Of a stretch of DNA of 64,000 nt, positions 1-64,000 are shown one piece after another. The stretch lies in IMG/VR virus record IMGVR_UViG_3300045988_034366. One strand, written 5' to 3'. A program made the position numbers and the translations under genes. The notes below the pieces were generated by a model that was not told the origin of the DNA, did no database searches, and saw only the letters and a list, made by a program, of their open reading frames with translations. How positions within the stretch are numbered: the stretch's first letter is position 1; each line of letters begins with the position of its first letter. Source of the stretch: a virus.

Positions 1-712
1 TAGCTGTATAAGGAATGCTGCCATGCTTAAATAGGAGAATAACAGGTGCTGGAGTTGATGTCGTTGTACTTGATGTCGTTGTACTTGATGTCGTTGTACT
101 TGATGTCGTTGTACTTGTAGTTGTAGTACTTACTTCTTCATACCTAAGCTCTATGGTGTTAGTACCTGTTGAAGGTATAGTATATTGTAAAATATTACTA
201 TAGCCAATTAAAGACCCTGCTACATAGAAGCCGCTGAAAGCATATCCAACTACAGCCTGGGCCATTATAGTAACTTTGCTACCTACTTCTACCTTTACTG
301 GAGTTCCTATCCCAACTAGTTCATTGTCTACATAGGCAGTACTAGCTACTGTAGAACTAAGTATCAGATAAGTAGGCTTAATAGGAGGTTGAGTAGTTGT
401 ACTTGTAGTAGTTGTTGTGGTTGGCACAATTACAGGCGGAGGAGTAGAACTCCCTCCATCACAACATACACATTCACAGCAAGGTCTATTAGTTGGTAAA
501 GATACTTCACAAGTGGAACCAAAGAATTGGTATAATAAATCTCGCATCAGCTTAATATCTTCGTTTGTTATATAATATCTTAGCTCAGTGTGAGTGATTT
601 CATAAATGAAGTCCATGACTAGCATCTTGAATACTACATCATAGCTTTTATAGCCTGTGTGAGCTAAGGTCTTGAAGTATCTTATCAAATTATCATACAT
701 TAACTCATCCAT
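1..712 (-). CDS. virion fibre/appendage-like protein, N-terminal ~237 codons (3' end lies beyond left window edge)
   Basis: Uninterrupted minus-strand frame from ATG 712-710 to position 1. It is missing from the ORF track only because no stop lies in the window. The start overlaps the stop of the upstream gene (ATGGATGA). Contains Thr/Ser/Pro linkers and a CCECVCCDGG cysteine cluster. Confidence 0.6.
   Translation of the reverse strand, partial: MDELMYDNLIRYFKTLAHTGYKSYDVVFKMLVMDFIYEITHTELRYYITNEDIKLMRDLLYQFFGSTCEVSLPTNRPCCECVCCDGGSSTPPPVIVPTTTTTTSTTTQPPIKPTYLILSSTVASTAYVDNELVGIGTPVKVEVGSKVTIMAQAVVGYAFSGFYVAGSLIGYSNILQYTIPSTGTNTIELRYEEVSTTTTSTTTSSTTTSSTTTSSTTTSTPAPVILLFKHGSIPYTA
55..129. repeat. 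15-bp tandem repeat (TTGATGTCGTTGTAC x4 perfect + 1 degenerate) inside the fibre-like CDS
   Basis: Read directly from the sequence. On the coding (minus) strand it encodes a reiterated S-T-T-T-S linker. Confidence 0.9.
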
Positions 713-1259
713 TGCATCCACATCCATTACTAGGTTTAGTACTAATGGAGTTAGTAAACTTCTTCCAATATGTTATGGCTAATGGGGAGTCCCTAGTTTT
801 AAGACAGATTTGGAATGCTTTATATCTTAGGATAAAGTCAATAAAGGCTCTTGGAATATCACACTTGTGATAGGTCTCACTAAGGTATTTCAAAGCCTTT
901 CTATAGATGGGGTAAGCGTCTACTCCAACTCCTAAAGTAATAGGAGAGTCTAAACCACAAGGCACATCACAAGAAGGAACTCCTTTTGTAATCACATACA
1001 CAAAGAACATATTACCCTCCATAGTAGGTACTAATAAATCTGTGGCCTTGATAGTCATTTGCACCCTCTTCTGGTTGCCAGAAATAGTGTAAGAGTACAC
1101 TGGATATTTACTTACTCCATCTTTGTTAAAGGTATCTTGTGTATCTACTACTATCTTATCTATATAGACATTCTTAAAGTATGGCATATCCAATACAGAA
1201 CAATCTATATAGATTCCCTTATTACAAGGGATAACAAATAATTTATTAAATTCTACCAT
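705..1259 (-). CDS. hypothetical virion-module protein
   Basis: 184-aa ORF in the co-oriented late block. Its stop overlaps the next start. No recognisable motif. Confidence 0.6.
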   Translation of the reverse strand: MVEFNKLFVIPCNKGIYIDCSVLDMPYFKNVYIDKIVVDTQDTFNKDGVSKYPVYSYTISGNQKRVQMTIKATDLLVPTMEGNMFFVYVITKGVPSCDVPCGLDSPITLGVGVDAYPIYRKALKYLSETYHKCDIPRAFIDFILRYKAFQICLKTRDSPLAITYWKKFTNSISTKPSNGCGCNG

Positions 1260-1320
1260 ATCAAGTTCTTTGATTAAAAGAAATAGGTTATAAAACCCTC
1301 ACCCCTTTTATGTCTCTAAG

Positions 1321-2301
1321 TTAGAGAGTTGCAATACTGAGACCTGTAGCAGTGTTGAAGGCTGCAATTACCTTATTAAGTTCTGCCTTATTAGCACATA
1401 CAATTGTAATAGTCTTTTCAGACTTTTGTACTGATTCATTGCTGCCAACATAAGCATAATGAATATCAAATACACAGTATGCCTTAGCTGGGTCTACAAG
1501 ATAAGTAGTAGGTATGTTGTGAGGCCATCCTACTTGTCTGTACATATCTCCTCTCTCACCCATACAGAAGTATTCAAGGTCTGCAATAGTCTTACCATTG
1601 CCAATAGAACCACTTGTACTTTCTGTTAGAGTAGCCCAATATCTTTCATCACCATTTACAGTAACAGGTACTGATTGTACTGTGAAGTAAACAGGGGTTT
1701 GAGCCATAACTCCAAGTCTCCAAGGTTGCTCAACTTCAGTAATAACTACTCCAGTGTAAGTACCTGTGAGGTCTGCTACCTTAGTTGTAGGAGTTACCTC
1801 TGTAGTTGCAGATGCAGTCTTAATCTCAATCTTGATAAGAGGAACTACTTCTCTGCTGAAGTTCTTAGCCAGAGAGACTGCAAGAACCTTATAGAACTCA
1901 CTTGCATCCATGCCAGCATAAGCATGTACCATACCATACTTGAAGTACTGGTCTTCATCTGACATACCTACATATTGCTTGAATGCAATTCTTAGGATGT
2001 AATCCTGTCCTGCAACAGGAGCACCACCATTGACATTTGAATCAAGAGCTATAGTTACTGACTTAAGGTCATGTGCCATAGCAGTTGCATCAGTAGCCTT
2101 TGCATAAAGGATATTCTTTGTGTCAATTAGGTCACTTCTCATTAAGTTATCAGCACCCTTGTACTCAAAATACAGATGGCTCTTGGCAGTATCATTCTTT
2201 ACTGCAATAGAACCAGCAGCATCTGAAGCAAGCACATGAGGAGTCTTGAATGCTGTTGCTACATAAAGTTGTCTTACTTGATTTACACTAAATGTCGCCA
2301 T
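1321..2301 (-). CDS. virion structural protein candidate (function unknown)
   Basis: 326-aa ORF with balanced, globular composition. Lies in the structural block downstream of the MCP-size gene. Confidence 0.65.
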   Translation of the reverse strand: MATFSVNQVRQLYVATAFKTPHVLASDAAGSIAVKNDTAKSHLYFEYKGADNLMRSDLIDTKNILYAKATDATAMAHDLKSVTIALDSNVNGGAPVAGQDYILRIAFKQYVGMSDEDQYFKYGMVHAYAGMDASEFYKVLAVSLAKNFSREVVPLIKIEIKTASATTEVTPTTKVADLTGTYTGVVITEVEQPWRLGVMAQTPVYFTVQSVPVTVNGDERYWATLTESTSGSIGNGKTIADLEYFCMGERGDMYRQVGWPHNIPTTYLVDPAKAYCVFDIHYAYVGSNESVQKSEKTITIVCANKAELNKVIAAFNTATGLSIATL

Positions 2302-2332
2302 TTTAATTTGAAATTAAATTATACAATAGATT

Positions 2333-3028
2333 TTATTTTCCTGCACTTGGAACCCTACTTATGATGGCAAGCCTAACTGCTCTCTCAAGTATTGCTCTAT
2401 GTATTACAGGGTTCAGTCCACATTCTGTTTTTTTATTGATACCGTTGATTGACAAATCATTTGGTAAGTCATTCAGTATAATTGGGTTTGGTCTTGAAAG
2501 GTATCTGACAAGATAACTAGCCACATTATACTTTGAAACTATTTCAACTGCCTCTTCATTAAGGTCAAGCCTTAAGGCTCTCCTCTCATTAGAACCCCTA
2601 AATGGATTTTTCCTTATCCTATGGTATTCATCCTGTGTAACAGGAGTTACACAAACATCTTCTCCACTCTTGCATCCTAATCCATCATCTTTCAAATCAA
2701 CTGCCTCATAGGTTATAAACCATAAGTCTTTGGGCAGCTTAAAGAATACTGAGTGCTTAGATAGTCCCTTATATGTAGTTTCCTTAATAGGGGTAGTGTA
2801 AGTTTTAATTAGGCCACTCAAGTATCTTCTGACTTCCTCAGTCTTTTCAAATGAGTCTCCAAATGTATTCTTACCATTGTACATATCTATTACCACATCT
2901 TCTTGTGCTTTGGTGAGAAAAACTGACTTCTCATATTCATCCAGCTCAATGGTATTAGGGGTTTTCTTTGTATTAGAGTAGCTGTTCAGTAAGGCATCAA
3001 ACTCATTGGAAAATTCTTCAGTAGTCAT
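2333..3028 (-). CDS. structural-module protein, paralog B of a tandem pair
   Basis: 231 aa. The N-terminus (EEFSNEFDALLNSY...LDEYEKSVFLTKAQ) matches the upstream 243-aa protein. Start and stop abut at 3028. Confidence 0.65.
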   Translation of the reverse strand: MTTEEFSNEFDALLNSYSNTKKTPNTIELDEYEKSVFLTKAQEDVVIDMYNGKNTFGDSFEKTEEVRRYLSGLIKTYTTPIKETTYKGLSKHSVFFKLPKDLWFITYEAVDLKDDGLGCKSGEDVCVTPVTQDEYHRIRKNPFRGSNERRALRLDLNEEAVEIVSKYNVASYLVRYLSRPNPIILNDLPNDLSINGINKKTECGLNPVIHRAILERAVRLAIISRVPSAGK

Positions 3029-3759
3029 TATTCACTCCTTTGTCCTAATTCAACATCACTTTTTAGGTCTCCTGCATAAGCAGCTCTAGCTAGCTCTACT
3101 GCCCTCTGTAGTATCTCAGGATGTGTCTCAGAGTCTAGCTCACAGCCCATTGCTTTTGTTTCCTTATTGATTGACAAGTCAGTTCCATCAAGATTTTCAA
3201 GTATAATAGGCTTAGGGTGCTTGACATATCTTATGTGATAGCCATTAGGGCTAACACTATTAAGATGTCCTACAATCAAGTTAATGTCATCTTCCCCATT
3301 GATTATTCTCCATGCCTGATTCTTCAAAGGTTGTTTGTAGGGCTTAGATGATACTCTAAGATATTCATCATACTTTATAGGTATGACCTGTAATCTGTAT
3401 TTCCTATCATCATCTTTCTTTGTGACATCCACAACCTCATTTACTACTACAAAAACATCATCAGGCCAAGTAATCTTATATGCACCAGTTACATTTCCAA
3501 AGAATGATGTAGGAGCAGGGGCAGTACCAGAAGAGGCATAAGTCTTCATAAGTTTAGAGAAGTCCACTTGCCTCTTCTGAGAACCATCAAAGCCCTCCTG
3601 ATACTTATTACCTTTAGGATTAAAGTAGTTCTTAATAATCTCACTCTGAGCCTTAGTTAAGAAGACTGATTTCTCATATTCATCTAAGCCTGGAGCTTGG
3701 TTAGACATTACATTGTTGTATAGAACATCAAACTCATTTGAAAATTCTGGTATAGTCAT
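3028..3759 (-). CDS. structural-module protein, paralog A of a tandem pair
   Basis: 243 aa. Shares the IPEFSNEFDVLYNN...LDEYEKSVFLTKAQ N-terminal block and the C-terminal LSIN...E.LQRAVELA pattern with the next gene. Confidence 0.65.
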   Translation of the reverse strand: MTIPEFSNEFDVLYNNVMSNQAPGLDEYEKSVFLTKAQSEIIKNYFNPKGNKYQEGFDGSQKRQVDFSKLMKTYASSGTAPAPTSFFGNVTGAYKITWPDDVFVVVNEVVDVTKKDDDRKYRLQVIPIKYDEYLRVSSKPYKQPLKNQAWRIINGEDDINLIVGHLNSVSPNGYHIRYVKHPKPIILENLDGTDLSINKETKAMGCELDSETHPEILQRAVELARAAYAGDLKSDVELGQRSE

Positions 3760-3760
3760 A

Positions 3761-4786
3761 TTACTTTAATTTAGCTTCCAATGCAAACTTTACTTCTTGA
3801 TGCTTAGGAGAGTTCAAGTACTTAGCTGCTATATTGAGAGTAGGCTCTTCATTTGCCTCACACAGAGGAGAATTGTCAGCTCTCAAATACAGGTAATTGC
3901 CTCTATTAGAAATTAAGCCAGCTTCTATAGCCTTCTTAATAAGAACCTTTGTAGGAAGCATTGGGTCAGTAATTACTCTTAAGAATATCTTACTGTCATG
4001 CTGTATAAGTTCATTAACCTTAGTCTGCAAGAACTCTAACTTAGCAGTCTTAGATGTAGGTCTGCCATCAATTGTTTCTACAATAACCCTCAGAGTGTCA
4101 AAATCATCCTCGATTTTTCCAAACTCCTTGTAGCATCTCATTGTAGCACTCATATTACTCTTGGCAGTCTTAGTTTCCTCTCCTTCTGAGATAATAACAA
4201 ACTGGTAAGTAGCTTTTGGGGTATCTTGCAGTGCCTGCAATGAAGGAGCAATAAAATCCTTATTAGCCAGCAATATCTTATATCTAATGTAGTCTTCTGG
4301 GTCAGATAGATTGAGGTAGTTATCCTGCTTAGTCAATCTAACCTTACTGATTCCCTTCTCATTACTATCATCCCAAAAGTTATCTACCTTCTTGTAGATG
4401 CTTAAAGCATTATACTCTAGTCCCATAATCTCTTCAAGGAATGCCTTTTCCTTATCTGTAAGGACATTGACAAACATACCTGAAGATAGTCTAGGAACTA
4501 CAAAGGTTCTGCTAGCTCCCTCTGCCATACCTCCTGCAAGGATATGCTTAGGGTTATTACCCCACATACCTGTCAGTTTAGGCACATGCCTTACAATAAT
4601 CTTCTCATTCCTCAAACAGCTGACTACTTGGTCTGAGGGTTCTTCAATTTTTCTAGACCTCTTAGGTCTTTCAGGGGCAACTTCATTGCCCTTTACTTCT
4701 TGTAAAGGGGTTTCCATATCAGCACTATCTAAGTCAAAATCAGGTGCTGTATAGTCTACCTTCTCTTCCATCTTTTCTTTTGCCAT
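3761..4786 (-). CDS. hypothetical virion-module protein
   Basis: 341-aa ORF immediately downstream of the MCP-size gene. Acidic N-terminus. Confidence 0.6.
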   Translation of the reverse strand: MAKEKMEEKVDYTAPDFDLDSADMETPLQEVKGNEVAPERPKRSRKIEEPSDQVVSCLRNEKIIVRHVPKLTGMWGNNPKHILAGGMAEGASRTFVVPRLSSGMFVNVLTDKEKAFLEEIMGLEYNALSIYKKVDNFWDDSNEKGISKVRLTKQDNYLNLSDPEDYIRYKILLANKDFIAPSLQALQDTPKATYQFVIISEGEETKTAKSNMSATMRCYKEFGKIEDDFDTLRVIVETIDGRPTSKTAKLEFLQTKVNELIQHDSKIFLRVITDPMLPTKVLIKKAIEAGLISNRGNYLYLRADNSPLCEANEEPTLNIAAKYLNSPKHQEVKFALEAKLK

Positions 4787-4802
4787 AACTTCTCCGTAGT
4801 TT

Positions 4803-4846
4803 ATAAAAATAAAGGGGAGAAGGAGAGTAACCCCCTCTCCTCCTTT
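4803..4846 (-). terminator. putative intrinsic terminator after the MCP-size gene
   Basis: On the minus-strand RNA a purine-rich arm pairs with a pyrimidine-rich arm (many G-U pairs) and is followed by UUUAUUUUU. Confidence 0.4.
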
Positions 4847-4856
4847 GGAATTATGA

Positions 4857-6368
4857 TTAGCCCTGTAGAACAGCAGGGATTAGTGACATAGTTCTTGTTG
4901 GGTCAAGAACACAGATACCAAGAGTAGCCATTCTGTGGATTACAGCAGAATCCTCATCAAATGACATATAAGGATTACCCTTTTGACCTGTGAATGGATT
5001 TCTCAATCCCCACTGATAACCTCTGTATTCATTATCACCCTTAATCTTACACTTAAAGATATTAGGTTGGTCCATAGTACCAATGTACATAATATCATAT
5101 CTGTAAGAGAAGGCAACACCTCCATTTGGATGGAGAATCTTGTTTCTTACGGGGTCATCATAGAATGGGTCTACATCAATCTTAACCCTTACTCCATTAG
5201 GAGCTTTGTATTCTACAAATTGGAAACCAGCACTTAATGAGTTCTGATGAAGCTGTGATTGAGTCTTCTGTACAACTCCAATAGAGTTGTTATCAAGAAC
5301 AAACTGAGTCCAACCTGATACAGTCTTAAGTACTTCCTTGTGGAATTGGATAGCACCTCTTTCACCAGTCTTAATGAGGAAGTATCTATCACCAAAGTCC
5401 AACTTAGCAGCACTTAGCTCATATAGAGCATCTTCAAGAAGCTTCAAACTAAATGTGTTGTAATACATAGTATTAGCAACTTCCATTTGCTCAAATAAGC
5501 CAGCACCTGTCTTAATAGCATTACCTGACTTACCAAAGTTCATGTACTCACCATTCTGATTTTTGTTGCTTCTACCAAAAGCAAGGGCATTGTTCTTGTA
5601 TTCAGAGAACTGCTGTTCTACTTCCCAGTCTACATTGTGCATCCACATTGTAGCAACTGACTTAGTGTATCTACCCTCTGTTTCCTTAGTGATAGGAATA
5701 CCAACAGCCAGCTTCTTATTCAGCATAGAACCTTCAACCTTGTGTTGGATTCTGACTACAGACCACTCATTTCTCATAGAAACAGGGCTTATAAATCTTA
5801 CATCACCAACCTTTCTTGAAAGCTCCTTCTCAACAAATGCAGCCTCAACTGAGAATCTCTCACCTGCAAGTAATCTTTCAGCAGGAACACCTGCTGTGTT
5901 ACCTCCAGCAAGCTCTACCTTGTAAACTGCATTAGTACCCTCCATTCTTGGGTCTCCGAGGATTCTGAATTGATAGACTTCATTCAGACTACCTACAATG
6001 TACTCACCATCAGCAAACCAGTCCTCAGGAAATACTAAGTAGAAAGGTGCAGTACCTACACCCACCATTCCTGAATCATTAGTTATAGGTGTACCATTTT
6101 CATCTCTTGCCTCTAAAAGAGGAATGTTTCTTCTTGAAGAACCAATAACATCCCAGTAGTACTCATTGTCATCCTCAAATTCTCTTGTTGGGAATTGGTT
6201 TAGGAATGTGTCAAGGGTCTTTCCTCTGTAGTAAGCTAACAGTTGCACCATTAGGTTTGTAGCCTTTTGTGGAGCTAACTGAAAGATAGAACCAAGGTGG
6301 TTTTCCTTAGTAAGTCCCTTCCAGTGCTGGAAGCCTACCATTTGAAACTTACCTAATTTTCCAGCCAT
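4857..6368 (-). CDS. major capsid protein candidate (HK97-fold, crAss-like)
   Basis: 503-aa ORF directly downstream of an acidic coiled-coil scaffold-like gene and followed by a terminator-like element. Size and position match crAss-like MCP. Called by synteny, not by search. Confidence 0.65.
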   Translation of the reverse strand: MAGKLGKFQMVGFQHWKGLTKENHLGSIFQLAPQKATNLMVQLLAYYRGKTLDTFLNQFPTREFEDDNEYYWDVIGSSRRNIPLLEARDENGTPITNDSGMVGVGTAPFYLVFPEDWFADGEYIVGSLNEVYQFRILGDPRMEGTNAVYKVELAGGNTAGVPAERLLAGERFSVEAAFVEKELSRKVGDVRFISPVSMRNEWSVVRIQHKVEGSMLNKKLAVGIPITKETEGRYTKSVATMWMHNVDWEVEQQFSEYKNNALAFGRSNKNQNGEYMNFGKSGNAIKTGAGLFEQMEVANTMYYNTFSLKLLEDALYELSAAKLDFGDRYFLIKTGERGAIQFHKEVLKTVSGWTQFVLDNNSIGVVQKTQSQLHQNSLSAGFQFVEYKAPNGVRVKIDVDPFYDDPVRNKILHPNGGVAFSYRYDIMYIGTMDQPNIFKCKIKGDNEYRGYQWGLRNPFTGQKGNPYMSFDEDSAVIHRMATLGICVLDPTRTMSLIPAVLQG

Positions 6369-6410
6369 AAATAATTTAATTTATCAGTTATTTAGTTTAC
6401 ATCTCTGGGC

Positions 6411-7577
6411 TTAGACATCTAACTTCCACCCCTTCCCAATAAAGGATTCAGGGTCCTCATCAACTCCACTTGCATATTTCAGACTACCATCTGAGGTTCT
6501 TGCAGTATTGTTAAGAGTATTTTCCAGCTCTCTAAGACCTTTCTTTACTTCTTTCTTTACTTTACCTTTCACTAAACCATCAAGATTCTTAAAGCCATCA
6601 GTTAGTGTAAAGATTAGACCTATATTCTTTAGGAAATCTACTCTGTTCTCCATTTCATACCTTTGAATAGCAGTGTAGTATCTCCCAGTTTCAGGGTCTT
6701 TATAAACAGGCTTTGATATATTATCATATATCCTTTGTCTAGTTGCCTTATCTACAGACAACTCTCCAAAGACTTCCTTATCATTAAGGATAGATGTCTT
6801 CAGTTTTTCAGCCTGCCCTTTCCTTTCCTTCTCTTCCTGTTCTGCTTCTGCTTTTGCCTCATTGACAAGTTCATCATACTTGTCTTTGAAGAAATCCATA
6901 TTGCTTTTCAAAGCCTCTTTAGCATCTTCAATATCGGTTCCAGCATTAAGGGATTTCTGCACTTCTCTTGCAGCTCTTTCCTTGCTATAACCTCTATTGA
7001 TAAAATCTTGATAGATTAGGTCTTTTCTAAGTTTTTCACCCTTATCACTTTCATCAGAGATAGACTCTTCCTCAATACTATCAAGGAAGTCGATTGTATT
7101 TTCATATTTCTTAATCTCTGTAGGCTCTACTCCAGCAGTCAAAGCTTCATCAATTCTCTTCTGTCTTTCATCAAGACCAGCTTTTATTTGCTGCTCAATT
7201 AAGTCTCTAAAGTCTTCAGGCTCTTTAATCTTAGAATAAGACTCATCATCAAGGTCAGGGAAGATACCCTCCTCCTTCAAGGCTTTAGCAATGGAAGAGT
7301 AGAAGTTTTTGGGAGAAGTACCATCACCTTTCGGAGTGGTATCTTCCTTTTCCTCTTTATTATCTTTTCCACCACCTACGCTCTCTGGTTCAGTAAATAA
7401 AGTATCTACATCAACCTCAGTAGTTTCATCTTTTTCTTTGCTATCATGGTTCTCTTCAGAACCATCTTCTCCACTCTCTTTACTAGGAGGTGGAGTTTCC
7501 TGTGCATCATCTTCTACAAACAGATTATCTATTTCCTCTGCTCCTAAGATGTTATCTAAGCTAAGTTCTTCTTCCAT
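6411..7577 (-). CDS. scaffolding-like protein (acidic, coiled-coil)
   Basis: 388 aa with a very acidic Glu/Asp/Lys-rich N-terminus and long heptad-like stretches. Sits directly upstream of the MCP-size gene and has its own promoter. Confidence 0.5.
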   Translation of the reverse strand: MEEELSLDNILGAEEIDNLFVEDDAQETPPPSKESGEDGSEENHDSKEKDETTEVDVDTLFTEPESVGGGKDNKEEKEDTTPKGDGTSPKNFYSSIAKALKEEGIFPDLDDESYSKIKEPEDFRDLIEQQIKAGLDERQKRIDEALTAGVEPTEIKKYENTIDFLDSIEEESISDESDKGEKLRKDLIYQDFINRGYSKERAAREVQKSLNAGTDIEDAKEALKSNMDFFKDKYDELVNEAKAEAEQEEKERKGQAEKLKTSILNDKEVFGELSVDKATRQRIYDNISKPVYKDPETGRYYTAIQRYEMENRVDFLKNIGLIFTLTDGFKNLDGLVKGKVKKEVKKGLRELENTLNNTARTSDGSLKYASGVDEDPESFIGKGWKLDV

Positions 7578-7607
7578 ATACTTCTCGTCTTAGTGTTATC
7601 TTAAACA

Positions 7608-7643
7608 GGTGCAAAGATAGATAAAATTTTATTTGCCTACAAT
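7608..7643 (-). promoter_or_regulatory. Bacteroidota-type promoter (-7 TATCTTTG, -33 ATTG, 20-nt spacer)
   Basis: The reverse complement of 7612-7619 is TATCTTTG. It lies about 30 nt upstream of the ATG at 7577. Confidence 0.6.
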
Positions 7644-7731
7644 ACAGTAAATAAATTACTTTGAATATACAAGTATAATATTTATATAATAGGCAAAAAG
7701 AAAGGGCAGGATGCTATCCTGCCCAATCAAA

Positions 7732-8202
7732 TCAGTGTTCCCTAAAATATTCTACTACCTTATTCTCAGACTTACTGTCAGCATCCTTAAACCAGAATAC
7801 TATGGCAGATTCAATCACTTTCTGCTCTATACCATCTGTAAACCAACTCCTAAACAATTCAGCATAATCATGGTATTGAGAGTTGATAGCTACATACACA
7901 TCAGTAGCTGTTACAGATGTTGGGAGTATTCCCCTATATCTTTCACAAACTTCCTTAGCCTTGTGCATATCAAACTTCTCTCCACTATATTTTCTGCCAT
8001 TCTCAGTGTGATACATTCTAGATACGAGATACTCTGCTTCAGATTCACTGAAGTGGTCTCCTCTAGACATAGAGTCTCTCATATATCTCATGACTCTATC
8101 CATATCATCACTTCTCATGTGGTCTCTAAACTTGTCTGAGAGTCTTTCATTTCTTGGGTCAAGCATATCCATGAACTCATCAGGGCTATTATGTCTTCTC
8201 AT
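7732..8202 (-). CDS. hypothetical protein
   Basis: 156-aa ORF between a promoter-like box (8255-8262) and the scaffold promoter. Confidence 0.6.
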   Translation of the reverse strand: MRRHNSPDEFMDMLDPRNERLSDKFRDHMRSDDMDRVMRYMRDSMSRGDHFSESEAEYLVSRMYHTENGRKYSGEKFDMHKAKEVCERYRGILPTSVTATDVYVAINSQYHDYAELFRSWFTDGIEQKVIESAIVFWFKDADSKSENKVVEYFREH

Positions 8203-8250
8203 ATAGAAGTAGTCTAGTTATACGGTTTTATCTCTTTGTAAACGTTTACA

Positions 8251-8290
8251 AGTGCAAAGATATACAACTAATTTCAGAATACCTATCATT
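8251..8290 (-). promoter_or_regulatory. Bacteroidota-type -7 box (TATCTTTG)
   Basis: The reverse complement of 8255-8262 is TATCTTTG, upstream of the ATG at 8202. The -33 element is not obvious. Confidence 0.45.
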
Positions 8291-8351
8291 ACTAATTAGC
8301 CCCATAACTCTATGAGTTACAGGGCTTTTATTTAGCATTATGTTGCTGATT

Positions 8352-8381
8352 CAAAAAAAAAGCAGCCCTACTTGGCTGCTT
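8352..8381 (-). terminator. intrinsic terminator
   Basis: Minus-strand RNA reads AGCAGCC-AAGUAG-GGCUGCU followed by U9. The hairpin overlaps the stop codon of the 8368..8709 gene. Confidence 0.75.
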
Positions 8382-8709
8382 TATCATGTTTATAGAAAAC
8401 ATCTGTTATCTTATTGTATATATAAGTAAGGAGATAGGCATCAACTTCATCATTATCCCTTTGTGGTTCATATCCTATATATCTCCATATAGCATTCTTG
8501 ACATGCTCTGACTCATGAGCAATACTGCTTCCCCTCTTGGCATTTACAGCTACAAGAGATGCACCATAATTATGTATAGTGATTGCATTTGCCTCTGTTT
8601 CCATTTCATCAGCAGGCAAAAACTTATCACATTCCTTCCACTTATCAAATATAACTATTGTCAGCTTATAGTTGAATATAGGGATTGTTATTTTCTTTTG
8701 GGTTATCAT
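8368..8709 (-). CDS. small zinc metallopeptidase-like protein (HExxH)
   Basis: 113 aa containing IAHESEHV, a HExxH motif. Its start overlaps the stop of the upstream HTH gene (ATGA). Confidence 0.5.
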   Translation of the reverse strand: MITQKKITIPIFNYKLTIVIFDKWKECDKFLPADEMETEANAITIHNYGASLVAVNAKRGSSIAHESEHVKNAIWRYIGYEPQRDNDEVDAYLLTYIYNKITDVFYKHDKAAK

Positions 8710-8933
8710 ACTTTCTCCTTTCTTATTTTATTCCTTCTTATGAACTCATCAAGAGTTTTCTTATCCCATGATAATTCTTTGAAACCTGCTTCGTGTTTAC
8801 CTCTGGGTAAGTAACCTTCCCTAACATAGTTGTCAAAGGTTGCTCTACTTACATTTAAGTATTCACAGGCAGCATACTTGCTTAATCTCTTCTCCTTATC
8901 AGTAAACCTCTTTAAGCTATCTACTATCTCCAT
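8706..8933 (-). CDS. helix-turn-helix DNA-binding protein (Xis/AlpA/MerR-like)
   Basis: 75 aa. LSKYAACEYLNVSRATFDNYVREGYLP fits a short HTH of the excisionase/AlpA type. Confidence 0.5.
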   Translation of the reverse strand: MEIVDSLKRFTDKEKRLSKYAACEYLNVSRATFDNYVREGYLPRGKHEAGFKELSWDKKTLDEFIRRNKIRKEKV

Positions 8934-8969
8934 AGCTAGGCTTTGCTCTACCTGTTCTTCTTGCCATAA

Positions 8970-9440
8970 TTATAAGATTTTAATTGTTATTTTTTCACCT
9001 TTATCATGCTTGTCTTTAAGGAGTTTGTATAGCTCCTTAAAAGTTTCTTTGCTGTTTATTACTTGACCTTTAACTTTATTAACACCTACTAATAAGCATC
9101 CTGCTGAATCTTTATCAGTATTACCAGCATGAATAAGTATGCCTTCAAAGCCTTTTACATTAAGTAGTCTAGGTAGTTTACTATTGCATACTTGCTTATA
9201 GAAGGGTTTAGTACAGAATCTAGGAGAAATAACATCTAATGTAACTTCATAAGTACCTCTTGGAATAGCAGTAATTGAAGGCTTTTTCAGCTTCCTAATC
9301 TCTGCTATTGACATAGAATCATCTAACCCTCTGTCTGTGTCTTCAAGTACATTGCAGAACCACTTGCCATCTATAGTAAGATTACTTATGGTGTAGCCCT
9401 GCTTCTTCCATTTTCTGTCCACTACTAATTTCATGCTCAT
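8970..9440 (-). CDS. YkuD-fold (L,D-transpeptidase-like) cell-wall enzyme, putative endolysin
   Basis: 156 aa. ILIHAGNTDKDSAGCLLVG matches the H-x(n)-S-x-G-C catalytic signature of the YkuD family. Lies downstream of two membrane-anchored coiled-coil proteins. Confidence 0.5.
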   Translation of the reverse strand: MSMKLVVDRKWKKQGYTISNLTIDGKWFCNVLEDTDRGLDDSMSIAEIRKLKKPSITAIPRGTYEVTLDVISPRFCTKPFYKQVCNSKLPRLLNVKGFEGILIHAGNTDKDSAGCLLVGVNKVKGQVINSKETFKELYKLLKDKHDKGEKITIKIL

Positions 9441-9759
9441 TAAAAAGGTTTAAGTTTCTCTTTCTCAATTGGCAGGTAAGGTCTGTACATATAGAACTCA
9501 TAAGATGAAACATTTGTTTTCTAAGTTCTCCTACTTCTTGTTCTAATCCTGAATTTCTCTTTAGTACCTCTTCCAGCCTTTCTCTATTATCTGATGACAG
9601 CTTCTCATAAAAGTCCAATGATTCTTTCATGTTGCTTATGAGATTGCTATCAACCTCACTATCATATTTCTTTCTTGCAAAGAACCATGATGTCCAGCCA
9701 CTAACTATAGTGGTAATAAGTCCAATGCACCCAGTGATTAGTATTCCTAAGTCAATCAT
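9382..9759 (-). CDS. membrane-anchored coiled-coil protein (holin/spanin-like)
   Basis: 125 aa with an N-terminal TM segment (LGILITGCIGLITTIVSGWTSWFF) followed by a coiled coil. The 3' end overlaps the next gene by 59 nt. Confidence 0.5.
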   Translation of the reverse strand: MIDLGILITGCIGLITTIVSGWTSWFFARKKYDSEVDSNLISNMKESLDFYEKLSSDNRERLEEVLKRNSGLEQEVGELRKQMFHLMSSICTDLTCQLRKRNLNLFNEHEISSGQKMEEAGLHHK

Positions 9760-9761
9760 GC

Positions 9762-10376
9762 TTATTTTACAATTTCTATGAATCTATGTTGCTTGTTCTC
9801 GATATAGGGGTTCTTCTCCACGACTTCTACTCTAACCACTTTATGCTTCTTTTGAAATAGTCTAAATAACCAACATTTCTTTGGAGGATTTATAGTTTCT
9901 TTCTTATAATTTACTATTACATATTTCTCACTAATAAACTTGGGAGTGGTAACAATGGTGCTAGGATATTTAAGTTCAAGTCCTATTTGATACCATTTAT
10001 CACCAAGTAATGTATCTATGTGCAGTGTAGGCTCTCTGAATATAGTATCTCTGAACTCAATTGTATCAGTCTTTGATGCTTCAGAGAGCATATATTGCAT
10101 AGCTTTTAGGTTCTTATCCTTTATCTCTAGCTCCTTCCTAACCCCATCCATCTTCTGTAAGATGGAATCATTATAGTAACTGAGCTGCTCTACTGTCAGT
10201 TGAAATACTCTAGCATCATTCTTCAATGATGAGTTTTCATCAGAATATGCCTTTATATTAGCAGCAGCAGTTGATAAGTCCTTTTTTAACTCTCTGTTAT
10301 TATGGATTAGTATAGAGATAGAGGCAATTAATATAGCCCCTATCCCTATGACTATCCAGTTCAGTATTTTATTCAT
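9762..10376 (-). CDS. membrane-anchored coiled-coil protein (spanin-like)
   Basis: 204 aa with an N-terminal TM segment (ILNWIVIGIGAILIASISILI) followed by a coiled coil. Confidence 0.5.
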   Translation of the reverse strand: MNKILNWIVIGIGAILIASISILIHNNRELKKDLSTAAANIKAYSDENSSLKNDARVFQLTVEQLSYYNDSILQKMDGVRKELEIKDKNLKAMQYMLSEASKTDTIEFRDTIFREPTLHIDTLLGDKWYQIGLELKYPSTIVTTPKFISEKYVIVNYKKETINPPKKCWLFRLFQKKHKVVRVEVVEKNPYIENKQHRFIEIVK

Positions 10377-10792
10377 TATTTTTCATCTGCAAAAGGTGGA
10401 GTATTACCATCTACGAATGGAGGTATTGTGCTCATAGTATGTGAATTATAATCATATAAAGTAATTAGGGCAATACTTGGTATGTCAGATATGCGTGTAG
10501 ATAAATCAAATAAAAAGTATTTATTTGACTCATCCTCTGTAGTTTCTATAGGATAGAGGGAATACTGGCCATCATAATCACCATCAAACCCTATTTCTGC
10601 AACTATAGTATCTTTAGAATTAGATGTCTTAGGTCTAATTACAGCTAAATATTTTTCAGTAGATGTGGGAGGCTCTATATTTGTGGTTTCACCGAAATCA
10701 CATGTATAATGAATCTCACTAGGAGAGAGGTTATTTAAATGGTGTTGTACCAGGCTGTGGGGTAGATGTAGTACTAGTAGTAGTAGCATCAT
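10376..10792 (-). CDS. hypothetical protein (start uncertain; overlaps upstream gene by 62 nt)
   Basis: 138-aa ORF. The first ~20 codons lie inside the Thr-rich linker of the upstream gene, in the +1 frame. Confidence 0.45.
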   Translation of the reverse strand: MMLLLLVLHLPHSLVQHHLNNLSPSEIHYTCDFGETTNIEPPTSTEKYLAVIRPKTSNSKDTIVAEIGFDGDYDGQYSLYPIETTEDESNKYFLFDLSTRISDIPSIALITLYDYNSHTMSTIPPFVDGNTPPFADEK

Positions 10793-11330
10793 ATTTATAG
10801 AGCTGTATATTCAGGTCAATAGTAGATAATGCAGCTGATGCACTATATTCAATAGTGCAGTCATTTCCATTATCTATGATGATATTTTGATTAATAGTAT
10901 CATCTCCCATTTTACCCAGTATTGCCACCCTAATGGCATCTACAGTATCATGTAAGTTTACTGATTGTACCCTTAATGAAAAAAATCCTCCTCTACTGTT
11001 AGGTAAAATTTCAAAGTATGTAGTTCCATTAGGCTCTATACTTTTGCTAACAGGTTCTGCTACTGAGGTAGTAGCAACAATATTTACCTTATCAGCTAGG
11101 GTACTACTTATTCTTACTCCAAATGGTGTTGTCGGTACTGTAGGTTCTGGGGTTGAAGAAGTAGTAGTTGTAGGAGGTACTACAGGCTTAGGAGTAGTAG
11201 TTGGTGATAAGGCTTGGGAATATATCTCTTCCCAGCCATTAGGCCCAAACCACTTTAGCTTCCCATTATAAAACCAAAGATGTTCCTTATTAGGTTCAAC
11301 ATTGCTTTCCACAATAGTTACATTTCTCAT
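10731..11330 (-). CDS. virion appendage protein with conserved N-terminal anchor module
   Basis: 199 aa. The N-terminus (EHLWFYNGKLKWFGPNGWEE) is paralogous to the N-terminus of the 441-aa upstream protein. Thr/Pro linkers lie after the anchor and at the extreme C-terminus. Confidence 0.6.
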   Translation of the reverse strand: MRNVTIVESNVEPNKEHLWFYNGKLKWFGPNGWEEIYSQALSPTTTPKPVVPPTTTTSSTPEPTVPTTPFGVRISSTLADKVNIVATTSVAEPVSKSIEPNGTTYFEILPNSRGGFFSLRVQSVNLHDTVDAIRVAILGKMGDDTINQNIIIDNGNDCTIEYSASAALSTIDLNIQLYKYDATTTSTTSTPQPGTTPFK

Positions 11331-12621
11331 AACTTATATTGTTTTTCATTGTTAATCTATATTGTGCTATAGGAAGGTACAGCATATTCTTCAAATCCAT
11401 GCACCTAATATCAATGTAGTCCTCATATACATCAACTATAGCACCTTCACTTTCCAAAGGTTTAGTTACTCTAGCACCTGATGTATTAGGCTGCCCATTG
11501 CTATCTATAGGACTTGCACATCCTGATACATGGACACAATAGCTGCCTTCCTGCTCATTCTGATAGACATTTTCTGTAGCTTGGTACTTTTGTAGATACC
11601 ATTTCCAATGGGAATGTCCACTGAACCATACAGTATTAGAATATGTCTTACAGAGATTTTCTAGTTTAGTTAGTTGTTCTCCCTGTAGCCAGTTTCCTTG
11701 TGGGTAAATCTTCAACAGATTTCCTGCTCTATCAGGGAAAAACAAATGGGTTATGACAAAGCATTTCTCTTCTTTATATGCTTCAAGTCTCTCTGCTAGC
11801 CATTTTATATCCTCATCCTTATAAGGTTTACCATCAGTGCCTAAGCTCCAATAGTACATACCTAAGAATAGGAAATGGAATGGGATGCCATCTACAGTAT
11901 GGGTAAACTCATATGTAGGCTCACATCCTGTATATTTCTTCCACCTCTCTACATTTAACCCAGATTGGGCATCATGATTACCTGGTGTAGCATATACTGG
12001 AGTATTGGGTGAACTCTCTTGCACATTCTTCTGATAAATGCTGAACCCTCTCTCAGAGGCACTATTGGTAAGGTCTCCTGATATGCAGGTAAATGATACT
12101 GACTGCTTATCATTGAAGAACTTTAATGCTCTCTGAATATCTTCTGTAGGCTCTGCTGACTCATCAGAGCTATTATGCACATCACTTAGTAAGCCAAACC
12201 TAAATAGTCTTTTACCATATTTAGGCTTGAATTGTCCTAACTCTATATGTCCTACCCTAACTCCCTTAGCATTATACACACCTATAGCATGAGCTGAATA
12301 GGGAGCTATGTTAAACTTTACAAGTTCATTATAAGTACTGGAGTTGGGCATTTGGCAAATCTCAGCCCAATTATCCAGCACTATTCCCTTATCATCCTCA
12401 TACTTTAAGAAATATGTATCTTGTGGTAAGCTACCACTCAAAGCTATTTTGTGTGTTTCAGCATCAATAGACCCTACTATATTATCTTCTAACATAGAGA
12501 AATACTTGAGGCTTTCCCACCCATTTGGACCATAATACTTAATCAGGCCATTATTTAGCCATAAGACATTTTTATCTAAAGGCTCATTACTTGACCAGAC
12601 TATGTCTCTAATTATTTTCAT
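11296..12621 (-). CDS. calcineurin-like metallophosphoesterase fused to a virion anchor module
   Basis: 441 aa. Ordered motifs: SDVHN, SGDLTN, PGNHD, ITHLF, SGHSHW. The N-terminus (NVLWLNNGLIKYYGPNGWES) is shared with the next gene. Confidence 0.7.
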   Translation of the reverse strand: MKIIRDIVWSSNEPLDKNVLWLNNGLIKYYGPNGWESLKYFSMLEDNIVGSIDAETHKIALSGSLPQDTYFLKYEDDKGIVLDNWAEICQMPNSSTYNELVKFNIAPYSAHAIGVYNAKGVRVGHIELGQFKPKYGKRLFRFGLLSDVHNSSDESAEPTEDIQRALKFFNDKQSVSFTCISGDLTNSASERGFSIYQKNVQESSPNTPVYATPGNHDAQSGLNVERWKKYTGCEPTYEFTHTVDGIPFHFLFLGMYYWSLGTDGKPYKDEDIKWLAERLEAYKEEKCFVITHLFFPDRAGNLLKIYPQGNWLQGEQLTKLENLCKTYSNTVWFSGHSHWKWYLQKYQATENVYQNEQEGSYCVHVSGCASPIDSNGQPNTSGARVTKPLESEGAIVDVYEDYIDIRCMDLKNMLYLPIAQYRLTMKNNISYEKCNYCGKQC

Positions 12622-15047
12622 TTTGTACTATTTGAGCTATTAGACCTGTTCTTAGCCTGCCTTAGACTAATCTTGTCTTTAAGCTGGTTATCTTCTCTAT
12701 GCTTGTCTTTATCAAATGCCAACTTCTCTCTGTCCAATTTGAGTCTTTCATCAAATTGTCTCATTTTCTCTAGGAGATTTGCTCTAGCTTCTTCACTAAA
12801 TTCAGGCTCTATGACACCATCTTCTTCACCTTCGCTGCTAGCATTGATTTGGGCAATGAGAATTTTAGTTTCATTATCTCTTTGGTTAAGAGCATCTTCT
12901 TGCTGCATCTTAGCTTGCTCCAATTGTGCTTTTTGCTCAATTTCTTGCTGCTGTATTTGAGCTTGCTGCTGTTGAGCTTGGGCTTGCCTCTCTTGGATAT
13001 TTCTCTCATCCTTTTCAACAAGTCTCTGCTTCTCAGCAAGTGAAGATGAACTAAACAGCTTCATAATAGTAGAGAAAGACAATGTTTGATTCTGTAGAGC
13101 TGCCTGTGCTAAGGTATCAAGTTTCTGATTAAGCTCTTGCATACCATTGCTGTTGTCTACCACAAGACCATAGTCAGCTTCTGCAAACTCATCTCCATCT
13201 ATGTCCACTATTCTCTGAGAGTTATCAGATAATATATAGGAGAATTTCTTACTTCTGCCTCTTAGTGCAATCTTTGCTGTCTCTAAGAAGCACTCTAATG
13301 CTCTCTTCTTTACATCCTCATGAACTACAAATAGCCACTCGGTAATATGAGAAGATTGTAATGTAGCTCTTTCTACTCCACCTACAGTCTCTCTATTACT
13401 TATTTGGCCTTCTCTTTGCTTGGTGATACCAGCAACTTCAGCCATTTCCATCTTGATAAATTCAAGGAGATTGATATACTGCTGTATCTGATTTCCATCG
13501 GAAGCTGCAATAACTCCAGTAGAGGCATTATTCAATGCTCCAGCAAGTTTGCCTGTAGCAGCACCTATATTACCTTCATTGAAGCTATCTTCAACTGCAA
13601 GACCCATTGTCTTTGCATAGTATAGCCACTTTTCTACATCCCATCCTTTAGGTTTCTTAGCAAAGTCAAGTCTAACCAATGACCCCCAGTTCCTAGCTAT
13701 CAACTTATTCAGTCTATCATGTATAGCATCATACAGATAATTGTATGGCTTCATCATATCTACTAAGCTGAAAGGTCTAGTATCATTAAGGTTATAGATA
13801 GAGCCAACTATCCCAAAGTGACACCTTGAAGGATTACTCAGTCTATTATACTGAACTATCCTTGGTCTCATATTGACATAAATGTCAGTACCTATTTTAG
13901 TTCCCTCCCATGCCTCGTTGATGTAGAATATCTGCTCTTCCTCTCCAGCATCCTTATCTATAACATAAGTTTCTGGGTAGAAGTTAAATACTTCTTCTCC
14001 AGTCTGAGGGTCATAGCTTCTTACTTTCTTAATCCTTCTTCTTGATTTCCAATATACTCTAAGTACTCTCAAGTTCCCAGCCATATCATAAGGTAAGAGA
14101 GAGTTATTTACTCCATCATAAGCACCCATAGGGTCCCAAAAGAAGCCTTCAGTACTCATCTCATCTCCTATCATATGATTATTGACAAAGCCATATCTTT
14201 CGTCAATGTTGTCCATTGAGTCTACAGCATCCTGTCCTACATGGTCAGGCATCTTTTCTATATACTCCATGTCCTTCTTTGTCAATACATCATAGAAAGT
14301 ATCAATTACTTGTGCAGGAGACCAATAGTCCTCAAGGACTATCATGTCAGCATCTTCTATTCTGTTGCTGTAGCCTCCTTTAAATATTCTTACCTTGAGT
14401 GGATTGAGTTTCTTAATGATGGGTTCTCCGCCAACTATGTCACATTGGTAGATTTCTTCACCAACTGCCATAGCATCCATGAACCCTTGGTTAAACATAA
14501 GAGGGATATTATACTCCTTAATGTAATGATTAAGAAGGGCATTAGCCCTAATCTCCCTCATATCTTGCCACTCATAGGTATAATAGTCATTTATTCTTTC
14601 AAGCTCTTGGTTTGCCTCTTCTTCAGATTGGGCAGTATTTGATACCCATTCCTGTAATCTTTGCAGTAGTTCTTGCTTCTTATTGTTCTCAATCTCTGTA
14701 ATAGCATTAGGATTGGTTACTACAACCTTAAAGTCAAATACTCTTTTACTTTCCTCACCACTTAACACTCTTAACTTGCTATTGATGATAGGATAGTGCT
14801 GTATTCTATCAGGAATAAATCCTGCTTGTAGATTATCAGGATTCAGTATCATCTCAAGGTCACTCATGTGGAGTTTACCATTGAGTAAGTCATAGTTTAT
14901 TTTCTTATGGATTACAGATTTTCTGACTAAACTATAATTGAAGAAGGTCTTACTGTCTGCCCAATCCAAGTGCTTCTTCCTCCAAGCCTTATTTTTCTTA
15001 CTAAAGGGGAGTTGCTGTGGAGGCAAATTTATCATTTCATATCCCAT
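12618..15047 (-). CDS. portal protein candidate
   Basis: 809 aa counted from ATG 15047. The track start at 15098 lies inside the promoter -7 box and was trimmed. Directly downstream of TerL. Gln/Glu-rich coiled-coil C-terminus. Called by size and synteny. Confidence 0.65.
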   Translation of the reverse strand: MGYEMINLPPQQLPFSKKNKAWRKKHLDWADSKTFFNYSLVRKSVIHKKINYDLLNGKLHMSDLEMILNPDNLQAGFIPDRIQHYPIINSKLRVLSGEESKRVFDFKVVVTNPNAITEIENNKKQELLQRLQEWVSNTAQSEEEANQELERINDYYTYEWQDMREIRANALLNHYIKEYNIPLMFNQGFMDAMAVGEEIYQCDIVGGEPIIKKLNPLKVRIFKGGYSNRIEDADMIVLEDYWSPAQVIDTFYDVLTKKDMEYIEKMPDHVGQDAVDSMDNIDERYGFVNNHMIGDEMSTEGFFWDPMGAYDGVNNSLLPYDMAGNLRVLRVYWKSRRRIKKVRSYDPQTGEEVFNFYPETYVIDKDAGEEEQIFYINEAWEGTKIGTDIYVNMRPRIVQYNRLSNPSRCHFGIVGSIYNLNDTRPFSLVDMMKPYNYLYDAIHDRLNKLIARNWGSLVRLDFAKKPKGWDVEKWLYYAKTMGLAVEDSFNEGNIGAATGKLAGALNNASTGVIAASDGNQIQQYINLLEFIKMEMAEVAGITKQREGQISNRETVGGVERATLQSSHITEWLFVVHEDVKKRALECFLETAKIALRGRSKKFSYILSDNSQRIVDIDGDEFAEADYGLVVDNSNGMQELNQKLDTLAQAALQNQTLSFSTIMKLFSSSSLAEKQRLVEKDERNIQERQAQAQQQQAQIQQQEIEQKAQLEQAKMQQEDALNQRDNETKILIAQINASSEGEEDGVIEPEFSEEARANLLEKMRQFDERLKLDREKLAFDKDKHREDNQLKDKISLRQAKNRSNSSNSTK

Positions 15048-15065
15048 ATTCTTCAATATATTTGT

Positions 15066-15101
15066 TGTGCAAAGGTAACTAAAATAGTTAATCTGCACAA
15101 G
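15066..15101 (-). promoter_or_regulatory. Bacteroidota-type promoter (-7 TACCTTTG, -33 CTTG, 20-nt spacer)
   Basis: The reverse complement of 15070-15077 is TACCTTTG, upstream of ATG 15047. Confidence 0.55.
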
Positions 15102-15145
15102 ACTATAAATGATTTACTAAGCAATACGCCCTATTTTTACTAAAT

Positions 15146-17446
15146 TTACTGCCTGAATCTAGAATCATAGTTTCTCTTGAAGAATGGGTCATTCCCATCA
15201 TAGCTACTATTAGCTTTTTCTTGCTTCTCTTTGCTAACATCTCCCTGATACCTTATCATTCTATCTTCTCTTAGGAGCATCAGCATACCCATAGCAGATA
15301 TTCTATCAAAGTTGCCTTCAGAGTTATAATTGATAAGCTCTTTAAGTAATGCTCTATTCCTCACAGTAAATAGCCTAGGTACTAGTACTTCTTTCTCCTC
15401 CCCATCAATAGTCTGCATAATAGGAACTGGAGATAATAGCCAGCTTCTTAATCTGCTTCTTGCATAGGCATTGATGGCAGGAGAGGCATTAGTACCCTTT
15501 GATTTATTACCATAGCCTTCCTTCATCATTTGCTTTTCTTTCAAGAAATCTAATACATCAGTAAGTAGGTATAAACTATTCCTTGTAGAGAAGTGGGAAA
15601 ATAGACCTTTCTTGTTATACTCATAATTTAGCCTGCCATTGTAAAATAAGCACAGCTTTCTACAAATCTCATAATAGTCATCTGCATAGAGAGGTCTTCC
15701 AGTGTATTCAGCCACTATCCTATCTGTCCATAAGTCTAATACAAAAATTGAACCCAAAGACATAGTATTTGACTCATCATCATCATAAGGGTCAGCTCCT
15801 AATATATATCTATCATTAAATGGTTTGCCTGTATTCTTATCAATCTTAGGCATTTGGTATATCTCAATAGCACCCTCAATCTTATTATCCTTATGGGGAA
15901 AGTCTCTGATAGGCTGTGCAGAAGTAGGCTTATATTCTATCTGACCTTCTTTGTTAAATACTAAATCTCCAACATAGACATCATCATACTCTGTAGGATT
16001 AGCATCTAATTGACCTAATCTTTCAGTCAAGTCAGCTACAGGGAACATATTTACACCTGTTTTGACAATAGCCTCAGCAGGGGTAATAGGGACTTCAGCA
16101 ATAGTCTTAATGATAGTATTAGGGTCAGTAGAGTTATACTTTACCCTATATCTATTCATAAGAATCTCAATAAGAGCTTTGATTACATCAGATACACCAT
16201 CCTCATTATAGCATCCTTTTCTATTTACATAGCCAGGGAAAAAGAAAACAAAGTAAGGTTTACCTTGATTAAATTTATCATATACATTAGGTATGGCATA
16301 CATATTATAACCCTTTGGGTTATACATAATTTCCTGAGCACCAGCAAAGTCTGATTCATTATCACCAGCAGTACCCAACATATAGATTTGACCAAAGACA
16401 ATATCACCTTCCTGTACTGAAGGCAGCAATACATTATATAGGTCTACAAGTCTTGGAAATGTACCAAACTCTTCAATAAGGATTTTGGCAGCTCTCTTAC
16501 CTCTCAACTTAGATTCATCATCCTTAGATGATACACCAAGTACTGTATTCTGAGTACCCCTTTCAATGTCCAACTCTACATCCTTATACCCCATTATCCA
16601 TGTCATTTCCTGCAAAGAGTTCTTTAATCTCTTTCTTGGAAACTGGGTATTAGTTGCACAGAAATTAGCCATATCTACAAACTTATTAAGAACACCATCC
16701 TTAGTAAGGTACTCCTTCTGATAGGCAGTTACTATACCTTTTACCTTATCATGTGCTTCCTCATTCTCACCTACCACAAAGATATGGTTAAGAATAGAAG
16801 CAAGACTATATGACTTACCTTTACCTCTGGAGGCAAGTTCTGCCATGTGTTGCCCACCATCAAAGTTATTATATAGACCTCCATTAGATGCTTGGTCTAG
16901 ACAATGGAATCTCCAGTAGATGCCTTCCCAACATTCAGGAAGTGCTTCTATTCTATCAGCTCTTTTGGACTTTCTCTTTTTACCATTCTTATCCTTATAC
17001 TCTCTAATCTTAGAGAGCATCATAGGAGAGTAATTAAGAAACCAGTACATATAACCTGTAACCCATTCCCCATCGCTTTCCCTCACATAGCCTTCCCAGA
17101 TTCTTCTTCTCTCCTCTCTTATCCACTTGCCATATTCACTATTAGGATTAGCATTAGGTCTGAGGTTAGTAAATGTACCATATTTCTCATAATGTAGAGC
17201 AGATGGTCTGAAATAGTCCATATTCTCAAGTATGTGAGGATTAGCTAAGTCCACAATGATTCTACCTCTATCATCTCTTGGTCTATCCTTAGCATGCTCT
17301 CTTGTAGGACTTATTAGCCTTTTGACAAATTCTACATTATTTATAATATCAAACAATTGGTCCTGAACCTCCTGAGGAAGGCTATTAACCAATTCCTCAG
17401 TCAGCTCAGTCTGATATTCATTCATTGGTATCTTCTGAAACTCCAT
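15146..17446 (-). CDS. terL: terminase large subunit
   Basis: 766 aa. Has a Walker A-like ASRGKGKS and a Walker B-like KILIEEFG, plus a large C-terminal domain of nuclease size. Lies immediately upstream of the portal-size gene. Confidence 0.75.
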   Translation of the reverse strand: MEFQKIPMNEYQTELTEELVNSLPQEVQDQLFDIINNVEFVKRLISPTREHAKDRPRDDRGRIIVDLANPHILENMDYFRPSALHYEKYGTFTNLRPNANPNSEYGKWIREERRRIWEGYVRESDGEWVTGYMYWFLNYSPMMLSKIREYKDKNGKKRKSKRADRIEALPECWEGIYWRFHCLDQASNGGLYNNFDGGQHMAELASRGKGKSYSLASILNHIFVVGENEEAHDKVKGIVTAYQKEYLTKDGVLNKFVDMANFCATNTQFPRKRLKNSLQEMTWIMGYKDVELDIERGTQNTVLGVSSKDDESKLRGKRAAKILIEEFGTFPRLVDLYNVLLPSVQEGDIVFGQIYMLGTAGDNESDFAGAQEIMYNPKGYNMYAIPNVYDKFNQGKPYFVFFFPGYVNRKGCYNEDGVSDVIKALIEILMNRYRVKYNSTDPNTIIKTIAEVPITPAEAIVKTGVNMFPVADLTERLGQLDANPTEYDDVYVGDLVFNKEGQIEYKPTSAQPIRDFPHKDNKIEGAIEIYQMPKIDKNTGKPFNDRYILGADPYDDDESNTMSLGSIFVLDLWTDRIVAEYTGRPLYADDYYEICRKLCLFYNGRLNYEYNKKGLFSHFSTRNSLYLLTDVLDFLKEKQMMKEGYGNKSKGTNASPAINAYARSRLRSWLLSPVPIMQTIDGEEKEVLVPRLFTVRNRALLKELINYNSEGNFDRISAMGMLMLLREDRMIRYQGDVSKEKQEKANSSYDGNDPFFKRNYDSRFRQ

Positions 17447-17771
17447 TATATTCTCCCTTTATAACTGCTTCATAAAAATCAGAGCCTATCCAATTAAATA
17501 TAAGATGACATAATTCAGTATTTATATACTGTTGCATAGACTCCTCTTGCCCTTCTAGTACTTTAGCAGAATGGCTAAGTGAAATAACTATATGCCTATT
17601 CTTTCCTTTGACAAACCATAGGACAGCCTTATATGTTTTATAGACTTTGAAAGTAGGATGAGGTTCTACTACTCTTTGCAATACTAAGTGCCCTTTAGAT
17701 GAAATATCTCTCTCACTTCTCCTATCTTCAATATGCCTATTAAGTCCTTCTACTATATCTTCAGCTCTCAT
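17418..17771 (-). CDS. hypothetical protein
   Basis: 117-aa ORF, coupled at both ends to neighbouring genes. Confidence 0.55.
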   Translation of the reverse strand: MRAEDIVEGLNRHIEDRRSERDISSKGHLVLQRVVEPHPTFKVYKTYKAVLWFVKGKNRHIVISLSHSAKVLEGQEESMQQYINTELCHLIFNWIGSDFYEAVIKGEYNGVSEDTNE

Positions 17772-18316
17772 ACGTAATCCATGAAATAAATGTTGGTACT
17801 ATCCTTCTTTAGTATATCATTGATAATAGGATTATGCTTCTTTGCCCATCTCTTAATGGTAGAGAAGAAATTAAACCTCTTGATATTGTCCCAAAAAGAT
17901 ACTCCTGATAACCAAGGAGTATAGGTATAATCAAATATATGTAGGTCTCTGTCAAGTATGACCTTCCACCCACTCTTTATACAAGCAAAAGAAAGAGCTA
18001 GGCATGAAGCACTCTTCAATACCTCTTCTCTGAATAGGTCTTCACTACCTTCTCTTTCAAGTATAATCCTAACTTTATATACTGAGAATATATTAACTAT
18101 CTCTCCTATACTCTTAAATGTAAGGTCAAAATCTACCAACCCATGACATACTCTCCATACATCTCCATCTCTTCTTACTCTTACATCAAAGTAGGTTACT
18201 CCTATTTCTTTCTGCTGTGCTATACTCTTTACTTGAGTCCTCCATAGGAAAGAGAACCATTCAAATAACTTCTTCCTAGCTGGCAAGAATGTATAGCTAT
18301 CATGTGTCCCAATCAT
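17768..18316 (-). CDS. PI-PLC X-domain-like phosphodiesterase
   Basis: 182 aa. The ordered motifs IGTHDS, YFDVRV and CHGLV resemble the catalytic His/Arg/His framework of bacterial PI-PLC X domains. Confidence 0.5.
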   Translation of the reverse strand: MIGTHDSYTFLPARKKLFEWFSFLWRTQVKSIAQQKEIGVTYFDVRVRRDGDVWRVCHGLVDFDLTFKSIGEIVNIFSVYKVRIILEREGSEDLFREEVLKSASCLALSFACIKSGWKVILDRDLHIFDYTYTPWLSGVSFWDNIKRFNFFSTIKRWAKKHNPIINDILKKDSTNIYFMDYV

Positions 18317-18852
18317 AATGTCAAATCATCTTCAAAGATTGTCTTTTCTCCAGAACCTCTCATCTTACCTGAACTCTTCATTTCAGAGTTAAGTGCTTTT
18401 TCAGCTTCATCTAAATCCTTTACAAGAGGAGGTATTTGCTTTATAAGAGCACCTACTTCCTTCAAGTCCTTAATCTCTAGGTCATCAAACTCTTGAGCCT
18501 TTAATCTCTTTCTATATTTATCAACCATAAATCTCGTGTCTTCAAGGAGTAAAGCAGATATAGGCTTGAATGACATATAGAAATCCATAGCCTCTGTGAC
18601 TATTCTGTCAGGCTGCCATTTAGGAGGTAGTCCTTCTCCCTCTTTAATAGCTTCCATTCTCTCCTTTTCATCTACAAGATATTGGTAATCACTTCTAGGG
18701 TCACAGAAAAAGTAAATGAACCCTAATTCCATTATAGCTTTATCCTTATTAACAGTCCTGTCTCTTTGCCATATCTGTCTAAAAGGCTTCAAAGCAAAGG
18801 CTTCTTCTGATATGACTATTTTATATCCTTCGTATCTAAACAGCTTAAGCAT
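18313..18852 (-). CDS. hypothetical protein
   Basis: 179-aa ORF. First gene after the strong terminator at 18862-18900. Confidence 0.6.
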   Translation of the reverse strand: MLKLFRYEGYKIVISEEAFALKPFRQIWQRDRTVNKDKAIMELGFIYFFCDPRSDYQYLVDEKERMEAIKEGEGLPPKWQPDRIVTEAMDFYMSFKPISALLLEDTRFMVDKYRKRLKAQEFDDLEIKDLKEVGALIKQIPPLVKDLDEAEKALNSEMKSSGKMRGSGEKTIFEDDLTL

Positions 18853-18861
18853 AAATTTGGT

Positions 18862-18900
18862 AAAAAAAAAAGAGTAATCAGATATTCCTGATTACTCTTT
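18862..18900 (-). terminator. intrinsic terminator (bidirectional architecture)
   Basis: Perfect 11-bp stem (AGAGTAATCAG/CTGATTACTCT). It has an A10 run upstream on the plus strand, which is U10 downstream on the minus-strand RNA. Confidence 0.85.
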
Positions 18901-18904
18901 TGAG

Positions 18905-19327
18905 TTATACAATTAATTTCTTTTCTGCTGGCTTAATGAGAGGTGAAGGAGCTGGGTCAGGAACATCTTCCCACTCTTCAATAATAAAGTCAATATCCCT
19001 ATCTTGAAGCAATAGGCACTGCTTTCCATCCATCTCTACCACATCAAAGTTATAAGTAGTAACAGGATTATCTGTCACAACTCCATCTTTCAATGAGCCT
19101 GCTTGGTGCTTCCTCACTGCAAATCTTGCAGGATTAACACATACTATATCACCTACTTTAATATCTCTTACAGAACTACCTACTGCAAGTACTTTCTGAT
19201 ATTCTTTAAGACCTCCTTGCTGTCTGGCAGTATCTATAAGACCACCAATCTTTACATCCTTCTCATACTTATCCATTGTAGTGATAAGTGCAGTGAACAT
19301 TGGCTTTATCTTTTTAACTTTAAGCAT
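18905..19327 (-). CDS. GroES/Gp31-like co-chaperonin candidate
   Basis: 140 aa. The pattern IKPMF..., GGLI mobile-loop-like stretch, KVLAVGSSV, VGDIV and DRDIDFII parallels GroES. Confidence 0.4.
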   Translation of the reverse strand: MLKVKKIKPMFTALITTMDKYEKDVKIGGLIDTARQQGGLKEYQKVLAVGSSVRDIKVGDIVCVNPARFAVRKHQAGSLKDGVVTDNPVTTYNFDVVEMDGKQCLLLQDRDIDFIIEEWEDVPDPAPSPLIKPAEKKLIV

Positions 19328-19592
19328 TCTTCTCCCTAATTTGCTTGATTAACTTATATCTCTTTTTCATGCCCAACATCCTATCATAAGTGCAATTTAG
19401 TTTGCCTAATGAGGGGATGTTAAAATTGGTTCTTAACTTAGCAAAATCCTCTTCATTAAGATTCTCCTTTAATGGTAAGGATTGTATATGGTTTTTTATA
19501 AATAACCAATATGCCTTATATGCCTTATCTACCACTTCCTTTGGTAAATTCAACTCTCTAGATACCTTACCTACTATATCAGGATAACTCAT
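19320..19592 (-). CDS. small basic protein, possible HU/IHF-like DNA-binding protein
   Basis: 90 aa. The call rests on size, charge and position in a crAss-like late block. Weak. Confidence 0.3.
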   Translation of the reverse strand: MSYPDIVGKVSRELNLPKEVVDKAYKAYWLFIKNHIQSLPLKENLNEEDFAKLRTNFNIPSLGKLNCTYDRMLGMKKRYKLIKQIREKNA

Positions 19593-19969
19593 TTCAATTC
19601 AAAAAGTAACAATAGCTGGAAGTAACCAGTTTCCTCATCAATGTTAGGTATAAATCTAGGATTTATCTTACCATCAACAATAACCTTATTCTTCCTTAGC
19701 TTGCCCATAATTACTTGAAAGTGTGGGAGAGTGATATTACACTCTTCCCTTACTTTCTTTTTTGTGTCCTCACTCATGATAACCTTATCAAGGATATTGT
19801 CATCCTTAATAACTTTACTGAGCTGGTATCTTTGCTTTACAAAAGCAGTAATTACGTCAATCTCTCTATTTGTTAGATTATGAAAAGGCTGTAGAAATTC
19901 AAACCAATATCTAAAGAACTTACCATTTAATGAAGTGGGTATCCTAACTATGTTGTTAGCCTTCTTCAT
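19589..19969 (-). CDS. hypothetical protein (possible winged-helix DNA binding)
   Basis: 126-aa ORF, translationally coupled to the next gene. Confidence 0.5.
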   Translation of the reverse strand: MKKANNIVRIPTSLNGKFFRYWFEFLQPFHNLTNREIDVITAFVKQRYQLSKVIKDDNILDKVIMSEDTKKKVREECNITLPHFQVIMGKLRKNKVIVDGKINPRFIPNIDEETGYFQLLLLFELK

Positions 19970-19977
19970 AATAGTAC

Positions 19978-20280
19978 TTACGCCTTAGTTACAGTCTCTG
20001 GCTCCTCTTCTTGCTTTGGAACTGTCATTATACTTTCAATCTCAGCAACACACTTTTCAAGGAAGTCTTGCTTAAACATATGACCATTCTCTACTACCTT
20101 GAACAAGTAATCAAGTCTCTTGAACATGTTAGCCATATTCAACTCTTGCAACTTTGCAAACAGCTGTCTATTTTGTTCACTAAGTTGATGGGCAACACTC
20201 TCAAGCTGCTCATAAGACATCTTTTCAGGTCTCTGCACCTGTGGCTTCATTTCCACAACTTTCTTCTTTTGCTCTTCCAT
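19978..20280 (-). CDS. coiled-coil protein
   Basis: 100-aa ORF with heptad-like composition. Confidence 0.5.
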   Translation of the reverse strand: MEEQKKKVVEMKPQVQRPEKMSYEQLESVAHQLSEQNRQLFAKLQELNMANMFKRLDYLFKVVENGHMFKQDFLEKCVAEIESIMTVPKQEEEPETVTKA

Positions 20281-20282
20281 TT

Positions 20283-20531
20283 TTAATATTTGTCTAAGTG
20301 GTTATGACCGAATCTATTCCTATAGAGGCTCTCCCATTCCTCTATGGAGCATTCTGCTATGTCAGTAGACCCACAATTATCACAATATTCTGAGTCTTTC
20401 ATGTCTAGGACATGCCTTACATTCAATGATAAACAATGCTTGCAGTAAAATACTGGCTCATTATTGTAATCATTATGCGGTTTTCCTCTGTCTGTGCTTA
20501 AGTTGCTCATATATTCTCTTCTTCTCATCAT
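20283..20531 (-). CDS. zinc-ribbon protein
   Basis: 82 aa with paired CxxC motifs (CKHC...CDNC). The start may instead be the Met at 20510. Confidence 0.5.
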   Translation of the reverse strand: MMRRREYMSNLSTDRGKPHNDYNNEPVFYCKHCLSLNVRHVLDMKDSEYCDNCGSTDIAECSIEEWESLYRNRFGHNHLDKY

Positions 20532-20787
20532 TTAGACTACCTTTCTTATGCTTAGCATTATTGAAAGGTCTCTTAGGATAAATAACTCCATCAAGGGAGA
20601 TATAGCCCCTTCTGATTGCTCTTCTCACAGACTTAAACCTGCTTACTGCTTCATAAGTTCTCAGGTGAAGAATATCTCTTTCATAGAAATCTCCCACAAT
20701 ATCTACTCTATTCTTCTCCATGTAATCCTTGAACTCCCCTTCACTCATCAAGGGTCTTTCTACTAACTTCTGCTCTTCCATATTCAT
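20473..20787 (-). CDS. hypothetical basic protein
   Basis: 104-aa ORF. Its 3' end overlaps the next ORF. Confidence 0.5.
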   Translation of the reverse strand: MNMEEQKLVERPLMSEGEFKDYMEKNRVDIVGDFYERDILHLRTYEAVSRFKSVRRAIRRGYISLDGVIYPKRPFNNAKHKKGSLNDEKKRIYEQLKHRQRKTA

Positions 20788-20792
20788 AATGT

Positions 20793-20972
20793 TTACTTGA
20801 AATAAATTAGAACAAACTGCCCATTCTCTTTTAAGAGGGATACTATATCTTCTCTTTTTATACCAACCTCATTAGCACTATTAACAATACCTCTAATAGT
20901 TGTAGCAGTAAGAGCAGTCATAATTCCTGGAGCCTTAGTCCTAGCCTTTTTTACTCTTTCAATTTCTTCCAT
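20793..20972 (-). CDS. small hypothetical protein
   Basis: The track ORF (to 21110) runs across two tRNA genes. It was trimmed to the internal ATG at 20972-20970 (MEEIERVKKART...), giving 59 aa. Confidence 0.45.
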   Translation of the reverse strand: MEEIERVKKARTKAPGIMTALTATTIRGIVNSANEVGIKREDIVSLLKENGQFVLIYFK

Positions 20973-20987
20973 ATTACTTGAATTAGT

Positions 20988-21058
20988 TGCAGGGGAGAGA
21001 CTCGAACTCTCAACCTCAAGGTTATGAGCCTTGCTAGCTACCATTGCTATCACCCTAC
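20988..21058 (-). tRNA. tRNA-Met or Ile2 (anticodon CAT)
   Basis: Cloverleaf read on the reverse complement. D arm TAGC/GCTA, anticodon arm CAAGG-CTCATAA-CCTTG, T arm GAGAG-TTCGAGT-CTCTC. Ends are +/-2 nt. Confidence 0.8.
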
Positions 21059-21070
21059 GATGTATATTAG

Positions 21071-21143
21071 AGCCTCTTGTAGGAATTGAACCCACATCTT
21101 CTGAGTACAAAACAGAAATAATAAACCTTTATACTAAAGAGGC
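21071..21143 (-). tRNA. tRNA-Thr (anticodon TGT)
   Basis: Acceptor GCCTCTT/AAGAGGC, anticodon loop TTTGTAC, T loop TTCAATT. Confidence 0.8.
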
Positions 21144-21147
21144 ATTG

Positions 21148-21233
21148 TAGCTTCAGTGGGACTTGAACCCACACTTCCATTACTGGAAAACAGAGTTTAA
21201 GTCTGTCGGGTCTACCTATTCCCCCATGAAGCC
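21148..21233 (-). tRNA. tRNA-Leu (anticodon TAA), type II
   Basis: Anticodon arm ACAGA-CTTAAAC-TCTGT, long variable arm, T arm GTGGG-TTCAAGT-CCCAC. Confidence 0.85.
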
Positions 21234-21239
21234 TTCGTT

Positions 21240-21686
21240 TTAATAAGGTCTTACATCACACAGACCAAACAAGTATCTATACTTGTTGATATTCTGTATA
21301 AATGTCTCACATTCTGAAGTGATGCCTTTATATATAATCTCTTGAGGAATCTTGTCATAAAAAGATAATGTACCTACTTTAACTTCTTCAATGAAGTCTA
21401 TAGCATTTAGTGTATTACTTGCAGTACCTTTAATAACATTAGGTTGCATCTGCCCAAGTATTCCCATATAACCCTCTGCAAGCCCATCCTGATAATCTGA
21501 TAGTATAACAAGAAACTCATCAAGATACACATGAATATTCTTCTTAGGTGCTGCCCAATGGAGGTTTTTACACTTAGTTTTCCACCCCTCAAGTTGATTG
21601 AGGAAACTTATGAAGAATTGACTTCCTGTAGGAGAATTATTCTCTCTTTCCTCTTCCATTGGTGTAAACAAGCTATCTTCAAACAT
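21240..21686 (-). CDS. Dps/ferritin-like four-helix protein candidate
   Basis: 148 aa counted from ATG 21686. The track start at 21713 is a TTG inside the promoter box. KNLHWAAPKKNIHVYLDEF...DYQDGLAEG resembles the Dps ferroxidase-region pattern. Confidence 0.4.
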   Translation of the reverse strand: MFEDSLFTPMEEERENNSPTGSQFFISFLNQLEGWKTKCKNLHWAAPKKNIHVYLDEFLVILSDYQDGLAEGYMGILGQMQPNVIKGTASNTLNAIDFIEEVKVGTLSFYDKIPQEIIYKGITSECETFIQNINKYRYLFGLCDVRPY

Positions 21687-21706
21687 ACCTTTTCTATTGT
21701 TTTGAT

Positions 21707-21742
21707 GTTGCAAAGTTAAGTAAAATATTTGTAACTACCAAA
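21707..21742 (-). promoter_or_regulatory. Bacteroidota-type promoter (-7 TAACTTTG, -33 TTTG, 20-nt spacer)
   Basis: The reverse complement of 21711-21718 is TAACTTTG and TTTG lies at 21742-21739. The spacer sequence resembles that of the promoter at 24479-24510. Confidence 0.65.
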
Positions 21743-21775
21743 CATTTTCTTAACTATTTTCCAATTATTTTCTAG

Positions 21776-21856
21776 TACCCCCTAAGAGACTCGAACTCTT
21801 ACACATTGCTGCGTATGCTCCTAAGGCATATGTGTCTACCATTCCACCAAGAGGGC
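21776..21856 (-). tRNA. tRNA-Leu (anticodon TAG), type II
   Basis: Acceptor GCCCTCT/AGGGGGT, anticodon arm TATGC-CTTAGGA-GCATA, long variable arm, T loop TTCGAGT. Confidence 0.85.
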
Positions 21857-21996
21857 ATTATGACAGCTTCCTACTGGGGTTTCACCTGAATCCTATTAAA
21901 ATAGGTCTACTGTATTCACACTGCCTTTTCATAAGTAGCATAGAGGCTAATGTGTAACTTATATTATCTACCTTATTAGCATACTATTACTTACTG

Positions 21997-22071
21997 TGGG
22001 TGTTCAAAGAATCGAACTTTGTTCTAAGGATTTTCAGTCCTCCGCAATGTAACCATACCTGCCCAGCACCC
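21997..22071 (-). tRNA. tRNA-Phe (anticodon GAA)
   Basis: Anticodon arm GAGGA-CTGAAAA-TCCTT, T arm CAAAG-TTCGATT-CTTTG. One acceptor mismatch. Confidence 0.8.
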
Positions 22072-22139
22072 ATAATGACTTATTTGTGTCTCTCCCCACA
22101 TCACCTTCCATAAGTCAAGGACGAAGATTTCTATTGAAG

Positions 22140-22224
22140 TGGGAGTAAAAGGACTCGAACCTATTGTGTTTCTATGTGCCAGATTTACAGTCTGGTGCCC
22201 ATCCACCATCTGAGCAGTACTCCC
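22140..22224 (-). tRNA. tRNA-Tyr (anticodon GTA), type II
   Basis: Acceptor GGGAGTA/TACTCCC, anticodon arm CCAGA-CTGTAAA-TCTGG, long variable arm. Confidence 0.85.
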
Positions 22225-22376
22225 ATAAATTATTTCCCAAGTTAGTAAAGGTAGTTACCTAGGAGGTAACATACCTGAGGGCAAGTAAGTTATATTTGAA
22301 AAAGCCTGACTTACCCTTCTTTTAAGAAATGAAATAACCTTTTTCATATCACTTAATTTAAGGGATTAATAATTAG

Positions 22377-22449
22377 TTTCCCCACTAGGAGTTGAACCTA
22401 GCTCTCATGATTAAAAGTCAAGAGCATCCACCATCAATGCTTTGGGGAA
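22377..22449 (-). tRNA. tRNA-Lys (anticodon TTT)
   Basis: Acceptor TTCCCCA/TGGGGAA, D arm GCAT/ATGC, anticodon loop CTTTTAA. Confidence 0.85.
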
Positions 22450-22607
22450 ATGAAGCAGGGTCTTTTATAGAGGTCCTTCTGCTTTAGCTAGTTAGCTATT
22501 CTAGCTAATTCTCCCTGCATACCTCTTATTGTCACTACATCCTATATAGGAATTGTAAAAGGAAATAATATCCTATAGGAATAGCATATAAAAGATGCTT
22601 TGTCCTA

Positions 22608-22907
22608 TTACTCTCCTTCAACCATTTTGGGAGGATTTTGTTTAATAGTATTACTATCTTTTCTTTCATATTTCTCAGACCATGCTTTTGTTATGCCAGC
22701 GGATGTAAATACAGCAGCAACAGCACCTATATATGCAGCTAGACCATTTAAGTCTGTTGCTATAGTATGGTTATATATCACCTCTACTATAAGTAGTATT
22801 GCTGGTACTAATAGCAGTACCAAACCTATTACTGTAACTGCTACAAGGAAGAAGTTCTTTGAACTAACTCCTGTATTATTCTTTATAAGTTTATCTATAT
22901 AACACAT
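22608..22907 (-). CDS. small two-TM membrane protein embedded in the tRNA array
   Basis: 99 aa with two hydrophobic spans (FFLVAVTVIGLVLLLVPAILLIV and LAAYIGAVAAVFTSAGI). The overlapping plus-strand ORF 22600..22902 was judged a shadow. Confidence 0.5.
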   Translation of the reverse strand: MCYIDKLIKNNTGVSSKNFFLVAVTVIGLVLLLVPAILLIVEVIYNHTIATDLNGLAAYIGAVAAVFTSAGITKAWSEKYERKDSNTIKQNPPKMVEGE

Positions 22908-22915
22908 GACTTAAG

Positions 22916-22990
22916 ACTTGGAGGTGGGATTTGAACCCACGAATCATCAGATTTGCAGTCTGTGCCCTTAAACCACTCGGGTACTCCAAG
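22916..22990 (-). tRNA. tRNA-Cys (anticodon GCA)
   Basis: Acceptor CTTGGAG/CTCCAAG, anticodon loop CTGCAAA, T arm GTGGG-TTCAAAT-CCCAC. Confidence 0.8.
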
Positions 22991-22994
22991 GTAG

Positions 22995-23071
22995 TACTGG
23001 CAGAGGGACTTGAACCCCCATGTGACCAATTACCCTTTCTAGACTGTATAAGAGTCAGGGGATATGCCAGT
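22995..23071 (-). tRNA. atypical tRNA-like gene (possible anticodon TAT, Ile); no canonical D arm
   Basis: Perfect 7-bp acceptor (ACTGGCA/TGCCAGT), discriminator A and canonical T arm (GGGGG-TTCAAGT-CCCTC). The 43-nt core forms only a GACT-CTTATAC-AGTC hairpin starting 8 nt after the acceptor. No D stem-loop could be drawn. Confidence 0.5.
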
Positions 23072-23078
23072 ATGTTGG

Positions 23079-23150
23079 GGTGTCTGATGGGAGTTGAACC
23101 CACACAATTTGGAGCCACAATCCAAAGCTCTACCATTAAGCTACAGACAC
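23079..23150 (-). tRNA. tRNA-His (anticodon GTG)
   Basis: Acceptor GTGTCTG/CAGACAC, D arm GCTT/GAGC, anticodon arm TTGGA-TTGTGGC-TCCAA. No G-1 is encoded. Confidence 0.85.
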
Positions 23151-23152
23151 AG

Positions 23153-23224
23153 TTCTGATGAGTAGACTCGAACTACTAACTACTGCCTTATGAGAGCAGC
23201 TTTCTACCATTGAAATACATCAGA
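23153..23224 (-). tRNA. tRNA-Met or Ile2 (anticodon CAT), second copy
   Basis: Acceptor TCTGATG/CATCAGA, D arm TTTC/GAAA, anticodon loop CTCATAA. Confidence 0.85.
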
Positions 23225-23229
23225 ATATG

Positions 23230-23302
23230 TAGGGATAATAGGACTTGAACCTATAACTCCTTCCGTATCAGAGAAGTGCTCTAACCATTGAACTATATCC
23301 CT
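23230..23302 (-). tRNA. tRNA-Ile (anticodon GAT)
   Basis: Acceptor AGGGATA/TATCCCT, anticodon arm CTTCT-CTGATAC-GGAAG. Confidence 0.85.
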
Positions 23303-23308
23303 ATATTG

Positions 23309-23380
23309 CTGATGGGATAGGATTTGAACCCATATCAGCTGGTTTTGGAGACCAGTATTTTACCATTAAACTACCCATCA
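23309..23380 (-). tRNA. tRNA-Trp (anticodon CCA)
   Basis: Acceptor TGATGGG/CCCATCA, anticodon arm CTGGT-CTCCAAA-ACCAG. Confidence 0.85.
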
Positions 23381-23387
23381 ATTTCTG

Positions 23388-23459
23388 CGGGGGTAGAGAG
23401 AATCGAACTCTCATCTCTTGATTAACAGTCAAGTGCATAGACCTTCCAGCTACACCCCC
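23388..23459 (-). tRNA. tRNA-Asn (anticodon GTT)
   Basis: Acceptor GGGGGTG/TACCCCC, anticodon arm CTTGA-CTGTTAA-TCAAG, T arm GAGAG-TTCGATT-CTCTC. Confidence 0.85.
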
Positions 23460-23465
23460 TAATTG

Positions 23466-23539
23466 TTGCTCCTATAGGACTTGAACCTATGACCTTTTCC
23501 TTGTAAGGGAACTATTCTTAACCACTGAACTAAGGAGCA
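23466..23539 (-). tRNA. tRNA-Val (anticodon TAC)
   Basis: Acceptor TGCTCCT/AGGAGCA, anticodon loop CTTACAA, T arm ATAGG-TTCAAGT-CCTAT. Confidence 0.85.
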
Positions 23540-23621
23540 ATGAAGCAGTTTCTTTAACCTCTAACTGCTTAAAAAGAGGGTTCAAGCAAAAGCTCAACAT
23601 TATGAAAACATGAAACATGTG

Positions 23622-23695
23622 TGGAGAATGAGGGACTTGAACCCTAAACTTGACTTTGCAAAAGTCATGTGTTAGCCAATTACACCACAAACCCC
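23622..23695 (-). tRNA. tRNA-Ala (anticodon TGC)
   Basis: Anticodon arm TGACT-TTTGCAA-AGTCA, D arm GTGT/ACAC. The acceptor keeps G3:U70 but has two U-U mismatches. Confidence 0.7.
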
Positions 23696-23700
23696 ATTAG

Positions 23701-23773
23701 TAGGGAAAAGGAGACTCGAACTCCTGATTTCTTGCTCCCAAAGCAAGCTCCTTGACCACTAGGATATTTCCCT
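23701..23773 (-). tRNA. tRNA-Pro (anticodon TGG)
   Basis: Acceptor AGGGAAA/TTTCCCT, D arm TCCT/AGGA, anticodon arm CTTGC-TTTGGGA-GCAAG. Confidence 0.85.
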
Positions 23774-23778
23774 ATAAG

Positions 23779-23864
23779 CGGAGAGCAATGTACTCGAAAC
23801 ATATACAATTACTTGTACACTTTGCTTAGCAGGCAAGCCCTATAACCTCATAGGTTTACTCTCC
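23779..23864 (-). tRNA. tRNA-Ser (anticodon GCT), type II
   Basis: Acceptor GGAGAGT/GCTCTCC, anticodon loop CTGCTAA, long variable arm. Confidence 0.8.
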
Positions 23865-23869
23865 AATAG

Positions 23870-23955
23870 TGGAAGTGTGAGATGTCGATTCCCATACCTT
23901 TTATGGTACCCATAGTTTTCAAGACTAGTCTAGAGGCCGCTCTAGTTACACTTCC
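23870..23955 (-). tRNA. tRNA-Ser (anticodon TGA), type II
   Basis: Acceptor GGAAGTG/CACTTCC, anticodon loop CTTGAAA, long variable arm. The T loop (ATCGACA) is unusual. Confidence 0.75.
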
Positions 23956-24003
23956 AATTTGCCTACCCTACCGCTGTAGGAATAGGACTTTTAAGTCGGG
24001 TCG

Positions 24004-24076
24004 CAGACTATGAGGGAATTGAACCCTGACCTTCACATTGACAGTGTGATATGCAAACCATTACACTACATAGTCT
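24004..24076 (-). tRNA. tRNA-Asp (anticodon GTC)
   Basis: Acceptor AGACTAT/ATAGTCT, anticodon arm TCACA-CTGTCAA-TGTGA. Confidence 0.85.
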
Positions 24077-24082
24077 ATATAG

Positions 24083-24155
24083 TAGAGCCACTGGGAATTG
24101 AACCCAGATTTCTGCCTTGAAAGAGCAGTTACCTAACCTTTTAGTAGATGACTCC
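24083..24155 (-). tRNA. tRNA-Glu (anticodon TTC)
   Basis: Acceptor GGAGTCA/TGGCTCT, anticodon arm CTGCT-CTTTCAA-GGCAG, T arm CTGGG-TTCAATT-CCCAG. Confidence 0.8.
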
Positions 24156-24161
24156 ATTTAG

Positions 24162-24233
24162 TAGGGAAGTAAGGACTTGAACCTTATCCTTAGCCTTGAG
24201 AGAGCTATGACCTAACCTATAGTCTACATCCCC
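24162..24233 (-). tRNA. tRNA-Glu (anticodon CTC)
   Basis: Anticodon arm TAGCT-CTCTCAA-GGCTA, T arm TAAGG-TTCAAGT-CCTTA. One acceptor mismatch. Confidence 0.75.
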
Positions 24234-24242
24234 ATTTCTTAG

Positions 24243-24314
24243 TACCCCCTGAGGGAATTGAACCCCCATTAAAGGCTTAGAAGACCCTTGCATTATCCAT
24301 TATACTAAGGGGGC
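24243..24314 (-). tRNA. tRNA-Arg (anticodon TCT)
   Basis: Acceptor GCCCCCT/AGGGGGT, anticodon loop CTTCTAA, T loop TTCAATT. Confidence 0.85.
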
Positions 24315-24318
24315 ATTG

Positions 24319-24389
24319 TTGTTCTCATAGGACTCGAACCTATAAACTCAGCTCCAAAAACTGATGTGTTACCATTACACCAGAGAACA
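24319..24389 (-). tRNA. tRNA-Gln (anticodon TTG)
   Basis: Acceptor TGTTCTC/GAGAACA, D arm GTGT/ACAC, anticodon arm TCAGT-TTTTGGA-GCTGA. Confidence 0.85.
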
Positions 24390-24478
24390 ATAAAAAGAGT
24401 ACCATCTTAAAACAACTGGTTAAGATGATACTCAAACAAAGATGAATATTCACCTAAAACCACCTCTCAATTGCAGTG

Positions 24479-24510
24479 CAAAGGTAAGCATAATTTTTGA
24501 AACTACCAAA
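24479..24510 (-). promoter_or_regulatory. Bacteroidota-type promoter driving the tRNA array (-7 TACCTTTG, -33 TTTG, 20-nt spacer)
   Basis: The reverse complement of 24479-24486 is TACCTTTG and TTTG lies at 24510-24507. It sits about 90 nt upstream of tRNA-Gln. Confidence 0.7.
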
Positions 24511-24599
24511 TATTTTCTAAAATATTTTCAAGCAAAGCACTGCATTTGTCTATAAGAGTAAAAGAAATTTGCTAGGTTTTAGGTTCTCTAAAGTAAATA

Positions 24600-25007
24600 C
24601 TAACTCTTCTCTGCTAATTTATTAGCCCAGAGTTCAGTATAAAACTTATAGTAATTCCAACTGAATCCCATCATACCACAAATGCTATACACTATAAGAT
24701 GTAATAAAGATGGGATGCCTATAACTACTAAATATAAAGGACCTAGAATCCTAGATTGTTTACTATGTCCATGACTATGCTTAACAGCTGTATCTGTGGA
24801 CATAGTATTCACAAAGATATAGCTACCTAAAGACATAGTTGGTAGCACATAATTATATATTATAGTATTACCTCCTACTATACCTTCTCTATATGCTGCC
24901 TCACATAATATACATAATATACCTTCTATACAAATAGCAAGTAGATTCTGTGGGAATTGCCATAACCACATCAATGAATCCTTAATATAACTACTAATCT
25001 TCTTCAT
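24600..25007 (-). CDS. multi-pass membrane protein, unknown function
   Basis: 135 aa counted from ATG 25007. The track start at 25052 is a TTG. Several hydrophobic spans. Confidence 0.5.
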   Translation of the reverse strand: MKKISSYIKDSLMWLWQFPQNLLAICIEGILCILCEAAYREGIVGGNTIIYNYVLPTMSLGSYIFVNTMSTDTAVKHSHGHSKQSRILGPLYLVVIGIPSLLHLIVYSICGMMGFSWNYYKFYTELWANKLAEKS

Positions 25008-25289
25008 TATTAAATATAATTTATCCCTAGAGCTGGGTTTAACAGCCTTCAAGACAGCTATTTTAGCTTTCCTATCAATTACTTACTTCAGTAGACCCGG
25101 GCTTTTAATCCTCTAAAGTCTGATTCCCTGTGCCTTTTCTCAGTGTGATGTGCTCAGACAATCTACCTTATAAAGTAATCATTTGTGTAGTATTGGGGAC
25201 ACCTCTCTATTATTTATAGATACTACCCAACTTCTGCCCCATTACTTTTTATCCTCATGGGGGATAACCTAATCACACTTAGGTTCTAC

Positions 25290-25325
25290 GGTGCAAAGAT
25301 AAGAAAAAAAAATGACATGGCCAAA
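25290..25325 (-). promoter_or_regulatory. Bacteroidota-type promoter (-7 TATCTTTG, -33 TTTG, 20-nt spacer)
   Basis: The reverse complement of 25294-25301 is TATCTTTG and TTTG lies at 25325-25322. It precedes a ~280-nt leader before ATG 25007. Confidence 0.65.
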
Positions 25326-25408
25326 TTTTAGTCATGCTATTTTATAACTAGGGGCAGCAAGATAGAGTACAACAACACAAAAGCTAGCCCATAATATAAA
25401 AAATGTTT

Positions 25409-26209
25409 TTACAATTTCGTCCTAGAAATTCTCACACTGATTAAGTGATTCTTTAATTCCTCATCACTTAACCTATTTAACCAGTTCACACTGTCAAAAG
25501 TGAATAGGGGGTTCTTCTTGAAGAGTACATGTAAGTATTTTACCTCTTTGTCACTAGTAGAACCCTCTGGAGGATTCTCTCCATTTCCACTAATACGCCA
25601 AATTCTTAAGGCACTATCCTGTAAGGGGTATTTAAATCTCATTGGCTTAACCCCTACTCCAAAAGGAGTTACACAGTACCCATTTCTAATCTGAATTAAC
25701 TGCCTTTCTCTATTTGAGTCCAGTACATTCTCCAGTTCATAGTAGCCATCTTTAGCTACTTCAGCAACTACACTAAGTATATTGTTAGAAATATAAGGAG
25801 TCAAGATGCAAGATTTATTATTATCTTCACCAAATGGGTCAACCCCAGCAAGAGTATTTTCTGAAAGGACCTCTATTGGTCTTCCATATCCATCTGCAAT
25901 GTGTATGTTGAATACTTTAGCACTTTTATATTGAAAGATACTTTTCTTGCCAAGAGTTAAACTAATACTTGCATTACCATTTTTCTCAGATATATGCAGT
26001 CTTGCCTTTACCACAGTATCAACTATCTCAGGTCTTTTCTCCTTCTCCTCTTCTAGACCTCCTATATTGACCAATTTTCCATCTATATTCTCTATAAGAG
26101 CTACTCTATTATCTTGTAACTCCTTGACCAATATCTCATCTTGGTTTGTAAGATTGGCATCTCCTTCAACCAATCTCTTCCCCTTTATGTTGAATATTCT
26201 CCTTTTCAT
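25409..26209 (-). CDS. hypothetical protein (orphan gene in strand-switch region)
   Basis: 266-aa ORF. The -7 box ends only 4 nt before the ATG, so the mRNA may be leaderless. Confidence 0.65.
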   Translation of the reverse strand: MKRRIFNIKGKRLVEGDANLTNQDEILVKELQDNRVALIENIDGKLVNIGGLEEEKEKRPEIVDTVVKARLHISEKNGNASISLTLGKKSIFQYKSAKVFNIHIADGYGRPIEVLSENTLAGVDPFGEDNNKSCILTPYISNNILSVVAEVAKDGYYELENVLDSNRERQLIQIRNGYCVTPFGVGVKPMRFKYPLQDSALRIWRISGNGENPPEGSTSDKEVKYLHVLFKKNPLFTFDSVNWLNRLSDEELKNHLISVRISRTKL

Positions 26210-26245
26210 GCTGCAAAGATACTACTATAGTTTTAACTATGCAAG
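26210..26245 (-). promoter_or_regulatory. Bacteroidota-type promoter (-7 TATCTTTG, -33 CTTG)
   Basis: The reverse complement of 26214-26221 is TATCTTTG, which abuts the start codon at 26209-26207. Confidence 0.55.
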
Positions 26246-26338
26246 TACAAAAAAAAAATTACTTATACTATGGATAGTAAATTTCTAATTTTTTTTTTTG
26301 AAAAATTTTTGATATTTGTAGGAGTGGTTGATAATATA

Positions 26339-26354
26339 CCCATCACTCCTCCCC
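26339..26354 (+). promoter_or_regulatory. degenerate copy of the CATCACTCCTCC motif
   Basis: Reads CCCATCACTCCTCCCC, 65 nt upstream of ATG 26419. It is preceded by the partially complementary GGAGTGGTTG. Confidence 0.4.
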
Positions 26355-26418
26355 TGTTATTGAGAATGGGATATATCCCCCTGTCATCAACATTATTCAC
26401 CTAATAAATTCAACAACA

Positions 26419-26691
26419 ATGAAAAAGTTTGTAGAGACAACCCTGTCCTCAGTAATGGGTAAAGCTGAAATCAACGCTTTCCTATCAACTAAAGAAGGTC
26501 TAGAATACCTTCTTGCCATTGCAGACAACAGAGTACTGTTACCATGCCACGCAATTCCTGAAGAGCCTACTCCTATGAGTGTGAGAACTGCTGTTAGTTT
26601 AGCATATTCCCATGTTAAATACCTTAAAGAGTATGAAGATTGGCGCATTGCTTGCATGGAAGATGTACAAAATCAGATGCACTGTAGCTAA
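26419..26691 (+). CDS. hypothetical early protein
   Basis: 90-aa ORF, the first gene of the plus-strand block. Preferred over the antisense ORF 26397..26657. Confidence 0.55.
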   Translation: MKKFVETTLSSVMGKAEINAFLSTKEGLEYLLAIADNRVLLPCHAIPEEPTPMSVRTAVSLAYSHVKYLKEYEDWRIACMEDVQNQMHCS

Positions 26692-26752
26692 GTAAATAGG
26701 ATGATAAGGAGGAGCACATAACTTCTCCTTATCACTTGATAAACATAATCAT

Positions 26753-26989
26753 ATGAAGAAAAACATTCTACTTTGCTTACTTGTTGCTATTGCATCATTT
26801 ACAGCAGGCTTTATGGTGTGCCAAAACACCACAGTTAAACAGCAGTCCAACCTCATAGAAGCTTATGATGCTTATAATAAGCACACTGAAGAGCTGTTAG
26901 ATACATTGAATAGTCAGTATAATTGGGTTGATGCTTTTGACCCTTATGACTATTATGAGTCTAGAGAGAAGTTGGATTCATTAATTTAA
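26753..26989 (+). CDS. small secreted/membrane-anchored protein
   Basis: 78 aa with an N-terminal signal-like segment (MKKNILLCLLVAIASFTAGFMVC). Confidence 0.55.
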   Translation: MKKNILLCLLVAIASFTAGFMVCQNTTVKQQSNLIEAYDAYNKHTEELLDTLNSQYNWVDAFDPYDYYESREKLDSLI

Positions 26990-27005
26990 GCTCATCACTC
27001 CTCCT
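26988..27005 (+). promoter_or_regulatory. conserved motif AGCTCATCACTCCTCCTT (copy 2)
   Basis: Exact 18-mer, 74 nt upstream of ATG 27079. Confidence 0.5.
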
Positions 27006-27078
27006 TTACATTTGAATTAACTTTAACTTGGGTGTGCTTGATACCCTAAATAAGTCCTAAAGGCATAGGCATTATCTT

Positions 27079-27357
27079 ATGGAAAAGATTGAGAGAGGAA
27101 CTATTATAGAAATTAAAGTTCCTAACGTAGAAAAGCCTATTAAGGCTGTAGTACTTGATGTTATAGAAAATTACGCTAGTGACTATAGTGCTTGCTATGT
27201 GTATATTTTGTGTGCACAGAAGAGAATCTTTAGAGCTTTTAACTGGTGGCATTGGGTTGTTGATAAAGGAGAAAGCTATAAAGATTGGTCAGACTTTATT
27301 TATGATGGTATTATCGTAGAGTATTGTGAAATACCTGAAATCCCATCATATATTTAA
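27079..27357 (+). CDS. hypothetical early protein
   Basis: 92-aa ORF followed by a terminator. Confidence 0.55.
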   Translation: MEKIERGTIIEIKVPNVEKPIKAVVLDVIENYASDYSACYVYILCAQKRIFRAFNWWHWVVDKGESYKDWSDFIYDGIIVEYCEIPEIPSYI

Positions 27358-27377
27358 GCTAAGGAAATAAATAGATT

Positions 27378-27410
27378 AGGGACGGGAATAATCCTGTCCC
27401 TTTTCTTTTT
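27378..27410 (+). terminator. intrinsic terminator
   Basis: Reads GGGACGGG-AATAAT-CCTGTCCC followed by TTTTCTTTTT. Confidence 0.75.
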
Positions 27411-27476
27411 GAAGAGTCAGGTAGGAGCAATATCACAAAAAGGTAAAAGCAATAATAGGTATCAGCAATGTTTTAC

Positions 27477-27500
27477 CAGCACAGCTCATCACTCCTCCTT
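27477..27500 (+). promoter_or_regulatory. conserved motif CAGCACAGCTCATCACTCCTCCTT (copy 3)
   Basis: Exact 24-mer, repeated exactly 100 bp downstream. Confidence 0.5.
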
Positions 27501-27576
27501 GGTGCTTGGGCTGGTGGGGAATGATAAGAGCTATAAGATATTATGTATCTAATAGATGATATTAGGTATATGATAT

Positions 27577-27600
27577 CAGCACAGCTCATCACTCCTCCTT
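27577..27600 (+). promoter_or_regulatory. conserved motif CAGCACAGCTCATCACTCCTCCTT (copy 4)
   Basis: Exact 24-mer, 130 nt upstream of ATG 27730. Confidence 0.5.
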
Positions 27601-27729
27601 AGCTCCTGACACACTGCATTAGCAATGTGTTATAATTTATCATTTATCAATTAACAATTAGCAAATAACATTTGCTTTATTGCCTAAAGAATAAGGAACC
27701 CTTGGCAATAATATTATAGGGATAAGGCT

Positions 27730-28011
27730 ATGAATATCTTTTCAAGTCTTCGAGTTTATGCTGGTAAATGGATGTTGAAATCCTCAAGAGCTTTTACGCA
27801 GGAAGAGCAGGATGCAGTATCTTCTGCAACTGTAGTAGCCAGTCAGTATGGCAATAGTGTTTGCTTTATGATGAAGTCTGGAGGACAGACTTTTATCCCA
27901 CTTGACCAAAGCTCTAGTCTTGGAGTTGGGGAAAGTGTAGACCTCTCTAAGGCAGAGTTGATTACTCTTGAGAAAGATGGGGAGGCTGACATTAATAGAG
28001 TAAAGATTTAA
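27730..28011 (+). CDS. hypothetical early protein
   Basis: 93-aa ORF followed by a long hairpin terminator. Confidence 0.55.
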   Translation: MNIFSSLRVYAGKWMLKSSRAFTQEEQDAVSSATVVASQYGNSVCFMMKSGGQTFIPLDQSSSLGVGESVDLSKAELITLEKDGEADINRVKI

Positions 28012-28024
28012 GTCTCTCATAGAT

Positions 28025-28066
28025 AAACTACTATTGCCACATAGTGTGGTGATAGTAGTTTTTATT
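28025..28066 (+). terminator. intrinsic terminator
   Basis: Outer stem AAACTACTAT...ATAGTAGTTT with an inner CCACA-TAG-TGTGG stem, followed by a T run. Confidence 0.7.
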
Positions 28067-28310
28067 CTTTAGGTAATAGCAATAATTCACTCTATTTCAA
28101 TAGCTTATACTGTTATGTTAGACTATTTATTAGTGGCTGGCTTGATATCCCTCTTCATGCTTTTAGCAATATGGGAAGACCAACAAAACAAGTAAGAATC
28201 ATAGAAACATAGCTATTTATACTGATAACCAAAAGAGTATAACTATTATAACAACAATGTTTTACTCAATAATTCCTGTATCAATAGATGTTAAAATAAA
28301 CATATTCCCT

Positions 28311-28535
28311 ATGAACAAATTCAAACTCATATTAAAAGGAGTGTTGTTATGGACAACAGCCTTTGCAGTTACACTATTTATATCAGGGATAGATGGAATA
28401 CCATTCTCTTATATAATAGTATCTCTTATAGTTATTCCAATACTCTGCTATACCTGTTATAAGGTAATATCAGAAGATGAATTGGAAACACTAACACTTT
28501 GCAAATACTTCGGTATAAGCATTAAAGAAAAATAG
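28311..28535 (+). CDS. small membrane protein
   Basis: 74 aa counted from ATG 28311. The track start at 28257 is also possible. Two hydrophobic spans. Confidence 0.5.
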   Translation: MNKFKLILKGVLLWTTAFAVTLFISGIDGIPFSYIIVSLIVIPILCYTCYKVISEDELETLTLCKYFGISIKEK

Positions 28536-28536
28536 T

Positions 28537-28725
28537 ATGACAACTGATAGACAAAAAGCTAGTGTTCACTTTTGTGAACAATGGCTTAACATTACCTTCA
28601 ATGGTGATATTGAAAATAGATACCAAGTCTCAATATTCTTAGGTGAATACCTACAGGAAGCTAAAGACTTATATAATGAGTTAAGATGTGAATATGAAGC
28701 ATACCTTTGGGATTTAGAAGATTAA
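28537..28725 (+). CDS. hypothetical protein
   Basis: 62-aa ORF, tightly packed with its neighbours. Confidence 0.45.
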   Translation: MTTDRQKASVHFCEQWLNITFNGDIENRYQVSIFLGEYLQEAKDLYNELRCEYEAYLWDLED

Positions 28726-28729
28726 AATA

Positions 28730-28960
28730 ATGAGAAAAAGATTCAACACTGAAAGAATTTGTAGTTCAGAGAACTATGAGTTCTCACAGAGATACCATAA
28801 AAGAATATTAACCACTAATCACAATAATAAAGAAGTAATTACTCTGTCATCTAAAGTAAAAATAACCAAGACATATTATACATATGTATTTGGCAAAAAA
28901 GTACAAATAAAGAAAACAGAGTTATCTCATTATGAAGGGTTTAATATTTATACTGAATAA
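28730..28960 (+). CDS. hypothetical basic protein
   Basis: 76-aa ORF. Confidence 0.45.
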   Translation: MRKRFNTERICSSENYEFSQRYHKRILTTNHNNKEVITLSSKVKITKTYYTYVFGKKVQIKKTELSHYEGFNIYTE

Positions 28961-28999
28961 TAATAAAATAACTAACAATCAGTATTTATACTGAATATA

Positions 29000-29071
29000 G
29001 CTCCTATAGTTCAATGGATAGAATAACTCTCTCCTAAAGAGTAGATACAGGTTCAATTCCTGTTGGGAGTA
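29000..29071 (+). tRNA. tRNA-Arg (anticodon CCT)
   Basis: Acceptor GCTCCTA/TGGGAGT, anticodon arm ACTCT-CTCCTAA-AGAGT, T arm ACAGG-TTCAATT-CCTGT. Confidence 0.85.
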
Positions 29072-29198
29072 CAATAATAACAAGGTATTTACTCATATAA
29101 GGTAAATTGATTGTGTTTATTAGGTAATGTGTTAGAATTTTAATCGGTGACTTATTGTCACTACAGCATGATGGTCTGTGAAGATAGTCATGCTTAAT

Positions 29199-29270
29199 GT
29201 CTCCATAGTTCAAGGGATAGAACAATAGTCTTCTAAACTATATATCTGAGTTCGAGTCTCAGTGGAGATA
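29199..29270 (+). tRNA. tRNA-Arg (anticodon TCT), second copy
   Basis: D arm GTTC/GAAC, anticodon arm ATAGT-CTTCTAA-ACTAT, T arm CTGAG-TTCGAGT-CTCAG. Confidence 0.85.
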
Positions 29271-29479
29271 CTATGAGTCCACTGTACTCCTTTCATAATG
29301 ACTATAAATAGTATAGAAAAGGATGCTAATAGGTAAGCTATTACCACTTAGTAAATGCAACAGCTTCAATGTGGGGATATAAAGAAGAAGCTACGTGACT
29401 TAAATACAAAATTCAATAGGAAAGCTGTATGACTTTGTTAGGACATTCTTTCAATATGAAATGAATCCATTTTTATTAA

Positions 29480-29553
29480 GGGCCTATAGCTCAAGTGGTT
29501 AGAGCAACACACTCATAATGTGAAGGTTTAGGGTTCAAATCCCTATTGGCCCA
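29480..29553 (+). tRNA. tRNA-Met or Ile2 (anticodon CAT), third copy
   Basis: Acceptor GGGCCTA/TTGGCCC, D arm GCTC/GAGC, anticodon loop CTCATAA, T arm TAGGG-TTCAAAT-CCCTA. Confidence 0.85.
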
Positions 29554-29730
29554 CGCTGGTTTACAATATCTAATAAGTTTCCCGAAGCACATTAGAACAA
29601 CTCTACGGAGCTAATGTGAGTCTTCAAAATTAACTTGGTGAAATGATATATCCTAGAGGCTTCTCACTGATGCTAAAGTGATTTTAAAATATTTATTACT
29701 AACACAAATTAATAATTAAAATAAAAGTAT

Positions 29731-29970
29731 ATGACTGACAAGAGATTTAAAGAGGCAGAAGAGATAAATAGAAATATAAAGCAAATTAAGGATGAATTAA
29801 ATTTTTTAAAACGATGTGATTATTGTTGTATAAAATTATATGATGATATTAGCAATCACATACAGGCTAAGGAGCTTAATTCCATACCTGCATCTATCAT
29901 TTATAAATTTGCTTTTGAATATTTTACTAAAGAGTTGACTAGATTAGAAGAACAACTTAAATGTATATAA
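29731..29970 (+). CDS. hypothetical coiled-coil protein
   Basis: 79-aa ORF. Confidence 0.5.
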   Translation: MTDKRFKEAEEINRNIKQIKDELNFLKRCDYCCIKLYDDISNHIQAKELNSIPASIIYKFAFEYFTKELTRLEEQLKCI

Positions 29971-29985
29971 TAAACAAATAAGAAT

Positions 29986-30300
29986 ATGACAACAAAGAAA
30001 AGATGGACTGAGGAAGAAGATAAACTTTTAGTCCAAGCTATTACAGCTAATCCTACAAACATTAAAGAAGCTTTAATACAAGTAAGTAAGACTCTTGATA
30101 GAACATTTTATGCTTGTCATTTCAGATGGTATCGTGTACTATCTATTACACAAAATTCAACAAAGGCTAGCACTTTATTTATGACAGTAGGAAGTAAAAC
30201 TGTATATAAAAATAGAAAGAATAGCAGCAGTAATTCTACAACAAAACCAATTAAAAGTAATTTATGGAATACAATAAAGAAATTCTTAAAAATAAAATGA
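29986..30300 (+). CDS. Myb/SANT-like DNA-binding protein
   Basis: 104 aa. RWTEEEDKLLVQAI...RTFYACHFRWYRVL follows the Myb-repeat Trp spacing. Basic tail. Confidence 0.5.
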   Translation: MTTKKRWTEEEDKLLVQAITANPTNIKEALIQVSKTLDRTFYACHFRWYRVLSITQNSTKASTLFMTVGSKTVYKNRKNSSSNSTTKPIKSNLWNTIKKFLKIK

Positions 30301-30327
30301 AACCACCTATTAAATATTAAAGACAAT

Positions 30328-30642
30328 ATGAAATTCGTTATTACAGATGCTAGTCAATATGCTTCTGGGAAGAAAGGACTTTCTCCTGAATATATTGATA
30401 AATTAAAAGATAAATATACATTAGAAACAATTAGAGCAAAAACTGTTTTTAATAATATAGAAGAATTAACTTTAGTAACCATTAATGATATATATTCATT
30501 AGCAAGATTAAAAGATTTAGTAGGGCCATTTATTATAGGTTTAGATTTATGTCTGCCAGAAGAAATTGAAAACAAAATGGATTCAACTATAGTTATTTAT
30601 GATAGTTATATAGAAAGGGAAGGATGTTCATGCTGTTGTTGA
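30328..30642 (+). CDS. hypothetical protein
   Basis: 104-aa ORF ending in CSCCC. Confidence 0.5.
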   Translation: MKFVITDASQYASGKKGLSPEYIDKLKDKYTLETIRAKTVFNNIEELTLVTINDIYSLARLKDLVGPFIIGLDLCLPEEIENKMDSTIVIYDSYIEREGCSCCC

Positions 30643-30843
30643 AATTATTTCAACAATTGGACTTTTATTAGATGCCAAGGAATTGGTAGGTATGATGGAG
30701 TGTTTCAAGGAAATCTTACTTAAAAAAGTAAGAAGAGAATTACTTAAGAGTGCTAAAAAAGGAGAGATTATTATACCAGATGCAATGTCCTTTGCTCTTA
30801 TGCTCAAAGAATTTATGGGGAAAGATTAACTCTTTTATATACA

Positions 30844-31218
30844 ATGAATGAAATCAAAGTAAGTGTAAGCATTGTACTTCGAGGAAGTATTCTGCTTACC
30901 CAAGAGGAGGCTGAAACTCTTGAGAAAGAACAGCCAAAGAGTGGTTTTGAGAAGCATACTCAAGTAGTAGAAAACCCAAATGGGAAAAACAAGCAGGTTA
31001 TACACTATCAGACTAGAAAGTGTAGAACTGCCAGTCAATCTGTGAAGATATGCAAGGAAGCATATTTTCATATGATTGACAAGTCTGCTTGCCCTGAATG
31101 GGAAAAGATGAGCAAGTGGGCTTCCAAGAGCAATAAGGAGAGACTTGAATCTCACTTGCAGAAACTTACTGAGCATCTTGGGGGAATTTCATTTACCTAT
31201 AAGGTGTTTGAAGACTAA
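30844..31218 (+). CDS. hypothetical protein
   Basis: 124-aa ORF followed by a terminator. The antisense ORF 30835..31176 was rejected. Confidence 0.55.
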   Translation: MNEIKVSVSIVLRGSILLTQEEAETLEKEQPKSGFEKHTQVVENPNGKNKQVIHYQTRKCRTASQSVKICKEAYFHMIDKSACPEWEKMSKWASKSNKERLESHLQKLTEHLGGISFTYKVFED

Positions 31219-31226
31219 GAAACCAC

Positions 31227-31266
31227 AGAGGAGGATGAAGCATAGTCTTTATCCTCCTTTCTTTTT
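31227..31266 (+). terminator. intrinsic terminator
   Basis: Stem GAGGAGGAT...ATCCTCCT followed by TTCTTTTT. Confidence 0.7.
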
Positions 31267-31480
31267 GCAACCTATTTAATTAGTAACTAAAATGCTTAGA
31301 TATGTGTGGTATAATAGTATTAGGAATAATTATATTCTTCCTAATTATAAAGATACTACTTAGGTATAAACCAAGGTTTGACTTAGTAATATCTGGTAAC
31401 GGATTTATATTATTATTGTGGTATAATAAATATGATGATAACAATATAAAGAAAAGAGTTTACATAAAACTATTTTGACT

Positions 31481-32233
31481 ATGCTGGAATTTGAATTAAA
31501 GAGAAGCAAGAAAGGTAAGAGGTCAAGATGGGCTAAAAAGTACCCAAGGAAGAGAATATTAAAGAAAGGCAGTGAGAAAGCTGCTGGATGGTATTTTCAC
31601 AATTGGTATGATGATAATTATCATTATTTCCACGGAGATTTGCATAAATTCCTGTTGCAGAATGTAGGCAGACCAGTAGATAAGGTATTCTCTGAGTTCT
31701 TGCAAAGATGTAGAAAAGGGACTGAGAAGTATAACTTAAAAGAACAATTCTATGATATGTTTGAAGAAAAAGAGGACATAGACTATAGAGGAGGTTTCTA
31801 CTTGTCTAATGGTATTATCAATTACAAGAAGAGAAGCAAAAGACCTAAAGGTTCTTATGTCCCATCATCTCTTATATTATCACAATTCAATACTCAGAAT
31901 CTTCCGAGTAAAAGAAAGTTGTATAATATATGTGAGAGAGCCAAGGAGACACATAAGAAGCAACTTCTTGGTACATTCTACATCTCAACTGGTTTATACA
32001 AATCAAGAAAGGCTACAGTTTATGTAGCAGTAAAGTCAGATTACAAGACATCTTGCTTTTACATGAATATTGCTAATATAGTAGAGGTAGGATTAGGTAT
32101 TAGGTTCTATGTACAGAGAACACAAGATGGGAAAGAATATATTGACCCAAAGTACATCACTTACTATGAGTATAAATGGTTAAGTAACAAGGAGTTACCT
32201 GACTATGTATTTCTGACTAAAGAAGGAGACTAA
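31481..32233 (+). CDS. hypothetical basic protein
   Basis: 250 aa counted from ATG 31481. The track start at 31475 is a TTG. Confidence 0.6.
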   Translation: MLEFELKRSKKGKRSRWAKKYPRKRILKKGSEKAAGWYFHNWYDDNYHYFHGDLHKFLLQNVGRPVDKVFSEFLQRCRKGTEKYNLKEQFYDMFEEKEDIDYRGGFYLSNGIINYKKRSKRPKGSYVPSSLILSQFNTQNLPSKRKLYNICERAKETHKKQLLGTFYISTGLYKSRKATVYVAVKSDYKTSCFYMNIANIVEVGLGIRFYVQRTQDGKEYIDPKYITYYEYKWLSNKELPDYVFLTKEGD

Positions 32234-32277
32234 AGTCTCATTGACTAAATCAACATAAGTTTAACAAAAAAAAAAGC

Positions 32278-32586
32278 ATGAAGACAATCTTAGTAGTTTA
32301 TACTAATACTGCTCTAACAGCGAAGCAGATTAGTGACAGAAAGATGCAGAAGTATGTCTTTAGGACTGAAGAGGACTTCAAAGAGGGAGACTTGATTGAG
32401 TCAAAGGCATATTCAAGCAAGATGCAGGTAGTTGATGTCATTGACAATGACTACAAATATTATAACTCTTCCACTGGTGAGCTGAGGAATGACATCAACT
32501 CAACTAGATGCTATCCTATCAAGAAGATAGTACTTAGGGAGGACGATGAACTCACTGTGTATGCTGCAAAATGCAATGCGGAATAA
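32278..32586 (+). CDS. hypothetical protein
   Basis: 102-aa ORF. Confidence 0.55.
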   Translation: MKTILVVYTNTALTAKQISDRKMQKYVFRTEEDFKEGDLIESKAYSSKMQVVDVIDNDYKYYNSSTGELRNDINSTRCYPIKKIVLREDDELTVYAAKCNAE

Positions 32587-32615
32587 AGTTATTTATGGAT
32601 TATTACTAAAAGTAT

Positions 32616-33107
32616 ATGGAACAGAAAGCATTTAACATAATTATCTCTATTGCAGTGCTGGCAATGGGATTTATCTTATGCTTGGATTGTGGAGGGAAAA
32701 GAGAGTATAAGCCCCCTGAAGTGAAAGTAGACTCTTTTGAGTATAGGCAAGACTTTCATAGTAAATCTCCAGAAGATGGATTGATGGAAGCATTAATATA
32801 CTATGAAGTGCAACATCCTCAAATAGTATATGCACAAGCTCTTATTGAGACTGGTAACTTCAAGTCCAATTTATGTCTGAATAATAATAATCTGTTTGGA
32901 CTTTATAATAGTAGTAGGGGCAGATATCATAGATTTGACCATTGGACAGAGTCTGTGATAGCCTATAAGGTTTTCATCCAACGCAGATATAAACCCCCGG
33001 AAAACTACTATAAGTTCCTGCAAAGAATAGGATATGCAGGAGACCCTAACTACATTAGTAAACTAAAGAAAGTTGTAAACAAGAATGACACGAGAAGAAG
33101 TGAATAA
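32616..33107 (+). CDS. membrane-anchored glucosaminidase (GH73/FlgJ-like) peptidoglycan hydrolase
   Basis: 163 aa with an N-terminal TM segment. AQALIETGNFKS...NNNLFGLY...YHRFDHW resembles the GH73 catalytic-Glu block and the NNxFG block. Confidence 0.5.
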   Translation: MEQKAFNIIISIAVLAMGFILCLDCGGKREYKPPEVKVDSFEYRQDFHSKSPEDGLMEALIYYEVQHPQIVYAQALIETGNFKSNLCLNNNNLFGLYNSSRGRYHRFDHWTESVIAYKVFIQRRYKPPENYYKFLQRIGYAGDPNYISKLKKVVNKNDTRRSE

Positions 33108-34233
33108 CTTGGCTTTATCTAAAATAGATGAAACTAAGTATCTGATACTGGAGCTTATCACTGGGTATGGCAAGACCAAAGTAGCAATAGACCTCATTAA
33201 TCATATATGTGATAGGGTATTCAGGAATGATGAAAGTCCTACTACTATACTTATTCTTGTAGCTAAGACTGTGCATAAGCAGACTTGGAAAGATGAGATT
33301 AAGAAGTGGGGAGGTATAAACTCAGACTGTATTACCATTGAATGCTATGAGTCTTTTAAGAACTATGAGAACTCATATTTTGATATTGTAGTAGCTGATG
33401 AGATGCAACATCTCTCAGAGGCGAGACTGAAAGTATTAGAATCTATTCATATCAATGAAGCTTTTATTGGCCTGTCTGCCACTATCAAGAGAGACATGAG
33501 GGACTACTTCATTCATAATCATAAGGCTGAGGTTATTAAGTGTGACCTCAAAGAAGCTGTTGAGGATGAGGTATTGCCTGAGCCTACAGTATATCTACTG
33601 CCTTTATCCTTGGATGTTAAAAGTTATACCTATAAATTCGAGAAAGTCAATAGATTTGGGCGTAGTATAATCACTACTCAGAAAGGTTACTATGATAGAA
33701 TCTCTTCACTTATAAAGTGGTACAAGAATAAGTACTCTGATTCAGGAAATAGAAGAATGAAGAACTTGTGGCTTTCTACTGCTGGCAAGAGACTGAAATG
33801 GTGTGCTGAACAGAAAGAAGCCCTTGTATTATCTCTTCTTGACAAATTCAGGAATTACAAGACTTTGACTTTCTGTAGTGGTATTGAGCAGTCAGAGAGG
33901 TTAGGTAAATACAATATCACCTCGAAGAACAAGGCTTCTGTAAAGAACCTTGAAATGTTTAATTCTAATAAGATTAAGCATATAACTGCTTGTAACATTC
34001 TCAATGAGGGTGTAAATCTGACTAATTGTAGGATAGGCATATTCTGCAACCTGAATAGTTCAGAGATTGTAGTCAAGCAAAGAGTAGGACGTATTCTTCG
34101 TCATAAATCTCCTATTATCATTATTCCCTACTTCAAGAATACTAGGGAAGAAGAGTTAGTAGAGAAGATGATTGAAGAGTACAGCAAAGACTCTATAATA
34201 ACCATAGATAATGTTAATGATATAAAACTATAG
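33085..34233 (+). CDS. SF2 DExH-box helicase
   Basis: 382 aa. Motifs: motif I TGYGKTK, motif II VVADEMQH, motif III LSAT, motif VI QRVGRILR. Confidence 0.75.
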   Translation: MTREEVNNLALSKIDETKYLILELITGYGKTKVAIDLINHICDRVFRNDESPTTILILVAKTVHKQTWKDEIKKWGGINSDCITIECYESFKNYENSYFDIVVADEMQHLSEARLKVLESIHINEAFIGLSATIKRDMRDYFIHNHKAEVIKCDLKEAVEDEVLPEPTVYLLPLSLDVKSYTYKFEKVNRFGRSIITTQKGYYDRISSLIKWYKNKYSDSGNRRMKNLWLSTAGKRLKWCAEQKEALVLSLLDKFRNYKTLTFCSGIEQSERLGKYNITSKNKASVKNLEMFNSNKIKHITACNILNEGVNLTNCRIGIFCNLNSSEIVVKQRVGRILRHKSPIIIIPYFKNTREEELVEKMIEEYSKDSIITIDNVNDIKL

Positions 34234-34237
34234 TCTG

Positions 34238-34837
34238 ATGAATTATATTATCAATGAAGATATCTGCATAAAGAAAGGTATGGATTTGCCATCCTTGCTT
34301 GCAGTGTTATTAGTGAAAACTGGAGTAAATATATCTAAACTATTTAATGACTTGGTAGAAAAACAGATATTAGTGAAAGATATGTTCTCTGGTGGATTCT
34401 TTGTCACACAAAGATGGAATAGTGTATGTTCAGACATCCTACTTAGTGCTGATAAGTCTGTACCCTCTGATGAAAGATTGGTTTCTCTAGTTGATAAGCT
34501 AATGGAAATATTTCCTAAAGGGAAGAAAGAAGGTACAACTGTATATTGGAGGGGAAATAGAAAAGACAACAAAGAGAGACTTCAGAAGTTCTTCAAATTG
34601 TATGGAAACAAGTACTCTGATGAACAGATTTTACATGCTGCCAGTGAGTATGTTAAGTCCTTTAATGGTCAATACAACTATATGAGGGCACTTAAATACT
34701 TCATATGGAAAGATGTGAGAAAGACTAACAGCAATAATGAAGGGTATATCGAAGAGGTGTCTGACTTAGCTTCTTACATAGAAAATGCTGGTCAGGAAGA
34801 AACTCTTAGAAATGACTGGGCTACAACATTAAGATAG
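34238..34837 (+). CDS. hypothetical replication-module protein
   Basis: 199-aa ORF between two helicase genes. Confidence 0.6.
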   Translation: MNYIINEDICIKKGMDLPSLLAVLLVKTGVNISKLFNDLVEKQILVKDMFSGGFFVTQRWNSVCSDILLSADKSVPSDERLVSLVDKLMEIFPKGKKEGTTVYWRGNRKDNKERLQKFFKLYGNKYSDEQILHAASEYVKSFNGQYNYMRALKYFIWKDVRKTNSNNEGYIEEVSDLASYIENAGQEETLRNDWATTLR

Positions 34838-34838
34838 T

Positions 34839-36053
34839 ATGAAGGAAAATATAAGTTTAAGAGAAAGGGTTGTTGCTAATCTTGAAGAAAGAAGGCAACG
34901 AATCCTAGATGGACAGCTTAATTGCATTCCATCTCCTTTCAAGAGATTCAGTGAAGATTTCATTGGTATTGAGCAAAGTTGCTATTACACCATAACTTCT
35001 TTCACTAAGGGAGGTAAATCTCAATTCACTTCCTATACTTTTATCTACAAGCCTCTCATGTTCTGCTATTTTACTAAGGCAGATATTGACATCAAGATAT
35101 TGTATTTTCCTTTAGAGGAGACTCCTGAGAGGATTATGCAGAGATTTATATCTTGGTTACTATTTGACTTCAGTAAGGGCAAGATAAGAGTTAGCCCAAG
35201 AGAGTTAAGGAGTACTGTCTCTCCAGTATCTGAGGAAGTCTTGAATATAATCAACAGCGAGGAAATCCAAGACATACTTAAGTATTTTGAAGAGCATGTA
35301 ATCTTCCCTGAAGAAGCTGCAAATCCTACAGGAATATATAAGTACTGTAAGAATTATGCAGAGGAGCATGGCACAGTATATACTAAGACTGGTCAGTATA
35401 AGGATGAGTTTGGCATAGTACAGAGCAGACAAGTGTTTGACAGGTATGAGCAAGATAATCCTAATGAATACAGACTGATTATCATAGATACTATCAACCT
35501 TATAGATACTGAAAGAGGAATGGCTATCAAGCAATCTATGGATAAGCTAAGCGAGTATTGTGCCAAATATCTCAGAAACAGGTATAACTATTCTCCTGTC
35601 ATTATTCAACAACAAGCATTTGACCAAGAGGGCAATGAGGCTTTCAAGATTGGCAGGGTAAGACCTTCTGTTGCTGGATTAGGAGATAGTAAGTACACTT
35701 CAAGAGATAGTAATGTGGTTCTTGGATTGTTTTCACCATTTAGATTTGCATTAAAAGAGTATGAGGGATATGATATATCCAAGTTTAAGGATAATATTAG
35801 ATTCCTTGAAATGATTGTGAATAGAGATGGTGAGATGGGAGGACTATGCCCATTATTCTTTGATGGTGCAGTATGTCACTTTGAAGAACTCCCAAGGCCA
35901 GACAACAGCGGTGAAATATCTAAAGTATATGACTATCTAAAACACATAAGAGGTGTAGCAGCTAAGTCATTTTGTAGTTATGGAATGAAGAAAAGGAAAA
36001 AGAGCTTGCATAATACTGGATTATTTAGTAAATTCGCAGCCCTTTTCAAGTAA
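34839..36053 (+). CDS. DnaB-like (RecA-fold) replicative helicase
   Basis: 404 aa. Walker A-like SFTKGGKSQF, Walker B LIIIDTINLI, and LGDSKYTSRDSNVVLGLF resembling DnaB motif H4. Confidence 0.6.
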   Translation: MKENISLRERVVANLEERRQRILDGQLNCIPSPFKRFSEDFIGIEQSCYYTITSFTKGGKSQFTSYTFIYKPLMFCYFTKADIDIKILYFPLEETPERIMQRFISWLLFDFSKGKIRVSPRELRSTVSPVSEEVLNIINSEEIQDILKYFEEHVIFPEEAANPTGIYKYCKNYAEEHGTVYTKTGQYKDEFGIVQSRQVFDRYEQDNPNEYRLIIIDTINLIDTERGMAIKQSMDKLSEYCAKYLRNRYNYSPVIIQQQAFDQEGNEAFKIGRVRPSVAGLGDSKYTSRDSNVVLGLFSPFRFALKEYEGYDISKFKDNIRFLEMIVNRDGEMGGLCPLFFDGAVCHFEELPRPDNSGEISKVYDYLKHIRGVAAKSFCSYGMKKRKKSLHNTGLFSKFAALFK

Positions 36054-36077
36054 AAGTAACATTATAAAACAAAAACA

Positions 36078-36848
36078 ATGGCAAAAATTCTAGTTTTAGC
36101 AAAATCAGGCTTCGGAAAAACTACCTCCTATTGTGGTAGGGAAAAGTTGGGAATTAAGGGTCTTGACCCAAAGGAAACCTATATCATTCAGTGCATTGGT
36201 AGAGGTGTTCCCAATCCCAATTTCAAATTGATTGAGGGTAGCATTGGAGTGGATAATGTAGGAAAGCCTACTCAAAAGCTCACAAATGCAAATGCCCTTG
36301 CTACAGGTAATAGAGTTCAAGTAGATGGGCTTACAGGACTTGACAGATTTGCAGCAGTAGCTGAAATTCTGAACATCTTGAAGAAAGCTCCCTACAAGAA
36401 TATCATCATTGATGATTTCAATTACCTTGCCCAAGACTTTTATATGGCAAATGCCATGAAAGGTGGATGGGATACCCCTAAGCAGATTGGCTATGGAATG
36501 GGCTTAGTATTTGATGCTTTCAAGGGATTTCCTGAGGATAAGAATATTATCTGCTGTGCCCATTATGAGGAGTATAAGGATAAAAATGGAGACTCCATTT
36601 CCTATAAGTTCAAGACCACTGGAAAGATGGTTGATGACTATATCACTCCTGAGGGTAAGTTTGATATTATCCTCTTTGGGAAGGTAGGATATGACCCTGA
36701 AAACAAGAAGCCTATCAAGCATTTTGTGAAAGAATTTGATGGTGAATATCCTGCTAAAGATAGTCTTGGTGCATTGGATGACCTTCCTGATGAGATTCCT
36801 AATGACTTATCTATAGTAGTAGACAAGTTAAGGGAAATCTATGGATAG
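36078..36848 (+). CDS. AAA_24/Sak4-like P-loop ATPase
   Basis: 256 aa. Walker A LAKSGFGKTTS at the N-terminus, Walker B NIIIDDFN. Confidence 0.6.
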   Translation: MAKILVLAKSGFGKTTSYCGREKLGIKGLDPKETYIIQCIGRGVPNPNFKLIEGSIGVDNVGKPTQKLTNANALATGNRVQVDGLTGLDRFAAVAEILNILKKAPYKNIIIDDFNYLAQDFYMANAMKGGWDTPKQIGYGMGLVFDAFKGFPEDKNIICCAHYEEYKDKNGDSISYKFKTTGKMVDDYITPEGKFDIILFGKVGYDPENKKPIKHFVKEFDGEYPAKDSLGALDDLPDEIPNDLSIVVDKLREIYG

Positions 36849-37119
36849 GAATGAAACTATAGAATTATCAAGGTTGGCTGCCTTTGATAAAGTGCCTATA
36901 CCTAAGGCACTTAAAGCAATCACAGACTATTGTCTTGAAAAGGGTAAATCAGATATTGGCATCTCAGTACTGAAAGAGTACTTGGCAAGAGATGTTGTTA
37001 TGCTAGGGTCCTGCCTAAATCAAGCCTTAGAATACTTTGAAAGAAAGTTTGTGATATGCAAGCTATGGAGTGCTCCCATAAATAATGCGGGGCAAAGAAA
37101 GTTATTACAAATCTTTTAA
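36841..37119 (+). CDS. hypothetical protein
   Basis: 92-aa ORF overlapping the upstream stop. Confidence 0.5.
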   Translation: MDRNETIELSRLAAFDKVPIPKALKAITDYCLEKGKSDIGISVLKEYLARDVVMLGSCLNQALEYFERKFVICKLWSAPINNAGQRKLLQIF

Positions 37120-37130
37120 TATAAGAAAAT

Positions 37131-37586
37131 ATGAAGACATTAACAGTAAGACAGTTTGCAGGTGTAAAAAGAATTGCACAGAATGTTAATCCTTTGGTAG
37201 TAAAGAAGAATAAGATTGCTGCCAAGATTGATGAACTCAATGCAGAGTATGATGCTCTGACTGAGGAGATTGAGGGACATGAAATGGGTGTCAAGGCCCT
37301 GACTAAAGGCTTCACTAGTGAGGACTTAGTTGTCAAGAGGGTAGAAGATACTGGTAAGACTGATAAGGATGGTAAGCCTATCAAGGTAACTAAGTATGAG
37401 CCTAAAGAAGGTGTTGTGGTATTCAATGAGGAAGCTAATGTGTATGAGATTCACGCAGAAGAGCCTGAACCTGAACCTGAAGCTGTTGCTCCTGATACAA
37501 TAGATGATACTGAGAAGGCTCCTGAAGCTGTAGTAGAAGTCAAGGTAAATGCAGAGTCTTCTTTCCCTGACAATCTTCCTTACTAA
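37131..37586 (+). CDS. hypothetical acidic protein
   Basis: 151-aa ORF with a Glu/Pro-rich C-terminal half. Confidence 0.55.
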   Translation: MKTLTVRQFAGVKRIAQNVNPLVVKKNKIAAKIDELNAEYDALTEEIEGHEMGVKALTKGFTSEDLVVKRVEDTGKTDKDGKPIKVTKYEPKEGVVVFNEEANVYEIHAEEPEPEPEAVAPDTIDDTEKAPEAVVEVKVNAESSFPDNLPY

Positions 37587-37634
37587 AAAACAAGAGAAAA
37601 TTTACAAGAAGTAGAATTAAACAAGTTAAATAAA

Positions 37635-38567
37635 ATGAAGAAGAATATTGGTTTTAATTTCATGGCCTTTAGTAAAGGGGCAGTGTCTACTGAAGGCAAT
37701 ACAGTGAAGAGATATGTAGGTGTAGCACCTGTATTTGTACTTGGTGTAAATCCTAATAAGGAGGAACTTGAAAAGCTGTATAATACCCAGCTTGAGAATA
37801 CTCCTGAATATCTCAGTGAAGTTGAAGTAGGTGAGGACAAGCACAAAGTTCCTAATGTGAGAATTGACTTCATTGTCAAGACTGATGCTGAGAAGTGTGG
37901 TGGTATTGAGTTTACTACCAAGGTGGCTTTCTTCATTAGGAAAGAACCTAGAATCAACAGAGATGGTAGTAAGGTACAGGTAATTGACAAGTATGGTAGG
38001 ACTGCTTGGGTAACTAAAGAGCAGTACAAGAACAAGGAGATTCCTGTATATTCTAGTGGCCCTGCAAACATTGACAAGGACTATAGAGCTTGTTTCCATG
38101 GAGAGGAAGAGCTTACCAACTTCATTAAGGCATATCTTAACATTCCTAATGTGATGAAGTATGTCAATGAGAAGTGGATTATGGTTGATAATCCTGATGA
38201 TTGTGAAGCAAGACTTGAGCATGTTGAGGATTACTTCAAAGGTGACTTCAGTGAACTTAGGGAAATTATTGCTCTTCAGCCTACCAATAAGGTTAAAGTG
38301 CTATTTGGTGTGAGAACCACTGATGACAATAAGCAGTATCAAGCTGTCTATACTCAGATGTTCTTGAAGAATAATATCACTGACTATAGCAGACTTGACA
38401 AGGACTTGCAGGATAGAAAAGCTGCTGGTGCTTATTCTACCACTGAGTTCATTGTAGGAGACTTGAAGGAGTATAATGTTGAAGCTACTGACCTCAGCAA
38501 CTCTGGCTCAAGTGATATGCCTTTCCCTAAGGCAGAGGAGTCATCTCCTTGGGACTTTGGAAAATAA
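37635..38567 (+). CDS. possible ssDNA-binding protein
   Basis: 310 aa located in the replication module. The acidic C-terminal tail carries DMPF, reminiscent of SSB tips. Weak. Confidence 0.35.
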   Translation: MKKNIGFNFMAFSKGAVSTEGNTVKRYVGVAPVFVLGVNPNKEELEKLYNTQLENTPEYLSEVEVGEDKHKVPNVRIDFIVKTDAEKCGGIEFTTKVAFFIRKEPRINRDGSKVQVIDKYGRTAWVTKEQYKNKEIPVYSSGPANIDKDYRACFHGEEELTNFIKAYLNIPNVMKYVNEKWIMVDNPDDCEARLEHVEDYFKGDFSELREIIALQPTNKVKVLFGVRTTDDNKQYQAVYTQMFLKNNITDYSRLDKDLQDRKAAGAYSTTEFIVGDLKEYNVEATDLSNSGSSDMPFPKAEESSPWDFGK

Positions 38568-38596
38568 GTAGTAAACTCTCTCTCAAAAAAAAAAGT

Positions 38597-39640
38597 ATGT
38601 CTGTCAGTAAAGGTGAATCTTCTGTTACTTTAAGTGACATTCTAGAGAAGACAACAGAAGCAAATATTCTGTCATTCTATCTAGGAGTCACTGAAATTCC
38701 TTGTATTATACATAGTCCTCTTAGGAAAGATAACAGGCCATCATTTGGCCTGTACTCCTCTAATGGAAAAAGGATATATTTTGTAGACTTTGCAACCAAG
38801 GATAGAGGAGGTGTATTTGACCTCCTTTGTCAGATGTGGGGATGCAACTACAGAGAAGTCCTAACAAGGATAAGCAAGGATATGCCAAAGCTCTGCTCCA
38901 TAGGAACACCTGATGTCCATAAACATATTCCATGTGCTGTGAGAAGTACCATTGAATGCAAAAAGAGTACTGACTTACAATGCAAAGTCAGAGATTGGAC
39001 ATCTTATGATGTTGAATATTGGAAATCCTATGGAATAAGTCTTGATTGGCTGAAGTATGCAGAAGTTTATCCCATATCACATAAAATCATCATTAAAGAT
39101 GGTCATAGATATGTGTTTGGGGCTGACAAATATGCTTATGCTTATGTAGAACACAAGGAAGGTAAAGTTACTCTAAAGATATATCAACCTTTTAATAAGA
39201 ATGGTTATAAATGGAGTAACAAGCATGACAACTCTGTGATAAGCCTGTGGACTAAAGTACCTGAATATGGGGAGCAGATTTGCATTTGTTCTTCACTGAA
39301 AGATGCTTTATGCCTATGGGCTAATACAGGGATACCATCTCTTGCTATCCAAGGTGAGGGATATAGGATAAGTGATACTGCAATTAGTGAACTGAAAAGA
39401 AGATACAAACAAATCTTCATTTGCTTGGATAATGATGAGCCAGGATTAAAAGATGCTCAGAAGTTAGCTGAGGAAACAGGGTTTACTAATGTAGTATTGC
39501 CACCCTTTGATGGAGGAAAAGATATTTCTGACCTTTTTAAGGCTAAAGGAAAAGAAGAGTTCCTCAAAATTATTAAGCCTTTATTTAAAATCAAAGTAAT
39601 AGATGATGATTGGGATGATTTACCCTTCAAAGTCTATTAA
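38597..39640 (+). CDS. DnaG-type (Toprim) primase
   Basis: 347 aa counted from ATG 38597. Toprim signature CSSLKDALCLW...IFICLDNDEPGLKDAQKL. Confidence 0.7.
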   Translation: MSVSKGESSVTLSDILEKTTEANILSFYLGVTEIPCIIHSPLRKDNRPSFGLYSSNGKRIYFVDFATKDRGGVFDLLCQMWGCNYREVLTRISKDMPKLCSIGTPDVHKHIPCAVRSTIECKKSTDLQCKVRDWTSYDVEYWKSYGISLDWLKYAEVYPISHKIIIKDGHRYVFGADKYAYAYVEHKEGKVTLKIYQPFNKNGYKWSNKHDNSVISLWTKVPEYGEQICICSSLKDALCLWANTGIPSLAIQGEGYRISDTAISELKRRYKQIFICLDNDEPGLKDAQKLAEETGFTNVVLPPFDGGKDISDLFKAKGKEEFLKIIKPLFKIKVIDDDWDDLPFKVY

Positions 39641-39670
39641 AAAGAAAAACCAAGTAAAAATTAAAACATT

Positions 39671-40378
39671 ATGGAAACTCGTAAAATCACTATCGTTTCA
39701 ACTAAGAGTCAATCTAAGAAAGTTATCATGTCTTCTGCTACTACTCTTGCAGAACTGAAGTCTGACCTGAGACAGAATGGCATTGACTATGAAGGTATGT
39801 CCTTCTTTGAAGGTACTTCTAAAGTAGAGTTAAAGAATGATGCTTCTGTTCTTCCTCATGATGTACCTTGGAAAGGCACTGTTACCAATGAATTGGTATT
39901 CATGCTCACCAATACTAACAAGAAAATTAGGTCTGGTGCAATGAGCAGAATGGAGGCATATGCTGAAATCAAGAGAATGGGTCTTCAAGATGCTTGCCTT
40001 AAGAAGTTTGGGAAGAACTTCACTATGTGTAAGACTGCTGACCTTATTGCATTGGTACAGAGTAATAGTGCTGCAAAGCCTGCTCCTGCTCCTAAAGCTG
40101 AGGCTAAGAAGGAGGAGACACCTGTAAACACTCCTGTAGCACCTGCAAGTAATGGCGGTGAATGTGTTGATACTGCATCAAGAGCTGCTATCAGTAAGTT
40201 GGTGGAAATCCTTGAGGACAATGGCACAATTGAGGATTATGAGAAAGAGGAAGTGCTTGGTATTCTTGGGGGTGAAGTAGCTGTAACTACTGCAACCTCC
40301 GAGGAGTATAAGCCTAAGTCAGCTTCTCCTTACTCTGATGATGAGATTGATGATATGTTTAATGACATGGACATCTAA
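39671..40378 (+). CDS. hypothetical protein: compact N-terminal domain + SAP/HeH-like motif + Ala/Pro/Glu linker + acidic tail
   Basis: 235 aa. EAYAEIKRMGLQDACLKKFGKNFTMCKTADLIALV resembles a SAP/HeH DNA-binding motif. Whether the N-terminal ~85 aa is a beta-grasp is unknown. Confidence 0.6.
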   Translation: METRKITIVSTKSQSKKVIMSSATTLAELKSDLRQNGIDYEGMSFFEGTSKVELKNDASVLPHDVPWKGTVTNELVFMLTNTNKKIRSGAMSRMEAYAEIKRMGLQDACLKKFGKNFTMCKTADLIALVQSNSAAKPAPAPKAEAKKEETPVNTPVAPASNGGECVDTASRAAISKLVEILEDNGTIEDYEKEEVLGILGGEVAVTTATSEEYKPKSASPYSDDEIDDMFNDMDI

Positions 40379-40402
40379 GGGCAAAAAAAAATATGTAATG
40401 GT

Positions 40403-40440
40403 AGGCAGGAGATATTATATCTCCTCCTACTTTTTTTTTA
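40403..40440 (+). terminator. intrinsic terminator (bidirectional architecture)
   Basis: Perfect palindrome AGGAGATAT-T-ATATCTCCT flanked by A9 upstream and T10 downstream. Confidence 0.85.
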
Positions 40441-40441
40441 C

Positions 40442-41752
40442 ATGAGTATGAGTGAAGAAAATATTAAGCGATTTAATGAAAGTGTACATACACTCTATAA
40501 TGCTATAATGGATAAACCTCTTCAAGTGCTTGGCATATTCAATGACTTCTTTGGAGCAGACAAAGTTGATATGCAGGGTGTTTGGAATGAAGATAGACTA
40601 AGGTCTTGGCTTGAAGTAGAGCCTATTACTTCATATCTCTATAGGGGTAACTCAAATGTAACATCTAGTGAATGGGATACATATCATACTAAGAGTATAA
40701 TGGATTTGTCTCAAAGTGAATTTGAATGGGCACTCTCATCATTATCTCATGAAGATACAATAGAAAGTATTGTTAGTAGTAAGTTCGACAATATGTTTAT
40801 CCTTGTACATTTTCCGCATGTAAGGATTACTAATGAGCATGATAGATATGTAGATATTAACCATCTGTGGGCTAAGATTAAAATAACATCTGAGGGCACT
40901 ATGAATGGTAATTTTACTCTCAATAGGTCTGAATACCAAGCTATTCACTTTATTAGTAACTATATGCACAGTCATGTAAGTAGCATTCCTAAAGATGACC
41001 TTACTAGGTTTATGAGTCCCTGCACTGGAGATGGGCCTATCAATAGTACTATATCATCTTTATATAGAGAATTTGATAGTGACCTTTGGCAGTTATTCTG
41101 TCTTGAACTCAGTAAGTATGTTACTGTGGAATCTATTTCAGGAAGACCTTATCATTATCTTGAAAAAATAGGTACTAGTAATATGGATACAGGAGTATCT
41201 TCCTTTATTGCATTTAATAATCCTACTAGATACTGGGATTCTTCTAATGCAGCACTAGACAGGTTAAGAAAGTTTGTCAAGTACTTTGTTCAAGGAAATC
41301 ATTTGAAGTTTAACTATGTGAATGGCTCTTATTCCATAGGAATGTCTTTCATAGAGTACATAGTGCTAATTAGCAATGAATTTATTAAATGGTACAATAG
41401 GCAATTCAATGATAAGAAAATGACTACTACTCTTGAAAGCCTAGAAAGAACCCATGTAGTTAGAGAATGTATTATTAGCAATGGTAAAATCTACTATGAT
41501 AGCAGCAGAAACAATATCAATACCCTTTCTTCTTATATAGGAAAGAAAGTTTGCACTTTCAAAGGAGTGAAGATTACTCTTAGCATATCAGACATATCTG
41601 AGGTAAATGCTGAGAACAAGAGTATCATACTTGACCCTCAGACTGCATTATTTATATTAAATCAAATCCTCAAAGTATTAAATTATAGATATGGAAGGAA
41701 AACAGCTAACCATACAGAGTACCAAGTTGGTACAGAAGTTAGGTACATATAA
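40442..41752 (+). CDS. unknown 436-aa protein, first gene of the JAB/E1 operon
   Basis: Long ORF beginning 2 nt after the terminator's T run. No motif recognised with confidence. NYMHSHV...FMSPCTGDG is noted as a possible His/Cys active-site pair. Confidence 0.65.
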   Translation: MSMSEENIKRFNESVHTLYNAIMDKPLQVLGIFNDFFGADKVDMQGVWNEDRLRSWLEVEPITSYLYRGNSNVTSSEWDTYHTKSIMDLSQSEFEWALSSLSHEDTIESIVSSKFDNMFILVHFPHVRITNEHDRYVDINHLWAKIKITSEGTMNGNFTLNRSEYQAIHFISNYMHSHVSSIPKDDLTRFMSPCTGDGPINSTISSLYREFDSDLWQLFCLELSKYVTVESISGRPYHYLEKIGTSNMDTGVSSFIAFNNPTRYWDSSNAALDRLRKFVKYFVQGNHLKFNYVNGSYSIGMSFIEYIVLISNEFIKWYNRQFNDKKMTTTLESLERTHVVRECIISNGKIYYDSSRNNINTLSSYIGKKVCTFKGVKITLSISDISEVNAENKSIILDPQTALFILNQILKVLNYRYGRKTANHTEYQVGTEVRYI

Positions 41753-42902
41753 TTATAAGCTGGTTATACCAGCTGAAGTTGAGAGAAAAATAAGATTTGC
41801 CTGCCAAAGAGTATGGAATACAGAGTGGTCAGGCACATTATTTTTTACACATGAAGGTTCATTTGAGAACAATGACCTTGTAATAAGATGTGTGGATATT
41901 TACATTATGGATATTGGTACTCAAGCCTATACAGAGTTTGATATGAATCCTGATGTAATAGCATATATGTGTGAGCATTCAGAGCTACTTGATTGTCAAA
42001 TGGGCCTTATCCATTCTCATAATAATATGTCTACTTTCTTTAGTGGCACTGATACTGCTACCTTGAAGGAAGAGGGCAGAGATAGGAACAACTTTGTATC
42101 TCTCATTGTGAACAATGAAGGAAGCTATACAGCTGCTATCACTAGAAGAGTGAAAAGTAAGAGTGTGAAAGAGTCTGTATCCTATGAGTTCTTTGGAGAT
42201 GGTGAAAAGCATGATACCAAGGAGTATGTGTCTGAAGAGAATGAGATTGAGTGGTTCTATCTCAACATAGTCAAGGAAGGAGATACCTTTTCCTTTCAAG
42301 ACATGGATGTTAGGTTTGAGGAAATCAAGAAGAGGAAAGCTGAGAAAGCTAAAGAGGCTGAAATGGCTAGGAAACAAACTTCTCAGGTTACTTCATATAG
42401 ACCTTCAACTGTTATAAATTCTTATGGCACAAAGGCAGGGTCTGCCAGCACTATGGCTAGTAAGAAGGCTATTGGTCAAACATCACTCTTTGATGGCATA
42501 GATGATTGGGATTCTGATAACTTTGATATACCATATGGTACAGCTAAATTTGATAGGAACACCATCAGACAGCTTACTTTGCAGTTGATTACTGGTAGTA
42601 TTATCATACCTAATGATAGTAAGATTGACATCAAGAAGTGGGCAGCCTCTATGCCTGCAATGTATCAGAAGAGATTTGGCAAAGGAGAAGAAGGCATGAA
42701 GCTCTTTGAGTTGTGGGCAGATACATATACTGAGTTCCTCTGTTGGTATGCAACAGATAGAAAACTTGAAGCTCAAGGTATGGATGACACTGAGATATGT
42801 GCTATATGTGCCCATGATATGATTGAAGAATTAACTAAACTCCCTGAGAATGAATATATCAAGGGGTATATTGATGCACTTCAGAAATACTTAATATTAT
42901 GA
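41691..42902 (+). CDS. JAB/MPN (JAMM) metalloprotease-domain protein
   Basis: 403 aa. Complete JAMM signature: upstream Glu (NTEWSG), then HSHNNMSTFFSGTD, which is H-x-H-x7-S-x2-D. Long non-catalytic C-terminal half. Confidence 0.8.
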   Translation: MEGKQLTIQSTKLVQKLGTYNYKLVIPAEVERKIRFACQRVWNTEWSGTLFFTHEGSFENNDLVIRCVDIYIMDIGTQAYTEFDMNPDVIAYMCEHSELLDCQMGLIHSHNNMSTFFSGTDTATLKEEGRDRNNFVSLIVNNEGSYTAAITRRVKSKSVKESVSYEFFGDGEKHDTKEYVSEENEIEWFYLNIVKEGDTFSFQDMDVRFEEIKKRKAEKAKEAEMARKQTSQVTSYRPSTVINSYGTKAGSASTMASKKAIGQTSLFDGIDDWDSDNFDIPYGTAKFDRNTIRQLTLQLITGSIIIPNDSKIDIKKWAASMPAMYQKRFGKGEEGMKLFELWADTYTEFLCWYATDRKLEAQGMDDTEICAICAHDMIEELTKLPENEYIKGYIDALQKYLIL

Positions 42903-43849
42903 ATGGAGAAACAATAATTCAAGCAATAACTCAAGAAAACATTCCTGCAACTATGCAGGAGGCTTATAATTCCCTTATAGAAAATCTCAATGAAAATACT
43001 ATACCTGAGTCAGACAGTGCTATAGAAGATGATGGTGACAGCATTAGCTTTGACCTTTCAGAGGAAGAACAGGCTATCCTTGACCAAGCTGTAGAAGATG
43101 CACATCAAGAGATACCTACAAACTCTGCAACTTTGCTTGTAGATGAAGCTACTAGTAGATTCAGTTCTGCTATATGGTATGAGAAGATACGGGAAAAGAC
43201 TATTGTTCTTGCAGGTGTAGGAGGTATTGGCAGTTATGTGGGATTCCTGCTTGCAAGAATGAAACCTGCCTCTTTGTTCATTTATGACAATGATATAGTG
43301 GAAGCTGTCAATATGTCAGGCCAGCTATATAGTCGAAATGATATTGGAGTTACTAAGGTAGCTGCCCTTGCAAACATGGTCAAGGATTATGCTGACTATG
43401 GTAGTGTGTTTGCCATAGCTGAAAGATTCACTCCTGAATGTGAACCTACAGATATTATGATTTGTGGGTTTGACAATATGGAAGCTAGAAGAGTGTTCTT
43501 CACAAAGTGGGTTGAGCACGTTCACAGTAAACCTGAGGAGGAAAGAGCTAATTGTCTATTCATTGATGGAAGACTTGCAGCTGAAGAATTTCAAGTTCTC
43601 TGTATCAAGGGAGATGATTTGTTCAACATTGATAGGTATCAGAAGGAATACTTGTTCACTGATGCAGAAGCTGATGAGACTATTTGTTCTTATAAACAGA
43701 CTACTTTCTGTGCAAATATGATTGCATCTTATATGGTTAATTTGTTTGTAAATTTCTGTGCTAATCAATGTGAGCCTCTCATTGACAGAGACCTGCCATT
43801 CCTTACTACATATAATGCAGAAACGATGTATCTTAAAACCGAAGCATAA
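42899..43849 (+). CDS. E1-like adenylating enzyme (ThiF/MoeB/UBA family)
   Basis: 316 aa. Rossmann loop VLAGVGGIGSYVG, then YDNDIVEAVNMSGQLY and GFDNMEARRVF in the ThiF order. ATGA overlap with the JAB gene. Confidence 0.8.
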   Translation: MNGETIIQAITQENIPATMQEAYNSLIENLNENTIPESDSAIEDDGDSISFDLSEEEQAILDQAVEDAHQEIPTNSATLLVDEATSRFSSAIWYEKIREKTIVLAGVGGIGSYVGFLLARMKPASLFIYDNDIVEAVNMSGQLYSRNDIGVTKVAALANMVKDYADYGSVFAIAERFTPECEPTDIMICGFDNMEARRVFFTKWVEHVHSKPEEERANCLFIDGRLAAEEFQVLCIKGDDLFNIDRYQKEYLFTDAEADETICSYKQTTFCANMIASYMVNLFVNFCANQCEPLIDRDLPFLTTYNAETMYLKTEA

Positions 43850-44634
43850 TGGAATTTTCAGCTAGATTTATACGTGAAATGACTAGGCCATTTTACGATG
43901 CCCAGCCTCTCCGCTTTAATTCAAGGGATACAAGTAATCCTATTACTCTTGATAGTAATAATATGTTCAGTAAAAGTCTTGTTGTAGATACTACAGGAGA
44001 CAATATTGAAATACCCTCAATTGCTAGGACATATTACGAAAACATTATCCGTGATAATTTGATTCATAGTAATGTAAGGGTAGAGAGAATTATACTGCCT
44101 CTTTATACAAGTGGTAATAGTCAAAGTAGAAGAACTTTTGATGGTATCATGAGAGAGTTCTTCTGCAAACCCCCCCTTAACCAAAGAGTGCTAAAGGTTA
44201 CAACTAATAAAGGTGATACTTATTATGGTGGATATGGCCTTATATTAGATGAGGAGTTTAATCCTCTCCTAATGTGTGGACTAAAGGCCAGAAAGGTGAT
44301 ATCAGAACATGGTGATGATGCAGAAGTTGTACATATACAATACTATAGAACTGTCTGTCATGTTAGTCCTATAGTATTTACAGAGCCTAACAAGTTAATT
44401 AATAAGGGCATCATAAAGAAGCTGATTCCTCTATATACCACTATGGACACAACTTTTCCAAATGTCAGTGTTGGCACTTCAAATAGCCCTGATAGTAGGA
44501 AAGTAGAAGTGATTATAGATGATTTCAGCAAGTTCTTCATTTCCCCTATTGTACCTACTCCCAATAAGTGCAGTAATGATGCACTTAATAAGTGTCTGAA
44601 TGATAACATAGAAGACATTCTGTATCTAATATGA
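43849..44634 (+). CDS. unknown 261-aa protein, last gene of the JAB/E1 operon
   Basis: ORF coupled by a TAATG overlap to the E1 gene and by an ATGA overlap to UDG. No recognisable motif. Confidence 0.65.
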   Translation: MEFSARFIREMTRPFYDAQPLRFNSRDTSNPITLDSNNMFSKSLVVDTTGDNIEIPSIARTYYENIIRDNLIHSNVRVERIILPLYTSGNSQSRRTFDGIMREFFCKPPLNQRVLKVTTNKGDTYYGGYGLILDEEFNPLLMCGLKARKVISEHGDDAEVVHIQYYRTVCHVSPIVFTEPNKLINKGIIKKLIPLYTTMDTTFPNVSVGTSNSPDSRKVEVIIDDFSKFFISPIVPTPNKCSNDALNKCLNDNIEDILYLI

Positions 44635-45308
44635 CAGTAGAAGAATATTTTGGGGATTGGGTTCATGTCTTTGACATGAAGGAACTCCACAAGGTGATGT
44701 ATAAGTTAAGAGTGGAATATCAGAGAAAGAAGATATGTCCTGCTCAACCTGATGTATTTAGAGCCTTTGAGTTATGTCCCCTTAAAGACTTGAAAGTAGT
44801 TATGTTAGGACAAGACCCCTATCCCCAAAAGGGAGTTGCTACTGGCATACTATTTGGAAATAGGGCTGATGTGCAAGAGAAAAATTTATCTCCATCTCTA
44901 CAAATCGTTAAAGAGGCAGCTATAAATTTTGAGATTCCAAAGAATAATTGTATCTTTGACCCCACTTTGGAGAGTTGGGCAAAACAGGGGATACTAATGA
45001 TAAATTCTGCTCTCACAGTAGAAATGAATAAGGTTGGTTCTCATGCGATGATATGGAGACCATTCACAATTGCTTTATTAAAACACTTATCAGAGTGTGA
45101 GACTGGCATTATTTATGTTCTATTTGGGAGACAGGCTCAAACATTTAAGCCCTACATTAACAAACAATTCAATAACATTCTTGAAATTGAACATCCAGCA
45201 TACTATGCAAGGCTCAATAAGAGGATGCCATCTGAATTGTTTGCTACTATAAGTAATATGTGTAAAGACAAATATGGAGTACCAATTAAATGGTACCAAG
45301 AGTGTTAA
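44631..45308 (+). CDS. ung: uracil-DNA glycosylase (family 1-like)
   Basis: 225 aa. Motifs VVMLGQDPYP, PSLQIV, QGILMINSALTV and EHPAYY lie in UNG order. Confidence 0.8.
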   Translation: MTVEEYFGDWVHVFDMKELHKVMYKLRVEYQRKKICPAQPDVFRAFELCPLKDLKVVMLGQDPYPQKGVATGILFGNRADVQEKNLSPSLQIVKEAAINFEIPKNNCIFDPTLESWAKQGILMINSALTVEMNKVGSHAMIWRPFTIALLKHLSECETGIIYVLFGRQAQTFKPYINKQFNNILEIEHPAYYARLNKRMPSELFATISNMCKDKYGVPIKWYQEC

Positions 45309-45328
45309 ACAATAAAAACAAAAAGACA

Positions 45329-45892
45329 ATGAAAAAGTTCTATTTGAAGAATGGCAAAGAGGTGCAGGTTGGTGACACTATCACTAAAGTAATCAAGACA
45401 AAACATCCTTTGCTTGGTGAGGTCACTATGGTAGAAAATGTAGTAGTTACCGAGGCAGCTTTGCCTAAACTGATTGAGAAGGGTATTATTACTACCTCAC
45501 TTGGTTCTGATTTTGATGTGGACAAGGTTAAGCCTGCTGAGTCACATATGAATCTTCACTACTATGTTGAAAAGCTGGCAAAGAAACTTAACTGGAAGGT
45601 AGAGAAAATGTATAACTACCTCAATACCATTGATAGTGTGTATCCTGCTGCTGCATTCTCCATGATACTCAGAGAAGTAGCTATTGAGCTTGACAAGAAG
45701 TATGAAGACCACATTGAGAAGAGTCCTGAAATCTATGTAATCTCCATGCTTGATGGAAAGATTACCAAGGCTAACAAGGCTCACATCAAGAACTACAGAA
45801 ACTTTGCAGCATTTAGGTCTGTTGAAGATGCTAAGACAGCTTGCAGCATTGTAAGAGAAATCCTTAAAGAGCTATTCAAAAGTGGCAAATAA
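45329..45892 (+). CDS. hypothetical protein
   Basis: 187 aa counted from ATG 45329. The track start at 45290 overlaps the UDG gene. Confidence 0.55.
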   Translation: MKKFYLKNGKEVQVGDTITKVIKTKHPLLGEVTMVENVVVTEAALPKLIEKGIITTSLGSDFDVDKVKPAESHMNLHYYVEKLAKKLNWKVEKMYNYLNTIDSVYPAAAFSMILREVAIELDKKYEDHIEKSPEIYVISMLDGKITKANKAHIKNYRNFAAFRSVEDAKTACSIVREILKELFKSGK

Positions 45893-46406
45893 GAAAATTA
45901 GAAATGCTACACAGAGTAGCTCTAAAGGTATAACCTTCAAATCCCAGTTGGAGAAGAGCATATATAATACTCTTCTTCAACAGGGGTTTACTCCTCAATA
46001 TGAACCAATTACTTTCACTTTGTGGGATGGCTTTAGTCCTATCACTCCCTACTATGACAAGGAGACTGACAAGCAGAAGGTAAGGAGAATATCTGAGGGA
46101 GTAAATACATGCCATTCAAAGATACTTGTTCAGAAAACAAGCAAAGTAGTAAGTATAAAATACACACCAGACTTTTACTTCAATTATAATGGCTTAGATG
46201 TTTACATTGAGGCTAAAGGAATTGAAAATGATGTCTTCTATATTAAGAAGAAGATGTTTATAAAGTATCTTGATGATGTATTGGTTAGTACTGGAAGGAG
46301 GTCTATATACTTTGAAGTTTATACCAAGGGACAGCTCTTACAGGCAATAGAAATAATCAAAGACTATGCAACAGAATGTAATTCACAAACTGATACAGCA
46401 AGCTAA
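45882..46406 (+). CDS. PD-(D/E)xK nuclease (DUF1064-like)
   Basis: 174 aa. YTPDFYF...DVYIEAKG fits the D...E-x-K nuclease core. Confidence 0.5.
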   Translation: MANKKIRNATQSSSKGITFKSQLEKSIYNTLLQQGFTPQYEPITFTLWDGFSPITPYYDKETDKQKVRRISEGVNTCHSKILVQKTSKVVSIKYTPDFYFNYNGLDVYIEAKGIENDVFYIKKKMFIKYLDDVLVSTGRRSIYFEVYTKGQLLQAIEIIKDYATECNSQTDTAS

Positions 46407-46572
46407 TAAATTGCCTGTATTGGAATATGACCCTAATCCTATTATTTTCAAGGATAATGTGGATGCTACTATAAGAGAGGTAAAACAAAGACTTGGGGTT
46501 TTACAGACTCTTAAGGCAGAAATAGATTACCGATTAACTTTAACTCATGCAGATGATGAAGAGTTTACGTGA
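46366..46572 (+). CDS. small hypothetical protein (uncertain)
   Basis: 68-aa ORF overlapping both neighbours. Confidence 0.3.
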   Translation: MQQNVIHKLIQQANKLPVLEYDPNPIIFKDNVDATIREVKQRLGVLQTLKAEIDYRLTLTHADDEEFT

Positions 46573-47284
46573 TATTTCATGGCAAGTAAGTGAAGAGGGG
46601 TATAGGGCAGACCCTGCACTTAGCTACTCTACTCTTGCAAGATATGAAAGAGAGGGGTTTAATAACTTGGATAAGCTATTTGACAGGATAGAAACCCCCT
46701 CCCTTACCTTTGGCTCTGCTGTAGATTCTATCATTACAGGTGGGCAAGAGGAGTTTGATGAAAGGTTCATGGTAGCTGAGTTTCCCTCAATGCCTGACTC
46801 TATTGTGAAGATAATAAAATCTTTGTATAAACAATATGCTGGAACATATAGGAGCCTGCTTAATATATCTGATAGTTCAATTATTAGAGAAACTGAAGAC
46901 CAAAACTATCAAATGAATTGGAAACCTGAAACAAGGGCTAAGGTTATCAAAGAAAAAGGTACTGACTACTATAATTTATTGTTTGTAGCAGGTGATAGGT
47001 GTATCATAGATACTCAGACTTATCAGGATGTAGTTAATGCAGTTAGAGTATTGAAGGAAAGTAGCTCTACCAAGTTATACTTTGCAGATGACAATCCCTT
47101 TGAGCCTGATATTGAAAGATTATATCAGTTGAAGTTTAAGGGAGAGTTTGATGGTATAACCTATAGAAATATGGCTGACTTAATTATAGTCAATCATAAA
47201 GAGAAATGGGTAAAGCCAGTAGATTTGAAAACAAGTTCCCATACAGAGTGGGACTTTTATAAGTCCTTTGTAGATTGGAGATAT
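46547..47284 (+). CDS. RecB/lambda-Exo-like PD-(D/E)xK nuclease, exon 1
   Basis: The frame carries VDLKTSS (the D-x-K-T motif). The ORF is truncated at 47291 by an intron-encoded stop. Exon end is +/-3 nt. Confidence 0.65.
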
Positions 47285-47309
47285 GAAAAATAAGTAATTT
47301 ATTTATTAA

Positions 47310-47341
47310 TTTGGAGATACGAGAAATTTTACTTATCTTTG
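47310..47341 (+). promoter_or_regulatory. Bacteroidota-type promoter inside intron (TTTG-N20-TATCTTTG)
   Basis: Perfect consensus, 25 nt upstream of the LAGLIDADG ORF start. Confidence 0.65.
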
Positions 47342-47365
47342 CATTGAATTATAAATCAATGTATT

Positions 47366-48013
47366 ATGAGAAAGTATAATTTTAATGAACATTATTTTGA
47401 TATTATAGATTGTCAAGAAAAAGCTTATTGGTTAGGATTCTTTGCAGCGGATGGATATAATCATGTAGGTAAAGGTTGTATAGAGTTTAGATTACATAAA
47501 CAAGATAAAGAAATATTAGAAAAATTCAAATCTTGTATAGAAGCTAATAACCCCATTGGATTATATAAACAAACTTATTGTAATTTGACTTTATATTCCC
47601 AACATCTATGTAATAAGTTGTCTGAATATGGGTTAAGTCAAGCAAAGACTTACACATTGCAAATTCCTCAATTAGATTATAAATTAATGAGACATTTTAT
47701 AAGAGGGTATTATGATGGTGATGGCTGTTTTTCTGTAACAAAAAGAAAAGATAGAACTGAAAATAGTCTAATTTACCAATTTAATATTACTGGAATGGAA
47801 AATCCTCTTAGAAAAATGCAAGAGCATTTAATAAATAATGTAGGAGTTGTTGATAATGGGCTAAAGCATAGAAAGTCTACTATTGCTGTCACTATTCACT
47901 ATAGTGGAAAGAATGTATGTAAAAGAATACTTGATTATCTATATCAGGATGCTACTATATATCTTCAAAGAAAATATAATAAATATAAAGAATATTGTAT
48001 CTCGGCAGAGTAA
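47366..48013 (+). CDS. LAGLIDADG homing endonuclease (double-motif)
   Basis: 215 aa with two LAGLIDADG motifs (LGFFAADGY and IRGYYDGDGCF). Confidence 0.85.
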   Translation: MRKYNFNEHYFDIIDCQEKAYWLGFFAADGYNHVGKGCIEFRLHKQDKEILEKFKSCIEANNPIGLYKQTYCNLTLYSQHLCNKLSEYGLSQAKTYTLQIPQLDYKLMRHFIRGYYDGDGCFSVTKRKDRTENSLIYQFNITGMENPLRKMQEHLINNVGVVDNGLKHRKSTIAVTIHYSGKNVCKRILDYLYQDATIYLQRKYNKYKEYCISAE

Positions 48014-48320
48014 TCTGCAATAATAAAAAACCTCGTGAATTCAGGGAACATCCTAAGACTTGAAATTTAATATATAGGTCTAAAATTGTTTGAAATATAA
48101 CAGCCTATAATATATAAATGGGTTATTCTAGGACAATCCTGAGCCAAGCCTTAATAATAAGGAAGGTGCAACGACTATCCCTTTATGGGAGTACACTCAA
48201 GTGAGTGGAAGTGCGAGGCTCCTAAGAAATTAGGATGATGATATAGTCTCATCTATATGGTAACATATAGCAGTTCATAAGAGAACGCAGATAAATTAAC
48301 GACTTATCTGGAAGATAATG

Positions 48321-48635
48321 GATATTCAAGCCAGACTATATTGGTCTATTATAAGACAAAATATGGATAAGGATGAGTACTTCAAAGACTTCAAGCTACT
48401 TGACTATGATTTCATTGTAGTCAATAAGAGGACTTTAACTCCTCTTGTATGGAACTGTCCCTTTACTCAAGCACAAGGTACATTGAGATTTGGTAATAAT
48501 TCTCAAATTGAAATGAGAAGTCCCTTTGAGATAGGAAAGGAGCTTAATTCCTATCTCACTTCAAGACCAAAAGTGCCTATGGGAATTAATGAGACTGGTA
48601 CTAATAATTTAAAAGATTGGTTAAATAAACTATGA
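48321..48635 (+). CDS. RecB/lambda-Exo-like nuclease, exon 2
   Basis: The frame opens at 48300. DIQARLYW supplies the QxxxY motif expected after DLKT. Confidence 0.65.
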   Translation, partial: DIQARLYWSIIRQNMDKDEYFKDFKLLDYDFIVVNKRTLTPLVWNCPFTQAQGTLRFGNNSQIEMRSPFEIGKELNSYLTSRPKVPMGINETGTNNLKDWLNKL

Positions 48636-48865
48636 GTGGTTGTAGCAGTGGACAAGCAGGTAGTCAATTTTGTGATTCTTGTAGTGACTACTCCTGTAGT
48701 AGTAACCCCCACTATATATCTTCTTACCCAGATGAAGAGTATGATATATACGAGGGAGTAGAACATCTAAAAGGGGTTAAAGCCCCAAACATTCCTATAG
48801 TAGATATAAAAGAGGAGACCCAGAATCAAATTAGAAAATTATGGGACAATTTTGATAATCTTTAA
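48632..48865 (+). CDS. small Cys-rich protein
   Basis: 77-aa ORF with an ATGA overlap to the upstream gene. Confidence 0.5.
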   Translation: MSGCSSGQAGSQFCDSCSDYSCSSNPHYISSYPDEEYDIYEGVEHLKGVKAPNIPIVDIKEETQNQIRKLWDNFDNL

Positions 48866-48876
48866 TTGTTATAATT

Positions 48877-50642
48877 ATGCAGGTAATAAAAAGAGACAAA
48901 AGCAAAGAAGAATTTGACATCAGTAAGATTAATAGAGCTGTAAGAAAAGCCTTTGAGTCTTGTAATAAGAAGATGCCTCAATATCTTGGAGATATGATTC
49001 ATGCCCTATTTAGTACCTTGGAAGGAGATACAATAGGCATTGAAGAAATCCAAAATAAAGTTGAGGATATACTTATGAATGAGAAGCACTTTGATGTAGC
49101 AAAGAGTTATATCATTTATAGAAATAAACATGAAGAGTCTAGGTTCATTAGAGGAAGAATTGATTACATGTCTAACTATGAAGATTCTGATGATAATGCT
49201 GCTAGTTCTTCAGAGACTGACCCTAATGCTAATGTAACTCAGAAGAATGTTGCCAATCTTGATGGAGAAGTTTATAAGGTAGAGAATAGAATTATTCAGA
49301 GACAGAGAATGAAGGATGAACTTAATGTCCTTTACCCAGAGGTGGCAAAGCAATATAAAATAGATGTTGAGAATCATATAATATATCCTCATGATGAAGC
49401 TAGTGTGCCTACTTTGAAGTTCTATTGTCAAGCAGATTCTCTTTACCCACTTATGACAGAAGGTGTAGGTAATATAGATGGTATAACACCCTCTCATCCT
49501 AATGATTTACCATCATTTAGTGGACAAATAACTAATCTTGCCTTCTTGCTTTCTTCCCAATGTAAAGGTGCAGTAGCCTTTGGAGAATATTTCATTGTTC
49601 TAAACTATTACATTATTGCAGAGTTTGGAGATAAGTGGTATGAGAAGCTTGATTGTGTTGTAACAAATTCTCATTGTAAGGTTCAAAGGACGGTCAGAGA
49701 TATAATAGAGAAAGCTTTCAAACAGTTTATCTATGGTGTTAATCAGCCTGCTGGTAATAGGTCCTATCAGAGTCCATTTACAAATGTGTCTTATTATGAC
49801 CATACATACTTCAGTTCACTGTTTGGAGAGTTTTACTACCCTGATGGAACTAAGCCTGAGTGGGCTGCAATTAATGTTCTTCAGAAGATGTTTATGAAAT
49901 TCTTCAATAAACTCAGAACCAAGAAGATTTTGACCTTCCCTGTTGAAACATTAGCAATGGTACATGATGGCAAAGATATTATAGATAAGGAATATAAGGA
50001 CTTCTGTGCAGAAATGTATGCAGAAGGACACTCATTCTTTACCTATATTTCAGATAGTGCTGATAGTCTTGCATCATGCTGTAGATTGAGAAATGAGTTT
50101 ACAGAGAATACATTTAATCCTACATCAGGTCTTACTGGTGTTATGACTGGTAGCTGTCATGTTATCACTCTTAATATTAATAGGATTGTACAAGATTCTT
50201 TAAAAAAGTATGCTAATGAACATGGAGAAGATATATCTAAATATAAATGTTGGGGAAGTGATGCTAAAGAAGCTATTTTAGATGAACTACTTGATATTCT
50301 TGAAAGAGTATATAAGTATCATATTGCTTATAAGACTATGCTCTATGAGCAAGAAGAGAAAGGCATGTTTGCAGCTTGTAATGGTGGCTATATACACATG
50401 AACAAGTTATATAGTACCATTGGTATCAATGGCTTGAATGAAGCAGCTAAATTCTTAGGTCTTGAGGTATCTAATAATCCTGAATATATTAAGTTCTTAC
50501 AGTTTATTCTTGGCACTATTAAGGAACAGAACAAGTTACACTCTATCCATGACAAGAAGAGACCTTTCTTGTTTAATTCTGAGGTAGTTCCTGCTGAATC
50601 TCTTGGTGGTAAGAATTATAGATGGGATAAAAAGGATGGATT
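48877..50642 (+). CDS. nrdD: anaerobic ribonucleoside-triphosphate reductase (class III), exon 1
   Basis: N-terminal ATP-cone (VIKRDKSKEEFDISKINRAV) and a large catalytic body. The glycyl-radical C-terminus is missing from this ORF. Exon end is +/-2 nt. Confidence 0.8.
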
Positions 50643-51360
50643 AGAACCAATGTCCATCTAAAACCTCTTTTAATTGACTCAGAAGTCCCTATGGGATTAT
50701 GAGGGGCAAGCAAGGGAAACCTGTGCAGCCTGACAGACTAAACAAAGAGGACTTTAATATACAATCTGTGAAGATAGAATATTAAGGTATGCAATAGTCG
50801 GAACTCTATGGTAACATAGAGAGGTTAATAGAAATATTAACCCATTCATTAGAAATATGGTTATAATCTTGCATAATTGGGATAAAAGTTTTAACTTTGT
50901 TCCCAAAATAATTAATATGGAGACTAAATTATGCAAGGTTTGTGGTAGAGAATTACCATTAGAAATGTTTGATGAAGGAAGACATCAGTGTAAAGATTGT
51001 AGAAAAGCTTATAGGAAGCAAAGGAGATTAGAACATCCTGAGATTCATAGAGCACAAGCTACAAGAAGGCAGAATAGACAAGGAGAATGGCTTAATAGTA
51101 TAAAAACTCCTTGTATTGTCTGTGGAGAAGCAGAACCTGTTTGTATTGATTTTCATCATATCAATCCAGTAGATAAGGACTTTACTATAGGTAAGTATAG
51201 AAGTAGAAGAAGGGAATGGCTTCTACAAGAAGTGAGCAAGTGTGTTTGCTTATGTGCTAACTGCCATAGGAAAGTACATGCTGGTTTGATAAACTTAAAT
51301 AACTATATTGCTAATGAATCACCTCTCTGCACAACGGGAGAGGGTGTAACAGAATGATTG
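50643..51360 (+). mobile_element. group I intron with HNH homing endonuclease gene
   Basis: In-frame stop 18 nt after the junction. The 5' exon ends in T and the intron ends in G. P7-like pair CAGACTA / AATAGTC plus a CTCTATGGTAACATAGAG hairpin. Confidence 0.7.
50917..51357 (+). CDS. HNH homing endonuclease
   Basis: 146 aa counted from ATG 50917. N-terminal CxxC...CxxC zinc ribbon, and DFHHINP...CANCHRKVH, which is the HNH motif. Confidence 0.8.
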   Translation: METKLCKVCGRELPLEMFDEGRHQCKDCRKAYRKQRRLEHPEIHRAQATRRQNRQGEWLNSIKTPCIVCGEAEPVCIDFHHINPVDKDFTIGKYRSRRREWLLQEVSKCVCLCANCHRKVHAGLINLNNYIANESPLCTTGEGVTE

Positions 51361-51775
51361 GGTTCCTGAAGATGAAAATCTTTATAACTCATATTTCTTT
51401 GATGCCCATGATAATACTTCAGTACTAGATAAGATGATTTTGCATGGAAGGCAGACAGCACAATATTGTGATGGAGGCTCAGCTTGTCATATTAATCTTG
51501 AAGACCACCTTAGTAAGGAACAATATCTCAAACTTATAGACTTTGCAATAGCTAATGGAACCAACTACTTCACATTTAATATTCCTAATAGTGAGTGTGA
51601 TGATTGTGGTTACATTACTAAGCATCCTATTACTGAATGCCCAAAGTGCCACAGTAAGAATATCACTCAATATACAAGGGTAATTGGATATCTTAGACCT
51701 ATTAAGTCCTTTAGTAAGGATAGACAAATAGAAGCAAATAAAAGAGTTTATAGTAAAGATGTTAAAGTATGTTGA
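51361..51775 (+). CDS. nrdD: anaerobic ribonucleotide reductase, exon 2 (glycyl-radical domain)
   Basis: The frame is open from about 51300. Contains VPEDENLYNSYFF..., the zinc ribbon CDDCGY...CPKCHS and the glycyl-radical motif TRVIGYL. Confidence 0.8.
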
Positions 51776-52232
51776 TACTAAGGTAGTCTTTGCGGAGATA
51801 CCTGATGAAATAACTCTTGCTATCAATATAAGTGGCTGCCCTTGCAATTGCAAGGGTTGCCATTCATCATATTTAGCAGAGGATATAGGAGAACCTCTTG
51901 ATTTACAACACTTAACTAATCTTATTGATAGTAATAAGGGTATAACTTGTGTTGGTTTAATGGGAGGTGATGCTAATCCAAGTGAAGTAGATGATATTGC
52001 ACAAGACATCAAGGAATACTATCCAGAGTTGAAAGTTGGATGGTATAGTGGTAGACAAGAGCTTAGTAAGGATATTGAACTTAGTAATTTTGATTTTATC
52101 AAGCTTGGGCCATATAAGGAAGAATTTGGTCCACTTAACAGTAAGACTACTAACCAGAGATTCTATAAGGTTAATGGTAAGGAGTTGGTAGATATAACAA
52201 GTAGATTTTGGAAACATGAAACTGAAAATTAA
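51759..52232 (+). CDS. nrdG: anaerobic RNR activating enzyme (radical SAM)
   Basis: 157 aa. The CPCNCKGC cluster fits CxxxCxxC. Directly downstream of nrdD. Confidence 0.8.
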   Translation: MLKYVDTKVVFAEIPDEITLAINISGCPCNCKGCHSSYLAEDIGEPLDLQHLTNLIDSNKGITCVGLMGGDANPSEVDDIAQDIKEYYPELKVGWYSGRQELSKDIELSNFDFIKLGPYKEEFGPLNSKTTNQRFYKVNGKELVDITSRFWKHETEN

Positions 52233-52755
52233 AATAAAAGTATTAACTGAAGGCTGTATGCCCAGTGTTATTGACAAGGGTGACTGGATTGACCTTATCT
52301 GTTCTGAGAATGTAATTCTTAAAGCTCCTCAATCAGGTGTACTTAGAGAAAAAAAGAATGAACATGGCGTAATTTCTAGAGTAAGAAATGTGGAAGCAGA
52401 AGTAACTTATATTCCTCTTGGAGTTGCAATGAAACTGCCTAAGGGATATGAGGCTGTTGTTCTTCCTAGAAGCAGCACTCCAAAGAAGTTTGGAATTATG
52501 TGTGGTAACTCAATGGGAGTTATTGATAATAGCTATTGTGGTAATAAAGATGAATGGAAATTTCCTGCTGTAGCTATTAGACCTACTTCTATTGAGAAAG
52601 GCACTAGGATTTGTCAATTCAGAGTACAGTTATCTCAAAAAGCCACTACATGGCAAAAAATCAAATGGTTGTTTACATCAGGTGTTAAACTTGTAGAAGT
52701 AGATGACTTAGGTAATGACAACAGAGGTGGATTTGGGAGCACTGGAGTAAAGTAG
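52216..52755 (+). CDS. dut: dUTP diphosphatase (trimeric dUTPase)
   Basis: 179 aa. Motif 3 GVIDNSYCG and motif 5 RGGFGSTG. Confidence 0.85.
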   Translation: MKLKIKIKVLTEGCMPSVIDKGDWIDLICSENVILKAPQSGVLREKKNEHGVISRVRNVEAEVTYIPLGVAMKLPKGYEAVVLPRSSTPKKFGIMCGNSMGVIDNSYCGNKDEWKFPAVAIRPTSIEKGTRICQFRVQLSQKATTWQKIKWLFTSGVKLVEVDDLGNDNRGGFGSTGVK

Positions 52756-52778
52756 TAACTAAAAAAAAAGCATGAAAC

Positions 52779-53273
52779 ATGGTATTGAAAATAGTTGTAA
52801 TCTTGCTTGCAGTAGTCATTTTGGCTATTATTATCAATGGTATTGAGGATTGTCGTAAGCAAAAGAAGAGAGAAAATATGTCCTTTAGAGAGGCAATGGA
52901 CTTGGTAGAATTGCCTGTTGTAACTTTCTATAATAAGGATACAAAGTTAAATTTTCTCTTAGATACTGGCAGTGACCTTTCCTATATTAATAAATCTATC
53001 CTACCCTCCTTAGAGTATAAGGAGATAGATGAAAGTAGGAATATCATAAGTGTAGGAGGTAACTCACAGAGTCTTGGATGCTGTGATATGACAGTCACTT
53101 ATAAGAGTCAAAAGTTTATTGATAGGTTCTATGTCAGTGACCTTGATGAAGCCTTTGGAGCTATAAAGGCAGAAACAGGAGTACAGATTCATGGTATCTT
53201 GGGAAGTAAATTCTTTGCAAAGTATAAGTATATTCTTGATTTTGAAAGTTTAATCGCATATTCTAAGAAATAA
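52779..53273 (+). CDS. membrane-anchored retropepsin-like aspartic protease
   Basis: 164 aa with an N-terminal TM segment (IVVILLAVVILAIII). Active-site block FLLDTGSDLSYI and the downstream HGILGSKFF...ILDF pattern are typical of clan AA single-lobe proteases. Confidence 0.65.
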   Translation: MVLKIVVILLAVVILAIIINGIEDCRKQKKRENMSFREAMDLVELPVVTFYNKDTKLNFLLDTGSDLSYINKSILPSLEYKEIDESRNIISVGGNSQSLGCCDMTVTYKSQKFIDRFYVSDLDEAFGAIKAETGVQIHGILGSKFFAKYKYILDFESLIAYSKK

Positions 53274-53545
53274 TGAAAGATTTAATTAAGTTGAGGTCAA
53301 GAGGTGGAGCTGAGAACTACCTTAAGAAGTTGATAAAGAAGGGTGATTCTGAGTCACTTACCTATGTACTTGAGACTGATAGTCCCTATCTTAGGACAGG
53401 TGAAGTAGCTAATGGAAGAAAATTCATTGACCCATCTGGTGGACCAATGATTGTAGTAGGTGATTATCTTGAAGAAGCCAATGCTGTTGTAGAATCTATA
53501 GACTTTGCAGAAGGATATGGTTGGACTATAACTTTTAAGAAATGA
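53273..53545 (+). CDS. hypothetical protein
   Basis: 90-aa ORF coupled to both neighbours. Confidence 0.55.
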   Translation: MKDLIKLRSRGGAENYLKKLIKKGDSESLTYVLETDSPYLRTGEVANGRKFIDPSGGPMIVVGDYLEEANAVVESIDFAEGYGWTITFKK

Positions 53546-55597
53546 TATATTTTGTTACTGGTGAGAGGAAGCTATTTGAATTTCCTGAAGCTAAGTATAA
53601 ATGTATTTCTGTAGAAGAGAGTTTCAATATATTGGAGTCTTTGCAGATTGTAGGTTTGGATACTGAGACTACAGGTACAGAGATATGGCAAGGTATGTTA
53701 CTTACCCTCCAGCTTGGCAATAGGGAGAATCAGGTAGTAATAGACTGCTTGACTATTGATGTCAAGAAGTATAAAGACTATCTTGAAAGTGACAGATTAT
53801 TCATTATCCATAATGCAAAGTTTGACTTGAGATGGCTGTATAAGGAACATATTGTAGTCAGAAATGTCTATGATACTTATTTGGCTGAAAAGATTCTATT
53901 TCTTGGATTCCCTCCAGGTATTGTATCTCTCTCTTTGCAGGCTTGTTGTGACAGGTATTTAGGTATTTATCTTGACAAGACTGTAAGAGGGCAGATACAT
54001 GCTGGGATGACAGAAGAGGTTATAGTTTATGCTGCAAATGATGTAGTGCATCTTGAAGATATTATGAACTTACAGCTCAACACTATCAATGCAAGGGGTC
54101 AGAAAGTAGCACTTGACATTGAGAATGAGTTTGTAAGGGTTCTTGCATATATTGAGTTTTGTGGTATTAAACTTGACCCTATCATGTGGAAAGCTAAGAT
54201 GGATAAGGATGCAGAGAGGCTAAGGGCAGCTGAACAGAAACTTAATGAGTGGGTAGTGGATTATGTAATGAAGAAGGGAGATACCTCTAACATTGCGAGA
54301 AACTATGATACTAACAGAAGAGGCAAAAAAGCTAAGCTGGCTGATAATGTATATGTAGTTATTCCATCTCCTTCATTGTTTTCTGAATATGATACTGGGC
54401 CTCAATGTATAATTAATTGGAATAGCTCCAAACAGGTTATCAGATTGTTTGAAGAACTCGGATTTGATTTATTGGTCAAAGACAAGAAAACAGGCAAGAT
54501 GAAGAAGTCTGTGGAGTCCAAGTTTATAGAATTGCAAGCTAATAAGAGTACTATAGTACCTTTGTACTTGGAGTACTCAGCAGCTTTTAAGGTAGTAACA
54601 TCTTTTGGCCAAAACTTCCTTGATGCAATTAATCCTGTAACACATAGAATACATCCTACATTCAATCAAATGATGGATACTGGTAGATTAAGTTGTGGCT
54701 CAGGTGGTAAAGGCAAAGGAGGAAAGACCAAGGATGATGATGTCGCAGAGGAGGAAGATGGAAGCAAGGATACTTCTATACAATCAAATGATAAGAGTGT
54801 CAATGTGCAGCAACTTCCTGCTACAGAAGAGACAAGAGCAGCATTTGTTCCTGAAAAGGGGTATATGCTTATAGATTGTGATTATGGAGACCAAGAGGGA
54901 CATGTATTCACTGAACTATCTAATGATAGGGAGTGGATTGCATTTTATAATGACCCTAATCAAAGAGATGGACATTCTTTTGTAGCTAAGATGTGTTTCC
55001 CCAAAGACCTTGATGGTGTAGAGGAGAAAGATGTCAAGAAAGTAAGAAAAGACCTTAGGTCTTTGGCTAAGAAGGCAAGGTTCTGTTTCAATTATAATGG
55101 CCAAGCCCCCACAATGGCAACCAATTGCAATATCCCCATAGACTTTGCAACTGAGATATATAACAACTACTTCAAGAGGTTTAATGGTATAGCAAGCTAT
55201 TTCAAAGTCCAAAAGAGAGATATGTGGGATAGAGGATATATCCTAATTTCAAAGATAACTGGGCTTAGGGCATACATCTATGACTATCCTATACTGAAGG
55301 GCATTGAAAGAAGAAAGAATGGTATGGAGGATTTTTGGGATATATATAAAGCCTCTAGGGATAGTGGCAGAGTAGTATCCGAAATACCACCAACTATTAT
55401 GCAAGAGATTGCCAAGAGGTTTGCTCAAGGAAAACCTATTGAAGAAATAGCTGTTACTTACTCATATAAGGTAAAGAAAGCAGGTAAAGTTGAAGAAAGG
55501 TTCATAGACATTAACAGGGAAACTGTATATGTGTCTGTGATGAAACACTTATGGAAGAGAAAGAGTGCATCTGATAACCAATCATGCAATTATCCCT
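53542..55597 (+). CDS. polA: family A DNA polymerase with 3'-5' exonuclease, exon 1
   Basis: Exo I motif VGLDTETTG, motif A LIDCDYGDQEG, motif B RSLAKKARFCFNYNG. The frame ends before motif C. Exon end is +/-3 nt. Confidence 0.85.
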
Positions 55598-55798
55598 TAA
55601 TTGCGGGGGCATATAGTAGTGATGCTATATGAAAAACTCAGTGAATTGCTGGAAAGCTAAGGATAAATCTATGCTAATCAGCAGCCAAGGCTTGTAGAAA
55701 TGCAAGTAAGGTTCAGAGACTAATCAAAGTAAGCTAAGGATAAATCTATGCTGAAATGGACAAGAGTGCTGAGTATCTCTTAATTATTTATTTACCCT

Positions 55799-55830
55799 AT
55801 TGGATAATTAAGAAAAAATTTGTATCTTTG
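55799..55830 (+). promoter_or_regulatory. Bacteroidota-type promoter inside intron (ATTG-N20-TATCTTTG)
   Basis: Located 26 nt upstream of the HEG ATG at 55856. Confidence 0.6.
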
Positions 55831-55855
55831 TACTATAAATTAAAGATAACAAATT

Positions 55856-56431
55856 ATGAAGAGATGTTCAAGTTGTGGTAAGTTAAAGGATGAGTCAGAG
55901 TTTTATCATTATAAGTCATCAAAAGATGGCTTAACTCACCAGTGTAAGCAATGTATGTCTGAATATAGAGCTTCTAAAAGAGAGCATTATAAAGAGTACA
56001 TGGCTCATAGGAGAGAAGTAGATAATGAGACTATAAAAGCTAATAGAAGAAAGCATTATAGGAATCATCCTGAGAGTAGAATGTTAATGGCAGCTAAGCA
56101 AAGAGCCAAGAATCAAGGATTAGAGTTTAACTTAACTATAGATGATATAGTTATTCCTGATAAATGCCCTTTGTTAGAAGTTCCTTTTGTTGCTGGAGAA
56201 AAAGGTAATTATGAATATACACCCTCCCTTGATAGAATAGACCCTACTAAGGGATACATTAAAGGAAATGTATGGGTAATTACCAAAAGAGCAAATACAA
56301 TGAAGAATAGTGCAACAAGGGAAGAACTATTAAAGTTTGCTGATAACATCTATAAATATTTTGGAGATAATGATATAGTCCAACCTATTGAGAAATCAAT
56401 AGAACTACAGGATAAAGAGCCTGTAGGGTAA
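55856..56431 (+). CDS. intron-encoded endonuclease (zinc-ribbon N-terminus, HNH_3-like C-terminus)
   Basis: 191 aa. The N-terminal CSSCGK...CKQC parallels the nrdD-intron HEG. The C-terminal LDRIDP..GY..GNV.VI...AN pattern is HNH_3-like. Confidence 0.6.
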   Translation: MKRCSSCGKLKDESEFYHYKSSKDGLTHQCKQCMSEYRASKREHYKEYMAHRREVDNETIKANRRKHYRNHPESRMLMAAKQRAKNQGLEFNLTIDDIVIPDKCPLLEVPFVAGEKGNYEYTPSLDRIDPTKGYIKGNVWVITKRANTMKNSATREELLKFADNIYKYFGDNDIVQPIEKSIELQDKEPVG

Positions 56432-56438
56432 TAAATTG

Positions 56439-56692
56439 CACAAGGGACAGCTGCTGCAATGACTAAGATTGCTGGTATCAGGTACTTCAATCACCTAGTC
56501 AAAGATGGTTTGATATTTAAGGTACTCATACCTAATGATGTACATGATGAATACCTTATAGAACCTCCTGCTGAAATAGCAGAGCAGGAAGCCAAGAAGC
56601 TGAGTGAGTGTATGGAGTATGCAGCTAGAATTTTCTGTAAGAAAGTGACCATCAAGGCTGAGCCTGAAATTGCAGACCATTGGGTGCATTAA
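56439..56692 (+). CDS. polA: family A DNA polymerase, exon 2
   Basis: The frame is open from 56435. Supplies QGTAAAMTK and motif C DVHDEYLIE. Confidence 0.8.
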
Positions 56693-56808
56693 GTGTATAT
56701 GGAAGAGTGTGAAATCATAGTAGGTGTAGTATCAGTGGTAGCCATCCTGTATGGGGTGGCTATACACTATCTTGCTAAAGAGGCAAGGAAATATAACAAT
56801 TTTAATAA

Positions 56809-57222
56809 ATGGAAACAAAAGTAAACCCTGAATATCAGAAACTGATAGATATTATAGAAGGAGTCTTATCTTCCTCTGTATTTAGTCAAGAAATGAAACA
56901 TCGTCTTCAAGTAGTGAAAGACGGTCTTATTCACTTAGGTTCAAGACCTAAATTGAGTGATAGTGTGGAGCAGTTCATGGATATTACCGCTAATATGGCT
57001 AAGACTTATGCAGCCAAGAATCATGACTATGGCAATAGCTTTGAGCAATCCCTTGATAAGTTTGGTCTGGTAGCATCTATTGTAAGGATGGGAGATAAAA
57101 TGAATAGGATTGAATCTCTCAGCAAGAAAGAAGCAGAGGTTAAAGATGAGTCTATCAAAGATACTCTCTTAGACCTTGCCAATTATGCTATTATGACTGT
57201 AATGTGGTTAAATAGGAGTTAA
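56809..57222 (+). CDS. DUF1599-like protein
   Basis: 137 aa. KNHDYGNSF...VRMGDKMNRIESL matches the DUF1599 pattern seen in phage nucleotide-metabolism modules. Confidence 0.45.
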   Translation: METKVNPEYQKLIDIIEGVLSSSVFSQEMKHRLQVVKDGLIHLGSRPKLSDSVEQFMDITANMAKTYAAKNHDYGNSFEQSLDKFGLVASIVRMGDKMNRIESLSKKEAEVKDESIKDTLLDLANYAIMTVMWLNRS

Positions 57223-57223
57223 C

Positions 57224-57367
57224 ATGACATTTATAATTCATTTTAAAGATGGTTATAGGGAAACCTATAGTAATAGGTATGATGAGGATGTAGAGCATGA
57301 GAGGGATGCAGCTTGGGATGATGTCTATGCTGCATTTCCTGATGCTGATTATATAGAATCATTTTAA
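57224..57367 (+). CDS. small acidic protein (below track cutoff)
   Basis: 47-codon ATG..TAA frame read by hand. It fills the gap between neighbouring genes. Confidence 0.35.
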   Translation: MTFIIHFKDGYRETYSNRYDEDVEHERDAAWDDVYAAFPDADYIESF

Positions 57368-57391
57368 TATGACTTTAATACGTTAATCATT

Positions 57392-57730
57392 ATGAAAGTA
57401 AAGATTGAAATAACAGAAGGTTGTACTAGTTATTCCTATACTATTAATGATATAGAATGGGTAGATTTAGTAGATAAAGAATCAGATTATTATAATCTTG
57501 AACTTGCTGATAAAGTATGTGAAGAGCTTCTTAAACAGGCACAAGAACAATATCAATTGCCAAATTGGATAATGGATTACTTATGGGATGGTTGTAATAC
57601 TACTTGTGAGCAATATACTTTCACTAAATTAGTTAAAAATAATAAAGACACTAAAGAAGAATATCTTGGACATTGTGGACAATGTGGTGATATGATTTAT
57701 AGATGGACACTTGAACTTGATATTTCATAA
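57392..57730 (+). CDS. hypothetical protein
   Basis: 112-aa ORF with a C-terminal CGQCG motif. Confidence 0.55.
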   Translation: MKVKIEITEGCTSYSYTINDIEWVDLVDKESDYYNLELADKVCEELLKQAQEQYQLPNWIMDYLWDGCNTTCEQYTFTKLVKNNKDTKEEYLGHCGQCGDMIYRWTLELDIS

Positions 57731-57769
57731 CTTCTTATAATAGTGAGCATTAATTAATAGAGTTTTAAT

Positions 57770-57943
57770 ATGAAAAAATCAATTTTAACAGCTATAGTAT
57801 ATATTATAATATTTGCTATGGAAATATTAGTGTACTATATATCTAAAGAAAATGCTATTTTTGTATATGGTCTTATAACATTGATTGCATTTATATTTAC
57901 TTTTGGTTATTCTTTAGATAACACTGAATATGTGAGATTATAA
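57770..57943 (+). CDS. small two-TM membrane protein (below track cutoff)
   Basis: 57-codon ATG..TAA frame read by hand. Strongly hydrophobic. Confidence 0.4.
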   Translation: MKKSILTAIVYIIIFAMEILVYYISKENAIFVYGLITLIAFIFTFGYSLDNTEYVRL

Positions 57944-58121
57944 ATATTAATAGAAGACTTTTATATGACTTTAAATGAATATTTATTGATAAGGTTTAAC
58001 AGAAGTAATCATCCTAAGTATAGGAAATATGCAACGCGGTGGATAAGAAATTTAACTTCAGACCAATTATCTTACTTTAGAAAAGAAATGATTAAATCAA
58101 TTATAATAGAAGGGTAAAAAG

Positions 58122-58304
58122 ATGAGTGGAATTAAGCTTATTGTTAAAACAAAGGCTAAAGAGACTCTGAAACTATCTAACCACCTAAGGACATTTCTTT
58201 TTGAACAGGAGTGTGGTGAATTGAGTGACTATACTCCTGCTCAGAAGAAAATCCTTAGGGATGCTTTGTTAGTTTTAGACTCTGTGGTCAGCAAGAGTAA
58301 ATAA
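58122..58304 (+). CDS. hypothetical protein
   Basis: 60-aa ORF. Confidence 0.45.
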   Translation: MSGIKLIVKTKAKETLKLSNHLRTFLFEQECGELSDYTPAQKKILRDALLVLDSVVSKSK

Positions 58305-58305
58305 T

Positions 58306-58596
58306 ATGACAGAGAAGCAACTAAAATGGCAGAAGAGGAATAGAATACTTTGGAGGTTAAAAGGTATGGTAGGCTTTTCATTTGAGGAAGGAGTACTTAC
58401 ACCTCTTGAGAATGATAGGCTGAACACTGCCTTTAGCATCATTAGAGGAGTAATCCAAGATTCAGTAGAGTCAAGTATTGAATTAGGATTTAATGCTAAG
58501 AGGAGGTGTCCCCTTTGTGGGAAACCTGTTGTGGAAGGCAGTGAATATTGTAAAAAACATAAGGAATATATGGAGGAAAGACAATGCCAAAGATAA
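58306..58596 (+). CDS. zinc-ribbon protein
   Basis: 96 aa with a C-terminal CPLCGK...YCKKH motif. Confidence 0.5.
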   Translation: MTEKQLKWQKRNRILWRLKGMVGFSFEEGVLTPLENDRLNTAFSIIRGVIQDSVESSIELGFNAKRRCPLCGKPVVEGSEYCKKHKEYMEERQCQR

Positions 58597-59042
58597 TTTT
58601 ATGCCGAGGTATTCAAGGTAGTGGTAAGACTACATGGGCTAAACGATGGGTACTTGAAGACCCTGAACATAGAGTAAGGTTCAACAATGATGACATCAGA
58701 AATATGTTGGGTAAGTATTGGGTCCCTAGTAGAGAAGGTCTTATAAAGGACTTAAGGGGTACTTTTCTATGGAACTCTATGTTCTATGGTTTTGATATTG
58801 TTATTGATAATATGAATCTTAATCCTAAGGAATTAGAGTATTATAATAAAATGCTTGATAATTGGAATGACCCTGAAGTAACAATACCTACTATAGTAAG
58901 ACAAAAGTATAGCCTTGAATTTAAGAACTTCTTTACACCTCTTCAAGAGTGTATAGAGAGGGACTCAAAGAGACCTAATCCAATAGGAGAAGAGGTCATA
59001 AGAAAGACTTATGAAAAGTATAAAGACATTCTGAAAGTATAG
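58584..59042 (+). CDS. P-loop kinase resembling the T4 polynucleotide kinase N-terminal domain
   Basis: 152 aa. MPKIILCRGIQGSGKTTWAKRW parallels the T4 Pnk N-terminus. No phosphatase domain. Confidence 0.55.
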   Translation: MPKIILCRGIQGSGKTTWAKRWVLEDPEHRVRFNNDDIRNMLGKYWVPSREGLIKDLRGTFLWNSMFYGFDIVIDNMNLNPKELEYYNKMLDNWNDPEVTIPTIVRQKYSLEFKNFFTPLQECIERDSKRPNPIGEEVIRKTYEKYKDILKV

Positions 59043-59043
59043 T

Positions 59044-59253
59044 ATGAGACAATATACATCAAGAGAGTTCATAAAGATAGTGAAATTTAATGGTTTCTGG
59101 TACAATAGGAATAATGGAGACCATGCTATCTATGTGAATGATAAGGGAAGGCATATCAGCATACCTAAGAATCTTGAATGTGTAATTGCTCGAAGACTAA
59201 TAAAGGAGAATAGCCTAGAAGTAAACATTAAAAGGAAAAGAAAAGATGTATGA
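59044..59253 (+). CDS. hicA: HicA-like mRNA interferase toxin homolog
   Basis: 69 aa. FIKIVKFNGFWYNRNNGDHAIYVNDKGRHISIPKN...IARRLIKE follows the HicA/YcfA pattern, including the catalytic-type His. Confidence 0.55.
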   Translation: MRQYTSREFIKIVKFNGFWYNRNNGDHAIYVNDKGRHISIPKNLECVIARRLIKENSLEVNIKRKRKDV

Positions 59254-59587
59254 TAACTACAATTACCCATTGGGAGCAGATAACCCTGATGCCCCTTGGA
59301 ATCAAGAGGAAAACCCTGAAAGAGAAATTGAAGTCACGGTTAGTGTAACTTTAAGTAAAACTATTAAGGTTAAGGTATCTGACTATGACATCATCAATTC
59401 TGGCAAAGATGAAGATGGTGAGTATTTTGAGGATATAGATTACTCAAACTGTGACCTTAAAGGTGCAGTTGAAAAGCAGATTGTATTACCTCAAACTGCT
59501 CACATGTATGTTAAGAGCAACCCAAAAGTGCATGAAGATTTAAGTAATTGGTGTGTTGATGATTTTGAAGTGAATTTGGAGGAATAA
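59246..59587 (+). CDS. acidic protein coupled to hicA-like gene (candidate cognate partner)
   Basis: 113 aa. Has an 8-nt overlap with the hicA-like gene. No HicB-like motif recognised. Confidence 0.5.
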   Translation: MYDNYNYPLGADNPDAPWNQEENPEREIEVTVSVTLSKTIKVKVSDYDIINSGKDEDGEYFEDIDYSNCDLKGAVEKQIVLPQTAHMYVKSNPKVHEDLSNWCVDDFEVNLEE

Positions 59588-59589
59588 TT

Positions 59590-59748
59590 ATGGAAAGATT
59601 AGTTGTAATGGACTTCTCTGATAGCAGTGTAACTATATATGAAAATCCTGAAGATAAGAGTACAGAAGAATTACTTAAAGAAAGGGGACATAATATAGAT
59701 GAATGTAGTGTTATGTTTTGTGAAAGTGTAACTATAAATTTGAAATAA
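59590..59748 (+). CDS. small hypothetical protein (below track cutoff)
   Basis: 52-codon frame. Its TAA overlaps the thyX ATG (TAATG). Confidence 0.4.
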   Translation: MERLVVMDFSDSSVTIYENPEDKSTEELLKERGHNIDECSVMFCESVTINLK

Positions 59749-60650
59749 TGAAATTGATTAAACCTTATTTTGAAATATGGGAACAGCCTACTGGTCTTGA
59801 AGGAGTTTATAAACAGATTGAGAAGGTAGGTAGAGTATGTTATAAGTCTGAGGATAAGATAACAGAAGATTCTGCTAAGCCATTTGTAGATAGAATGATT
59901 AGGTCTGGACATGGTGCTATGTTGGAGCATGGAACTGCGTATTTGGAATTTCATGTTAAAGACCCATCTGAGGTAGGAGAAGAAAAGTATCATAGTCAGC
60001 AAAGTGAACTAAATAAGCTTATAAGTAGGTATGCTAATAATAGATACTCTATAATAAAAGTAAATCATTATTATGATACTGTCTTCATAACTACTAATTA
60101 CAGGGTATTAATAGAGAATAATTGGCTCAAAGACTTAAAGTATATCTGTGAACCTACAGTGTTCCATGAGAAGAGAGCTACTGTACACTTTGTATGTGAC
60201 AGAGGTGTATCCCATGAATTTGTAAGGCATAGAGTAATGTCTTTTGCTCAAGAAAGTACAAGGTATTGTAACTATTCTAAGGATAAGTTTGGTAATGAAC
60301 TTACATTTATTCAACCCTGTTGGTTGGATGATGAGAGGCTGAAACTATATGGACCTTATCATACTATTATAAGGGACAAATCTCCTGAGAGTATCTTCAT
60401 TGCTAACTTAAATAATGCAGAAAGAGACTATTTGGACTTAATTAGTCTTGGTTGGAAACCACAAGAAGCAAGAGCTATTTTACCAAACTCCTTAAAGACA
60501 GAATTGGTTATAACTGGATTTACATCTGATTGGAATCACTTCTTTGACCTAAGAGCAAGAGGCACTACAGGTGCTCCACATCCTCAGGCTAAGGAATTAG
60601 CAGAACCTTTAATGGAGGAATTTGTTACAAGAAAGTATATTAATAACTAA
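59748..60650 (+). CDS. thyX: flavin-dependent thymidylate synthase
   Basis: 300 aa containing the ThyX motif RHRVMSFAQESTRY. Confidence 0.85.
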   Translation: MKLIKPYFEIWEQPTGLEGVYKQIEKVGRVCYKSEDKITEDSAKPFVDRMIRSGHGAMLEHGTAYLEFHVKDPSEVGEEKYHSQQSELNKLISRYANNRYSIIKVNHYYDTVFITTNYRVLIENNWLKDLKYICEPTVFHEKRATVHFVCDRGVSHEFVRHRVMSFAQESTRYCNYSKDKFGNELTFIQPCWLDDERLKLYGPYHTIIRDKSPESIFIANLNNAERDYLDLISLGWKPQEARAILPNSLKTELVITGFTSDWNHFFDLRARGTTGAPHPQAKELAEPLMEEFVTRKYINN

Positions 60651-60666
60651 AATAACTAAAAAGATT

Positions 60667-61296
60667 ATGGCTATTGAGCAAATAAATCAGTTAAAGCAAG
60701 GTTCCATTATTAGTGAGAGTTCTCACTATATTGTGAACAGAGTGTCAGGTTCTACAGTCCATCTTAAACACTTTGAAAGTGATGAAGATGTTCAAATTGG
60801 TATCAGTTACTTGAAGAACTACACTAATTCTGCTGACCTTTATGATACTACAGTGGAAGTGACTAAGGAGGATAAGAAGGATGGTACTCTTGGCATTAGA
60901 AGTATATGGGAGAATATCCATTCTGGTCAAGTATTTACTGTATGCTTCAAGAAGCAGGATAAGCCTAAGAGTAAGAGAAAGTTACAGGAAGAGATTGATG
61001 CTATTGTAGAACAGTTCTCAGATAGTATTGACACAGTTAAGAACAACAAGAAGGGTGTTGCAAATGCAGCAAAGAATCTTGTTACTGAGCTGGTTAATAA
61101 TCCTGTACTCCCTTATGAGGAAGGTGAAGATAGGGTTCTTAGAGGCTATAAGGTGCAATTTGCATCTAGGGATGGCAGATATGATTGTGTGGACATGGAT
61201 ATTGTCAGGACTGATAAAGAGTCTGGCATTAGACCTGTTAATATAAACACAATTAAATGGCTTATATTTAATGGTGTAAAATACATTGTTAAATAA
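60667..61296 (+). CDS. hypothetical protein
   Basis: 209 aa counted from ATG 60667. Followed by a terminator. Confidence 0.55.
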   Translation: MAIEQINQLKQGSIISESSHYIVNRVSGSTVHLKHFESDEDVQIGISYLKNYTNSADLYDTTVEVTKEDKKDGTLGIRSIWENIHSGQVFTVCFKKQDKPKSKRKLQEEIDAIVEQFSDSIDTVKNNKKGVANAAKNLVTELVNNPVLPYEEGEDRVLRGYKVQFASRDGRYDCVDMDIVRTDKESGIRPVNINTIKWLIFNGVKYIVK

Positions 61297-61305
61297 GTCA
61301 ATTGA

Positions 61306-61348
61306 TAAGGGAGGATAAGTTAAGTGCTTATTCTCCCTTAATTTTTTC
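61306..61348 (+). terminator. intrinsic terminator
   Basis: Stem TAAGGGAGGATAAG...CTTATTCTCCCTTA followed by ATTTTTT. Confidence 0.75.
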
Positions 61349-61357
61349 CCATAATAC

Positions 61358-61389
61358 CTTGTGGGAAACAAACATTTTAATTACCTTTG
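61358..61389 (+). promoter_or_regulatory. Bacteroidota-type promoter (CTTG-N20-TACCTTTG)
   Basis: Located 24 nt upstream of ATG 61413. Confidence 0.6.
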
Positions 61390-61412
61390 CACAAACTAAC
61401 AATTAATCAAAT

Positions 61413-64000
61413 ATGAGTACAACTTGTTATACTCCTGTAAAAGGAGTGGATGATGTCATAGCATCCAAAGTAGCTAATTGGACAGATAGCAGAGTAAGCT
61501 TGTTGAGGGGCCTGTATGATGAAAAACATCCTGATGCCCCCTTAGACACTTCAAATATTGATGAAGCTGCTAGCAAACTAGTATCTTTTAGAAAAGAATT
61601 AACCATTTCTAATGCTAAAGAAATCAATACATATGGTTCTAATTTAGCTAACACTTATGAGTCTCTTTTGAATACATTTAGTGCTGAAGATAGATTTAAC
61701 AGAGTGAATATGATTGCCTATATGTTCTCGGAAAGATTAACTGAATACGAGGAAGCTAATCCCAATTTAAATAGGAAACTTATTTGTAATGGATTTAATG
61801 TAAATGGCCAAATAAAAGGAGGTCAAACTATGTTATTTGAATCATTATATAATGAGATACTAGATTACTGGGCAGAAGCAGTAGAAGAGGGTGAAACCCA
61901 TGATGCTGATGAGTATAGAAAGGTAATAGAAAATTGGCCAGCTCTAGTTGCATATGCAAGAATGAGACTAAGAGACACTGAGGAATTGAAATTAGGAAAC
62001 AAATTAGAGTACGCTGATGATGCTAACCCTGATAACTTTGGTGATAATAATTTATCTGACTTATATAACACAGAAGAATCCAAAAGAGAAGGATATCAAG
62101 AAATAAATGATTATCAGTCTGCTTTTAGTTCTATAGGTAAAAAAGTAAGAAGATTCTTAGGAACATTACAAAAGATTGAAAAAGGAGAAGAAGTTATAGA
62201 TGACTTAGGATGGCCTGTTATGCTTGACCCTGTAAAGGCACATCAGTCTCTTTTAGATATGCTAAGGGGGGCAAACTCTGAGACTAGAATGATGAGTATG
62301 CTAAGGGAAGCATCTCAGTCACAAGAGTGGCTTAACCCTGTTATAGAAGGTCTTGAGGGTGATAACTTACTTAAAACTCAGTTCTATGTAGACTTAAAGA
62401 GGGCATTTCAGCCTTACTCTATTCTAATTGAGGAGTTTTCTAATGGGCTTAGAACATTTAAAATTAAGCTGCTTAATAGGGCCAAAAATCTTCTATCTGG
62501 AAAATATATGACCAGAGTATTATATGGAATACCTGTTAATTCTAGAAACTCAATATACAATTCTAATGGTAATGTCAATTGGGAAAACTTACAGAAACTC
62601 AGAAGTCTTGTACATGAGTATCTAGATAACAAGCAAGAGGTATTTGCTGGTGTGCAATCTAGCAAGCCTGCAAAGTTCTATATAGCTAAGGGGCCTGAGA
62701 GAGTGTCTAGAGCTGAGCAAAAAAGAGTATTAGTGCAGATGACAGAAGCTCTTGAGATTGACATTGATAGTGCTACTTTAGATAGAATAATGTCTAATCC
62801 TAGAGATTTGAGAAATTTGACTAATAACATAAGAGATGCCATTACTCAAGGATTTGAAAGGGTACTAAATAAAGCTACCTTGGATGCTATGGATAATGGC
62901 AATTACTCCTCTATTTCTAGCCAAAAGTATAAGAATGTCTTAAAGGCCAAATATGCTGCCTCTACTGCTAAGCAAGGTGCTGTCAGGGAGAAAATTGATA
63001 AAATCTTGACTGTAGTTAGTAAGAATAGAGAGGGGCTTAGGCTAGAGAGTAGAGTAAGACACAAGGATAGAAAGGGCAAAGGAGTTACTTTGTTTAGCTA
63101 TGTCCTTCCATCATATCTTAGCGACCTCATGGATAGTGTTGAAGGGTATGTTAAGGCTAGAGATACTCAAGGTCTTAGAAAGATGCTAGAGGAGAAGTAC
63201 CTAAACTCTTCCTACTTCAGAGACAACGGAGTTATCCTTAACAAGTGGCTTGAAGAGTTATACAATAGTGACTTGTCAAAGGATGATAGTTTTGCAGCTA
63301 ATTTTAGTTGGAATAGATTTCTTGGAGATACTAATGATAACTTTGAGAATTTTACCAGTAAAAAGCACGCTATAGCAATGCTATCTGACTTCTTCTCTGA
63401 TAGACAGCAAAGTCCAAATAGCAAATATGCACACTATCCTGTCTTCATTCTAGGTGATAGCGGGGTATCTAAAAGCATAAGAGCTAGAAGATATTCAGCT
63501 CAGGAAATTTTAGATGGTCTGTATAATGTGTACAGGCAAGAGTGTAGAAGAATGTCTTTGACTAGAGCAGCTAATGAAAAGCTCAAGAGAGATGGATATT
63601 CCACTATTGATAACTTTTCTGAGAAAGAGAATGAGTTTACATTCCTTCCTTTCTTAAACCAATCTTTCAAAGGGAGAGACATTTCCAGCATCTCTGAGAA
63701 AGAGGTTAAAGATGCTATTAAGTCATATATGAACCAAGCTGTAAAAGACTTCAAAGTTAAACTTGATGAGCTTGGAGTTCTTAACACTGTAACTAAGACT
63801 GTACAAGGCAAAGAAGTAACTTCATACGAGTACCTTAGTCAGGAGGCTAAAAGTGAGGAGGAGCTTGATAGGAAGCTAGCAGATTTCTATTGGAATACAA
63901 AGTTTGCTACTATACAGCAACTCCAAATGATGACCATAGACCCTGCATATTATAAAGGAACAAAAGACCTTCAAAAGAGATACAAGGAGATTCATGCTCC
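61413..64000 (+). CDS. very large protein, N-terminal >=862 codons (continues beyond right window edge)
   Basis: Translated codon by codon by hand from ATG 61413. There is no stop up to position 64000. It is absent from the ORF track because no stop lies in the window. It has its own promoter and follows a terminator. Confidence 0.75.
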   Translation, partial: MSTTCYTPVKGVDDVIASKVANWTDSRVSLLRGLYDEKHPDAPLDTSNIDEAASKLVSFRKELTISNAKEINTYGSNLANTYESLLNTFSAEDRFNRVNMIAYMFSERLTEYEEANPNLNRKLICNGFNVNGQIKGGQTMLFESLYNEILDYWAEAVEEGETHDADEYRKVIENWPALVAYARMRLRDTEELKLGNKLEYADDANPDNFGDNNLSDLYNTEESKREGYQEINDYQSAFSSIGKKVRRFLGTLQKIEKGEEVIDDLGWPVMLDPVKAHQSLLDMLRGANSETRMMSMLREASQSQEWLNPVIEGLEGDNLLKTQFYVDLKRAFQPYSILIEEFSNGLRTFKIKLLNRAKNLLSGKYMTRVLYGIPVNSRNSIYNSNGNVNWENLQKLRSLVHEYLDNKQEVFAGVQSSKPAKFYIAKGPERVSRAEQKRVLVQMTEALEIDIDSATLDRIMSNPRDLRNLTNNIRDAITQGFERVLNKATLDAMDNGNYSSISSQKYKNVLKAKYAASTAKQGAVREKIDKILTVVSKNREGLRLESRVRHKDRKGKGVTLFSYVLPSYLSDLMDSVEGYVKARDTQGLRKMLEEKYLNSSYFRDNGVILNKWLEELYNSDLSKDDSFAANFSWNRFLGDTNDNFENFTSKKHAIAMLSDFFSDRQQSPNSKYAHYPVFILGDSGVSKSIRARRYSAQEILDGLYNVYRQECRRMSLTRAANEKLKRDGYSTIDNFSEKENEFTFLPFLNQSFKGRDISSISEKEVKDAIKSYMNQAVKDFKVKLDELGVLNTVTKTVQGKEVTSYEYLSQEAKSEEELDRKLADFYWNTKFATIQQLQMMTIDPAYYKGTKDLQKRYKEIHA

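Follow-up and report, generated by a model that had tools for sequence, protein, structure and literature searches.

The combination of a ubiquitin-like protein (Ubl), an activating enzyme (E1) and a trimming protease has previously been seen only as bacterial anti-phage defence and is not described for crAss001-like phages. The type I Bub (6E.1/DUF6527) operons encode BubAB (a Ubl–E2 fusion), BubCD (a JAB–E1 fusion) and BubE, and their JAB domain cleaves the Ubl fusion immediately after a conserved glycine (PMC11601596). The one earlier-noted phage pair of a Ubl and a JAB is formed by the lambda/T1 tail-assembly proteins TAPI (Ubl) and TAPK (JAB-NlpC/P60); the TAPI Ubl has a conserved terminal glycine followed by another domain, and JAB cleavage is predicted there (PMC1779556). 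Here we analysed a 64,000-nt window of viral DNA (IMG/VR record IMGVR_UViG_3300045988_034366), in which five co-inherited genes, P1–P5, encode what we read, with a probability of roughly 55%, as a phage-borne Ubl protein-modifier system.

All six open reading frames listed in the earlier note are present, each on the plus strand: P1 (235 aa; 39671–40378), P2 (436 aa; 40442–41752), P3 (403 aa; 41691–42902), P4 (316 aa; 42899–43849), P5 (261 aa; 43849–44634) and P6 (44631–45308), a Family-1 uracil-DNA glycosylase (UDG; NCBIfam UDG at 8.9e-46). The homologues of P1–P5 in phage crAss001 are Gp79, Gp78, Gp77, Gp76 and Gp75, respectively. Genes P2 through UDG are joined by start/stop overlaps: P2 and P3 share 62 nt, and the linkage through to UDG that the note described holds at the P3/P4 (ATGA), P4/P5 (TAATG) and P5/P6 (ATGA) junctions, the UDG start codon overlapping P5. 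UDG adjoins the cassette in Steigviridae, lies on its opposite side in Flavobacterium phage Fpv3 and is not adjacent to it in L011; we count it as a neighbour of the cassette rather than as an established member of the system.

The operon had been said to begin right after a strong terminator, and an intrinsic-terminator-like hairpin (GTAGGCAGGAGATAT/ATATCTCCTCCTAC) followed by T9 was found at 40401–40439 on the plus strand, ending 2 nt before the P2 start codon. It lies between P1 and P2, ahead of the four-gene enzyme block and not ahead of position 39671. In crAss001 and bajarodcaudo virus 1, and in the great majority of 53 distinct IMG/VR spacers, this structure recurs with other stem sequences; a few of the 53 are shortened by an estimated start, and two are 595 nt long. 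As P1 has its own terminator, it is probably made in excess over the enzymes.

P1, P3 and P4 all occur in one identical set of 74 records among 50,697 phage records; extra E1 matches came only from four Xanthomonas phages and one Erwinia phage. The order primase–P1–P2–P3–P4–P5–UDG is found in 73 of 80 IMG/VR loci, the other seven being cut by contig ends, and the distant Fpv3 has an identical five-gene order. Among deposited phages, the cassette is confined to Steigviridae-type crassviruses, two unclassified relatives and Flavobacterium Fipvunavirus phages, which corrects the crAss-like setting proposed earlier: the system is not generally crAss-like. The cassette sits within the DNA-replication genes of crAss001-like phages, which are very abundant in the human gut, and, as a constant component of the replication module (primase, cassette, UDG), does not form a variable accessory island. 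GenBank labels for the crAss001 block (Gp79–Gp74) are limited to 'ThiF' and 'metalloprotease'; the genes are thus annotated there, and no paper characterising the cassette was found in the open-access literature.

The AlphaFold2 (AF2) model of P1 has a mean pLDDT of 85. Residues 1–81 form a beta-grasp (b-b-a-b-b-..-b; pLDDT 95–98), which together with the tail T82-N-K-K-I-R-S-G89 occupies 39671–39937 (plus strand), the G89 codon being at 39935–39937. The top Foldseek matches of this domain in the PDB are SUMO1, ubiquitin, TINCR, NEDD8, ISG15, UBX and DIX (probability 1.00; target-normalised TM-scores up to 0.73), and the remaining high-ranking matches are further beta-grasp domains; neither ThiS nor MoaD is among the 50 best matches listed. 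The tail (pLDDT below 65) is predicted to be flexible, yet few stretches of the protein are as well conserved as its consensus K84-K85-I86-[KR]-S88-G89. Within the P1 family (894 clusters at 50% identity), diverse homologues retain G89 in 146/146, S88 in 141/146 and K84 in 139/146 cases, and G89 is kept in 75 of 76 IMG/VR loci, the one remaining locus having a gap in the alignment. The spacing from L75 to G89 is constant in 143 of 146 homologues, whereas that from G89 to R93 ranges from 2 to 9 residues and the first residue after G89 also varies. Such a tail of constant length, with a variable junction after it, is what one sees where a Ubl C-terminus precedes a cleavage site. In every homologue G89 is internal, none ending there, and conservation is high from R93 onward as well, which means that some of the motif may be there for the domain that follows.

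That domain, encoded at 39947–40069 (plus strand; aa 93–133), contains three confidently modelled helices (93–102, 106–113 and 122–133; pLDDT 93–97) with nearly invariant R93, T118 and L125. Weak Pfam SAP matches in two P1 homologues (E about 0.1) suggest a SAP/HeH-like region. The C-terminal module (aa 168–235; 40172–40375, plus strand) comprises predicted helices 168–183, 189–199 and 223–230 and an acidic/aromatic tail (...SPYSDDEIDDMFNDMDI; consensus S.YS..EI..MF), and some homologues have a ribosomal L7/L12 C-terminal domain inserted upstream of it. Judged from its predicted fold, P1 appears to be the ubiquitin-like component missing from the earlier E1 and JAB picture. The beta-grasp at its N-terminus was the earlier reader's most tentative guess and is the best-supported result of this analysis; a Ubl fold is present in a gene neighbouring the E1 and JAB pair.

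The gene P3 encodes a JAB/JAMM (MPN+) metallopeptidase. Its JAB domain (about aa 28–160) matches Pfam Prok-JAB at E = 3.4e-5 with 24.1 bits, just below the 25-bit gathering score, and is followed by an uncharacterised, helical C-terminal half. The complete JAMM signature claimed for this protein is borne out: each residue of E45...H108-S-H110...S118-G-x-D121 has its counterpart in the Pyrococcus JAMM1 structure 5lda, making these positions equivalent. E45, H108, S118 and neighbouring motif residues are kept in 77–78 of 78 IMG/VR loci, a tally that does not count H110 and D121 separately. P3 matched neither Cap3 nor BilC among the PADLOC models.

P4 is a single-domain E1/ThiF-like adenylyltransferase with a core at aa 76–316 behind an acidic N-terminal extension. 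A Pfam ThiF match at E = 2.6e-17 (63.2 bits against a 28.1-bit cut-off) agrees with the E1/ThiF adenylation core recognised earlier and makes the E1 and JAB pair real. Residues G106xGG, D130, D132, K153, D192, R197 and C263 are kept in 79–80 of 80 loci, and the adenylation domain is complete, its nucleotide-binding and Mg residues being conserved; the motif N-M-S-G-Q contrasts with N-x-x-R-Q of canonical E1s. The alignment with E. coli MoeB/ThiF (hhalign probability 97.2) covers the whole domain and pairs the invariant C263 with MoeB C187 and ThiF C184. By profile, the best solved relative is UBA5 (5e-12), with similarity restricted to the nucleotide-binding half, then MccB, PaaA, TcdA, MoeB and ThiF; BubCD is also among the PDB relatives (3.8e-4). 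The best NCBIfam matches are ThiF models (PRK08644 at 1.8e-17, thiF_fam2 at 3.6e-14), all sub-cut-off, so a sulfur-carrier ancestry is possible; the ThiF/MoeB scores fall far under their cut-offs (63.7 vs 159 bits), and the CxxC zinc motifs of MoeB/ThiF are absent. PADLOC returned weak matches to Cap2 E1-E2 models (1.2e-11) and to BilD (1e-4).

The two large partners, in which no family had been recognised, likewise gave no Pfam, NCBIfam or PADLOC match. In P2, residues P125, N131, R162, Y174, H176, S177, H178, C194, G196, E230, S231, G234 and P236 are invariant from crAss-like phages to Fpv3 and kept in 76/76 IMG/VR loci. They include H-x-H, N, R, E-S and only one invariant Cys; the possible His/Cys site suggested before is real. 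The AF2 model (mean pLDDT 63.7) is confident at residues 1–165 and 200–230 and poor at the H-S-H...C loop (pLDDT 48–62), which makes the role of P2 a guess. A BFVD search retrieved only uncharacterised phage homologues. The proposal that P2 is a divergent E2 failed in four tests of UBC similarity: Foldseek against the PDB gave no fold match (best E = 1.6), Pfam searches with 10 diverse members and a PDB profile search yielded none, and hhalign against five eukaryotic E2s reached a probability of 0.07. The invariance of H-S-H...C leaves room for a non-UBC catalytic role, and on its conserved residues P2 is a candidate non-canonical transfer enzyme.

P5 is present in 80/80 IMG/VR loci, always as the last cassette gene, and evolves fast, with G128, G130 and L140 as its only invariant residues. 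Its alignment contains no conserved Cys, His or Ser and no catalytic signature; neither a PDB match nor a UBC/E2 fold or motif was detected, and the protein is not detectably a Ubl, contrary to an earlier suggestion.

We infer the following course of cleavage, activation and transfer. P1 would be made as a precursor in which the N-terminal ubiquitin fold and its tail precede a SAP-like region, a linker and an acidic tail in one polypeptide. P3 would cut it after G89, exposing a C-terminal glycine in the way BubCD acts on the BubAB fusion, and may also take the Ubl off targets. P4, an E1 of MoeB size, would adenylate G89 with ATP and then hold the Ubl as a thioester on C263; in support of this, its nearest solved relative UBA5 is the activator of UFM1, a single-glycine Ubl. 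Transfer to a target amine could occur directly or via the invariant C194 of P2, which in the latter case would be an E2-like carrier outside the UBC family, while P5 may be an adaptor or a substrate. Because the cassette is fixed in the replication module, the targets we consider likeliest are replisome or repair proteins, or host proteins present where replication takes place.

Alternatively, P1 might never be conjugated: it would be a replisome protein associated with DNA that keeps its beta-grasp permanently for interactions, as Rad23 and parkin keep their UBL domains. The E1-like enzyme and the JAB would then act elsewhere, for example in peptide or protein C-terminal modification (MccB-/PaaA-like) or in dehydrating or activating a carboxylated nucleoside (TcdA-like); in either case the JAB would be an ordinary processing protease. 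This agrees with MccB, PaaA and TcdA being among the closest solved relatives of P4, with a SAP-like region almost as conserved as the Ubl following a glycine at which no homologue ends, with the failure to find an E2, and with the terminator that separates P1 transcriptionally from the enzymes. We nevertheless consider it unlikely, given the perfect co-occurrence of the Ubl with JAB and E1 in fixed adjacency and an invariant G89 on a fixed-length flexible tail, whereas non-conjugated UBL domains normally have no terminal glycine. Every characterised pair of a JAB and a Ubl-Gly is a processing pair (Bub; predicted for lambda TAPI/TAPK), and the ORF list of the cassette offers neither a small gene for a precursor peptide nor one for tRNA or nucleoside modification.

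The P1 Ubl, once cut by the JAB and adenylated by P4, could also end up as a C-terminal thiocarboxylate, as happens in ThiS/ThiF, MoaD/MoeB, CysO/MoeZ/Mec+ or QbsE/QbsC/QbsD, with P2 and/or P5 using the sulfur for a thio-modified nucleotide, nucleic-acid base or cofactor that replication requires. The CysO and QbsE systems do consist of a Ubl, an E1 and a JAB with no recognisable E2; P4 has the size of MoeB/ThiF, a Cys equivalent to ThiF C184 and ThiF models as best NCBIfam matches, and P2 offers its invariant Cys and, in HxH...C...E, residues that might bind a metal. This seems a rather poor prospect when the P1 tail reads S-G against G-G in all characterised sulfur carriers, ubiquitin, SUMO and NEDD8 lead the structural matches, and P4 departs from MoeB/ThiF in NCBIfam score and zinc motifs. 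Moreover, Pfam and NCBIfam searches of the cassette revealed no rhodanese, cysteine desulfurase, PP-loop ATPase or radical-SAM domain, and P2 has no PP-loop motif. Disarming of host Ubl-based immunity (type II CBASS Cap2/Cap3, Bil or Bub), by a JAB stripping host conjugates or by a phage Ubl/E1 flooding or mis-modifying defence proteins, is a biological role compatible with the modifier scheme, and we give it the slimmest chance. Anti-defence genes are usually variable accessory genes, while the cassette has a fixed position in the replication module and an invariable gene content in every genome examined, and P3 resembles neither Cap3 nor BilC in PADLOC. The weak similarity of P4 to Cap2 and BilD does speak for such a role, and mimicry would be plausible as the known bacterial E1/JAB/Ubl systems are anti-phage (PMC11601596).

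Set beside known systems, the proposed modifier cassette shares an E1 and JAB pair with type II CBASS, where weak Cap2 matches of P4 point as well; CBASS has its E2 fused to the E1 (Cap2, with Cap3 as JAB) and conjugates the CD-NTase C-terminus in place of a Ubl, which it lacks, and the cassette has neither CD-NTase nor effector. TAPI/TAPK differ from it in having no E1, a tail-module location, another Ubl family and another JAB architecture. The UFM1/UBA5 pair is similar in that UBA5, a minimal E1 of one domain, is the closest solved relative of P4 by profile, and in that UFM1 starts out as a precursor and has a single glycine at its end. The similarity of P4 to UBA5 covers the nucleotide-binding half only, and the cassette has no UFC1- or UFL1-like partner and a JAB in place of a Cys protease. 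The CysO/MoeZ/Mec+ (M. tuberculosis) and QbsE/QbsC/QbsD (Pseudomonas) sets likewise combine a Ubl, a ThiF/MoeB-type E1 and a JAB with no E2, the JAB trimming residues beyond the terminal glycine; the cassette differs in its S-G tail, a Ubl fold nearer to ubiquitin and SUMO than to ThiS or MoaD, a P4 free of zinc CxxC motifs and no recognisable sulfur donor or acceptor enzymes.

Bil (BilA Ubl, BilB E2, BilC JAB, BilD E1; anti-phage) also unites a C-terminal-Gly Ubl, a JAB and an E1 in one operon with no E3. In contrast to Bil, the cassette has no UBC-type E2, matches BilD at 1e-4 only, embeds its Ubl as a domain within a longer protein, and lies in the replication module of a phage. Bub fuses its Ubl to an E2 rather than to a SAP-like/acidic-tail module, fuses JAB to E1 where the cassette has separate genes joined by an ATGA overlap, uses oxyesters with no catalytic Cys where P4 retains a conserved one, includes a DUF6527 protease absent here, and resides in bacterial defence islands instead of lytic phages. 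What the cassette has in common with Bub is an N-terminal Ubl in a fusion protein, a conserved glycine at the domain boundary, and adjacent JAB and E1 genes.

The window is a segment of a crAss-like phage genome. Its structural genes occupy the minus strand as far as about 26 kb, and the plus strand carries replication genes starting at about 31 kb. All six ORFs of the operon described in the earlier note are present on the plus strand: P1 (39671–40378, 235 aa), P2 (40442–41752, 436 aa), P3 (41691–42902, 403 aa; Prok-JAB), P4 (42899–43849, 316 aa; ThiF/E1), P5 (43849–44634, 261 aa) and a family 1 uracil-DNA glycosylase (UDG; 44631–45308; NCBIfam, 8.9e-46). The junctions also read as proposed, with ATGA between P3 and P4, TAATG between P4 and P5 and ATGA between P5 and UDG. 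P1, P2 and P5 match no family in Pfam, NCBIfam or PADLOC, and their PHROG families, if any, are labelled "unknown function".

Structure prediction identifies P1 as the ubiquitin-like component of the cassette. The AlphaFold2 model, built with 146 diverse homologues as input (mean pLDDT 85), comprises a beta-grasp domain at residues 1–81 (b-b-a-b-b-...-b; pLDDT 95–98), a low-confidence tail (82–91), a SAP/HeH-like region of three helices (93–133), a disordered linker rich in Ala, Pro, Lys and Glu, a helical module (168–199) and a terminal helix (223–230) inside an acidic/aromatic tail. A Foldseek search of the PDB is led by SUMO1, ubiquitin, TINCR, NEDD8, ISG15, UBX and DIX at a probability of 1.00. 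The top of the list consists of beta-grasp proteins throughout, with target-normalised TM-scores of 0.6–0.73; the E-values lie between 2e-3 and 1e-2, a level to be expected when the domain takes up 80 residues of a 235-residue query. ThiS and MoaD are absent among the 50 matches listed. The compact N-terminal domain thus has the beta-grasp fold that the earlier note had guessed at. Sequence methods miss this fold (hhalign against Ub, SUMO and NEDD8, P = 0.06; no Pfam match), which explains the lack of annotation for a family of 894 clusters at 50% identity, of which public data contain over 5,000 sequence variants.

The ubiquitin-like domain (Ubl) of P1 ends in a flexible tail carrying a conserved glycine. 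G89 is found in 146/146 homologues, S88 in 141 and K84 in 139; among the best 80 IMG/VR loci, G89 is kept in 75 of 76, the sole exception being an alignment gap. Despite the predicted flexibility of the tail, K84, K85, I86, [K/R]87, S88 and G89 are among the best-conserved positions of the protein. The distance from L75 to G89 is 13 residues in 143 of the 146 sequences; between G89 and R93, which is the next conserved position, it ranges from 2 to 9 residues. The residue following G89 is most often Ala (89 homologues), followed by Ser (13), Met (11), Val (7) and others, and in the Flavobacterium phage Fpv3 the tail reads ...KQVKSG-GRGDG-LSY. In the alignment, this is the pattern typical of a Ubl C-terminus with a putative processing junction after it; G89 is internal, and its exposure would need cleavage. 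Type I Bub offers a direct precedent: there, a second domain follows the Ubl in one fusion protein and the BubCD JAB cuts directly after the conserved Gly (PMC11601596). The same kind of cleavage was predicted by Iyer et al. for the lambda TAPI/TAPK pair (PMC1779556).

In some P1 homologues (P0436, P0464, P0461), the SAP-like region and the C-terminal tail are separated by an inserted C-terminal domain of ribosomal protein L7/L12. The insert matches Pfam Ribosomal_L12 at 1e-16 and shares 49% identity with E. coli L12 across 65 aa; the corresponding loci (L094, 5797–6798; L095, 1236–2237) possess the same P2-JAB-ThiF-P5-UDG cassette. By analogy, such a fusion is reminiscent of eukaryotic ubiquitin-ribosomal protein fusions.

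P3 scores 24.1 bits (E = 3.4e-5) against Pfam Prok-JAB (PF14464), marginally missing the gathering threshold of 25 bits, so its assignment was decided by motif evidence. The JAMM signature recognised in the earlier note, E45 and H108-S-H110-x7-S118-G-T-D121, is in register with HSH...SGKD of the solved Pyrococcus JAMM1 (5lda), the residues being positionally equivalent. The tallied motif residues are kept in 77–78 of 78 loci from the best-80 IMG/VR set, as well as in Fpv3, Dulem virus 41 and cr111. No family is detectable in the C-terminal half of P3 (~240 residues).

P4 is one MoeB-sized adenylation domain preceded by a variable acidic N-terminal extension. Its E1/ThiF core holds up well: Pfam ThiF (PF00899) matches at 2.6e-17 and 63.2 bits (cut-off 28.1 bits), hhalign against manually entered E. 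coli MoeB and ThiF reference sequences gives a probability of 97.2 across residues 76–316, and G106xG108G109, D130, D132, K153, D192 and R197, covering the GxGxxG motif, the Asp residues for ribose and Mg and the DN...R motif, are invariant across loci. The crossover-loop cysteine C263 (ICSYKQT) is invariant in 80/80 of the best IMG/VR loci; it aligns with C187 of MoeB and C184 of ThiF, the thioester or acyl-disulfide site of those enzymes. The canonical N-x-x-R-Q motif is replaced by N138-M-S-G141-Q142 in all members, G141 in the place of Arg being likewise invariant (80/80), and the hhalign comparison reveals none of the CxxC zinc motifs of MoeB/ThiF. The closest solved relatives by profile are UBA5 (5e-12), MccB, PaaA, TcdA, MoeB, ThiF, NAE, Cap2 and BubCD. 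NCBIfam ThiF/MoeB models, best among them the ThiF ones, match at 20–64 bits against cut-offs of 152–450, and PADLOC yields weak matches to Cap2 E1-E2 models. These relatives and sub-cut-off scores place P4 in the E1 superfamily, in no characterised subfamily.

P2 contains one invariant cysteine, C194, alongside P125, N131, R162, Y174, H176-S-H178, G196, E230-S231, G234 and P236; these invariants span crassviruses to Fpv3 and are present in 76/76 loci among the best 80 from IMG/VR. Its AlphaFold2 model (mean pLDDT 63.7) is confident at residues 1–165 and 200–230 only. A helical N-terminal part precedes a sheet of three long antiparallel strands (119–162); a poorly modelled loop with H-S-H and C194 comes next, and two helices (199–228) complete the modelled fold. 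Y174-x-H176-S-H178 thus stands after the sheet, and C194-x-G196 follows it by 15 residues, ahead of the two helices; this succession resembles the HPN-type His and catalytic Cys of an E2, although the putative active-site loop is the poorly modelled part. The earlier proposal of a divergent E2 nevertheless gained no support as to the UBC fold: Foldseek matches in the PDB include no E2 (best E = 1.6), ten diverse members contain no UQ_con or Prok-E2 domain in Pfam, a PDB profile search is empty, and an hhalign comparison with manually entered sequences of five eukaryotic E2s gives a probability of 0.07. These searches do not support UBC homology for P2, which may have a non-UBC role. Foldseek against BFVD returns uncharacterised phage homologues only. 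A degenerate second MPN/JAB domain, hinted at by YMHSH, was also discarded (hhalign against P3, probability 0.2, in an unrelated region), as were T-fold/GTP cyclohydrolase I and EndoG-like nuclease assignments, where scattered Foldseek matches with probability <0.1 amount to noise. We class P2 as an orphan Cys/His protein: no established E2, though the likeliest candidate for the catalytic partner.

P5 is a fast-evolving protein, with 27–98% identity among loci (median 49%), and has only G128, G130 and L140 invariant and no conserved nucleophile. It matches no profile, Pfam or PDB family, and an E2 fold is likewise undetected. The idea of the earlier note that one partner could be a Ubl gains no support for P5, as hhalign gives probabilities of <=0.2 against ubiquitin and against E2s. 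A PCNA-like processivity factor likewise gains no support: Pfam DNA_PPF matches 1 of 18 members at E = 0.084, and hhalign against human PCNA stays at <=0.2. Relative to crAss001, identity is 60% for the Ubl, 63% for the JAB core, 68% for the E1 core, 66% for UDG, 43% for P2 and 35% for P5, values which would fit a recognised triad (Ubl, JAB, E1) with faster-evolving partners.

The strong terminator reported in the earlier note is real, but it separates P1 from P2 rather than preceding P1: an intrinsic-terminator-like hairpin followed by T9 (40401–40439, plus strand). In crAss001, bajarodcaudo virus 1 and most of 53 distinct IMG/VR spacers, the hairpin and T-run are kept in structure with differing stem sequence. 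Since the T-run stops 2 nt 5′ of the P2 ATG, there is no room for a P2 promoter at this place. We infer that P2 through UDG would be expressed by terminator read-through, with P1 in excess, a balance that would fit a stoichiometric modifier and catalytic enzymes. The T-run varies in length from 6 to 10 (window; IMG/VR loci L023, L025, L030 and L066) and in several relatives is tandemly doubled or tripled, e.g., as repeated TTTTTTTTTTAC, which suggests a slippage-prone tuning of read-through to the enzyme genes.

P2 and P3 overlap by 62 nt (41691–41752), as they do in crAss001 and bajarodcaudo virus 1; the overlap is 56 nt in cr111, 80 nt in Dulem virus 41 and 125 nt in Fpv3. The reading frame of P3 is +1 relative to P2, and a rare AGG codon stands where the overlap begins. 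Judging by this arrangement, a P2-JAB fusion through a +1 frameshift is conceivable.

The cassette is syntenic in the closest deposited genome, bajarodcaudo virus 1 (~77% nucleotide identity), and in crAss001 (Gp79–Gp74), where GenBank labels Gp77 (P3) "metalloprotease domain" and Gp76 (P4) "thiamine biosynthesis protein ThiF". Synteny also extends to DAC15, DAC17, Kehishuvirus and Kolpuevirus isolates, several cr-numbered uncultured crassviruses and Dulem virus 41. The distant Flavobacterium psychrophilum phages (Fipvunavirus) keep the five genes in identical order, with UDG on the opposite side; their P2 homologue was identified through common motifs and Foldseek against BFVD. Co-occurrence was surveyed with tblastn in a collection of 50,697 phage records. 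Queries with the Ubl region of P1 and with the JAB each match 74 records with identical taxonomic breakdown, E1 matches those 74 plus four Xanthomonas phages and one Erwinia phage, and P2 matches the 45 non-Flavobacterium records at 1e-5. The prototypical crAssphage and other Crassvirales families gave no matches in this collection. IMG/VR contains 300 stretches with an E1 relative, located with an E1 alignment because P2 has no sufficiently conserved stretch. In 73 of the best 80 of these 300 loci, the order is primase>P1>P2>P3>P4>P5>UDG, and the remaining seven are cut by contig ends.

Among 185,579 prokaryotic species, each represented by one genome, seven loci were found, all on crassvirus-looking MAG contigs, so the cassette is phage-specific at the sensitivity of the search. 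Some of these contigs (L007–L013) are 94–120 kb long and evidently crassvirus genomes; the labels of their MAGs (Bacilli, Acholeplasmatales, Spirochaetia, Clostridium, Eubacteriales and Alistipes finegoldii) probably reflect mis-binning. In the divergent Alistipes-labelled contig L011, two other genes (3890–5239) follow the cassette, by eye resembling a ThyX-type thymidylate synthase and a ClpP-type protease, respectively. UDG does not stand beside the cassette there, and its adjacency is thus not universal.

Several loci show signs of mobile elements. In cr106_1 (NC_055871.1, 43376–43690), the P1 tblastn match ends at residue 102, partly under an annotated HNH endonuclease feature, and in IMG/VR loci L031 and L033 the P1-P2 spacer measures 595 nt instead of the usual ~60 nt; both changes are probably homing-endonuclease insertions. 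In the window itself (46547–48635), a PD-(D/E)XK exonuclease gene is split into pieces at 46547–47293 and 48318–48635 by a LAGLIDADG-type ORF (47366–48013) and a group I intron (47977–48270; Rfam RF00028, 89.6 bits, E = 5e-23); the homologous gene of crAss001, Gp70, has no interruption.

Jumbo Xanthomonas phages such as PhiXhv-15 (L005, 4268–8518) encode a related ThiF-like protein (~29% identity). Its gene comes after that of an 892-aa protein whose ends are Cys-rich, and ORFs of 70 and 228 aa lie beyond it. No P1 or JAB match was obtained by tblastn in the jumbo Xanthomonas phages, and this gene may belong to a different E1-based system. The 892-aa protein was considered as a fused P2/E2 on account of an HPH...CLG motif; this was rejected, as the motif misaligns with the P2 site in MAFFT and the phages carrying it lack P1 and JAB.

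We favor, at a probability of roughly 55%, the reading that the cassette is a phage-encoded Ubl modifier system. P3 would free P1(1–89); P4 would adenylate G89 and then hold the Ubl on C263; the Ubl would move to its targets directly or via C194 of P2, with P5 as a possible adaptor or substrate. Its fixed place, with primase on one side and UDG on the other, points to replication or repair proteins, or else host factors, as targets. A more elaborate version is that a full self-encoded conjugation cascade operates during lytic replication of crAss001-type gut phages and Flavobacterium Fpv phages. In it, JAB would release the Ubl from its precursor, a minimal E1 would activate it and P2, as a non-UBC Cys/His enzyme, would transfer it to replisome, repair or host proteins, with an L7/L12-fused Ubl in some lineages; this we hold only tentatively, and would sooner bet against it than for it.

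The Ubl could instead be a domain that is never conjugated, E1 and JAB working on another substrate in the fashion of MccB or TcdA. Strict co-occurrence of Ubl, JAB and E1, together with an invariant Gly on a flexible tail, speaks against this and makes it unlikely. We consider a sulfur-carrier system more improbable still: the missing E2 and the ThiF-like matches of the E1 would suit it, whereas the tail ends in S-G, the fold of P1 is ubiquitin/SUMO-like and sulfur enzymes are absent from the cassette. A dedicated counter-defence role is a matter of biology rather than chemistry; given the core, invariant position of the cassette, we regard it as the least probable of these alternatives.

The earlier note had allowed that the block might already be characterised. 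Searches of open-access papers and bioRxiv preprints found no description of the cassette, no mention of these genes and nothing that connects Crassvirales with a ubiquitin-like system. On this analysis, "thiamine biosynthesis protein" and "metalloprotease" are database labels in need of correction, the large orphan P1/Gp79 family gains a fold, and an E1/JAB/Ubl toolkit is a fixed part of the replication module in a lytic phage lineage among the commonest in the human gut. If the Ubl is conjugated, these phages would use ubiquitin-like modification offensively or, like eukaryotic viruses and cells, to drive replication of their own, and P2 would be a new kind of Ubl-transfer enzyme. As far as we could find, no bacterial virus has been described with a complete Ubl conjugation system, so the full cascade, if true, would be the first, with P2 as a new E2-like enzyme class. 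The hypothesis is testable now, as the predicted cleavage site G89|A90 and a tryptic Ser-Gly remnant provide exact read-outs. Both crAss001 and DAC15 are cultured phages growing on Bacteroides hosts.

To our knowledge, the prokaryotic E1/JAB/Ubl systems characterised to date are anti-phage defences (CBASS type II, Bil and Bub) or sulfur carriers. Sulfur carriers (ThiS/ThiF, MoaD/MoeB, CysO, QbsE) have a Gly-Gly C-terminus in place of S-G; P4 does not reach the ThiF/MoeB equivalog scores of NCBIfam, and searches of Pfam and NCBIfam detected no sulfur donor or acceptor enzymes in the cassette. Compared with PRTRC, the ThiF-related cassette of ICEs and plasmids, P3 scores 12.4 bits against PRTRC_A (TIGR03735; cut-off 101.8), P4 scores 31 bits against PRTRC_ThiF (TIGR03736; cut-off 144.75) and P1, P2 and P5 do not match; membership also calls for companion proteins B–F and ParB. 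With NCBIfam and PADLOC scores well under the cut-offs, membership in PRTRC, Bil or Cap2/Cap3 was rejected, and the cassette lacks the features of CBASS as well.

In its proposed working, the cassette is most like Bil and Type I Bub, yet it misses defining features of both. It differs from Bil in that P4 is a single MoeB-sized adenylation domain (the PADLOC BilD match is only 1e-4), no E2 is detected, and the carriers are lytic phages instead of a defence island. Type I Bub (6E.1) is defined by a Ubl-E2 fusion, a JAB-E1 fusion and a DUF6527 serine protease, none of which is present here: in the AlphaFold2 model, the fusion partner of the Ubl is an all-helical module instead of an E2, the JAB and the E1 each have an ORF of their own, and DUF6527 has no Pfam match in the cassette. 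The likeness to Type I Bub lies solely in the layout, with the Ubl upstream in a fusion and a Gly at the boundary.
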